DNA of 64,000 bases from Auanema rhodensis (lineage: Eukaryota; Animalia; Nematoda), in contig OZ059897.1 of the NCBI GenBank assembly GCA_964057225.1, positions 15,562,001-15,626,000 of the forward strand, read 5' to 3'. Position numbers and translations under genes: made by a program. The notes below the pieces were generated by a model that saw only the letters and a program-made list of their open reading frames with translations, searched no databases and was not told the origin of the DNA. Below are positions 1 to 64,000 of the stretch, one piece after another (position 1 is the stretch's first letter; every line of letters begins with the position of its first letter).

Positions 1-27
1 GATCTTCCTTTGATGTATTTTACATAG

Positions 28-2750
28 GATGGCATTTGTGCTGACCGATTTTGGCTGGATCGTGAGCATTGCTGCTGGTCTTCAAATGATACAGCTTATA
101 AGGTTTGTTTTAATGCTTGTAATTTTTTAACGAATAAGCTTAAAGGATAACGATTGTAATGCTTGGACAACGTGGCCGAAAGTTTTTGGCTACGAGAATG
201 AAAATTCATTTTATTATTTTGTCGACTATATATTCTACGTAGGATGGGCAGTATCGATGGCAACTCTTGCCGTTCTTCTTGTAAAAGTAAGGATTAAGGT
301 ATTGAAAAGCGGTCATTAACATATATAGGTGTTTGCTCCATACGCCTGCGGTTCTGGTATACCTGAAATTAAATGTATATTGTCAGGATTTGTAATTCGA
401 GGTTATCTCGGAAAATGGACTTTTATCATTAAGTCTGTTGGTCTTATGCTTTGTACGGCTTCAGGTAGTTTTTGGTTATAGTTCTCTAACTTTTGTTTTG
501 TTTAGGATTATCTTTGGGAAAAGAAGGACCTATGGTACATCTTGCATGCTGTATTGGAAACATTTTTTCCTATTTATTTCCTAAATATGGTATGAACGAA
601 GCCAAAAAACGTGAAATTTTATCAGCTTCCGCTGCCGCCGGTGTCAGTGTGGCTTTTGGAGCACCGATTGGAGGAGTTTTATTCAGGTTTTAATTTATAT
701 ATGTATATATTTTGAAACAATTGATTCAAAATATTAGTTTGGAAGAAGCTTCTTATTATTTTCCTCTGAAAACAATGTGGAGATCCTTCTTCTGTGCTTT
801 AGTTGCTGGTATTATTCTACGTATTGTAAATCCATTCGGAAGCGATCAAGTAGTATTCAGATTCTTATCCATGCTTATAAAATATTTTTAGACTTCACTT
901 TTTCATGTTGATTATATTATGCGTTGGACATTCGTTGAATTATTCCCATTTGCCGCTCTTGGAGCATTTGGGGCTGTATTGGGCTGCTTATTTATTTTTG
1001 CTAACATTAAGTAAGTATGATTCATTTAACATTTTTTTGTACTGTAGGGGTTTAGGTGGTGCAGATTCCGTAAAAATTCTAAAACATTGGGTGGAAATCC
1101 AATCTACGAAGTTGTTGTTGTTTCCTTTGTAACAGCGGCTATATCATACTTTAACCCTTACATGCGGAAAAGTGCTTCTTCTATGATTAAACAAGTTAGT
1201 TTTTTTTTTAATTTTGTCTGGTGTTATTCTCGTTTCCTTGCAGTTATTTGATCGGTGTGGACCAGAGGATTACATGGATAACCTTTGTGATTACAGTAAT
1301 CAAACATTCACATCTAACAAGGTTGACGATAATTATCACACTGGCGTGTTTGGAGAAGGAGTTCATGTTAGTTTGAGTTTCATATTTGTTAAGCTGTAAC
1401 ATATTAACTTTAGGGTGCTTTCATTCAATTGTTAACTGCTTTGATTTTCAAGTTTATTTTTACAATTTTTACTTTTGGTATTAAGGTATAATTTTCTATT
1501 TTACCCAGTTTATTTGTTACTTTTAGATCCCATGTGGCCTTTTTGTTCCGTCAATTGCTATGGGGGCAATTTCGGGACGAATAGTGGGCATGATGATGGA
1601 GAGCCTTTTTAGAAATCTACAGGTACCATTTCTTTTACATTTTATCCTTTCTACAAATGTTTTCAGGAGGATGGAATAAATGCTGGGCTATGGAGTTGTC
1701 AAATTGGAAAGGACTGTGTCATGCCTGGCGTATATGCAATGGTTGGTGCCGCAGCTGTTTTGAGCGGAACAACGAGGTTGATTTTACAGAATTAATTTGT
1801 TGTATTATTTTTTGTTATAGAATGACTGTATCACTTGTTGTGATCATGTTTGAGTTAACAGGCAGTTTGGAGCTGATTGTACCTACTATGGTTGCGACAA
1901 TGTTCTCAAAATGGATTGGCGACGCCATTTGCAAGGCGGTATGTATATGTTTAAAACAATTTTTGAAGAATTTGTTTAAGAGTATTTATGATGCTCACAT
2001 TGAGCTGAACGGATACCCGTTCTTAGACAATAAAGAAGAGTACCCTTATTCAACTGTTGCTATGCAGGTATGTTTAGAATTTAATGCCATCTGCAAGTTT
2101 TTCAAATAGGTGATGCGGCCTCCTCCTGGAGAAATCGACCAATTAGCTGTGCTAACAGAAGAAGGCTTAACTCTAGGCGATGTGGAAAAAATGTTGCGAG
2201 ACTCTAGTTATAGCGGTTTCCCGGTTGTGACATCCATGAATAGCATGTATTTGGTCGGCTATGTTACAAGGTTTGCTCTTTCTTATTTTTATTATTGTGT
2301 TTAAAATCAAATTTTATTAATTTTTCTTGACAGATCTGATCTGCTGGTGGCTCTACATACAGCAAGGAAAAATCAACAGTATATCGTAACATCTTCTCTG
2401 GTATATTTCACTGTTCAGGTATTCTTCTATTGTATCTTGGTTAATTTTAAAGCTTTGAATTAAGGTTCCTGAGGTAGTTCCAGGCGGTCCTGCACCATTG
2501 AAGCTAAGAAAAATAATTGATTTAGCTCCAATGACTATAACTGATCAAACTCCTATGGAGACTGTTATTGATATGTTTAGAAAATTAGGTTTAAGACAGG
2601 TAATTCAGAAAGTATCTATACCAAATATTATAATTCTTTCAGGTGTTGGTTACTAAAAATGGAAAAGTATTGGGAATCATCACCAAAAAAGACATTCTCC
2701 AGTTTATGCGAAACGTGCATTGTGGAATAACAAATCCAAATTTCAAGTGA
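28..2750 (+). CDS. clh-5: CLC-family 2Cl-/H+ exchanger, ClC-3/4/5 subgroup (multi-exon; 5' end lies upstream of the window)
   Basis: Spliced exons give [30 protein letters not shown] (gating Glu), [10 protein letters not shown] (proton Glu), GLFVP, IYDAHI and two CBS domains ending [27 protein letters not shown]. Stop TGA at 2748-2750. Confidence 0.93.
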
Positions 2751-3211
2751 TATTCGTAATATTTATTCCATATTTATTTATTTTCTCCAATAATGTGATA
2801 GAATCTCTCGACATCTTTTGGCCATTGTTTTATAATATATTATTTACTATCCATCCATAATAACGGTTATCTTAATTCTACCAGCGATTAGTATACCAAT
2901 TTTCCGTCATTCACATGTTACTTATATATTTTTTGAGAATTCTATTGCATTTGCTTTATGTAACTAGTCTTTTTGGCAAATTCTAGCATTGCACTTATAT
3001 TATTTTCTAGTCTTTTCTAATACTGATATAATATATTGAAATTCGCCTTGTATACATATTGATATGGTTAGGGTTTTTCTCGTCTTGTTTTACTGGTTTA
3101 TGAAGATTAATATTAATTTAGTCCACTTCACTAGATTTTGTTGAATATCACAGAATATTTTTGTGCAATGCGATGATACACATATAACGGTAGTATTTTT
3201 AGCCTGCTTGA

Positions 3212-5105
3212 ATGAAGGGGTTAGGTACATCAATTGCGCCAATTCATGCAGGAATTAAGTATGATTTGGATCAAATGCTAATGAAATTTAAAGAATGCGG
3301 GTCCGTTAGGTTTGTTTTTTGTTAATGTTTTCAAGTTTTCGAAGGATATATTTCTAGGTTCCGAGAGTTTTCTAAAGTATTTCGCGATTTAGAAATGCAT
3401 TTAATTTACTATGGACGGCAAAATTGCGCAGAACTTGTTGAAGTTTGTGTTTAAGAAACCGCTTTGCTCTAAATTATTATTTAGTTTACTGAAAGACTCC
3501 TTCAAATAGCTGTCTCTTACTTGGCTCCTACAAAAACGTTTTCAAGTTCTACTGGGTTTCAAGCCCTTGAACCTACTGACCCAGATTATGAATACACAGT
3601 ACAGCTTTTAAGCATAACGTTTGATAATTTGTTCTTTCAGAATCGAATTTTTGGTGTTTACGTCTGCTATGCATTTTTCTATGTTCAACCAAAAGATTAT
3701 GTTTCTCAAGTTTGATACACCGGAACAATTTTAGGATATGCCTATTTAACATTTAGATTCGAATCACTCCTGCCCAAATGAACTCCGTAACTCAATTTAT
3801 TCAGCTTTACTTATTACCTGAAAGCCACTATGATACACTAGCCTGCCTGTACAAATTAGTCGATGATTCCGCTTTCAAGATTGTTATGTTTGAAACTTGC
3901 GTATGGCAAAATCTTTTATATTGGGGATATATTCTCTGAATTTTAGTTCGATCCAGTCACTCATAAACGATATGATATGCCAGATACTGATGAACTATGT
4001 AACGATGCACCTGAACCCCAATTTAACTTGGCAAAATCGCTCGTTGACGATCCTTTACTAGCTGTAATAATTAATGCTACATTTTCTCTTTCATTAACTG
4101 ATTTAGCAAATTGAACTTGTCCATAAGAAATATGCTCAAGGAAAAGAAAATTTAAAAGTTGGAATGAAGTTACCAAAAGACCCTCTTGAAATTTGTCGGA
4201 AGTATTTGCTTTCATTATTAACTTATTTTAAATGCATTCTTACAGCTTATATGGAGAAGCACAAAAGAGATTCCAGGACGAAATAAAGACAGCTGAGACA
4301 ATTATGGTTGGTTACATTATGAATATAAACAATTATGCATTTATGTTCAGCTTGATCCATCGTCGCAAGAATTGAAGCCAACTGTACCTCGTAGCTCAAT
4401 TAAAGAGAAAGCGTATTCATCCAAGATCCAACATTCTCGTAATAGAAGATATGCTGATCCAGAGATGGAAGGTCAGGGCTGGAAGATATATTAATTCATG
4501 CTAGTTTATTTAAGAGAATTTCGGTGAATTAGTTACAAATCAAGGGGAAGAAATGGAACTACATAATAGTCCCAACAAAACGAAGAAAGGACGTAGATCG
4601 TGAGAACCTTTGACATTGATAATTTTACTAATTTCTTTATGCAGACGCAATTTACCTTCAACTTCTACCGTTATGGAAGATAAGGATAAGACGTTAGACA
4701 TGCTAGTTCAAGATATTCAAAATGTTTCGAATTTTTGTTTTATCTAGTTTAAAACCATATTTTCAGAGTCCAAGAAAAAGAAATCGACGTAAGACAGTTG
4801 AACAAGCTGGGCTTGAAGGTAATAATATCTTTTATATTTGTATGTTATTTTTCTATTTTAGAACGTTCTTCAACTCAAGAAACAGAAGATTCTGATATAT
4901 TCAAGTATTTTATTCTTTATTAATTATTTTAACTTATATCTGTTTTTCTAGTTATTCTTTCTCTGAAAGCCCTGCTGGTTCAAAGAAGAAAGGAAAAAGA
5001 CTTCCGGCACGCCCTATACTTCCATCTGACTTTGAAGTTACTAAAATGTTGGAAACACCATCGTTTTTAGAAGATATTAATATAGATGATCTCAGAGCTG
5101 ACTAG
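3212..5105 (+). CDS. snpc-1: snRNA-activating protein complex subunit 1 (SNAPC1/SNAP43-like), multi-exon
   Basis: Acceptor TTTTTAG at 3196-3202, then ATG 3212. Spliced N-terminus: AGIKYDLDQMLMKFKECGSVRFREFSKVFRDLEMHLIYYGRQN...NRIFGVYVCYAFFYVQPKDYVSQIRIT...HYDTLACLYKLVDDSAFKIV. This is colinear with the SNAP43 domain (human DSVRFEDF...RVGALYLLYGLYNTQ...KIRV...HFDAAYIFRKLRLDRAF). Low-complexity C-terminus; stop TAG at 5103-5105. The paralog number cannot be assigned. Confidence 0.8.
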
Positions 5106-5462
5106 AGCTCTATTATTGAACCCAAAATTACAATATTTCTGAAGTTTTAATCTTTCTGCGAAAATAGCTATGGGTATACTATTTTTTGTTGAAAAAGAAA
5201 GTTTACTGATTATGCGATGAAAATTAGAATAGCTTTAGTTTTTAAAAGTTCTCATACAACTTGTTTTCAATATTTTCCTAATATAAAAAATGATAATAAT
5301 AGTTAGAATTATTCTATATATGTACATTCATATATATTGGGACAGGTAACTCTTCTATAAATAGATTATGCTACTCGGATTGACGCTCTGAATGCCACCG
5401 GTCTATACAAGGAAATGCATTTAAAATGCTAGGAGATGTTCACGTTTCTTTCCCGAAGAATT

Positions 5463-8025
5463 CTAATATGCGTTCTCAATTGAGAAAATTGCTTTAGGAA
5501 GCCCATCTTCTGAGTCTTCGTCTGATTCAACTGATGATACTGAATCTGTGCGACCAGTAGGCTTAAGAAAAGTATCAAGTTTAAAAATAATTATATAACA
5601 ATACCCTTTTCAAAGCCTTTTCAATGAACCTTGCACAATTCGGGTGCTTGAAGAAATTAGCATCATCCAGAGGCGTTCTCCCCCATCTAAAAGCTTTTTC
5701 AGTTTTAATTTTTAATTATTGATATGACCTATCCATTGTGTCCACTTTCACTTTTGCTACGTTGACAAGGAACTTAATCATAGGTAGATTCCCTTCAGAT
5801 GCAGCCACATGAAGAGCAGTACGTTTATCATAATCACAAGTCGACAAATCAACTTCTTGCATATATAATCTAAACAATTATAGGCATTTCATAGAAAATT
5901 CTCAAAGTCCGTTACCTCCTCATGGCAACCAAATCACCCGATCGTGCTACATATAGAACAGGAAGACTTCGGTCTCGTTCTCTCAAATCACGACGCCGTG
6001 GATCAATTTTGTTATTTACAGTATGTAACAGACAGTCATAGTTATGGAAATTAAACATAGAAACCAATTTCTGCAGAAAAACAGTTTTTACATTAATTCC
6101 CATATAATTTAATTAATTTACCTTACAAAAAGCTACACCCCGTACACTATTTCCCATTTTATCTAATGGGGGTGACCATAGGCATATGCCCATGACATTT
6201 GGAATAACAACGATCATAACTCCAGAAACTCCTGATTTTGCTGGTAATCCAACCTTTAATTCTTAATATTTTAAAACCTATTCACAGGATATCTCACTGT
6301 GAATGAAAATTGACCAGAAGCGTCGTACATTCCGCAACTGTACATAAGAGAAAGAACATCACGACAGGGATGAGAGTCAATGCATTTTTCGTAAGTGATA
6401 GGACAAACCCCTGTCATTTATAGATTACTATTCAAATTCGATCAGCTCTAACTACCTCCATTTGCTAATGTTGCGGCCATAACACTTAAAGATTCACATG
6501 TTCCTTCTATTGAGCATAGTTGAAAGTAGAAATCCAGAGCATCAGTAAGAGATTTAGTCTAATTATAAAAATCGATTGTAGATTTTTCTTAAAATTATTT
6601 GCTTACCTCTGGAGGAAAGCAATGATTTTCTTTCATGTAGTAGGCTAAAGCATAATTCCGATCAGCTGTAGATCTTTCAGATAAAAATCTAAAAGTAGTG
6701 TAAAATACTCTGCAGAATTGACGATAAACGAACGTGGCATTGTTAAATCCAATGTATTCGCCTCCAGCAATACGACGGTATTCTGTAAGAACCTGGAAAT
6801 ATTTGATCACTGTTGTTCCAAACGTCATTTTATTTCTTAAATTTTCTTACATGTTCAAAACGATCAGCCATATCCAGTTTATTTTTAATTAATGACGTCA
6901 CAATAATTGCACCGGAATTAACCATGGGGTTGTGAGGTTTATCTGCACAATCATATCTTTATATAGGTTTTAAATCTACTTTACTTTTAGAATCCAAACA
7001 TATTTCGTTGAAGAATCGACCACTAGGTTCTTGGCCGACGTAAGCATGAACAACATCGGCACCTAAAATTCAGTGTTAACAACAATTATTTATCTCAATT
7101 CAAAACACTACCTAAGTCTGAAGCTGCTATAGCATAGTTGAATGCCTTTGAAACTGATTGAACACAAAAAGGAACCTTTGAATCACCCAGAGAAACCTGA
7201 TAAACAATTAATGATGTTGCTAATTACATTTCTAGTTAACCCGCTGACCATCCACAGTACAGATTGCCATTCCCCACTGTTTTGGGGATTGTCTAGCTAA
7301 TTGGGGGATATAATCCGCAACTTGTCCTCCTGTTTCTTCTGCACACTAAATTTTTTTATTAAGTTTTGTTTTCTATTTACACAAACTTCATGAAAAATTT
7401 GTTTGATTGTTTCAACGAACTGTTGCCAACATGGAATTACTAAATCATTTTGCAAGGCCGTGGAGATTAGATCAACACATCCACTTATGCATCTGGAAAT
7501 CATTTTCATTTTTTTTTTCAAAATTATGAAAACGAAACTCTTTGAACTGATCACGACTAAGTTTCCAATGTTTCTGCTCTTGTTGTTCATTATTTCTCTC
7601 TTCTTCTTCTTTTTCGATGGCGTGTAGCTTAGTCATCAATGGTAACATTCGGGGATCTTTCTCACGAAGACCAAAAGATTTAAGTACCTAATCCGTTCGT
7701 GTTTTTATTGAATTTAATCATAAATTTGACAAACCGATAACAAACGTCCAATAGAGGCTTCATTTTTTCCAGGAATTTTGAATAGGTCAAAAATGGTATC
7801 CTCTTGTCCTTTATCTCGTTCATATGGGTTTGATAATCCTCGTAATGATTGACTGAGTGAAGTCATGGACATTTTTTTATCCAAAAGTCCGCCCATGACT
7901 TCAACTATAACAGTAAGATAAAAAAGTTTATAAGAAAGAGAAATAAAGTTTAAAAAAATAAAAACCTCACGTGTTCGAGCAGACGGAACCTTAGGCATTT
8001 CATAAGTGATTGGTCGAAGTTCCAT
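5463..8025 (-). CDS. glna-2: Glutaminase with C-terminal ankyrin repeats (multi-exon; start may extend upstream)
   Basis: [29 protein letters not shown], catalytic [57 protein letters not shown], ankyrin [15 protein letters not shown]. Stop at 5465-5463. ATG 8025 follows an acceptor at 8031. Confidence 0.92.
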
Positions 8026-9932
8026 ACGGTCTATAAGTTTAAATCTTATATTTAATATAAAAAAAACAAAGAACTTGTTTTCTTAAAATGATTAAAAGAA
8101 AGGAATAATGAAAAATCGTGTTTAGTTTCACACGAATAACGATGATGAAAATGAACCCAAGATGTAAACAGCTGAGAGCGCTATCACAGAAGCGCGAATT
8201 ATATGCTGACCTTTCCAACAATTAAAAGAAACATTAGTAAAGCATAATAAGCATTTTGAGATAGACGTTGAAATTTTTAAATAGAAAAAGTGATTATAAG
8301 TAAAAAAGTACTATCAATTGAATCAGTTGTGAATGATTTGACAGAATAAACTGAAACTCGTGAAAAATGTATGAAAACCATGGAATGAAAATACTGTCCC
8401 AGAAAAACGAATTATTCGTGTTGAAGAAAACTAGCAAAAGACTTTTGAGAGAATGTTTTTGTTGTTTTTCTCTTCATACAACTATATCTGAATTTTGATA
8501 TATAAATGGAACCAGGCATAAGATAAGCATCTGTTTTCTAATCGAAGAGGAAGAATGTGTTTTTCAGTCATAGTAGATTTAGAAAGAAAATAATAGTTTA
8601 AAGATATTCTCTTCACTCTAAATCGAGTCCAAGAATCAATAGAATTAACAGTCATTCACCGAAATAAGCCGAGAAGTTGGTTTTCCTTTTTCATCGATAG
8701 TCTCGAATTCGGATAGGAACCTGAAAAGGAGACATAATTTTGCTATAAGTGGTTGATTGTGCGTAGCCGTCCTCTATCTATCTCTGAATTATTTGATGTC
8801 AGTAAAAGTGCGATGACGTGATGCTAAAGGATACGAAGAATCGTCAAACGTCAAAGTTGGAACAAGCATAATTTATTTCTTGAGTCTAATAAAAAAAGAA
8901 ATGATTTATTTTTACTATCTTTATTGATTGTATTTTATCTTTTTCAAATTTAGATAAGATGAACTGAACAGGGTTTTGTATCATTGTGAATTTCTCCAAA
9001 AATAAGAAGAAAGAAAAAGAGAGAATAATAGAAAAAGAGAAAGAGATTGGGAGGAGTTGAAAGATCAGATTTAGTGCAAAAATACCTTGCACGTAGCTGT
9101 AAAATATGATTTCTGATGTTTTTATCGTCACAACGTCTACTAATTAGCTTTAGAAGTGATCTATCATCGTGTTGATCATCATTTTTTTAATCCACTGAAA
9201 AAAATCACTAGAGGGGAAGCAATGATGTTGGGTAATTCGTATTATCACACAAAAGTTCAGCAAAATACTTCCGTCATAATAGGATTCCGTTTTAGCTTAA
9301 TTCTTATTCATTAAAACAGCAAGGTGAATGTAACATCAAAGATATGGAATATTCACTTGATTATGTCTCATAGTGTGTTCAGGAACCTTCTAATCACAGT
9401 TCCTGATCCAACAACTTCCGAATTTTAAGTTTAAGCAACGAATATGCTGTAAAAGGGTTCACTTCGCCACCTATGTAGAACCGGAACTCTTTAACCTTTA
9501 TGTAACAGTTTTTCTATATATTTGTATTCGAGAACAGCTTAGGTTTTCAGCTAATCGGATTTGACATCTATGGAAAGTTATCTCTACACAATATTACAAA
9601 AGACAAGCTTCGCGAGGTCAAAAGGGCGAGGAGTATCTTACTTTAAGTAGTGCCGCCATTACTTCTCTTCAGAAGCTTCTCTCATAGAGACTCATGACTG
9701 CTGGTAGCTGTAAGCCATTTTATGTTTACTTTAATTTATTTTATTATAAATTGTTGTCTTCACATTTTTTCATATGATTATTTAACTATGAATAGTCTAC
9801 TTTGTGGTAATGCTTAACTTCAATAACTATGTTCTTGAGCTTCTTCTGGAAATGATTCAGTTTATTTACCTATTTGTTCAATTTTTTGAATAAATTTTCT
9901 TTTAATATCATGATTAGGCATTTATTCTTCAG

Positions 9933-12096
9933 ATGGATATCAAACTATTGTTGTTATTCCTCTGTATTTCGTCTACAGATGCTTTAAATAAACGTCAAAA
10001 AAAGGTTTGAAATATATACTTGAGCTTATTTTCTTGAATCGTACGATTTCAGTTGATCAACGATAATTTTTTATCCGGCGGTCGACGAAGTATGGCAGAA
10101 ATGAATAAGATTCATCAAAAACTTGCTAAGCTTCGAGAACGGACTACGAAAGAAGTGCGTAAAGTGGAGGAACCGTTTTTCTTGGTATGTCTCAGTTTTT
10201 GATCCAGAAAAATCAAATCAATAATATATTTTAGTTAAGTCATGATGATGAAATAACATTACCAAAGCAACCAAAAGATAACATGAATGAAATCATGATT
10301 AATAGGAATTCTATTCTTCAAGACTATCTTTATCAAGTAGATTGAATTTTTTAAACATTTAAATTACTCTTAAATAGGGAGATATAGCATTAACTGTTGG
10401 ACAGTTAGATCAAATCTTGGAAGAAAAACAAGGAACGAGACCCAAAAGATTAGCAATTAAGGATAGCCGATGGCCTTCGAGCAAATGGCAGAATAATACA
10501 GTCCCCTATTATTTTGATGGATCGTTACGTATGTATCTTGAAGCAACAACACACTATTTTTTCTTTTAGCTAGTAAAACACGACAAAGAGTTAGGGAAGC
10601 CATGGATTTCTGGGAAGATAATACATGTCTTCGTTTTAAGCATGATTACAGAGGCAATCCCTCTTTAAGAATTTTCTATGTATGATATACGGTAAACTTT
10701 AGTATAGATGATTTCGTATATTACAGGGTTATGGATGTTGGAGTTATATTGGCCGACAGGCAGCTTGGACTTCACAAGATATTTCACTCGGACAGGATTG
10801 TGAATTACATGTATCACTTCCCAAAATAGAAATAACATAGCAATAAAACAATTTTAGTTTGGTATACTCACCCACGAACTAATGCATGCTTTGGGATTTT
10901 ATCATGAGCATGCTAGACCAGATCGGGATGACTACATATACCTTAACTCTAATAATATTCAACGAGGAAGATCTGACCAATTCAGAAAAGTAAATTAATA
11001 CAACATGTAAGATTTTAATCATTGCATATTTAGGAGCTTCTAACTATTGACGACTCTTCTATTCCATATGAATACGGCAGCGTTATGCACTATCCCGCTG
11101 GTAATTACTGCTTCTCATTGAACAGTTTAAAACTGTTCTTGTTTTTTTTAGATTTATACGCTAAGGATAAGAGCATGCCTGTTATATATCCTAAGGATGT
11201 AAAACATGTCAACACAATGGGCCAACGAAATCGTCCATCTTTTTTGGACATTAAGCAGGTCAATGATTTATACAAATGTCAAGGTATTATCATTATATCC
11301 GCTATTTTGTAAAAAGACACATGAAACTTTTAAGATGCTTGTAATGTTACACTGACATGCCTTCATGGAGGATATCCTCATCCCAACGATTGCACAAAGT
11401 GTTTATGTCCTCAGGGTTTTGCTGGTATCAACTGTAATGATATCGAAAAAGCAACACCTGGTCAAAATTGTGGAGGAATTATTTTAGTAAGATATGATTT
11501 GGAAAAATTAACAAATATTGATGGTATAGGCTTCTGAATCTTGGGAAACATTATCAGGAAATATTTCCTCTAATAGACCTTACTACGATTTCGCTTTCCG
11601 ACCTGAACAATGTTATTGGCAAATTCAAGTATGTCCTATTACAATTACCTATGATTATATCAATATGATATATTTACTTTTTAAGGCACCAGAGGGGAAA
11701 CGTATTTCTGTTCGCATCCAAGAATTAAGAAGTCCATGCGTTACAGCTTGCACTTACAACAGCGTTGAAGTTAAAGTCAAAAATATGGCTATGACAGGAA
11801 ATAGGTAAAGAACATGTTATATCAGTTTGTACACTATTATAAAATATTATGTAGATTATGCTGCAAAGAGGATATTGGAACTTCTTTCGTTAGTGATTCT
11901 AACATTGCTGTGATTGGTGCATTTGCTCGTCTAGGGTCAACATCTTTCAAACTTCAATATATTGCTTGTAAGTTATTAATGTTCAATCTATATACAGTAT
12001 AATAGAAATAGAAGTAATTCATAACTTATATTTAAATTTACTTTCTTTTTTTTTCGTTTCACATTTTTACTTCAAAATTCAATATTTTCAGATTGA
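9933..12096 (+). CDS. Secreted astacin (M12A, nas-family) metalloprotease: signal peptide, prodomain, catalytic domain, EGF, CUB
   Basis: Signal [17 protein letters not shown]; prodomain YQGDIALT with RPKR cleavage site; zinc motif [19 protein letters not shown]; Met-turn YEYGSVMHY; [26 protein letters not shown]; CUB CYWQIQAPEGKRI. The last exon is either a 5-nt mini-exon (12092-12096) or read-through to TAA at 12002. Confidence 0.9.
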
Positions 12097-12534
12097 TCAT
12101 CTTACTAACGATTGAGTGTACAATCAGAATTATGTAAATTATCTACGGGTTCAACATTTGTCTGTACAAAAGAAAATATTTGTAATTGAAAATGAATTTT
12201 GTCTTTTTTTTGTTTTCTATCTATGCTGTATAATGCAAACTACAATGCTTTGATTTATTTCGCATGAGTTAAGTAAAAAATTTTAAAATTACCAAAGACA
12301 TTGAATGTATGATAAATAAAATTACACTATCAATAATAGTTTAACGTTAGCAAATTTTTAATAGTCAGTAAAAATCAGTAATACTATAAAATAGCCGATA
12401 TAATAATTGTTTTATACCCTTAATAGCCAAAGGTTTGACCCATTGATACTTATGCCCCAACTCAAATTACAGTATACTAGCGATTGAGAATCCAAAAAAG
12501 TTCAAGCTGTAGTGTAATCAAGCTTCACAACTAT

Positions 12535-13118
12535 ATGAAACTATCTGTTTTAAAACAAGTGCTTTTCCGTGGATCGGACGGCAATACTCACTGGAAAGAA
12601 ATCAGTCAACTAACACTTCCAAAAGGACAGAAGACATTATCTTTCAAAGCGGTTAGTTAATTTGCTGTTTCTTTGCTTCTGTTTAATAGTACATACGTAT
12701 GAATATATTAGTAAAATACTAGTCGCTTCGGTCTCGCACTGGATAGCATAGTATTACATAAACAATTTTTCGTCAGAATACAGACTATTTTTACTTTTGC
12801 ATGGATCGAATCGGTTGATCATTTTTTCACATTATATATTTTTCAGCCTGCCCTATTAGTATTCGTTGGTTGTATGGGAGTGTTTGTGTATGCACAGTTC
12901 CAAGAAACAGTAAATCCTGATTCTAATTGGGGAGGTGATACTTTTATTTATATTTCAAATTAAATGATTGTATTACAGTTGTCTATAAAAGTCTAGTAAC
13001 CGATCCACTGAAATGGTTAGGTGCGGATAAGATGGACGGTCAACCCATCCCAAGCCCCTCTTCACATATAAAGTTGGTTTCACATTTTACCAATTATTAT
13101 TTGTATATTTTAAGGTAG
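12535..13118 (+). CDS. Small uncharacterised single-pass membrane protein (middle exon structure unresolved)
   Basis: ATG 12535 opens MKLSVLKQVLFRGSDGNTHWKEI..., followed by ~40-nt GT-AG introns. Downstream exons read PALLVFVGCMGVFVYAQFQETVNPDSNWGVVYKSLVTDPLKWLGADKMDGQPIPSPSSHIK*. AATAAA follows at ~13126. No family recognised. Confidence 0.5.
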
Positions 13119-14247
13119 AGAATTCAATAAAAGGATCTCGTAAAAATAGATATTTCTATATTTATTGTTCTTCCGTATCCGTATTATCGTTGACGATTAC
13201 ATGTATGTAAAGTTTTCAGAATGTCATTAGTTATAGTTGAATTATAATTGCTAATAAAATTGTCTTTAGGGATTAAACGAAATACTTAACTTTATTTAAA
13301 AATAATGAAATCTAAGAAATTCAGAAGTATGGACAGCTGAATAACATTTTAAAAACATATAATAGTGCCATGCTGAAGAAAAAATCAATCTTTTATGCTT
13401 TTATTATCGCTATTATTATATATTAATAGAAGAGAAATAATAATACGAATACAAATAAACTGAACAATTTTATTTCCGCTGTTTTACATTTTCTACAATA
13501 CTAAAAAACAGTCTGAAATAAAAATTCCAGGAAAATATGTTCACGTAATTAATGAAAGGATTTATGCGATTTAATAATTCGGGCACAAAGGTATTTTAAT
13601 ATTCTCATACAGAAACAACATAACTGTAACAATTATACTTTGAAGTACGAGCTTTTATAGACGTTTCTTATAAATATTATATTGTTTTATTATTAAATGA
13701 TTTAAATACTTTAAAATTATATATGAAACTACAAATCAGATCAGTTCACTTATAAAAGTATAAGATTGCTGACTTGACTACATTATTTTCTGGCATGATG
13801 CCCGGTATCTATGAAGATAGCAGAGACTGTAATTTACTATTATTCGTCCGATATTTTTGTGATAAGCATAATGTGACTAGACTGCAGTTTTTAAAAAATT
13901 AGAATCTTTTGAAGTCTCGATTTCTATTGGATCTATTGATCCTGAAGATAAGAATGACCTTTTTCAAAGTCTTCCGTTAGCGGGAATTTCGAAAATATTT
14001 TAACATAAGTTCGATATTGATTTTTGCTTTTATACATTCAGTTTATCGTCCATTGTATCACAAGTTGTTTTTTCTGGCTCCGTGAGTTTCCAAAGTGAAG
14101 AAGAGCTTCTCATCATTTCACGATGTTTAATGTAAATAGACAAGGCTACTTCTTTCTTTATTTTATTTTTGAAATACTGTTTTCTTTTTTGATCAGTAAC
14201 TGTATTTTTTGATTCCATTTTAATTCGTTGATCTTATTCTGTTACAG

Positions 14248-16679
14248 ATGTTGCGTTCCGTTTTGTCTCGTGCTGGACAGCAGATTCGCTATAGTTCAAC
14301 CCCTGCCGGTATTAGAGATGTTACTCCAAAATATACACAAGTATAAACATTAATCGAAAACTTAATTTAATTTTCGAAATATTAGCTGTTCATCAATAAC
14401 GAATTTGTAAACAGTGTTAGTGGAAAAACTTTCGAGACTTTTAACCCTGCCAATGGAAAACTGATAACTCAGGTGCAGGAGGGTGACAAAGCTGATATTG
14501 ACAAGGCTGTTGCGGTACTTTTCTGAAAATTATAATTTGCAATACTGAGTATAATATCTTAGGCTGCATCACAAGCTTTCCGTCTAGGTTCACCATGGCG
14601 TCGCATGGATGCTGCTCAAAGAGGAGTTCTTTTAAACAGACTTGCCGATCTTATGGAACGTGATCGTGTTATGCTTGCCGTACGTTTAAAAGCGCTGAGA
14701 AAATAAGTATTATTTTATTTCAGTCTCTCGAAACATTGGACAATGGAAAACCTTATGGAGTCTCGTACAATGCTGATCTTGCTCTCTCTATTGCCTGTTT
14801 CCGGTAAATTAATTACTTTCAAAAAAATTGGACAATTATTATATTGGTTAAAATCACTAGAAAATGTATAACATATTTTTTCATTTACGGTGATGAGATT
14901 GAATTATCATCATAACTAGAGATAATGGTTATCACGCCATTTAACCAGCTTTTTTTAATCAAAGCTTTCCTCTATCATGAATTTTGTACCAAATTGTGAT
15001 TTGTTCAGAACCCAGAATGCTTTTCTGAGATAAACGAATTACAGAGCCCTATTAAATATTAAGGGACATATATATTAATTATAATTTTCCAGTTACTATG
15101 CCGGGTGGGCTGACAAGAATCATGGAAAAACAATTCCAATTGCTGGAGATCATTTCACTTACACCCGCCATGAACCAGTTGGAGTTTGTGGACAGATTAT
15201 CCCCGTAAGTTTATTTATTTTTGATTATGAGGATAAATAGTATTGATATATAATGATATTATAACTATTTATAACTGACGTTGTAGTGGAATTTCCCTCT
15301 TTTGATGCAAGCTTGGAAATTGGGTCCAGCACTTGCTATGGGAAACACAGTTGTTATGAAAGTAGCTGAGCAAACCCCCTTATCCGCTCTTCATGTTGCC
15401 AGCCTTATCCGAGAGGTAATATTGTGAAAGTGTACTCAGAAGCTTACTCAAGTTTACTTGTTTACATTTTTAGGAAGTTTATTCCTAATGTTTAATTTTA
15501 GGCTGGTTTCCCTGAAGGAGTTGTAAACATCATTCCAGGATTTGGGCCAACCGCTGGACAAGCTATTTCAAGCCATCCTGGAATTGATAAAGTTGCGTTC
15601 ACTGGATCAACTGAAGTTGGAAGATTGGTTATGAAGGCTGCCGCAGAAAGTAACATCAAAAAGTAAGCTACCGTTTCTTTTTCGAAGTATTGTTTTTTTT
15701 TCAGGGTTACTCTTGAACTTGGAGGAAAGAGTCCAAACATTATCTTTGGTGATGCTGACGGTTGGGTTGTTTGAAATAATAATGAATTTATTTTTTTTTA
15801 CAGTTGCAAAAGCCGCTCAACAAGCTCATCATGGTCTTTTCTTCAATCAGGGACAATGCTGTTGTGCAGGTTCTCGCACTTTTGTTGAAGGAAAGGTGTG
15901 TTTTCTGGCGATTTCGAAATTATATTGTCTTCTCTAAGATTTATGATGAGTTTGTCGCTCACTCTAAAGAATTAGCTGAGAAGAGAGTACTTGGAGATCC
16001 ATTCGATTTGAAAACCGACCAAGGACCACAAGTTGATAAGAATCAAGTAAAAACTATTCTCAGATATGTGGAAGCTGGAAAAAAGGAAGGAGCTCAGTTA
16101 GTTACTGGTGAGAACTGCACTCTAATGTTTTTGTTTTATCAAAACTTTTAGGAGGAGAACAATGGGGCAATGAAGGGCATTATGTTAAGCCTACCATTTT
16201 CGCTAATGTTCATGATCAAATGACAATCGCTCAAGAAGAAGTAATACAGTTCTTAAACAAAAATTTCATCATTCAATATACAGATTTTTGGCCCTGTAAT
16301 GAGCATTATTCGTTTTGACAACACCGATGATTTGATTGAGAAAGCTAATAATACCATTTATGGACTTGCTGCTGCTGTTGTAACTAAGGATATTGACAAA
16401 GCACTTCATGTTGCTAATAATATTCGAGCTGGTTCTGTTTGGTATTTTTAAACTTTTTATTGTTTTATATATTTTATATTCATAGGGTTAACTGTTATGA
16501 CGTTTTTGATGCTGCTGCTCCATTCGGTGGATACAAACAATCTGGTATTTTAAAAAGACGAAAAGTATTCACATTATATTATTTTTCTAGGAATTGGGCG
16601 TGAACTTGGAGAATATGGACTTGAAGCTTATACCGAAGTGAAGTCCGTCACTATCAAGGTTCCACAGAAGAACTCCTAA
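14248..16679 (+). CDS. alh-1: Mitochondrial aldehyde dehydrogenase (ALDH2-like), multi-exon
   Basis: Presequence [17 protein letters not shown]; [25 protein letters not shown], catalytic [20 protein letters not shown]; ends [14 protein letters not shown]. Confidence 0.93.
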
Positions 16680-17079
16680 ATCTTATATTTCATACTTTTA
16701 ATAATGCTATGATAGTTCAATATGAAATAATAAAACTTTCTTTATATTAAATGAAGCTCTGGGCAATAGCTGTGGTATTGTGTTTGATACTTAGATGTTT
16801 TTCGGGAAATTTGAGAGTTAAATTTGCGTTGAACTACTAAAAGGTTGCTGTTAATCGCTGGTCACTTATTCCTATACAAATATACAAACAGTTTGTTTTA
16901 AAGAACTGATCAGTTAGAAAGTTAGTCCTTTTTGGGGTATGGGTCGCAATTGCGTACAACAGTTTTGAAATGGTGAAAAGCTTTGTTTTTTTTAGATAGT
17001 ATGATATAATGTTATAATTAGAAGATTTTTATAAAAGTGCAAGAATCTTTATGTGAAATTGAATTTTACAGTTAATGCA

Positions 17080-20000
17080 ATGGAGCAAAATGTAGATATT
17101 CGATGGATTATAAAACAATGTGTTCACCCTCCTGAAACAACAAACTTTGATGCTGTACTAATACACCCACTTTTGCCTAAATCTGTTTATTACAATTCCC
17201 CTATTGTTGAAGTAGAAGTAAATTCTAAGACAAGTACTAGTGATGTAGATTTTATTGATCCATTAGGTAACTTTCAGAACTTTATAAATTATCTTCCGGT
17301 TTCTTTAAGGTGTTGCAACCGAGGAAGAAGTTTTGGCTGGCCCTTCATGTACCACTGTTGATGTTGATTTACTCAATACTAACGATTTCTCTAAAAGAAC
17401 TTCGGTTATTCTGCATAACACATTAGAAAGTAAACCGATTGATCGTGTCATTATTGGTAAGTAAATACAAAATAATTGAATCACTTGTTTAGTTCAGATG
17501 TGAATCTGCCAGATTTCGAGTCGTGGAAATCAAAAAGAGTTCAAATTTTGAATACCTACTCAACAAATGAAAAACTTAGTATTAGTTCAAGCTTTCTTGG
17601 TGTTCCTAAAACTAAGTCAGGATTGTCTGACAAAAAGAAAAGAAGGTAGTATACTATTATTACAATAAAACAATAGCAAAATTAAGAATGGAAATGTTGG
17701 AAGATATGTCGGGCTTGAAAAAAATATCTGAGTTATCTCAAGCTGAATTTGTTTCTCATGTAAATGATTTAAGAGAACTTTTAATTTTTGCTTGGGATAA
17801 TAACAAAAGAGTGGAGGCTATCAGAGTTTGTTTTCTGAATTGATTAATTTTAAGTTTATTCTAGCTTATAGATTGTAACCGAACTAGCTAGAATGCTTTC
17901 ATCACAACTTAATGCACAGTTTTATCCAAATCAGTGGATTTTAGTTACTGATATTCTTGATTTATTTGGTAAGCTCGTGTTTAATCGTCTTCTATTAAAA
18001 GCTAATGAAGTATGTTTCCTTTTATTTCATAATTGGCTTTATAATACATCTAGGAATGTCAAGCACAAGGTCTACCAAAACTCTCAGAAACTTTTAATTC
18101 TAACGAAGTTCCTTTGAAAGCTGCCGAAGTGGCTAAAAATTGGTTCTGCAAAATAGCTGATATCAAAGAGTTGATACCCCGCTTTTATGGTAACGGTATT
18201 CAGCCTTGAAAGCATGCAGCTGTTATTTTTTAGTCGAAACGGCCCTCATATCTTGTTTAAATTTTCTGGATTCGTCTAGTTGTCATGTCAATTTACTACG
18301 CCTTTGCGGAATGGCAGGAAGTAAAATAAAGCTTTAATCTTATAACTGAAATCATACATGATTCAGAATTACCTCAACCGCTCTTAGGTGCGTACGCTAG
18401 AGCGTACGTTTGTAAAATAGCGATGCACTTCAATCCTTCGGATCGGGCCATTCATTGGAAAGCTTTAAATGATTCCATGCAGCAGAGTAATATATATTTG
18501 GTAAGTACAAATTTTATTTGCTTTTCAAATGTCATACTTCAGCCTGAATTAACAAGTCCTGCATATGAATGGATTATTCAATGTGTTTCTTATGCTGCAA
18601 CAACTGTGGATGATCTCGGACCATTGTGGGAATATGCCAAAATGGTGATTATTTCTTATTTCAAGCATATGTCAATATCATTTCAGGACGACAAAAGATT
18701 CCTCGTATCTTCTTTTGTAAAATCTGTTTCACCTCGATATCTTGCCAGTCTTTCCATGCCATTTTGTGAATTGGTTAGCCATCTAAAAATTATTCATAAG
18801 GAGCTAAGAGCCTTTTTTTCAGGTTTTGTGCAAGAATCCTACAGTTTTCGATGTTTGTACATTTGGAGAAAGGTTATTACTCGTAGAAACACCTGAAAAG
18901 GATAGATATAATATTCTTCTGTACGCTTGAACACAATTTAGCTTTGTTTACCTTCTCTTGTTTCAGACGCATATCAAAGTTTTTGGCGAAGTTACCAAAT
19001 TTCACAGATTACGTAGTAGGATATGCTACTTGGAGCAAATTTATTGGAAGGTGTAGTTAATAAATTTCATTTCTTTTAATGTTTATTGTAGATATTTTGA
19101 TTTTCCTGATCTTTGTGATGTGGCTTCTGGCCTTTCGAAAAGATTACAGAAAGAATCAAGAGTAAGAATTTTTTAAAATTAAGTATATAGTTTCAAAAAT
19201 ATATGTTTTTAAAGTTTTCGGATGAGTCCTTTGAATTGGTTGTGAAAATTGTGAATAATTTACTCACAGCCAAGAAGTACAATAGTGATCTTCTGAGAAA
19301 TGAATGTTTTCAAACCGTCTTAGAGTATTTGAGGTGACACTTCCATTGTGATTTATTAAATCAAAATACTACATTCAGAGATGAACCTTATGCATCAGCT
19401 TGTGCCAAAACTATTCTTGCAGAATTTATACGAACATATACTTATGGTTCACTAACGGATTATCTAATTGCTGATATTGTTTGTTTTTTCTTCTTATTTA
19501 TGTAAAAAGAGATTTTGCAGATTCTCGAGCAATGCCGTGCATTGTGTGAATGTCTCAATCCAGACAGCGTTTCCGATGAGGTAGGTAATCAAGCTAATAT
19601 GTCGTTCTGATTTTGTATTTTAGATCAGAATAGCTTCTAGACTTATCTGTTGTTCATTAGATAGAATATCATTGAATAATGATCGAGAGAGAGGATTATC
19701 ATTGCTAGTCAAGGCTAGAGGATTATTAAGCGAGTTGCCTGAAGTTACGGAAGTTTGTTTTTTTCAATTACAATTATTACCCAAGGATCTTTAGCATATT
19801 GTTTTCTTAATGATTGAATTTGTTCTACACCACCAAATTCATTCTGAAAATTCAGCCAAAAAAGCTGCTTTTATGAGGCATGTTTAGTAAAATGTACAAA
19901 AATATAATTTTATATCATATTTAGAGCATGTGTTGCTAATTTATATATAACCATCCCATCTATACCTGACAATTCTGTTCGTATTATTGCTCTATTGAGA

Positions 20001-20831
20001 ACAATGTGTATTAGTTTGATGATTAGTTCTATGCCTCAGGTATATCATTATTTTTATTGCAAAAAATTTCAAACATTTAGTGTTTTTCTATTTGCAATTT
20101 CATTTTGAAATCCTTCGAGTCGTCTGAGGTTTCAACTCAATTTGTTTCACAATGCTGCCATTTTCTTTCAATATTAGTATCAGTTGGAGATCCAGCAAAT
20201 ACTTCTTATCTTCATTTTTATGATCGTTTCATAGATGTGATTGAAAAGTTTGGTTACTTTGAATTTACTAAAATTATTAAGCTGTATACAGAAAAAAATG
20301 GAAGGACCCTTTTCTAAAGTTTGAGACTTGGATTGCTTGTCTCGGATACTTAATTAATGTTAGTCTACCTGAAATCCCATCTAAAATTATTGGTGTAGAA
20401 GCTAATGATTCGTTATATGGATCAAGCACTGAATATTTGTGAGTTAACCAATACTTTTAAACAACTTTTTAACATACATTCTTTAGATCTGTTGTTCAAG
20501 ATAGAATAACTAATGCAATGGATGTTATGATTGATATGATAGAGAGTGAAGATCCAAGCAAGCCTTTAATTTCTATCGGTTTAGCAGAGTTCATAGTAGA
20601 AAATTTTGAATTAAGTTCAATGGTAAATATATTCATATTATATACATATTTTTATTCATTTGTTTCTCAAAATGGTTTGTTTAGATTATAAAGATGATAC
20701 TTAACTTAGTGAAACGTGTACTACGTAGCGGAATTTATCAACGTCGTGTTCAAGATATATTAATTACTTTGAAGAATTTAGATTCCGATGATACAACTCT
20801 TGCGAAATTTTTAACTAAATTAGCAATTTAA
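17080..20831 (+). CDS. VPS35L: VPS35 endosomal protein-sorting factor-like (C16orf62; Retriever subunit), ~20 exons
   Basis: DFIDPLG; FESWKSKRVQILNTY; ELSQAEFV...AWDNNKRVEAIRI; FYPNQWILVTDILDLFGKLVFNRL; NWFCKIADIKELIPRFYVE; PLLGAYARAYVC; FMRACVANLYITIPSI; NDSLYG. All match recalled C16orf62 motifs. Stop TAA at 20829-20831. Confidence 0.88.
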
Positions 20832-21007
20832 TTTAATATTTTGATAATTTTATATATCATGTGATCTGTGATAGGGAGTAAATTGTGATTGGTTCTTATG
20901 ATCGAAATAAGTTATATTATTCGTCTGCTGTTGAGATTGAAAATCAGCTACTGATACCTATATTTTCTTTTCTGTAGTTTGTTTTATTTTAACAGCTATT
21001 TCAGAAT

Positions 21008-22324
21008 ATGACTGAAGATTTTGAAATATCGTTTGAAGCCGATGAAGACTTTCGAATGGATTACAAGAATGGTGGGGTTGATGTTTGCTAGATTCGCAAT
21101 TCATAGGAAATTCACTTCAGAGAGTGCCAGTACAGATAACAATGAGCATGGACCGAGCACGTCAACTGATCCTGTAGGGTTTCGAGAAGCAAGTATAAGG
21201 TATCAAGAACTACAAAAAGAAATGGATCGTATTGATGATATAGCTGTTCAGGTTTCATAATTTTCACAATGGAAATGATGTTAAATCTTTTAGCTGAAAT
21301 TCGCTCTTGAATTGAGAGCAAAAATGGAAGAATGTTATAGTTCACGTTCTATGAATAAATGTCCTATCTCTACACGATATGAGGTGATATGGGATGCTCT
21401 AGGTTCTAAAAAAACTTATTTTGGAGTTTAGGTTCGTTGTCTATCGAGTGGATCTTTGCTATATATCATTCATATTCTCAACAATTCTCAACGATCTTTA
21501 AATAATTGGTTCTTTCTAGTTACCGCAGAGTCCATAGGTATATTTTCTTTGTTCTTTGTACTTTATATACATATAAATGTCACCATAGAATCGGCTGGCC
21601 CGGTTCACACAAGTTCGTTCTGTTTACCATTTTTGGAACCAAATCAAAGCAGAACTTTTGAAATATTCTCTGACCGGAAGTCGGTCAGACTACCATGTAT
21701 CATACGAACTAAACTTATTAGGTACCGTTTCTCGCTTTCAATTAACATTTTCTTTTATCATTTTCTAACAGAAGCTTTGAAATTTCATCGCCATCCAAAA
21801 TAATTAGAATATCATTGGATCATGAGCTGGTATCTTATCTCAATTTTATGAAAATTTGTTCCACATCTTCTGAAAAAAAAGCATCACATGGGGTAAGTTG
21901 TAATGACATCTCCAAGAAAATGATTTTTCAGTCATTCACTTTGAATATTCCGTGCTCTTACATCAATTTGTTGTGTGGATGTCAAGAAAACGTCAAGCCA
22001 TTCCATATACTTCAACTATTGTTACACGTCGCTACTCCACAAGCAGAATTAAACTTAGACTGCACTAGCATGAACTGCCAAATTACCTATTTCCAATCTT
22101 TTCATCAAGTTAGATTTGAGGCAGAAAAGATGCATAAAAATATAGATCTAGTGGTATATGTCAGAGATTCTGATATGAGACGAAAGCTACAACGCGATAT
22201 CCAATTATTTCTAATTACTAAATATATTGGTATTCTAAAACGTATGCCTTCTGAAATTGAATGGTCGCGTAATGAACGCAATATTAACGATATTTTCGTT
22301 AATATAGTTGAAAAGTTTACTTAG
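21008..22324 (+). CDS. 345-aa uncharacterised protein; candidate divergent FAAP100-like (coiled coil + beta-sandwich + alpha/beta domain, no propeller)
   Basis: Exons 21008-21071, 21121-21251, 21294-21383, 21432-21537, 21589-21721, 21772-21892 and 21932-22324 join in one frame (1038 nt) across GT-AG introns of 39-51 nt. The gene model is solid; the FAAP100 resemblance is by eye only. Confidence 0.7.
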
Positions 22325-22451
22325 GTTTTTTCCATTTGATCAATGAATATTTTTATCGGTTTAAATTGTTTTTTTTTCTCTTCATATTTTCCATTCGTAT
22401 TTGGCTCGCTCTTGGTTCAGATTAATTCTATTTAACTCGCCCATTTTTAGA

Positions 22452-23782
22452 ATGTCTTCTGGTAAGCGAGCTGTTGTAGTTGGGGCAACTGGCGCAGTCG
22501 GAAAACAGTTGGTACAAGCGCTTATTGCTTCTTCCGAATTCTCAAGAGTTGTTCTTCTCGGCAGAAGAAAGATCGAGGAACTACCAGAAAACAATAAAAT
22601 TGTAAGTTGATTATGGATAGAGGTTTTCCAAGTTCTTTTTATGTGAATTTTATTAGTGTGTAGGATTGTAACCGATATATTGAGATGATATCGCTGCAAT
22701 CTGTATCAGTATTTGCTGTTATTTATTACTTACATAATTCGCAACCGATATCGTTCAGACTAAAGATGTAAATGAAAAAGTTGTGCCCAACAAACAATTT
22801 TCCAATTCACGTGAAAGCATTAGCCATGCTCGGTTTTTGTTTGAAGTTGATGATCTTTCAAGGTTATACTTACTGAACAAACGTGTTTAATCCTTTTTCG
22901 AATGTTGTTTTCTTTTTTTTAATGGAAAGTGATAACAATATCTAGTTTCGGTTGAAATTACCTGGACTAACTAAATACGATTATTTAATTAAATTATTGT
23001 ATAAAAATTCTACTGAAAAAATAACACTAGGAAACAATTTTAATTTATATTTAGGAACAACATATCATCGATTTTGATAATCTGGAGAAAGATTCAGCAA
23101 AATTCAAAGACATAGATGTCGGATTTTGCGCTTTGGGAACAACCCGTTCAAAATCTGGAGCAGTATAATATAGCAATTTTTCTGAAGAATTACATCTGTA
23201 TTTAGGCTGGTTTTTACAAAGTTGATCATGATTATGTTTTAAACACAGCAACTGTTGCAAAGAATGAAGGTATGAAAAACTAAATAAGAAAACTCTGCTT
23301 CTTTAGGTGTTCAGGAATTTGTTTTGGTATCATCGACGGGAGCAAATGAAAATTCGTTATTCCTTTATCCTAAAACTAAAGTATGTGCATATCTTATATA
23401 ATAAAAAACAATTTTTTTAGGGACAAGTCGAACGAGACATTGCTGCTCTTGAATTCAAGAAGTTTTTGATTGTTCAACCTGGATTCTTAGAAGCTGAGCG
23501 TTCAGGTTCATATAAATTATGTTGCTAAACAATATCTGAAGAATTGAAGAATCGCGTATTCTGGAGTCAGTTGCCAGATTTTTCATTACTCCTTTGAAGC
23601 TTGTCTCAGACAGCATTGCTATATCTGTCGAAAACTGCGCTAAGGTACTTTATCACTGATAATGATATAAGCTCTAAGTTTTAAAGGCTATGATTGTGGG
23701 ATCTTTGGATAATACTATCAAAGGGAAAGTAATATGGGGCAACTCTGAACTTCTCAAAAAGGCTAAAGAATACAAATCGTAA
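22452..23782 (+). CDS. HTATIP2: HTATIP2/TIP30 (CC3) NAD(P)-binding short-chain oxidoreductase-like protein
   Basis: Rossmann motif [72 protein letters not shown]. Stop TAA at 23780-23782. Confidence 0.9.
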
Positions 23783-24487
23783 GGTAATTAAGATCGAAGT
23801 TAAAGTACCAGAAATAATATGTGTTGTCATTGACAAATTTATATTTAATCAATTATTGTATTATTTGTAATTATTTGTACGAAAATAAACAATCTTGTAC
23901 TACGATTGTTTGAATTTAGAGGGGTTTAACACTTGTCATTTTCTAATTTGCCAGGTATTGTACTTTGATGTTAGCAAAAAATCATGCCATAGTAGTTAGA
24001 GGTTGTTGCCGATTTTTATTATTCTCTCATGCTGGTACTATTCTTAATTTCTCAGTAGCCTTTCCTTTCTCTTTTTTCTCTACTTTTATCTTGTATTCTC
24101 ATTTGTGTAATATCTATGATAAGAAACTGTTTATTTGGGCTGTTCTATATCAGACGAAAATTACGAAGTGATTGTTCTCTCTTGTAAACTGATTAGAAAG
24201 TTCTCTGAGATTCGTTTTGTTTTTATTTTTTTATTTGCACTGCTTATGATGTCACGAAAAATGAAATCCCTCTTTTCTTTTCGTAACATAGTTTATTCGA
24301 CAATCAATAAGTAGCCAGTGTGAGAGCCCCAGCAGAGTTTGAACGAACAGCCGACGTGACTAGATGAACATTTCTCGTCAACTATCTGCGTTTAGCTAGC
24401 ATTTAAAAATAAGCTTCTCTGTTTATTAAATCTTTCTTTACCGATTGTATTCCTTGTTTCTAACTATTTCTAATGGCTAATTTCGAG

Positions 24488-27302
24488 ATGACTTCTCATC
24501 CTGGTATGCCGCGGAATTTATCTTCCACCAAAGTGGCACTCACTTTGGCTGGAGAAGATTTGGATGAAAGCCAGGTACTAAATTTATAAATAAGTAACTT
24601 CATTTTGTGTATTTGAGATTTTACCTATGGACAGCGGTAAATCTGCTAGAGAAGAAGGTCGATTTGTTTTTGAAACTGCTTGGGAAGTTGCAAATAAGGT
24701 TATCATGCTCAGTTTTACAACTATTTCAATCTAGTACTTCAGGTTGGTGGAATTTACACTGTTCTTAGGTCAAAGGCGCAAGTTAGTACAGAAGAATTAG
24801 GTAATATTAGAAAACTATTACATAGCTGAGTTGTGATGTATAGGTGATCAGTATTGCATGTTTGGGCCTATGAAGGACGATAGATGGAGATTAGAAGTCG
24901 AACAAATCGAACCAGAGAATAGGTATTTATGAAAACAAAAATAAAAATCATTTTGTTCTTAGAACTATTCGTCAAGCTATGAAGCTTTTCCATCGTGATG
25001 GGTTCCGCGTAAGTTTCAATGTAATAAAAGACGATGAGCGAAATGCTGGTTTAGTGCACTTACGGACGGTGGCTTATTGAGGGATATCCTAAAGTCATTC
25101 TTTTTGATTTGGGTTCCGGAGCTATAAGAATGGACCAATGGAAACAAGAGCTCTTTGATAGGTACAACTACAACTGCTTTTTTCGTTTTTTATAATACAA
25201 TACATATCAGATGCAAGGTAGGAATCCCGTGGGAGGATATGGAATCTAATGATGCTGTTATCCTTGGATTCATGATTGCTATTTTTCTCCGTCACTTTCG
25301 TGAATCGGTTACCGCTTATCAACCGTTGGTTGTTGCACATTTCCACGAATGGCAAGCTGGTTTGTGAATATCGAAAATGCGTGTTTTAGCTTTTTGAGTT
25401 ACAGGTGTCGGATTGTTAATGACTCGGCTATGGAAATTAGACATTGCCACTGTTTATACTACTCACGCTACCTTGTTAGGGCGTCATTTATGCGCAGGAG
25501 GATGTGATCTCTATAATAATCTTGGAAAATTCGATTTAGACACTGAAGCTGGAAAAAGAAAGGTACTCTTGTTTGAGAAGAAACATTTTTATGCAAGTTT
25601 TTCAGATTTATCATCAATATTGCTTAGAGAGAGCGGCATGTCACTCTGCTCATATCTTCACTACGGTTTCAGAAATTACTGGAGTTGAAGCCGAGCATTT
25701 ATTGTTGAGAAAACCTGACATTCTTACTCCTAATGGTTTGAATGTTGTAAAATTTGCAGCTATTCACGAATTCCAAGTAAATTTTATAAGTATTATTTTA
25801 ATAAAGTTATTTTTAAGAACTTGCACTCCATGGCCAAAGAAAAAATTCATACTTTCATCCGAGGACATTTCCATGGACATTTAGACTTTGATTTGGACAA
25901 AACCTTGTACTTCTTCACTGCCGGACGGTAAACGTCTTATAATTTTTATAATTTAATTTTTTTTCGTATAGATACGAGTTTTCTAACAAGGGAGGTGATT
26001 TGTTCATTGAATCACTTGCACGACTTAATCATTATTTGAAAACTACTGATGATCCAAGACATGCTGGAACAACTGTTGTTGCTTTTATCATTTATCCAGG
26101 TTTCCATTTCAAGTTTGAGTATATTTCAATATGTGTTGTTTTAGCTCCATCGAACTCTTTTAACGTTGAATCTCTTCGTGGGCAAGCCGTTACCAAACAA
26201 TTAAAAGAAGCTGCAGACAGAATTAAGGTGAATAAGTTCTCAAATTCACCATACTCTATATTCATTTCAGGAAAATGTTGGACAAAGAATTTTTGATGCT
26301 TGCTTGCAAGGAAGACTCCCAGATGGCCAAGATCTTTTAAGTCCTCCTGAAAAGATTATGGTTAGTATGAACTAAAGGTCACATGCATATTTTTTTGATT
26401 TCAGTTAAAGAGATGCATAATGGCTAGTGAAAAGCATGAATTACCTCCTATATGTACACATAATATGTTAAACGGAAATGATCAAGTTATCTTTTCAATA
26501 CATCATAGTTATTATGTTTTACATGTCAGGTCCTGGGCGCTCTTCGTAGATGCCAATTGCTGAATGACAAGTTCGATAGAGTGAAAGTAGTCTTTCATCC
26601 TGAGTTCTTGTCCTCAGTATCTCCTTTGATTGGCCTTGATTATGAAGACTTTGTTCGTGGATGTCATTTGGGAATTTTCCCATCTTATTATGAACCATGG
26701 GGGTATCTTTAATTTAATTATGATCTAGTTAATTGGTTTTCATTCAGCTATACACCCGCTGAGTGTACTGTCATGGGTATTCCATCAGTTTCAACTAATC
26801 TTTCCGGATTTGGATGCTTTATGGAAGTATAATCATACATATTAAAATCTTATTTAAATGTTAATGTTCAGGAACATGTCAAACACTGTGAGGAATATGG
26901 TATATACGTCGTTAACCGCCGGTTTCAAGGAGTAGAAGACTCCGTTAGACAACTCACTCAGATTATGTTAGTTTTTTTATTGTGTTTTTATTATTTAAAC
27001 TAATGTTCTTATAATTATAGGTATGATTTCTGTGGTTTATCACGAAGACAGCGTATTCTTTTACGTAATGGAACCGAAAGCTTGAGTGCACTTTTGGATT
27101 GGAACAGCTTGGGCAGTTTTTATAGGTTTGAAATGGTTTTGGCTATTTTAATCTATTTTTTTTGAGATCTTGCCGAAGAATGGCTTTAGAAAAATTACAT
27201 CCTGATCTTGATAAGATCATTCATGAGAACGAAGGCAAAGTACCATCTGCAGCTACTAGTCGTCGACCCAGTTTTCACAGTAGCGACGAGGAAGACGAAT
27301 AA
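24488..27302 (+). CDS. gsy-1: Glycogen synthase (an in-frame upstream ATG also exists at 24473)
   Basis: MPRNLSS; [22 protein letters not shown]; GRWLIEGYP; AHFHEWQAG; [14 protein letters not shown]; [24 protein letters not shown]; [21 protein letters not shown]. Stop TAA at 27300-27302. Confidence 0.96.
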
Positions 27303-27627
27303 ATCAAAAGTACGCATATTGCATTTCTAGATTTACTTTACCGGTTTTACAGATGAAATTAGTTTTATCCACTAAATAACTTAAATTTTCATATTGTATC
27401 TACAGAGAACATACAAACTTAATTAATAATAAAGATTTTTATAAATTTGTCCAAATATACAAAACAATAAGAAGTGTTTTAAATGTCTCAAACCCCACAC
27501 TTCAACAGAAAAATTTCAAGTGGCAATGATTCACAGCTACAAGAGATATTTTTGTGAAATAAATTATTTATAAATACTGTATACGAGAATTAGAACCCAA
27601 AAGCGCCCAAACACTTCATTGAGATCT

Positions 27628-28944
27628 TTACTCTTTTTTCAAGTCTTCCAATTTCACCGTTTCCCTATTTGTTCGGGGACAATATTCATAGGTATAAAAT
27701 GGCTTGAACGATTCAAAGAAACCACAATCCTGTAAAAGTTACCCAGTAGACAGACAAATATTAAAAAAAAGTTACCTCTGTAAGGTTAGGGAAGATCCAG
27801 AGTTTATGCTGACCAAGTGTAACCAGCCAAATTAATCCAAAGAGAATTGTTCTAACTAGAAAAAAAAAAGAGTAAAAAGCTTATATACAAAAGCATACAT
27901 ATGGCTAAAGCAACGATAGCTCCAAAGAGGAAGATGCCAACTAATGAGACATAATAAACTCCTTGCCGAAGCCACATGGGCCATAGTGGGAAAAGGCAAC
28001 CAGCGATTGTGCCAAGAACTTAATTAAGTATATTATTATAATAACTAATTATAAGAATCTTACCTATAAGTAAACCAATAACGTATTTGTACAAAGGAGT
28101 TGGATCGAAAATCCACACAAATACATCCTTATCGTCAATGAAACACTTTAATACCAAATTGTTTATATGAATCACTTGATTAGCTCACCTGGTTATCATG
28201 CATCTCTAACTTCACTTTCTTCTTCTTCTTCTTATCATCTTCACACTATAAGAAGCAGAATTTAAAAACAAATTATTTATAATATACACCTTCTTCATGT
28301 CCTTAGATTCTTCTACTTCGTCAGACTTTTTCTCCTTTTCTTCATTCTCTGTTTCGGTAGCGGTGTCTTCAGAGCGTTTAAGCTTCTCAATGTCTTCAAT
28401 AAACATACTTTATGTACACGAACTGAGAAAAATAAAATACCTTTAGACTTTTTATCTTCTTTCTTTTTTGGAACGAGCTTTTTTGCACGGAAAAACAAGC
28501 GGTTATCAATAAATCTCCCTAAGTAATTCACAACCTGATTTCTATAAAAATAATTTTTAACAGTTAAATTAGTTGCGAAAACCTACCGAGTAGTAAAAAT
28601 TGGTGTTGTCTTAGATTTATTTCCATATTTAGAATCCAATAAAAAGTCGACAGCTTTATTTCCTGAAATGTAGACTTACTGTAAATAATATATAAAAAAC
28701 AAATTACCGCTAAAGTAATACACTTCATTTCCTTGCATCATGGTGGTTTGGGTAGTCAAATTGAAGCGTAAAAAACGAGCAACTTCCAAAAGCTCCTTGT
28801 TTTGGGCTTCATCTTCGTCACCCTACAGATTAAACAAGTTTTAAAAGATGAAAAACATTAAAAAAATTAAAATTATTGAAATTAGGTTAACATTTATAAA
28901 AAAACACATACTTTCCTTCCTCCTGCTTTCTTTTTGGAAGCCAT
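27628..28944 (-). CDS. SEC62: Translocon-associated protein SEC62
   Basis: ARFLRFN, EVYYFSGNKAVDFLLDSKY, FFRAKKLV, DVFVWIFDPTP, IAGCLFPLWP, WIFPNLTEDCGFFESFKPFY. ATG at 28944; stop at 27630-27628. Confidence 0.92.
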
Positions 28945-29347
28945 TTTTCAAGAATAAATTATAGTTTGAGAAAAATAATATATAAAATAAATTACTAGAT
29001 ATCGGATAGTCGAGGAGATGACGTCACCCACCAAGTCGCAACGTACTCGTTGTTCAATCGTTACGGGACTATATTTCAACAGACGGCTCTTTCAAGTTTT
29101 TTTTATTTTGTTATATATTATAAAACTTTTATTTTTAATTTTATTTTTGCACTATAATAAAAAAATATTTGATTAATTTGTTTTGCTTTTGATTAATAAT
29201 CTTTTATACTGGGAGCTTTTTTATATACACTATAAACATGAATAAAATATTTGTTCAACATTTTCATATATTTATTTTTCGTGGCAAATTATTATTTTTT
29301 ATGATTAAAGCAAGCATTTTTTAAATTTAATAATATCTAGGTTAATA
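28945..29347. promoter_or_regulatory. Bidirectional promoter region between divergent SEC62 and NDUFB3, with a palindromic CRE (TGACGTCA, 29019-29026)
   Basis: Head-to-head start codons 403 nt apart. A GC/CpG-richer core (~29000-29090) is flanked by A-rich and T-rich outron-like tracts. Confidence 0.55.
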
Positions 29348-29804
29348 ATGGGTGGTGGTCATCATGAACCTTTCAAGATCCCTAACTATTCCATTTACAA
29401 TAACTACCAACAGTTTCCTCAGCTTGCTGCTCATGAAAAGAGATTAGCTCAGCTTGGATTAAAGGATCCCTGGATCAGGTTAGTTTATTTCAACTTATAT
29501 TTGAATTTCAGAATGCATTTTACAGAAATTACGTTTATTTATACGATCGTAAATATCCTCACGTTGTTGGACAGTGGGCTCATTTCAAAAAGGTTAGTCA
29601 AATTTTGTTGTTGAGGAAGCACTTCGATTTGATTATATTTATGTGAAAGTTTCTAACTGTTTAAAAGATTGTTTAAAAAATATTTTCCAGCTGATTTTAC
29701 CAGGATGGAAAGTAGGAGTGGGAGCTGCTGCTGCTTTAATCGCCGTTGAAGAAGCATATCAATATGCCAAGCATGGAACAACTTCATGGGATTCTCATCA
29801 TTAG
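29348..29804 (+). CDS. NDUFB3: NADH:ubiquinone oxidoreductase subunit B3 (B12), 3 exons
   Basis: MGGGHHEPFKIPNYSIY...RLAQLGLKDPWIRNYVYLY...LILPGWKVGVGAAAALIAVEEAY...HH*. The GLKDPW motif is diagnostic. Confidence 0.9.
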
Positions 29805-29928
29805 ACTCATTGATCTGCTACTGAGAATTGTAGACTTTTAGTAAATAGATGTTTGAATAATACAATTCGATCGATCACATTTTTCATTATTTTGTGCCAC
29901 AGTGTCAAATACATATAGTATCTTCACC

Positions 29929-29932
<4 letters not shown>

Positions 29933-29961
<29 letters not shown>
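29933..29961. repeat. (AT)n microsatellite in the NDUFB3-SFT2D3 intergenic gap
   Basis: About 14 uninterrupted AT units. Confidence 0.9.
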
Positions 29962-29965
<4 letters not shown>

Positions 29966-29998
29966 ATTTCGTCGTTAACATTTTATTACAGAAGGTTA

Positions 29999-32900
29999 AT
30001 GTCGGCTCTTGAAGCCTTCATTACCGAACAAAAAAAGAAAACCGGAGGTTTGACCGGTGGGTTAGGATCTGCTTCTTTTAGTTCTATCGGTGAACTGAGA
30101 AATAAGTTATCCACATCTATAAGGTTGGTAGAATAATTTTAATTTTATTATTTTGAGTTTTTCAGTGGTATACCTCTATTGTCTCGAAGTGAAACTGATG
30201 ATTCTCAATCGTTAACGGGTGAAATTACGAATGGCCAACTACCCCAAGGAAAGAATAGGTTCGATATTTATTCCACAAATCGGAAAAAGCTTGTCAATTC
30301 AAATTTCATTAATCCTAATGCAATTGAATATGTAATGAATCAGGATATTTTGCCAGGACACAAAAAACGAAATTAATATTAATACACATGTTTTTATTTT
30401 GGAAATGAAAACAACATTACTTTAATATGATTGCAATTAAGTTGTAACAAAATCTGTGATAATGTTTTTCTTTCAGAAAAAATAATGGAGGATGGTTTTC
30501 TACAGGTGAAGAAAGTTTCTTTGGGCTCTCCCGAACACAGCGAATTTTTGCTTTTTTCATGTGTATTATTGGAGCTGTGTTCTGCTTTTCCACAGTGAGT
30601 GTTTCTTACAATATCTAGTACGACGTCGGATATTAATCCCCCATTTTGCTTACGATTTCCACGGAGAAATTTATCTTTCTTAAAACGTAGTTATCTCTAT
30701 GTACCAATTCTAATATCAGGAATTTTCTCTCAAACAACTGAGCAATTTTCCTTCCTCCCTCACTTTGCTTGTTCCAATGTGTAACATACCAATGGAACCA
30801 AGTGACACTTCTTTAAGGCTGTTTCCTCGATTTAACAATGATTGACAGTCTGATTATCTAATAGTGTAATAGTGATATTTTTTCTGCAATTTTGGGAAAT
30901 TAAAAAATATATAACATTATTAATTTTGAGTAAAAAATACTTCGTTTAAAAAATATTTGGGTATTGAGCGATCTTTATTTTGCAGGCCGCTTTCTTAATA
31001 CCTGTGATCATATTCAAAACGAGGAAGTTTGCTGCTTTGAACACTCTGGGATCTGGTCTACTTTTGCTCAGGTACGTGTATATTCTGCTTCGATGTATAG
31101 AACTTAATTCTGTTTCCTTAACCATGTTTACCACTTCGAGAATGACGTGGCTAAGTTTGGTGCTAGTTTTTCATTGGAATAGTTGCGAATGTGTTATGCC
31201 ACTACGTCCTTTTAGAAATTGCTGCTCATGTCATTGGAGAGAATCCTTTGAAGATTTGTTGTGATATTTTACCCATGAGACTTTTTTGATAGAGGCATTA
31301 CATTGGTTTTTGAAAACGTTTTTAAATTCATGACGTTTGATTCAAAGCGACATGAAAAATGACTCTACACTAATATAATTAATCAGATCTTTTCAACAAG
31401 TTTTATGTAGAGTTCGATAATTAGGTTAGCATGGTTAAAATCTATATTGTTATTAACGTATCGCTAAAATGCATATAAAAGTGAATTATAAAAACCTAGC
31501 AAAATAAAGCGAAAATGTGCTTTATGACGGCTTGTCAATTATCATCTGCGAAACTTTTCTGACATGGAGCATCATACTTGTAATTCTATAAGGGATGCTT
31601 ATATTCAATGTTCATTAACTATCGAGAAATCAAGATTTCACTTGACAGGATATTTTCAGTTTCGCTTTCTTGCTTGGACCGTCATCATACTTTCAACATC
31701 TTCTCTCTCCACAAAGAAGATTGGTTACCGTTTGCTATTTATCATCGCTTTTTGCCACCCTTTATTCATCTCTTTGGGTTAGTTACAATTTTTTCTATAT
31801 TTTATTAAGTTGAAAATTTAAAATATTATGGGATACTGGCTATTTTTAAATTATCGACATAAAAGCTTGGGAGATTTTGACCTCTGTTCAGCGTCAAGCC
31901 AGGATGTCAAAAAATGAATCCAAACAGATTTCTAAAAGTACGATGAGCAAAAATTATTATTTTTCTATTTTGAACTGTGATTACTCAGGACGTTTGAAAA
32001 AGAACATGAACGCCGATAAGAAACTTGAAACATATTTTGATATCCCTGAAAATTTCATTTTAGATGAGCAGTTCATAACATAAACCGGGATATCTTGTCT
32101 ATGTAATCTTATTTTTCTTTCTAAATTTACTTAAGAAAGTTATTTATTTTGACACTTTGAATGCGAAAGCTTCACTTCCTCAGTTTCTACAGGATAAGAT
32201 ATCCTCATTTTTGGGGCAATTGGCCAAACGACCAATATAGAATGTTTCATATTTTAAATATGTTGTGATGTATCATTCTATAAATAGCATATTTCCAAAT
32301 GATATACGAAATCTATCATCTTACATAATCACATTTCTGCCTGTTGTCTGACAATAGTTCATAAGTTCCCTATTAATATAACAACATATTTTGGTAGAAG
32401 ATGATTTATTACTCATATAATTAATTTTAAAATCTACTTTTTATATTTTACATTTATACACGAACTATGTATGAAATATAAGGGATGAGGGCCCGTGTGT
32501 GTTGTCACCGAATAGAATAATTCAGCTAGCAAATGAGATTCTGTGAATCAATAACAAGAAAAAAGACAAAAACAGGAGCATTACAAAATCTGCTCAGGTA
32601 TGGAAACCAACAGAAAATATGGTCTTAGATGTTTGTGGAGTATGTATTTTTATGTCTTAGGAAAATATTAGACAGATGGAATGGTGCTGAGTATAGAATA
32701 TTTGAATAAGGTCTTCTGCTGCTCTTTTTGGTTTATGGCATTGTCATCATTTTCACGAATTCTTCGTAATCGATCTGGAAAAATGACTATTATCTCTTAT
32801 GTTCAAGCTTTCTCTTCGTAGCAAAAGACATTTTAGACCAGTTTTCTTTAAGAATACTGCTCTATATGGATATTAGATATTTTTAGTACAAATATCGGTT

Positions 32901-35900
32901 TTTCTATTGTTTTAAGTCATATGTTAAATTAGGCAATTTCTCATAGGCTACAAGCTCATCTTATTGAAAGAAAACTGTTTTTTCGTAGTTTTTTTAGCTA
33001 ATTACACAAAGAAAGGCTAGTTTACTTAGAATCGGTATATACTTAAGAAAGACTAAACTTGGGATAGTTTTAAACAAGCTCCAGTGTCTTAACTAAAAAT
33101 ATTTGTTTTTTTTAGCTCAATGGTGATTTTGAGAAATACTTAGAATGGAAAATTTGAAAATCGCGTGGTTCGCTGTTAGTATTGCTGGATAAGCTTGAGT
33201 GTAGAAAGAATTAGATGTTTTCTGTCAAAATTATTGCTGTTTCTATTCATCAAAACACAACAAGAAAACATATTAGACTGAATTGACATGAGCTATTGTT
33301 TTTCTTTGTTTAAAAGAAAAAAATTGGAATAATTTACAAACCTGTCCGTCTCCATCAATATCTACCTCAGCTATGATTTCGTCGACTTCTTGGTCACTAT
33401 ATTGTTCTCCCATGTGCGTCATAAAATAACGAAATTCTTCTGCAGTAATGTAGCCATTGCCATCACGATCGAAGACTCTAAATGCCTCTCGAATCATTTC
33501 ACTGTCGTTTTCCTGAAATGATGCTCTTAATTTTTAACTATTCGTATCCCCATTTTCTTGGCTTATGTGTTCGGAACAAATGATCATCGAGTCTTTATAT
33601 GTGGTTCTCAAAAGGACGGCATGTGCTTGTCCTCTGCCACCTCACTATGGATAATTAAACTGTTCAACTATGTTTGACATTCCAAAATTTACAACATTTT
33701 AGCTGTTTTTATTGAAGTACAGCTCAACATCAAAGGGCTCTTAAACCCCATGAGATTGCGATACTGGTTTGAGTAGTGATGTCTATTGGTATTGTGAATG
33801 ACGAAGCTACTGCCTTGTTTGCATTGATGCGCCAATTTCAGAAATGACCGAACTCAAAATTTTGTATGAAACAAACCTTATTCATTCTTTTCATCATTTG
33901 ACAAAATTCGGGAAAGTCAATCGTTCCACTGCCGTCAATATCTACTTCATTAACCATGTCCAGGAGCTCTTGCTCCGTTGGGTTCTGGCCTAGTGATCGC
34001 ATAGCAACACCCAATTCTTTCGACGAAATGGAACCGTTTCCATCCTATAAAAAATCTATTTTATGATTAATTTTTTATAGTTTGTAAGGCTAAAGATGAA
34101 AGTTCGCAATTTCTTTAAAATTATGTAGTTTATTTAACAATTATGGCCCCATAGGATTTGTGGCTTTGTCACGCAGGACTGCTAGTTGCGCTTTGTTGAG
34201 TTTCTAACGGTTTTACATTAAAAGAATGGAGAGCAATAAATTACAGTTGGAAATTAAATGGGTTTTGGTGGGACTGAGATTGAATAAAAAAAGGAAATAC
34301 AAGATCAAGAAGGTTTTCAAACTATGCTCAGCGCGTGATCGCCTACACAAGCAGAGGTCTCAAACCGATCTTTGCTTCATTTTGGACATTCTTTAGTTAT
34401 CCTTACCCTCATTATTATAAAAATTGATTATGAACGTTTTATACTAGGTTTAACCATATTTTGATTTGGCGATATGAATTAGAAGGGGATTTATCATTGA
34501 TTGTGGGTGGAAAGACAAACGAAATCGGCGGTAAATGGCATAATCTCCGTTTATGTTCCGCACTGCCGAAAGAATTTAATTGGAAGCTTTTTCAGCTACG
34601 TGTTCTTTGTCTTAATCATTTTCTGGGCGTTTCGAAAAGTGTGAAAATAGGCTCGAGATTGAGTTTTAGAATGAGATCTATCTAATTAAATGAAAGAAAG
34701 AAGAGATAGGGCTTTTTGTCTTTGTGAATAAGATGAAAAAGAGGAAGCAAATAACACTATCCAGTCAGCAATTTGTGTTTTTTGAGCATGTATATATAAT
34801 AGGGACTATGTTAAAAATGAAACGTAGGTTTGAACCTTATCAAATAGCCGGAATGCTTCTTTATATTCAATAATTTCTTCTTCACTAATGCCTTCCAATC
34901 CGGTCACAACAGATGTCTGCTTTTGTTGCCAACGGTTAAACAACGAAACACGACGAGGATCTGACATCGTCTAAGAAATAGGAGACTGAGCGCTTCTGAA
35001 ATCAAGAAGTATTTTAAATATAGCTCATCTAGCGAAAAATAGAGTAGAACCTATAGCATAAAGAAAAATATATGAGGACATGAGAGAAAGTAAAGAGGGC
35101 TGGGCTGATGGGGGTGGAGTGGTTTGAATCTGAGAAAGCAGGGCAATACTAAATTCGTGTGAGCATTGGGTCAGTAAAGCTCAAAAATCCCTTAGGGGGA
35201 TAATTCAAGCACGAGGTCATTTTTCTTATTTAGCAATTGTTTGCTTTATAGAAAAGAGACAAACAAACTAACAAACACAAAAGGAACGGCGAGACTCGAA
35301 CATAATGTGAATATAGAAGTTAAAATGTGGCCAGGAGCTCAAAAATAAGAAGAATAAACAATTTTCATATGAATGCTGGCTTGAAAGCTGGCATGAAAAG
35401 GGTGGAGCATCAACATAATTTTCTTCACACCAACCCGAAATGGAAACCTATCATTAGCACATTCTTTATTTGATTACTGGGTTAGCAGACACGTGAGTCT
35501 TGAATGAAGCCAAAACGGGACTACCGAACTATACAGAAAAAAGCCGAAGTTTGAGCAAGAAATTGTAAATAAGATTAAATTGCTAGGTGTAGAGATGATG
35601 CTGTTATATTCTTCTCTTTTTTCTAGAAGAGGAATGAAGTTAGGAATTTAGAAAATATCTGTAATAAAACTAGCAATGGCCGAGTGATAACGGGAAGCAG
35701 GGTTGAAGCACAGTGACTAGAAAGAAATAGCGAAAGCCTGACTTGCTCCGCCCCCTAAGCCTAGATGAAGGCGCAACTGACGCCAAGCCGTGGACTAGCC
35801 AATTGGGTCTACACGGGAGGAGGAGAGAGATTTCTTCAGTGATGTTCACATGGAATGAAGGACATTAAAGAGAGAGAAGCTAAATTTTAAAACATAGAGA

Positions 35901-38658
35901 GGGGAGTGATGGTTGAGGCATTGAAAAAGCTTACAGCTGTGAAAAGAAAGCACGCGTCAGGATGTCACGAGAATTATAGCCTTTCTCATTTTCTGTCCAG
36001 CTTTTCTCATGTTTAAGAGCAGAGGAAAGAGTTATGGCTATAGGCAGTTTCTCTCATACTTTATCAGTTTACTCCGTGTGTAGTATCAGGATGAAGCCAT
36101 AGTCTTAGTGCATTGTCTAGATTACTCAATGGTCGTCTTGAACTAAGATGTTCGAACTATAATTTTAAGCGAGCTTTCTTAAGTTCTGCTCATCTTCTAT
36201 TCTTTATGACAGGCGAGCCTACTGCATTGTAAGTTTTTTATTCACGCGTTCTCAGACGAGCTTTTCTAATTTTTTTCTGCTCTTAAAAATTTAGGATTCA
36301 TGTCTGATCTTTAGCAAAAAAAAATCTTTCACTCAACTAAAAGATACGACCGCAACATGTGCGATGTCACTTTTATACCCTCTTTAAATGAGCTAAAGGA
36401 GTTTTTGGGAAATTTGTTTTTACATCTTGAAACTGCCAATCAGTAATGTGAAGATCACGTTAAATCGCAGAAGTTCGACTCACTAGTTCAAGGGTCTGGA
36501 TGGATTTGTTACCAGCTGAGCTGAGAGAATAGATGAACTGATTGTCTATGCTGAGAACCACAAAGTACTCAGTGGACGTCTGTGATTTTTGATTGAAATA
36601 ATTGATCAACATTTAAATTTGTCTGACATAAACTCTTGGGAAAGATTTGTGTTCAATTGCTATTCAGTCAGATCGTCGAGCACTTTGTCAACAGCACAGC
36701 AAAAATTACTTGATCGTTAATTTTGAACATAACATTATCAATATAACCCAAGCAGTTGTCGACGATACAGCAAGTGCTGTAGAAAATCTATAAAATAACA
36801 ATGTTATTATCTGAGAACCTATTATTCCAGTAGTAGTATCTGTGAAGATCATGTATCGTAAGTAAGGGCTACAAGGAAGCTGAGAGGGAGGCATAGGATA
36901 TGAAAGAGAAGCATGAAACTTAGACCAAGTTCCTGTTCCTGTTTCATTCATAATGTGGGTAATATTTTAACGGTTGAATACATCTTACACTTTTTCCAAT
37001 TTATCATTATTAAGTATATACATATATATAGATATAGATATAGTGCATATTTACTATTGGTAAAATAAAAAGAAGTAACAGTATATATTTTTGAATTTAT
37101 TTTCTATAAAAGGAATGAGGTTTAATGAAATAAAATTCATACATCTCGTTTTTGTTCATTGGTTTATTTTAGATTAGTTAATTGATCAAAATAAATGCAA
37201 CCAGGCCCATGTATTGTTTAAAATAAGAAATGAATTTATAGAAAAAATCATTTGAAAATACATGATGAAAACGTGACGGCAACTCGTATTTCACGTATTC
37301 ATAGGCATATTTCACGCATATTAATGTCTATATGTATGATATGCATATTGACACGTTTGATCAGAACAGATAGTATTAGTTCTTTGCTCAATTAAGAATA
37401 TTTTTTTAAAAACATTTTTCTCAAACCATGTTTTTCAGCTACAAAGTACCGTATTCACATTGATAGCCGCTATCTTTGAAGGATTCTCATTAGTGTGGTA
37501 AGTTCATATTGTTTATTCATCAAACGTTGCCATTCTATGGGCTGCAAACGATTGTTCGTTTTTCTCTTTTCTTTATATCTTTGTGATGATTGATATTTAT
37601 GCGTTGAAAGAAAGCAAAATCAAGGCGAGCTAGACATGTGAATGTCGAGCTGTAAATTTTAAATTCAAACTCATTTACTGCTTAGTTCAATCATTGGAAG
37701 ACTTTTGTCGGATTAATTCTGCTCGAGCTTTCGTGAACAGGAAAGGAGGCGTGTAAGCAGTGGTTTCACTCCAAAAGCATACCGGAAAAACAGTACTGAA
37801 AGATCAAGGAATACATTTTCTAAAGAAAATATTTACGCTTTATTTAGAAGTTTTCAGAGTAATGAGAAATCTTAAAATTAGATCTTTGATTAGACCTTTT
37901 GTTTTTTCTTGTCAGTGAGATGCAAGCATTCTGATTTTTAAATTTATTCTTAAAAAAGGAAAATAGCTTCTTCCCATTACTTTGTCTTAATGAGTAGACA
38001 TGAAAAAAGATGGAAATTAAATGAGTAAAGAGAAAGAGAACCAAAGATGATGTCATAGCTTCTTTTCCTTTAAAGTGTGTTCTTCTCCTCTTAATGCATT
38101 CAACGAGTGTTATGTGGTTTAAATGACTTATGTTTGCCCCTAATCTTGTCATACATGAGTTATGAGTTTTTATATTTCGTTAAAATGATTGAGAAAATCT
38201 GTGTAAACGATTGTCGCGTCATATGTTCGTTCTCCTTTTTATATCAAGTAAAGGTCGTCGTCTCAATACATCTGAACTTCCGATTTGTGTATTCTCAAAA
38301 ATATTAGAAGAATATATGTATAACCAAGAGATACTCAGACATAACTTAGGGATAGAATGGGAATGAGATTGAATGATTGAAGGAGGATGAGTATGATGAT
38401 GCAACATATGTTGTTGAACTTTCGATAATACATGTGCTTTGACTTTACATTCTTGCGATAAATTGGTGTGGTCGAATGTCAAATTGAAACTTAATACAAA
38501 GAGCCTATCTGATCTTCTTCATAATGTATCTTTTTATAATTTGATATTTAAGGTTTGTGCTGTCTTACGTTCCTGGGGGCGAATATGGTCTACGTTTCAT
38601 TACTAGCATGTTCACCGGCTTTGTTACTCGATCTCCGAGCACAGTGCTACCAATTTAA
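29999..38658 (+). CDS. SFT2D3: Vesicle transport protein SFT2C/SFT2D3 (Got1/Sft2 family); 7 exons, 5.66-kb intron 5 hosts cal-2
   Basis: Exons from 29999, ~30166, then 30477-30594, 30986-31071, 31660-31777, 37439-37497 and 38553-38658 join in frame: [15 protein letters not shown]...[12 protein letters not shown]...[19 protein letters not shown]...ATLYSSLW|[20 protein letters not shown]|[20 protein letters not shown]...STVLPI*. Confidence 0.88.
32733..34967 (-). CDS. cal-2: Calmodulin-like four-EF-hand protein; exons 34967-34836, 34044-33877, 33512-33342, 32774-32733
   Basis: N-extension [39 protein letters not shown] resembles C. elegans CAL-2. EF hands [48 protein letters not shown]. Confidence 0.92.
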
Positions 38659-41600
38659 AATGCAACGACTGAGTAAGACACTGAGGATCTTCTAACAGTG
38701 AAATTAGCTATTCGTCATTACATGGTTACTAGGTTTCTTGACTTTATCATTTCCTGTTTCTTTTTTCTATTTCATCCTTCTTTGAAATATTTTTCTAACC
38801 TCCAAAAAGTTTTATATGTCATCATACTGCTCATATTAGCCGTCTGATGTTGTTCTATTTTCTTAATCGTGTGCAATCTTTCTCGCTTTTCGAAATCTAT
38901 ATTTTCGTTCCATTTTTGCTTTTTACTTGCTTTCATCTAAATCTATGGGAGTATCTGTTTATTTATTGAAAAGTGTGAAATGCGTAAAAGAATTGCATTA
39001 CATCGTTACTACGGAGAAAAGCTACACCATGGTGAGTTAGTGAGTGTTAGAGAATTTTTTTTAGATCTATCTTATCTTTCTTAGTTCTTTAACTGATTTT
39101 CCTTACTAATCTATGATATTAGTCGGTCATTGTTCATTTGTATATCCATGGCAGTTGTATTCTTCCGATCAAGTGTCTTTTCTTGCTCTGTACATACAAA
39201 TATCTTTATCATTATTGTGATTAATCCAATACGGTCATCATCAGCATCATGTCGTCCAGAGTGCATAGAGAATGCTTTGCAATTATATTCTTTATATTCA
39301 TTTCCCTCTTATCATTTAGATTAATAATATTTATTATTTCCACTTATTCCTTTTCGTTACCCTCAATAGCTCTGTAACTTTATTCCTTCATTTTCAATAT
39401 TAGTTGATATTCAATATTAGATTATGTAAGCTTCATGAATCTGGAACATTCTTCCATTCGTTAAACAATAGTTGAATGTTTTTTCTTCAAGTTTATCTAA
39501 TATTTCTTCTTAGTTTTATTTCGCTCGGTTTCTTTATGTTTTATTACAACTCTTCTGGGTGTTTTTTTATAAATTATATTTGAATTAATCATATTAAAGG
39601 GAATGAAATTCGAAATCCTAATGTCTTTTTTCTTTTTTTCGAATCTTAATGAGGAAAACTGTTCTGAGTGTGGAAGCTTCTCAATTTTTCTTACAAACAT
39701 CATGCTTATTCGTCTTATTTGACTTCCTTTTGTGTGCTGCCATGGAATTTCGGAAGACTGAAATTGTTTCCGGACAGCAACATTTCTCAAAAAGGCATGG
39801 TTTGTAGTAATTTATGAGATGGATGAATAGACGAATGCTGTACAGATTTATGGTTTTTCTTTTAGAAATTGAAAATTGCATCTTCTTCCGGCTTCTTAAA
39901 ATGGGAAAAATCTAAGAGATAGAAAAATAAATATTTAATATATGATCTTATAAATATATGAAATATTAAACTATGATGAATAGCTGAAAATATATATAGC
40001 AATATTTATTCATTTTGTGAGAACAATTAGTTTTTAATTAAACCAACTAGTAATTATTATCAATTATTTCTAAAGTTATATTGTTATAATCAAAAATGAA
40101 AATTGAAAATATTTCTCATTTTATGTCAAATAGAAGGACTTCTTAGTCAACAGTTCGGGTTATCCCGTGATCTATTTCGGGAAGGATACGTTCTCAAGCC
40201 TGCAACATGAGTCAACAAATTTTTTTTTTGAATTTTTCTGATGGAAGGCATGTAAGGCATGTAACTGTATTGATTTTCCTTCATTTCTTCAACTGTTCCA
40301 AACATTTCGTATAAATATTCAAAATTTTCATGGATGTTAACGATCAAAAATCATTTATACAAATAGAAACTACAATGAAATCTGTTTGGATGGGACGGCC
40401 ATTTGCGAAAAGTCTTAATAGCTGAGTTAAAATCTTAATTGATTAATCTAATCTTAAAATTGAAATGAGGATGTAGTTTATGACAGCTAAATTGCTTTGT
40501 TTTCTGATAAGAATAATTGTATTGAAAAATGTGAAATCTGATATTTTTGAATAACTGAAAAACAAGTATTTAATAATACAAGTTGACCCAAATTCGCCTG
40601 ATGTGTACTTTTCAGAAGCTAAAATCACGTTTTTTTTGCAACTTTGAATTGAACAAAGAGCTTCCTTTCCTTTCACCATGCACTTTCCAAAAATTAACTA
40701 ACGATTTGAATATCATAAATAGAATAAATTTAAAATATTTTCTATATTGGTATTCTATAAATTGGACCGGTCGTTGCTGCTTGTAGAACAGCTGATTAAA
40801 CGAAAATTATATTTCGATGGTCCTATTAGCATTACGATGGACAATCACTAAACATTCAAATTGATATGTATTTGGAAAAGAGAATTTAAATAGTAGAGAT
40901 AGACTACATACTCTCTACAATCACAGACCGAGAGAGAGATAGAGAGATAAAGAGAAAAATGGAGAGAGAAAAAAAAAGAAGATTAAGAGTAAATTATAGA
41001 TATTCATCATGTTTATAGTCATAAATGGTCAGTTAGTGTAAATGTATTGATGCTTTCCCCCCCCCCTTATTAGATACCAATCTTATCATTTATCAACCAC
41101 TTTGTACCTAGTCTATATAACTATATAATATAAATTGTGATGTTGATTGATGTGTGGCGCAAGAAGAATGTTTGTCTAATTCTCATCTTCGTAAATCTGA
41201 CCATTTTTTCATATATTTTTCTTCTCTGAAACTTGTTTCTCAATTGTTACTTGTAATTTTAGAAAAAAAAGTTATAAAAGAAAACGAGGAGAAAAGAAGA
41301 TGTTAGGGGAAAGTCTGTAAAGTTTAAAAAGCACAAACCAAGTTCTGGCCGATAATAACAGTTTTCTATCGTATTTCAACAAAACAAACATCCTAAATTT
41401 TCTTGAAAAGCTTAAAACACCTTCGTATTTTGAAAAAAATGTAGAAACAACAACTGGTCATTTTCTAACCTCTTCTACCCTTTACTTATTTTGGAAAACA
41501 TTTCAAATAAACTTACTTTCATAAGTTACCATTACTTCTTTCATACGGTTTTCCTTAAGTAGAAGGTCCCTGAACTCATGTGTAAATAATTTCATTCAAA

Positions 41601-42412
41601 TGTTATTGTAATATCCATTATTCAATTCATCATTTTCACTTATTTAAGCTAGTTTTAGGCATGTTTTGAGTACCTTTTTACCTTCAAGGCATCTAGTTCC
41701 AACATTTTTCTACATCTGTCGCATGCTTGTCAACTTAGCTCGGTTCATCTTCTCTAAATGACAGAGATGTAGATAATTTTTTCGTTAAAACGAAAGATGG
41801 AAAGAGACACTATTGACCAGAAGTTGTTAGTTGTCTTTTGACCACCATACTTAGCCATATTACTGTTCTAATTGATGAAATTGCCTGACACCACTTTTTC
41901 CAATATTTCTAAATTCTTTCCATACCTTGAGATCAAATCTTTTCAATTAAAATCTCGTAAAGTCTATAAGCGCCATATAAAGTTTGTTCAAGCTAAAGCT
42001 AATATAACCTTATCGAGCAACCGAATCTATTGCCTTCGCTGCTTCCAGCTGGATCACAGTGAATGTACGATAACATCTCGAAGCTTTCGCCAGGAATGCA
42101 GTTCCTGAAACCTGACGTCCTCGCACGCCGCACTTTTTCTGAAATAATTTATGAGCTTTTCCTTCACTAATAATTCATTTCCTTCCGATTTATTTTAAAA
42201 CTATAACTTATGAGTAATAATATTTAAAATGAAATAAAGTTTTATATGAAAGTTTCTAAACGCTGTTCACCTTTTAGTTTACATACGTCTGCGAGTAATA
42301 TATGAAAATATACATAATACAGTTAATTTATTTTCATTTTTATAAAATAGTTAATATATAATTGTATTTATTCCTAATGTCTATGACTATGTAGATCAAT
42401 TGGCCTCTATTT

Positions 42413-42430
42413 GGGGGGGGGGGGGGGGGG
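42413..42430 (+). repeat. G18 homopolymer (G-quadruplex-forming tract)
   Basis: 18 consecutive G in otherwise strongly AT-rich sequence. Confidence 0.9.
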
Positions 42431-44309
42431 TTCTCGTTCATTCAATACAAAATAATAAATTAAATTGCATGCTAAGGTGGTTTCTTGACATCTTACAATC
42501 AATTCAAATTATATATGTATAGTTGGAGAAGTATATATGCAATTTGTCTAATCGTTACTATTAGAAAATCTGTATAAACAATTAAAGCTTGTAAACAGTT
42601 ACCAAAATCCTTTTCTACCTCTTCCAATGAGAATTTTTTTGTTGAAATATTCATAAGTAAATGCACATAAACGCAGAAAAGTAATTTGAGACAGCTAAAT
42701 AAACGATTTTTCTCAAGATATGAAACTACATTGAGTTATTTGCAAAATCAATATATACAATCAAATTGTTTTTCTTTTATTTATATTATATTATATGTTA
42801 TATATTATGTCACATATATATATACACATATATATATATACTAATTCTTTATATTCTTTAGCTACTTCATTATATTTCCTACGTCTTTCTCTGTCTCCTT
42901 CTCAAATATCCTGTAATACATAAATTTCATCCTCACTTCTTATCTTCCTATTTCATTTTTACAATTTATTTGTAATATTAAAGCTTTTTGTATTACTTTG
43001 TGTGTTATAAACTAGTATTTATACAGCTTTGATCTCTAATTAACATCACTGCTTACAGCTTAACGCTGCCTAGACTTCGGATGTTAGTGGCCGGTTTATT
43101 CTTATTCGTACGTTGTGTCGCATTGGCGACTGCGTTGTATACGTGATGACATGTTAGCATTCTGATGTTGTCTTCTATTTCTGTTTTTTTGTCTTTTACG
43201 CCCTCTTTATATTTCTTTATTTCTCTTCATTTTCATGCGTTAATTAACTTGATTTAATTCAACTGTGATTGCCTAAGTATCATTCTATTCTTCTTAAGTA
43301 TCCAGGGTCCTGAAGCGCTTCTTATCACTAGATTACATCCCCTACCAAGAAACATTATGTCATATCCTCATAAGTAGCCATCCTTTTAACTATAATGCTC
43401 TTTTTTCTAATTATATTATAATCCAACTTGATTATGTAGAGTAATCAACTTATAACCAAGTACGTTTGGACTATTTTGCAAAATCATTTTTCAAGTTTCA
43501 ACTACAGACTATTCTCATAGCTCCTTTAGTTTCTCTTCCTCAGATTTTCTTTTATTGTAACAATTACCGAATTCATATGTTCCTGTCTTATGGTGAGAAC
43601 GTGGATGAATCACGGCACAAAGATTTGGCCGCTTTTTCTTCGTCTTCTCTTTCTATCCCGTTGTCGTTAAATCTTGCCAACTTTATTCGCTTACTCATAT
43701 AGTTAATACGTAATTCACGGCGCCCTACGATCCAAGTATCTGACATCTTTTTCATTACTTTTCTTTCTCAACAGTCATATCCAACTTTTTTTTCGAATTG
43801 TTTCTGGCATTCAGTATTCATCACGTATAGGCGTAACATTTCTATTGAACTCATCCTTCTTCTATTTGTGCTAGTCAATCTTTAGTCATTGCCGTGTTGT
43901 ATTCGTATTCATCTTTTCTTCTGTTGGTATCGTCGTGTTCGATTCTGTTTCTTCTTCTATTCATTTGCTTGTTATACAAATCAACTGCGTGTCTAGAAGC
44001 AAATTAACAGTAGCCGGTAAACAGTCCAATTGGCAGTCGGTTGGTCGGCAGAATATTCCGGAAGTGAGTGTATTGTCATTTGCCTATGGTTCAACCGTAT
44101 TTGTCTATTTAACTTCGAATGTATGAATTGAATGTAAAGACAATTCTGGGAATCTTTCTTCTCACTTTGACATGAAATATAACGAGAGTTTGGTAGAAAC
44201 GTTATAGGAAATAGAAAGAAAGAAGAGCACTAAAGAAATTTTTTTTACTAAGATAAGAAGAGGGGGTAAGATTTAGACAGAGAGAAAGAGGGAGAGATTG
44301 AGAGAGAGA

Positions 44310-44418
<109 letters not shown>

Positions 44419-47400
44419 AAGAGATTTATCCGTGTTTGACAAGCAACAACGTGATGCTCAACACATCATATTAGCTGCTTGTCATATACAGATGGCATTT
44501 TCACGCCTTTTTTGATTGATATTCTTCATCATCCAAACTTGTTTTCTTTCTACTTAAAGCATAAGCATTGTTTTCTCTGATTGTTTTGCTGTTGTTCTCC
44601 TACGAACATAGTTCTTAATTCTTCCCATTTCAAATTTCGCAATAGATTGCACTTTTCATTAAAAATCTTTTGAATCTACTTCAATTAACTCAAAAGCTTG
44701 TTGTGCTTACCGTTATTATGATTCACACTCTTAAGAGAATGTTCAGATTTTTCAAGTTTTTTTGGGAATTTTATTGGAATCGTACATTCTTAATTCATCT
44801 TTCCAGCACTGCTCTCGTTTATTTTAGTTTTAAATGGTAAAATATAATCGGATCATTCATTTAAACTGCTCATCATCATAACATATCTAATATTAGCAAT
44901 TAAATAGATTGCAATTCTAGGCAATTTCAAGGAAAAAAGGACCAATAAGCCAATTGAAAACAGAATTGTTCAAGATAATCAGCATTAGCCAGGTTAAATT
45001 CTTGTTGTACGAGCTATGAAAGATAAAATTCTTATTATGTTGATTCTTTTGTCGTCTTTGATTCTCTGAAATTTTCATTTCAGTGTTCATTCACTCAATG
45101 TCTTTCTCTTTCATCAAGGTTGTCGTAGTATAAAGGATGAAAATCCATCCTCTAGGGAATTTCAAACTCTTTAAGTAGAAGTTCTATTAGGGAAATGATC
45201 ATTAATATGAACAAGATGGAACGCTAAAGGAAAGACTGAGTGTGAGATAAAGTGAAACAAAAGGGAAGGAAGGAATGAGGGACAGAAAGAGGAACAGATT
45301 CCAAGCCTTAATAGGTTTCTTCGTTCATGCTATATCTTTTTCTTTTGACTCTCCTCTCTTAACCTTTCTTTCTCTCTCTTTATCTCTCCCTCTCTCTCTT
45401 TATATTTTCACAATATCTTATCTCTCAATACATTTCCATTCTGTTTCACAGCTTTTCAGCTTGTCATTTTATAGTTTACTCGTATGTTTTGTAGTTTTAC
45501 AATTGAAAATTCGCCCCGACGTTGTTTTTTCCAATTAGAACTATTGACTATATCGTATATTCGTTTTCCTCTCAATTTCCTACTCTATTCCTCAGTCGTA
45601 CACTTATGCGAACAGTGCGTTGTTTAATCTGATGAACGTCAAACCTGCTTATATATGTATGTGTTTCTGATTTTTTAACAAAAAAAAAAGGATTGTTCTC
45701 CGATTATGGATCTATAATCTTAAAGTGAAATATCATATACATATCTCTCAAGTTATCTCAAATGAAACAAGATACCCTTATATACTTAGATATAAGTATT
45801 TTAAGGTTAAAGGAACTTCAAGATGATTATATAGATTATAAAATATAATAATTTGATTATTTCATACTATTATATTCTTTATAATCAAATGTGAAATCAT
45901 TTTTTTATATTTATTTTATTATATTCCTTTTTCTTTTCTCTCTTGTTTTTAATGTAACACATCTTTTAATTAAATATTTGACCTGTAATATTTCCTTCAG
46001 ATGATGCTTGATCTTCCTTCTCTTAGTTTGTATCTTTTGCTGCAACCATCTAACTGATCGTGCCGTTACCTCTCCTGTTCCTCACACTGTCCCTTTCTCA
46101 CTCATTTCCTTCGTTATCTCCAAACACTATTGACTTAGTGCATCTTTATAGAGAACAGTCTATCTTAGTCGGTCAAATTATGAAATTCCACTCCAGAAGT
46201 CGATTCATTTAACTTCAATCATCGTATAATTATCTTTATTGAAACTGAAGGTTTTTTTAAAAATAAAAATGTGTTCTCATTATATCTAATATTATATGTT
46301 ATAATTATACATTTATGTGTTGAATGTATTCCATCAGATATAATGTTTTGGAGTTTTCTTCTTTCGAATCTTGTTCAAAACTTTTATTTTCTTCTCATAT
46401 ATATCACGATCAACTTGTTGCTTCAAATATTCAGTATAGTATATTATTGATTTGAAGTTAAGATTTTCTTTAATACTTATCATTCAATTCATTGTAACAT
46501 TTATTTTCATCATAAGGATTGAGGTTTTAAAAACAATTTTCCTTGCAATTAGATGTAAATTGCCATGTTTGATATGCATTTAAGCTAAAACCTTACATGC
46601 AATTTGGTGATTTCAAGCTGTGTAATCATTCAAACCTACGAGTTCTTTAACTTATATTCCTTATTCTACTAGTAGTCCAATTATGAATTGAGATTCAACA
46701 AATAAAATTCATTTCTCTTTGTCTTGAAACAATTTTTTCTGAGATACACCTAAAGACATTGAAGCAATTTTACAAGTATCTTGTTCTACTTCAGTTTACT
46801 TTCTTTCTTCAAAAATGTTTTACCTCTCATTCTTTCCCTCTTTCTTTTTCCCTTTCTCTACCATCTTCATTTAACTTTATCCATCTGACGTTGCCTATTC
46901 TCTATTTCTTTCTAATTTCATGCATCACATTTCTTTCAATCAAGTTGCTTTTAGTTTTTCTCCATTTTCCATTCACATGAACATTCTAACAAACTTTTTT
47001 ATCTCTTTAAACAACTTTCTTTTTCCACAACGATACCCATTAGTTTATAACTATCAGCTAGCTCTCAATCAAGGTGTATGATGAATAAGTGAAAGCGTAA
47101 TCGGACACTTTCTCCAATCATCTCATTTGTTATCCGTAAGAAATTTGTGAAGTTGAATTATTCAGTCTAAAGTTATTATTTTCTATTTTGAGCTTGGTCA
47201 AAGCTTTATTATAGTTAAATTTCTTCATCTTCTAATTTGTTGCAATATTTTCCGTACATTGTCACGTATCATTTTACAATAATTTCACGTAAAATCGTTA
47301 AAGTTATTTGATTTTTAGTTTTCTGAATGAACGGTTGTTATGCACATTATATATAATATATATAGTTATACTTATTATTACTATTTTATATGATTTTTAC

Positions 47401-48922
47401 TGTTGACAGATTAGCTAATCTGCATAATCTACAGCCATTTTTAACCATTTACTATACAATTCTTTGTTGAATAGTTAGGAATAATTTGTTGGCATATTTA
47501 ATTGTTTTCTTACATACAAAAATAACTTTTTATCCTTTTATTTTATTTTAAAAGGTATAGTTTGATATATTATTTTATATTTGAATGGAAGAACTATCTT
47601 TCTCTTTTTTTCTTTAATTTCAATGGTTTTGTCATTTTTTTGAATTTGAGTTAAACTTCCAATGGAAAAACTATGTTAAAACGAAACCTAATATACTTGA
47701 GCATTCTTCCTTCATATTTATCCTCTCGGAAATGAGATGTATGGACTTTAGATGTCATCAGTTAATTTTGTTTAGTTTTTTTAAATTTTTTGAAGTTTGA
47801 AAAAGAAAACTCTTATTATATTTCTTTTAATTTCCGATATAAGTTGGTGAAGTACATAGAATTTTTGAAGAATTTAAGATATCTTTTTTCATATTAAACT
47901 ATTTTTATTTCTAAATTCATATTTTGTTCTAAAAATAATTTAAATTTATAACTTTTTCTTTTAATATAAGGTAAAAGAATATTTAATTCTTATTTCTTTG
48001 TCTTTACTTCCTCCATATATTTATATTTGAGATATAGCGTATGCATTAAGCTAAATGAACATTTGTACATAATGGCAGATATCAATTCTCTCATATGATG
48101 CTGGATTGAGGGAGGGGAAGGGGTAGACATATGCCCAAAGGCTGAAACTCACCGAATCCGTTACATCATTAATGAATATATGGAGTACACAGAATATGAT
48201 TAGAAGATGAAATGTAATGATCTGAGTAGCTTGAATGAGACGACTCCGTATGTCATAGAAATATAGTTTCATAATGAAATATGAATTTTTTAAGGACTCA
48301 TGAGTTGACTTTGACTTTAAATTACAAAAAAATCTCAAATATTTTATATATGATGACGATTTATTTTGTGAGAACACTAGAATACTCTTCATATTTGGCT
48401 TTTATACAAAAAATGAATTTTTTTTTGCATTATTTTCAACTTCAACCATGCGATTCATGAAAATGTTAAGAGTTGTTGAGAATGTCAATTGAATAAAAGT
48501 GAAAAACGTTCAAGAATACTTGACCAAAGCTGATCTTTTCATTGTTTTATTTCTCATTCTCACGCCAAAAATAACTGAATTTTATCTTTTTCTTTTCTTC
48601 ATATCCACATTTCCTCATCAGATGCGCTTGAGAAAATGACTGAAAAGCTGAAAAAGCGAAAAGAGAAGTGGACGACACGGAATGGATGACATGCAGAAGG
48701 TTCCATTTGGCCACTCTTTTCGGATCCACATGGCATCTTGATGTTTCAGACTGGTCTTGAGCTTCTAATGAGAATATGTGGTGCACAAATTACTTTAAAT
48801 GCACATAAAATGATTCCGATTGCTTAAGCTCGATATTTTCTATGCTTGACTTTTTATCGCATGATATAGGAATGCTTAGTTGGTCTTTGAAAATTTAAAA
48901 GGCTTATTCTTTTAATACTCCG

Positions 48923-48950
<28 letters not shown>
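48923..48950. repeat. (TC)n microsatellite
   Basis: 14 TC units followed by poly-T. Confidence 0.9.
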
Positions 48951-48959
<9 letters not shown>

Positions 48960-51900
48960 CTCCTTTTATTCATTTGCTATCTCTCTTTTTCTCCTTTTTT
49001 TGTTCTTCATTTTTCCTTTTGCTATTTCTCTCAGACTAAACAACTTTCCTCTCGTCTTCCAAAATTCCCAGAGTCTTTTCTAATTTTTTGCAATACAATC
49101 ATCTTAATCTTTTCAGATGATAGATTAAAGCATTTTACTAACATCATTCATCTACAATGCCCAATTTAAGCTGGCGAGAACTAAGAACACTCATATTTAT
49201 GGGTTAAGCAGTTGCTTCATAATGTTCAATGTCCCTTGACGATATTTTTGCTCAGCTTGTTTACAAGTGCTGTTCTTCATCTATTCTTCCAACCCGGAGT
49301 ATCCCTCTTCATCCCCTCTTCCCTGTTTTTTACGCAAGTAAACTCTTTTCAATAATCTGCTTGTTAGGTACAACTTTTTTTTCTATCAGTATAATATTAC
49401 ATGTTTTTATATTCCAAATCAAAATAAGAAAACCGATACATCTAGATAGATAGCTGACTAAGCTTTCCTTTCTTTATTATAATTGCGTTAAATTAGGTCA
49501 GATTTAACAAACTTTTTTCGGCATCGGCACCTCTCTCTCTAAACGAAATTGTCCACACAATAGCTTCGTCTGTTCATTGTACATTGTTCCAGGCAAATCT
49601 CGTTTTCTAAAATTTTGAAATGCGATGATGACGCAATTTTCGGACCTCCTACATTTTTGTTTTCGGCTTTCAGCATGTCTGGCAAACGACAAACGTGTTG
49701 GCCTGATAAGTATGTGCGTGTATGTGTGTGATTCAGTATGCTGATCACCAGTAGCAAACAGCTTTTTCCTTGTTACTTTATATTTTCCCGCTAGATCCAT
49801 TTGCAGCTTTCGTAACTATGATTCGTTGAAGATTATTCATTCGAAGGGTGTGAATGGTATTCATCTCCTTCGACAGCCATAATTTGCCTTCAGAATTTTA
49901 AAAATTCTACTTAGTGCTTACCTATTGAGCAGGAAGTACATTGGTTTCATGCCCACAATAGATGATGAGCTTGTGTACAACTAGCATAACGCTCTAGTCA
50001 AAGTTAACTATGCTAGAGGCTTTCTTTCCTCTGCACATGTGGTGATGGTCCCAGGGCGACCAAACCATTGTGCCAACTTCTGAATTATTCCTATCAACGT
50101 GCGCACCACCCCGCTTCTCCTCAGTTACCATTCAACTGTTTCTCTCACGCCCTCCCGAACTTTCTTCAATCTGGTCATGGTGAGGCTCGGTTTGTGCCTG
50201 CTTCCTTTCTTAGCCATGTCCTTCTATCCATCCTGCCCCAGATTAGCCACTATGAGCTAATTATGTCAAAGCTGCCTGTTCCCTCTTTATGCGCACTTCA
50301 CAAAGAGAAAAAGAGAAAGATATAGACTAAATAAGGCAGACAAGCGAGAGACAGAGAGACAGAGAGAAATAATAAGACAGAGAGATAAAGATGTGTATGA
50401 GAAAAGAAAACAAGAAAATTCCCCTTGTAGGATTGACTGTTGGTGGTTGTAAGGTTCAGCTCAGCTTTTTCTATTTTCTTCCGGTCTTTTGTTCTTTCGT
50501 CATGACGATCACCTGTCCTTCATGCTGGACCCATTGTTTTCTCTTGCTCCAGCTTATGGAAGAAAAATAATTTTCATTGAATTTATTTGTATTTAATAAT
50601 AATTCTAACTACCTCTCCTATGGTTGTCTAATATTTCTTTCGAAGAAGCATCTCCCACATCTTTCGAATTCTGAATCAAATACTTCTTTGTAACAAAACT
50701 TCAAAATGCATGTATGTATATACACATGTAGATATTCGTTAGTATTACTATTCCATTCAATTCAAATAACTTTTTTTCTCTCTTTTCAATAAGAAAATTA
50801 TATTTTCAGTCTTCAAAGAAATTTTTTTATTTTATTTCTGACCATTGTGATGAACTAGAGGTCAAAAGACTTTTGCAAGAATCAACATAACGAATTTATG
50901 CGCCACTCAGCATCTTAATATTTTTACTTCTTTTTATCCTTTATTCTTATAAAAAAAATTTAAATTTCGAATTTCTTTAAAGAATGTTTTTCTTTTTGAG
51001 CATTACATATCTAAACTAATAGCTGATCTGACTATTTTTACTTTAATATTAGAGAATTGAAAAATCTAAATTTAAAAATAATCAAATTCAAATTTTAGTT
51101 ACATATTTAACTTATAGAAAAACATTTGCTATATATATATATATATTTATTTATTTATTATATTGAGTATACAGATGACAGACAGCATTAGTGAATTGTA
51201 TGAACGAGATAGCAGCTGCTGTCTGAAATTCGTGGGTCGATCCTCAAAAATTCAGTTATCGTTTTCCTTCTTTTTCCTCTTTCTTTTCAATGACGACGAA
51301 GCCCATGAAAATGGAGAGTAGAAAAGGAGACGAAGCATTTCCCTTCCATGTGTTTCCACATACTCCAGTTTGAAGCTGATTTCCGACTGCACTGCCTAGA
51401 GTTTCAATTCGCACTTAGTCGTATACAACCCAAAAAGATCATAATGCCAATATTTTCTGTATTCAAAACGTTTTTTGAATAAGTTTTCTTTTTAAAAATC
51501 TTCAATTTCAATTATATTTGATTCATCATAGAAAACTGACGTCAGTCGTTCTCATATTCCACTTAACAGCTCCTTCTTCAATTTTTTTCTGGAGAAATTT
51601 TTTTTTATTTCTCATTTAAATATCAATGACCTTAATAGGCTTTTGTTCATTTGAAACATAAGGGCATTCGCTTATGTATAGCCTGCATTCCCGTTTTCTC
51701 GAAGTATTCCGTTCGGTGGCAAGACCACTCGACCTCATATGTCTGTCATCACCTTTATCGTCATCAGCAGGCGTTTGGCTTCATCCTTCGTCCGTCGACT
51801 TTTCTACTTTTTCCAACTTGTTACATGCAATTTCTCTCATATTTCTTCACTATTTGACATAAAGTCTAATTAAAGTTGAATTCTTTCAAAAAAAAAAAAA

Positions 51901-52293
51901 AAAAGGTTTCAGCTCTCATAAATCGATTTGTTATTCCTGTTTATAAAGCTGTTAATTCCTTAATTCTTATTAATCCCTCTGAATTTTCTTTAGTGCAATC
52001 TGTTCACAAGATTCTTCTTCACACTACTCATATCTAGATTATAGTTTTTATTTGTTTTCATATACTATATATTATTTATAATTATCTTATTTTTGATTTA
52101 AAAATACGTTTTGTCATTGTTGAATGTCTTGAGATTCAAAACTAGTGTGAATATGAACATCGAGTTTAGCTATTTTCGTGGTAACAAACCTCTTCTACCC
52201 AACTAAACGAAACATCATGTCCTTTTGTTGTCCAAATAGAAAGCTATATTACTTTAAGACGTAGTGAGGTCGTTAAGTTCATGAAGAACTCGG

Positions 52294-52302
52294 TGGGTGG
52301 TC
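52294..52302 (+). promoter_or_regulatory. Perfect GLI/TRA-1 core binding site TGGGTGGTC
   Basis: Exact 9/9 match, ~1.4 kb upstream of the cuticlin ATG. Function untested. Confidence 0.35.
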
Positions 52303-53275
52303 AGACTAGCCACCTTAAGCTTCTTACTCATATGAAGCCGTTAAATCATGAATATGTTCATGTTAGGAAGAGGAAGCAATAAAGAAAATTGGGAATGAAA
52401 GAGAGAAAGAAAGAAAATTAAAGAAGAAGACGAAGAGAGAAAGAAAGAGAGAGTGAGAGAAACACTGATTTTACCCCACCCCCCTATGAAACATAGGAAG
52501 AGCCTGCCCAGGCTCGATGTGATGTGGGTGGAGCTAGATGAGATAGATAGGCGGGAGAATAAGTGAAAGAGAAAGAGTGAGACTATTCTGAATGCACGTT
52601 ACAAGAAAAGATCTAAACTGAGGATAATTTCAATCGTATTCAATTATCGCCTAAGGCTAATATGATTTCAAATCTGGCTTCGTGTGGTCTGTTTTTCAAA
52701 TTTATTTCCGGTCAAAATGTCAATCTGTCAGCTTATTTTCCTTAAAGACTCATTTTAACAAATTGTATTTATTTGAACTATTTCAATAGTCTTTAAATTA
52801 TTTTTTTATTATTTACTATTTCATATTAATTTAAATTCATTTTAAGAATATACATACATATTTTCCCAGTACTTTTCATTAGCTTATATTGTTTTGTCTT
52901 AAAGATTTCTTATTAAATCGCTATTTTCTTATTTCGAGAAGTTTTCATTTTTTTTTGACATAAAAAACAAGAAATTTCAATATTTTCTGCTCATTTTTTA
53001 CAACTTTTATATTTCTGCTTTTAAATTTTATATTTTAAATTGTGTTACAAGTATTTCTGAGTTTTCTTATAAATATTATATATAGTTTATATTTTAAGAG
53101 AGGTCAAGTTCTCTGCAAAATGACCTGCTTCCTGTACTCACAGAAAGACATATAAACACATCTTCTACATGACTTAGTTAATCTATTAGAATTTTCCTTA
53201 CCGATTACTTAGTTTCTCATTCATTTGTGCTTTTACTGTGAATGGACATGATTTTACATTCTTTCATTTCTTTTT

Positions 53276-53278
<3 letters not shown>

Positions 53279-53306
<28 letters not shown>
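53279..53306. repeat. (TC)n microsatellite
   Basis: 14 TC units. Confidence 0.9.
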
Positions 53307-53310
<4 letters not shown>

Positions 53311-53680
53311 AATTATTTTCTTTCTCTCGTACTTGAGCATTTTCGGTTTCCGTCTAGTACACGCATGTCATACTCCTCCTCTTTCCATCTTTCGTTCTGC
53401 TACGTTCGGTCTTTTCTCAGTCTCTTTCCCCAATCTTTTTGACAGAATAATCCCTTGTACGTCTACTGTTTGTATTTGTGTTCATTCATTTAGTTCTTTG
53501 AAACAAACATACTATTCTTTCAGATAAGGAAAACTTTGAAGTACTGACGGATCGTTTCCATCCTAGGCAAAGTTTGAGTCATCCTCATCCAATACTCGAG
53601 AAGCTAGGCTCATACTATCTGTCAATCGTATTTGATTAATATAAAGAATCTTTTTATATTATCTATACGTATATGATCTA

Positions 53681-56600
53681 ATGATTTTATCACATTCCAT
53701 AGCAGTTTTACTATTATTATGCTCACATGGTATCACACATGCTCAGGAGTCACCATCATCAAATAACTCCGTAGTTGGTGAACCTTATGTCAAGTACGTT
53801 TTTTATAGTTATTCCAAATATTTTGAAATATGACATATATACACATATATTCCGAAAAAAAACTTGATCAAAAAATATTATTAGTTCTACTAATTTGATT
53901 CCAAAGAATAACTTTGTGCGAATTCAGTAACAACCACATATCTAATTATTCTGAATACTATATGATTTCTTATATTATTATTTAATTAGATTCTTATTAT
54001 ATATCTATGAACAAATCATAATGTATACTATTTTTAATAATATTTAGTTGTATATACTATGTATTAGATCATTCCATTATAAGCTAAATACTAATAACCT
54101 TGCTATTCTTTACTATTTTACTTTATATGGTGGTAATATGATCATCTTTATCTTCTGCTACTAACTTCCTCCTCTCTTCTCTTCTCTCTCTTCTCTTTCT
54201 ATATAATAGGTATAACAGAATTTTCATCTTGTTTCCATACTCATCAGGTAAACAAGTTGAAATGTCAATAAGCATTCATCTTTTGCAATTTTCGAACCAG
54301 AATAATGTCTACTATTATAGGAAAAATTGACATATATGCTGTACATTTTTATATTCAAAATATATATTTTTAAAATCATTTATTGTGAAAATGAGCATTT
54401 GTTTGTTTAACAAAATGTTTTAATGATTCGAGAATAGTAATTAATCAACCAAATAAAGCAGAAATGCTGTTTTGAGGTACAGCATCTAGCCTTAACAAAT
54501 GACCCAATTTTACAATTTTTTAATCATAGTATTGGTTTTTATTAGATTTCAAATCTTTCAATCTAGACGAACAAATCAGCCATGTATTCCTAACTTGCGT
54601 GAACTATTACGTGAAAGCAAGTGAAAGTTCACGCATTCATCGTAGGCTTGAATTGGCATGACTCGGTGTATTGAAAATTCAATTTTGATTTTTCTATTTA
54701 TATGAGTATTTATGCTTATAAAGTAATATTATTCGTATCTATTCCATAAAATCTGAGAATAACGGCTTGCTAACGAACTTATGCTTGTTCTGTGAACCAT
54801 TTAAGAGGCTTATTTCATGTCAGCGAATAATCCTTGTTTAATTGAATGGCTTGGCTACCGGCAAAACGTTTGTCGTCAAAGCCTTCAGAAGACATAAATT
54901 AGCAGTTATATGTGAGGATAATGTATATGTTTTTCGAATAAAAACATGAATACCGGATAAATAGAAAAGAAAATACAAAACTGTGATAGTTAAAGCATTT
55001 ATTTAAGAATTATTGGGAGAAAAGTAGATAAATTGAGTATGAAATCCAGAACAATGAAAAGATATTTCAGCTTTCTGAATGTTTCTATTTCTTTTTCAAA
55101 TTCAAATATTTTTATTGATAGTTCAACTGTGTTCTTTTCAAATATATATTATATTATATAATATACATAAACAAACATACAAATATTAAGAAAATTAGTA
55201 TATATTGAATAGTAAGATATCTATTATAAAATGGTTTTCGTTTATGTTTTATTATTTATTTGTTCAAACCAATTACTTCTTTTTCTTTTTTTTTCTAGTT
55301 AGTTTCCTAGTTTTTGAAGATTTTTGTCAACTTCAAACAGGATCATACAGTAAAGAAGAGGGGAAGGGAGTGGATTTATTTATGAAATAAGTGGGCATCA
55401 TGTTTCATTGTTGTTCTTAATATTATTTCTTTTATACTAAATATATTAAGTTTAAATGAAACTTCACAATAAATCTTATATTGAATAAGATTTATACAGT
55501 TTAAAGGAATAATATTTAATTAATATTAAATAAATTAACTATATCTCTTGTTATTTATATTAATATTAAAAAAATATAATCAATAATTATATTTATAATT
55601 TAATCAATTTATAAAATACTAGAATTATAAACTATAATCGTTAGAGATTATGACATAATCATCATGAAATTTCAAAATGTATCTCAAAACAAAGAAGTAT
55701 TAGTTCATGAAGTTTATACTTTAATAATATAGTTTTAAGTAAATAAATACTTTTTCCATCATAATCAAAAAGTCTTTTGTCGAGATTCTGACAATTTCAA
55801 TCTTTTACTCAAGGATTATGATTCCACGAAACTATGGGAGAGTGTCCATTCTCTATTGGTCAAACAAGTATCATAAATCTTATATGATTGACCATATACA
55901 TGCACATTGGGACGATATAACATCTGAAATTTAAATTTCTAACTCAGAAAATAAATCTTTTGATTTGAAATTCAAGCTTGTTTCAAATTAAATTTTTCTT
56001 TGTTGTGTCAAGTTGTAGCTTCAAAACTTAATGTTCAACATAATGCTTCCTCAATTGCGATGATGAAAAGACTTTTAAATAATGAAATTAGTTTGATATT
56101 GGATGAAAATCTTTGCGTGTCTAATAGATTTTTGAGACTTTTTTCTTCTAAATTTCAATGCTTCTTCATTCTGCTTTTCCTTCCGCTCAGAGTTCTCTCT
56201 TCCGTTCTTCCAAAGTAGACTTTGCTCCTTTCTCCAAGTTTTCAAGCAAAAAATATATTTCAAAATTTTTTATCTCTAGAAAAATTAAATATTTATAAAG
56301 AAAAATTTTTCAAAACTAAAATTTATAAATTTTCAGCTGTGCCGCCGATGCTGTCTATGTTAAGTTCAAAACTAATGTTACGTTTGAAGGTCATGTAAAT
56401 GTAAAATATACACCAAACAAATATTGTTATCAAGTATAGTTTTCTATATAAAATATAATAATAATTAAAAATATTTATAGGTTCTTGTAACAAACAATCA
56501 AATTGAAGTATTGATTCCTCATGAAGATTGTTCAGTTACTCGAAGACGATCTCTCAACCCTCCGGGTGTTATAATGGATGTTACGATGTCAGTATCGTTC

Positions 56601-58856
56601 CATCCTGAATTCACAACTTCAAACGACAAAATTTTCCATTTTAACTGTTTCCATATGCAAAAAACTAAAGGACACGGCTTAGAAACAGGCACTGCAACTC
56701 TACCACCTGCAGGTTTTCCAGACAGTTCGCTGTTGAAATCAAATAATTGTTGTTTTATTTGAAGAGCTACATCATGGACCTAAATGCAGTTACGGTATTC
56801 TTCAATCACCAGGTGGTCGACCAGTTGGCACCGTCTCAATGGGTCAGAAAGTGCTTCATGAATGGTCATGCGATCAAACAACGGTATGATATTTTTTTAT
56901 TAAACCAAGAAAAGTTAAAAGGAAAAGTTGAATAGATAATTGAAGCTAATTATTCAGTTAGATACATCCAACATTAAAGAGCTTTAACTATTTCCTTCCT
57001 GTTTAATCATTGTCCTCGTAATTGACAATACACAAAATTTCTCTTCTGTCATCTAAATTTCCTTTACCAACCCGAGAGAGATATCTTCAAATTCAGCTCA
57101 TTAGTTTTTCTGTTTTCAGGAATTCTGTCTAATTATTCGTAATTGTGCTCTGGTAGCTGGACAGACTAGACATGAACTGATCGGAGCAGATGGCTGCTCA
57201 AAAGATACCACAATTTTACCAAATCTGGAATACAAGAACCAGGCAAGAAAGGCTATAATTTTTTAATTCAAAAGTAAAGAAAATCTGAAAAATCCTAACG
57301 GTCGTAAATTCTTTTCTAATCTTCAATGGCTGTCACAGAAACAATTTCATCCAGTTTTGTAATCACAGCTAATTCGTCTTTGAGTTTCTATTACATTCAT
57401 TCAACATTGATTTTCAGTTTGATGACCAAACGTGAAACAGGCTTAAGATTTTTGACAAATTTTCACAATCGTTGATAGCAGATTATACTGAGACCTTGAA
57501 TTTTCTTTTGAATTCCTTAAAGGGCTAATAAGAGGTCGAGGAAGGATGAGTGACGGATCTAACGGCCTGCTTAGTCCTATTATGCTCTCAAATAGAATTA
57601 TAGACAACAACCGGAAAAGGCTCAAATCAGTGAGTGTGTGTGTGTGTCCGAGCATATAACAGTAGCTGAGAAGGTCAATTCTTTAAGAAGAAATTCGTAT
57701 TAGATTTATCTTCTTATATTTGGAAAGTTTTAGGGTCGTTTGATGACATATTTGAAAACAAGATCAATTGAGTTTCAACTCCCTTTTTTGATGAAAAATA
57801 ATTTTTTAAATAGTTCATGTCGGCAAACTTCAAAACACTAGATATTGAATATGAAGTGTCAAGCGAAAGTATGCTTTGATGAATAAGTTTTGAATTTTAT
57901 TCTCTGAGGAAATGTTGCTCATTATGCAAATGAGTTCATAAGCATGACGCCTGTGTATGGTTATACATCAAGTATGACGCTTTTATCTCATATTTGTCAA
58001 TTTGCTTTAAAAAGAAATTCATTGGTATTCCATTTTTCTTTTTATTACAAAGGGATAATTAAATAAAAAAAAGATAATATGTGCATATAAGCTATATGAA
58101 TAATTAAAAAATAAAAATTATGTAACGAATAGAAACTTATAACTAAATCAATTGTTTTATCCTAAAATGTCATAAGAAACATGAAATATTATATACAGTA
58201 TATGTATTATATATTTAAATTTTAACTCTGAATTCTATAATTTTATATTTTCAGACATACATTTCACAAAATGTTTCCGTTTTTGGAGTTTCTGCCGCTT
58301 CACTTGTGTACTTTGAATGTGAAATAGTTCTTCTTCCATCATATGGTGATGATCAATGTCAAAAACCTCAATGTCAAAATAATCTTCGGAAGAAGTAGAT
58401 TTCTTAGAAATGCTAACTATATGTATATAAACTTATTTCCAGAAGACATGATGAGAATGATCCGAACAAAACTATGGAAGTTCGTTCACAACGAATTGAA
58501 ATTTCTGAACTTGGTAAGATATCATATTTCTATTCTCTTTATTCACACAATATTTTGTTTTATAATATTTATTTTTAGAACCTCCTCCATCAGAATATAC
58601 TGAAGATTCTATTCATTTAGCGAAATGTGAAGAATCTCAGCCACAAATATCACAATCTGAAGAACTATGTGTATCATTAAGCACATTTGCTATATCATTA
58701 TCACTCATAGTATGCGTAAGTTTTAATTATCAATTAATTTTTTAATGTTTTATTGTTTTTTTTACTTTTTAGATCGCACTTTTTGTGGTTTTATTAGCTT
58801 CAATTGCACTTCTTCAACGATATAAATACTATAATGTGGCGAACAATACTTCCTAG
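53681..58856 (+). CDS. Cuticlin-like zona pellucida (ZP) domain protein: signal peptide, ZP, furin site, C-terminal TM
   Basis: Exon 1 (53681-53793) MILSHSIAVLLLLCSHGITHAQE...VVGEPYVN splices in phase to 56337 CAADAVYVKFKTNVTFEGHVNVK. Then CSVTRRRSLNPPG, VSFHPEFTTSND, CSYGIL, VLHEWSC, LIGADGCSKD..ILPNLEY, LVYFECEI, RKKR, and TM LCVSLSTFAISLSLIVCIALFVVLLASIALL. Stop TAG at 58854-58856. Confidence 0.9.
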
Positions 58857-60595
58857 TCGGCTAATTTATGAAGAAAAAAATTCATTTTTCAAAGAGCTTA
58901 TTTAATTTTCACTAAGTCATACAAATATTTTTTTTTTGATTTATATGGAAGAAATTTTTTAAAAATTCTCCGTCTTTTTTTCTAAACATCTATCCTCCTT
59001 CATGTCTCGGTGCTTCATTTTCTGTGATATTTAATTTGTTTTTATAATGAATTTTGAACCATTGATTAAGCCGGTAATCAAATGTTTTGCCTTGAAATAT
59101 ATTTGTTTCTAAACATTGTTCCTAACAGTTACATTAGAAAAATGCTTTGTTCTATATTTTATACCAGAAATTTCCAAAGATTATAACGTTATAGTTGTTA
59201 TAATACTATGTATTAGCTTAGCCTTTTGCCACTACTCCATAGAATATGATTTTGATTCTTTCCTGACTTTCTGGATCTCTTATTCTTTTTTCATCGTTTT
59301 TCTTGTATTTTGATACTTCGCTCAGATTAGAAAAATTAAATGTGTGCCTAACGAATTAGTCTATGTTTTTCTCAGGTTTTTTAATGTTTATTTTGAATAA
59401 AGAATTGTATGTATTAAATATATATATATATATGTTTTATGAAAAGTATATTGTGAGAATGTTTCATCCCTTTTTCAATTTTATCTTTTAAATTTTTAAA
59501 AAAACAGAAAAAATAAGGAATTCATATCAAAGCTTATTTTAAAATATAAGACGAAATTTCCCAACATCATGTATTTAGTTTGATTTAATTTAGCGTGAAC
59601 ATTGGTTGCATTTTCTAAAAATAAATTTGAATCATAATAGAACAAAAATTTCTGACAAAATGTTGAAAGAATGTTCTGGCTTATTGTAGGTGAATCATCA
59701 GCTAACATTTTGACTGTCTCTCACATTTTTTATTTTGCTAACTACTTCTTTGAATAGATAGTCACCGTAGATATAAAAAAATTGAATACTAATCTATTGA
59801 ATGAATACTTTACACATGTGATTCCTAAATTTTACATTTTTTATTTAAAAAAGAAAAGAAGCAAAATTCATTTTTCTTTATCTCAAAGATTTCAATCAAA
59901 CATGTGAAATATGATGTTTTTAATTTTTTCTATACTATATACATGTATATATATACTGAAAATATATTAATTCGGTTTCTTTTACAATTTTCTTTCAAAA
60001 CTCTTTCTTATGAACTAAAGATTTAGTTTCATGTATTTCTTGTATCATCACTCTTTTTCTTTATTAAACGTTTATAATTATGTATAAAAATTGAAATATA
60101 AAGTAAGCAACATATCTAAAAAAATAGTCATTCCTATCATTGGATGCTCAATTGATACAGTTATATCAGCTTCGGATGCAAGAGTGTGTACATTGATTGA
60201 ACAAGTTTATAACAATACTTCATTATATAATATTTACGAGTCGTTCATGATAGAAGTTATTCAAATAAGATTCTATCAAGTAACAACCATTTTGACCAAA
60301 AATTTTTATCTCTATCATTGATAAAATATTTTTAAATTGCTATATTCAAAGCATTTCTACAAATTATTGACTAATATTTTGATATTTCTGATGGGGCTGC
60401 GAAGAATACTTTTCATATACACATATATATATTATATATGAATCTCCTTCTAAAAATAATTCTTCTTTCATATTTTCAATTTTAAGTTTTTAAATATTAT
60501 CATTCTTAAAAAATATCTTGATTCTTCTGCATTTATTGCCAACTTCTTGTAGAATAAAAGTTTTTGAACAATTTTCATTTTTGACAAAATTTTAG

Positions 60596-63500
60596 AAGTG
60601 GTTCACAGTCAGATGTTTGTAATTCAAGTCCATGAGTGGAATAACATTATAATTTCTGAAATCACAGTTGTGTATCCCCTTATAGACTCTCTGATACAAG
60701 CTTCGAGAGTTTTCTTAGTCGGAAACACCGTAGATGAAACATTCTTTAGTTTCTCGGCATACACCACCAAAAATATCTTTTATTATAATTATATATATAT
60801 TAGATATACTAAACATGTGTATACATTTCATGATTCATATTTAATAAAAGATTTTTAAGATCAAAAAGCTGCTATTAGAATCACGTTATTCATTTTCGAT
60901 TGAATATTATCAAGATTGGGTTATGATTTAAAACTATATCTCATAATTTTGATTTCAAAAAACTACTTTATAAACATATTTGTAGAATCTTTTCTAGAAT
61001 TAGATATATAGCTATAGTTCTTTTAAAATATTTGTTTTATAAATTATATTTATTATTACTTTTTACTTCTTATTTTACTTCTTATTACTTATTATCTCAA
61101 TCATTTTTTTTTCAAATTCATTTTAATCATATGAATGTCATTATATTCAAACTTCAAATGTTGTTAGAATGCATTAAAATAAAGTTTTTCTTAATTTTCT
61201 ATATTATTATTCAATTCTCTTTAATAAAAAATTATATTTTCTTATTGTTTTTTATTTTTTTTACCGTTTTACAACTAATTCAAAAACTGATTTTAGCATA
61301 TTGGAACCTTTGGTTGTTATTGCCCACAAGAGGTGATTAATTTATATAATTATCTATTATATAACTAAAATAATATTTATTGAAATAAATAAACAAACAG
61401 ATATTCCTATATCTTTTAAATATTTCAAAATAATTTCTTTAATTATGCTTTATTAAGTTTTAAGAAGAATTAAATGTTTCTTTTTTCCATCATTAGAACA
61501 ATACAACTGGGTCATCTCCAAATTTTAAATTCTTATTTCTATTTTTTATTTTTATTTTATTAAAATATTTGTTTCAGCGACCTTTTACGCTTTTAATGCC
61601 AATAACATTTCTAATTACTTTTCCAATAACTCCAATCCAATCATGTTCAGTTATATGGCACAAATATGGTAGAAGTAATTTTTATTTGTTATTTATTTGA
61701 ATATTATATTTTTGTTTAGATAAATACATAATGGATAACAAAATTCATGCAGTAGATCAATTTCCAATAATTAATCTTGACATGACAAAGCGATGTCTAC
61801 AAATATCAGACAAAATGAGTGCAACGAAGAAGAATCCTCAGCCAAAAGCGGAGAAGAATCCTCAGCCTAAAGCGGAGAAGAATCCACAGCCTAAAACGGA
61901 GAAGAATCTTCAGCCAAAAGCGGAGAAGAATCCACAGCCTAAAGTAGAGAAGAATCCTCAGCCAAAAGCGGAGAAGAATCCACAGCCTAAAGTAGAGAAG
62001 AATCCACAGCCTAAAACGGAGAAGAATCCTCAGCCAAAAGCGGAGAAGAATCCTCAGCCTAAAGCGGAGAAGAATCCACAGCCTAAAACGGAGAAGAATT
62101 CTCAGCCTAAAGCGGAGAAGAATCCTCAGCCTAAAGCGGAGAAGAATCCACAGCCTAAAACGGAGAAGAATTCTCAGCCTAAAGCGGAGAAGAATCCTCA
62201 GCCTAAAGCGGAGAAGAATCCACAGCCTAAAGTAGAGAAGAATCCACAGTCTAAAGCGGAGAAGAAACCACAGCCTAAAGCGGAGAAGAATCCACAGCCA
62301 AAAGCGGAGAAGAATCCACAGCCTAAAGTAGAGAAGAATCCACAGTCTAAAGCGGAGAAGAAACCACAGCCAAAAGCGGAGAAGAATCCACAGCCTAAAG
62401 TAGAGAAGAATCCACAGTCTAAAGCGGAGAAGAAACCACAGCCTAAAGCGGAGAAGAATCCACAGCTACTGCATAGAAGTGCTCCATCGTCGATCAACAA
62501 GGATTTTTTTCAATATTATATACCTAAAGTCAAAAGTCAGATTATTGATACAGGCAATTAAACTTTATCTTGAACACGAGTCAATAATTAATTAAATTTT
62601 AGATCCATGTAAAGATTTAAATGATGCTATACTTGTTTTTCGAAAGGATCGGGCACAAGGAATGAAGACTATTGCAGACACAGTTCAGAAATATGCTTTT
62701 CAATTGGCATTACATGACGAGTCCTATAAAGATCGACAAACATACACTACTTATCTATCATCATCTCTGGCACCACCATATCGCTTGGAATGTATCATAG
62801 AGAACTCGAAAGGAAAACTCAACGGATGGTCTGAAAGAGAAATGATTTCTGCTAAAATTTGGAGAACTTGTGACAGTGGAGAAGATGAACTATGTGTATT
62901 ACCGTTAATCATATTATCAATTGATTCTAATGGATATCAATCTTTCATCCGTTTAATTGCTCCATCATCATCTCATAAGATGTTAACTTTAGTTTTAAAG
63001 AATGGTTCAAGATTTAAGGCTAATCTTAAGCTATCTTCTAATTGCTGTCAGCAATTAAATATTCAACGTTTCCAAAGTTTTATACAAAACAGTTCTTCAA
63101 TTGCTCTGATATATCTTCAACTTTATGCGTCATCATTGACATCATCAGAAAAAAAGAATATTTGCTTCCCCTATTTTCCGAAAAACATATATCACATCAG
63201 CCAATTAATAAGCCTGCAAGGAAAGAAACTCTGTTTGAATAACGAACAATACAAAGCTATACAGCTAGCATGTAGTGATCACCCGTCTGTAGCAATTCAA
63301 TCTGCTTTCGGATCAGGTAAAACCTTAGTAGCAGCATTGATAGCTGCATGCTTTGCTTCAAGTTCACAAAACAAAACAGTTTTAATAGTATCTGAGACGA
63401 ATGCCGCTGTAGCACAGATTGCTAAGACGCTTAATAATTTAGACGATTTTCAATATCTGAATCCTATCCGCATCGTTGCTGATTCTGCTGACACTTTCAG

Positions 63501-64000
63501 TCGTCTATTATTTTCTCGATCTGGAGAAACGAATATCGATCTTCATAAACTATTTGACCGAATTTTGACTTATGATTTAAGTGGCCCCGAACGTACTTTA
63601 ATTTTAAAATTCAAACAAAAGTATGATATATTAGAGAAATACGTAACGGATGCTTCATCACGCCTTAACCTTGTTCAACCACCCAGAAAACAAACTGATC
63701 AAGAAGCTGATATTGGGTTCAAATTTCAACAATTGGGCATGACAATCCAAAATGACTTCAGGCGAGTCGTTGAAATAGTACTCAGATACCACAAACCTCG
63801 CATAATCGGAATCACTGCAAGTAAACTTTTGAAAGCATTGGAAAATAAAGCAACCAATGTGCATTCTATTGAATACTTTGCTTTAAATTCTGAAATGGTT
63901 ATCATTGATGAAGCTTCTCAACTTGCTGAAATTACTTTCCTGCAACTTCTCTCTCAACTACCAAATGCCAAATTCCGTCTAATAGGTGATCTTTACCAGT
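60596..64000 (+). CDS. Upf1/DNA2-NAM7-like superfamily 1 helicase with N-terminal 8-aa tandem repeat (3' partial; 5' exons tentative)
   Basis: Open frame from 62603 to the window end: Q motif LNNEQYKAI, Walker A AIQSAFGSGKT, motif Ia LIVSETNAAVAQI, Walker B VIIDEASQL, motif III LIGDLYQ. It splices in phase to the repeat exon (61720-62553). Phase-compatible upstream exons are 61578-61668, 61297-61332, 60860-60919 and 60596-60816. The true start was not found. Confidence 0.75.
61827..62465 (+). repeat. Coding minisatellite: ~26.6 copies of a 24-bp unit encoding EKNPQPK[A/V/T]
   Basis: Unit GAGAAGAATCCwCAGCCwAAAGyG; frame preserved throughout. Confidence 0.97.

Follow-up and report, generated by a model that had tools for sequence, protein, structure and literature searches.

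The question raised by this locus is whether rhabditid nematodes encode a counterpart of FAAP100, a subunit of the Fanconi anemia (FA) core complex. C. elegans has FCD-2, FNCI-1, FNCM-1 and DOG-1, and its FCD-2 is reportedly monoubiquitinated, with the FCD-2 E3 ligase and the core-complex subunits except FANCM described as unidentified (PMC3610817). A 2024 survey entered no FANCL, FANCB or FAAP100 for nematodes (PMC11061109), and a 2025 study described FAAP100 as an 'orphan' with recognisable homologs in vertebrates only (PMC12126235); our own literature searches turned up no report of either FANCL or FAAP100 in a nematode. Automatic labels naming FAAP100 do, however, already exist for some nematode proteins, in the ESM Atlas cluster 'FP100 protein (Fragment)'. 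Within the window (the whole 64,000-nucleotide stretch of Auanema rhodensis DNA that was analysed), the first-pass annotation had proposed that the gene at 21008-22324 encodes a truncated FAAP100. On the basis of the predicted fold, the gene is probably a diverged, propeller-less FAAP100 homolog that would act as a dimerising scaffold in a reduced FA-type complex.

An expressed, trans-spliced gene of seven exons

Rebuilt from the window, the FAAP100-like gene comprises seven exons at 21008-22324 on the forward (+) strand, with a CDS of 1038 nt encoding 345 aa plus a TAG stop, and its six introns are all GT..AG and 39-51 nt each. Transcript evidence was drawn from contigs of four public runs belonging to one study, which were compared with positions 20900-22450; about half of the words sampled from the stretch were present in these runs. 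All six exon joints were exact in the transcript contigs, at 100% identity, and a single 1015-nt contig (contig 10 of run X4) covers 7/7 exons. The seven-exon, 345-aa open reading frame read from the letters alone at first pass is consequently backed by RNA contigs that agree with the predicted frame, and the peptide strings that had been cited from it are all present in the spliced translation.

The 5' end of the X4 contig has no genomic match and consists of AGGGTTTAATTACCCAAG and the next letters, which together are the nematode SL1 leader. The contig matches the genome from 20999 with one differing letter (SL1 ...TTTGAG vs genomic TTTCAG, the trans-splice acceptor at 20999-21004 on the + strand). 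Splicing of SL1 behind the AG at 21003-21004 puts the leader 3 nt ahead of the ATG, with 21005 (AAT ATG) as the first position of the mRNA body. Therefore, 21008 is the true start of the gene, the 5' end is complete, and the mRNA includes no upstream propeller-coding exon. On the 3' side the transcript contigs reach at most to 22353 (run X1, record 3), near which the mRNA ends, so that the 3' UTR is short (22325-22353, +). Overall, the contigs confirm the expression of the gene, its SL1 trans-splicing and its predicted exon structure. A minor, frameshifting alternative donor was also seen in one contig of one run only (joint 21197>21292); this alternative 5' splice site precedes the main donor of exon 2 by 52 nt, uses the exon 3 acceptor and skips 94 nt.

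The exons are all on the + strand. Exon 1 (21008-21071) carries the start codon and the first part of an acidic N-terminal tail, and exon 2 (21121-21251; contig joint 21070>21120) carries the remainder of the tail and the first half of a long helix. The acidic character noticed at first pass is borne out by the first 40 aa, which include 12 D/E and 2 K/R. The long helix, transferred from the model of the Nippostrongylus ortholog described below, spans window aa 34-82 (21156-21344, +), and its second half (LKFALELRAKMEECYSSR) is encoded in exon 3 (21294-21383) together with the start of a beta-sandwich. The sandwich, also placed from the ortholog model, spans aa 90-203 (21366-21856, +): its strands are encoded by exon 4 (21432-21537), which includes the family motif NNS...L..W with W121 at 21507-21509, by exon 5 (21589-21721), which includes FCLPFLEPNQSRTFEI and RLPCIIRTKL, and by exon 6 (21772-21892), which supplies the last strands and a low-confidence linker at aa 204-214. 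Exon 7 (21932-22324) encodes an alpha/beta domain and the terminal helices (aa 216-345), with an invariant LLxGC motif, and ends with the TAG at 22322-22324.

A nematode family and its sequence relatives

An exhaustive HMMER search with the query 21773-22321 returned five proteins at E-values of 7e-7 to 4e-5, originating from Nippostrongylus brasiliensis (P0001, 344 aa), a Logan assembly (P0002), MetaClust (P0003), Caenorhabditis auriculariae (P0004) and an ENA contig (P0005). P0009, a member of the P0002 cluster, is also 344 aa long, and further relatives were found in Haemonchus, Strongylus, Ancylostoma, Cooperia and others. The spliced window protein aligns from end to end with P0001, P0012 and P0009 at 29-33% identity and with the C. 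auriculariae ortholog at 28% (21-28% over the comparisons made), so that orthologs from Nippostrongylus, Haemonchus and C. auriculariae fall within 28-33% in full-length alignment; the orthologs are 344-345 aa long and have the same start as the window protein. The FAAP100-like protein is a member of a fast-evolving nematode family that is conserved across rhabditid nematodes. The two Nippostrongylus copies, P0001 and P0007, are about 82% identical by pairwise BLASTP, and the helix region is absent from P0007. The UniRef names of these two copies ('Mab-21 domain-containing protein' and 'Proteasome assembly chaperone 1') were rejected, being without Pfam support.

Gene order around the locus is also conserved. 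Between 19920 and 26363, four genes are collinear with C. auriculariae in order and strand: a VPS35L-like gene (19920-20257), the FAAP100-like gene, an HTATIP2-like gene (22443-23773) and glycogen synthase (24615-26363). As to context, the next gene encodes an HTATIP2-like NAD(P)-binding protein on the + strand, and its acceptor AG (22449-22450) lies 1 nt before its ATG (22452) and about 96 nt past the end of the FAAP100-like mRNA, an operon-like spacing of the kind usual in nematodes. In C. auriculariae, the model P0004 (CAD6191743.1, 561 aa, with the UniRef name 'Protein HTATIP2') fuses the FAAP100-like gene to the downstream HTATIP2-like gene, and this fused model is probably a merged operon pair. 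Two ordinary housekeeping genes were recognised among the neighbours from single exons, namely an aldehyde dehydrogenase upstream (15804-16148; PF00171, 5e-14) and the glycogen synthase downstream (25413-25685; PF05693, 5e-22).

Searches and folding used the window exons, the full-length ortholog P0001 and local scripts, inside which the spliced 345-aa protein was aligned. At the level of sequence profiles, the searches returned no link to FAAP100. Pfam gave no match to single window exons, PF15146 (FANCAA) included, at E<=10, and nine orthologs (P0001-P0005, P0009, P0012, P0013 and P0015) gave no domain and no PF15146 at the same threshold, nor any BBS, Adaptin_N or ear match. HMM profiles of the whole family, the sandwich and the C-terminal domain were run against 177,635 PDB sequences and returned no FA protein at E<=10, only chance matches (L38, pyruvate formate-lyase, sulfite reductase). 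The sequence-profile part of the check proposed at first pass, carried out here against the Pfam FANCAA family and the PDB sequences, accordingly yielded no significant match to FAAP100. A word-index protein search with the stop-free stretch 21746-22321 returned none within a length window of 106-336 aa, which excludes proteins of about 345 aa; the same type of search with P0001 and the family profile returned strongylid relatives only, and exon 7 on its own, used as a query for ESM Atlas features, produced no usable match.

Protein-language-model features of P0001 and P0012 gave hints in the direction of the FA proteins. After their own nematode cluster, the two proteins lay nearest to an arthropod cluster with PF28312 FANCB_middle (0.91-0.92), followed by the cluster 'FP100 protein (Fragment)' (0.90-0.91), in which 30% of members carry PF15146 and Nematoda is the commonest phylum, and by chordate FAAP100 (0.86); by the rule of thumb of the tool this evidence is rated weak, with three to four of ten named matches sharing a family. 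Closest in feature space were hypothetical proteins that are short (250-370 aa) and come from arthropods (18% with FANCB_middle), Mucoromycota and Zoopagomycota. Propeller-less FAAP100/FANCB-like proteins may be widespread outside vertebrates.

A further hint came from a human motif, TCVLENSSSFSLDQGWTLCI, which had been cited at first pass and has an exact match in PDB chain 7kzp_P; the name of this chain is 'Fanconi anemia core complex-associated protein 100'. On the family profile, this 20-mer falls at positions 98-112 (NNT...L..WT), the place expected from the structure, with 1.6 bits, above the 99th percentile of 2000 shuffles in what is a post hoc and weak test. In this alignment the motif NNS...L..W of the window family is positionally equivalent to human FAAP100 N531...W541-T542, where the W541-T542 numbering assumes that the 906-aa construct has its 25 extra residues at the N-terminus; W112 of P0001 begins the strand 112-120, as human W541 begins the strand 541-549. 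The adjacent human position is of clinical relevance, T542P being an FA-causing FAAP100 variant by which binding to FANCB and FANCL is abolished (PMC12126235).

Predicted fold and competing identities

Whole-protein structure was predicted with AlphaFold2 for the Nippostrongylus ortholog P0001, which is 32% identical to the window protein, with the window exons included in the alignment. In the model (pLDDT 81.8, pTM 0.71), a helix (29-74) is followed by a beta-sandwich (81-197), a linker and, at 215-343, an alpha/beta domain with helices. In a Foldseek search of the PDB with this model, the two human FAAP100 chains were the best matches (7kzp_P, 2.1e-12; 7kzp_Q, 5.0e-12), followed by the AP2 alpha ear (1e-7), the gamma-COP ear (1e-6) and 9a0j_P (chicken FAAP100, 4e-6), with weaker matches to 9a0j_B (6e-4, TM 0.21), which is probably chicken FANCB, and to BBS7 (7.6e-4).

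The other comparison methods also put FAAP100 first. VIA-align placed model residues 23-344 on residues 449-823 of 7kzp_Q with a Z-score of 16.6 (295 residues, rmsd 6.0) and 9a0j_P at Z 12.3, the next entry reaching Z 9.6 on a single sandwich. An exhaustive VIA scan of 48,161 representative chains gave Z 16.5 for 7kzp_P and 9.3 for the next chain; BBS7 reached 7.0 and the gamma-COP ear 6.9. Across the VIA-align comparisons, 287-295 residues of human FAAP100 were aligned, over chain ranges of 449-823 and 395-881. In the ESM Atlas shape search the three nearest clusters were all FAAP100/PF15146 (TM by query 0.59-0.63), with coatomer gamma next at 0.45, and the Atlas's own ESMFold model of P0001, which is independent of the AlphaFold2 alignment, matched FAAP100 with a TM of 0.75 over 329 residues. 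Structure-based identity between the nematode protein and FAAP100 is 13-15%.

Combined, these comparisons put FAAP100 first in the PDB by a wide margin (Foldseek 2e-12 vs 1e-7; Z 16.5-16.6 vs 9.3-9.6) and make it the best structural match overall (Atlas TM 0.59-0.75 vs at most 0.48 for other folds); as modelled, the fold and domain order of P0001 are closer to FAAP100 than to anything else solved. In the structural comparison called for at first pass, FAAP100 came out ahead of both the BBSome and the adaptin ear. The description of the protein as a FAAP100 without a propeller also agrees with the match itself, which runs from about residue 449 to the C-terminus of FAAP100, the region that follows the propeller. 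The identity as a truncated FAAP100 therefore stands at the level of the fold (Foldseek, VIA-align, ESM Atlas) and does not extend to sequence profiles, where Pfam and the HMM searches gave none.

The C-terminal domain was also modelled from the window's own exon 7 sequence (pLDDT 85.4). In an exhaustive VIA scan its best match was FAAP100 705-881 (Z 9.7, 113 of 130 residues), tied with the METTL16 VCR (Z 9.1, 99 aligned), and FAAP100 705-881 is the correct C-terminal position for this domain. With the isolated domain, Foldseek against the PDB returned no significant match, only KA1-like folds, and the Atlas shape search returned bacterial SRPBCC-like clusters only.

Beta-sandwich and platform pairs are also found in the adaptin and COPI ears and in BBS2/7/9, and the likeness of the nematode protein to FAAP100 may reflect convergence or very old common ancestry. 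The protein could be an appendage-type (beta-sandwich plus platform) adaptor that is functionally unrelated to the Fanconi proteins, perhaps a trafficking accessory, with its FAAP100 likeness due to a shared ancient fold. The significant ear matches (AP2 alpha, gamma-COP and AP3; E 1e-7 to 1e-6, TM 0.42-0.48), the absence of any sequence-level link to FAAP100 in Pfam or in the HMM search of the PDB, and the conserved adjacency of the VPS35L (retriever) gene immediately upstream would all fit such an adaptor. The ear matches, however, extend over about 200 residues at Z 6.9-7.5, which is in the background range, whereas FAAP100 aligns over 287-329 residues, including the long helix and the C-terminal helices that ears do not have. 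As to the VPS35L neighbour, genes that adjoin one another in a nematode operon or synteny block often have unrelated functions. An appendage-type adaptor is for these reasons a rather unlikely identity, although the strongest of those set against FAAP100.

Another reading is that the protein is the counterpart of FANCB, or a single protein descended from or replacing both subunits, with a homodimer in place of the FANCB-FAAP100 pair. This would be consistent with the match to 9a0j_B, presumably chicken FANCB (Foldseek 6e-4), and with the nearest named feature-space cluster, whose arthropod proteins are about 367 aa long and carry PF28312 FANCB_middle in 18% of members (0.91-0.92). The same Pfam family, however, occurs in 13-14% of the members of FAAP100 clusters and is thus not discriminating. 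FANCB and FAAP100 also have their domain order in common (PMC7467173), so that order fits either subunit. Structurally, the FAAP100 chains were at least eight orders of magnitude better than 9a0j_B in Foldseek, no 7kzp chain except the FAAP100 chains (and hence no human FANCB chain) stood among the best 50 matches listed, and the leading Atlas clusters were all FAAP100. A FANCB-type identity is, on this evidence, improbable.

A BBSome-related protein of the BBS2/7/9 type, which shares the order of coiled coil, GAE and platform and was matched by BBS7, BBS9 and BBS2 (6vbu; Foldseek E 7.6e-4 to 4e-3, Z 7.0), is very improbable, as its scores are far below those of FAAP100 and within the background Z and there is no Pfam BBS match. 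Both FANCB and BBS2/7/9 had been offered at first pass as alternative identities, and both fell behind FAAP100 in Foldseek (6e-4 and 7.6e-4 vs 2e-12).

Proposed role and comparison with known systems

In the solved FA core complexes, the corresponding half of FAAP100 and its counterpart in FANCB are held together by a coiled coil between the two chains and by contacts from sheet to sheet, and the pair serves as the central scaffold for the FANCB-FANCL-FAAP100 ligase module. In the published models of both FANCB and FAAP100, a beta-propeller is followed by the coiled coil, the beta-sandwich, the alpha/beta domain and the C-terminal helices; the last three of these elements, from two copies of each protein, make up the middle lobe, from which coiled coils formed between FANCB and FAAP100 run outward to the lobes with the propellers and FANCL (PMC7467173). 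The PF15146/FANCAA region of human FAAP100 extends from about residue 448 onward (PMC12126235).

According to the model, the nematode protein would be a stand-alone 'FANCAA' region, in which a long coiled-coil helix leads into a beta-sandwich, followed by an alpha/beta domain and C-terminal helices. The exposed helix of 46 residues and the edge strand of the sandwich would imply a partner, which may be a second copy of the protein or a hidden FANCB-like protein. Most likely, the protein would function as a dimerising scaffold, either as a homodimer or together with an unrecognised FANCB-like protein, and the predicted role of this scaffold is in a reduced FA-type complex supporting FCD-2/FNCI-1 monoubiquitination. 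We infer common descent with FAAP100, partner binding via the helix and the sandwich edge strand, and a possible role in crosslink repair. A counterpoint is that propellers are absent from the nematode protein, yet FANCL in the solved complexes sits in the propeller lobes (PMC7467173).

More tentatively, and with clearly less expectation than for the FAAP100 identity itself, it is conceivable that rhabditid nematodes, including Caenorhabditis, keep a minimal, sequence-invisible Fanconi core module, in which a FANCL-like RWD protein would be combined with a FAAP100-like scaffold that has no propeller and is either homodimeric or joined to a hidden FANCB-like partner. If true, the long-sought basis of FCD-2 monoubiquitination in worms would be this module. 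Because the nematode protein is conserved, expressed and folded, as predicted, like the scaffold half of FAAP100, its gene is a concrete one for knockout and a candidate subunit. The protein also points to the coiled coil, sandwich and alpha/beta domain, not the propeller, as the ancient core of FAAP100, and it suggests that the BL100 module is older than vertebrates. What is new here is that a FAAP100-like protein is both propeller-less and invisible to sequence searches.

Among the known systems, the KA1-like domains (METTL16 VCR, MARK3/Chk1 KA1) have an alpha/beta core like that of the isolated C-terminal domain (Z 9.1, 6m1u), but this match is confined to residues 1-101 of the 130-residue domain, and KA1 domains offer no counterpart to the other parts of the nematode protein. 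The ears of AP2 alpha, gamma-COP and AP3 beta have a beta-sandwich followed by an alpha/beta platform, as in the nematode protein; they lack the preceding long helix and the terminal helices (Z about 7, TM 0.42-0.48) and end large HEAT-repeat subunits, whereas the nematode protein is a stand-alone chain of 345 aa, unlike an ear at the C-terminus of a HEAT-repeat adaptor. FANCB has the same domain order as the nematode protein and pairs with FAAP100 via the coiled coil and sandwich (PMC7467173, PMC12126235), and its structural match to the P0001 model was much the weaker one. In comparison with FAAP100 (human 7kzp P/Q, chicken 9a0j P; PF15146), the nematode protein has 345 aa vs 881 aa, with 13-15% identity, which is below Pfam/HMMER detection, and it lacks the N-terminal WD40 beta-propeller (about 440 residues missing), with a 40-residue acidic tail instead. 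From about residue 449 to 881 of FAAP100, the domain order is common to both proteins, with 287-329 residues aligned.
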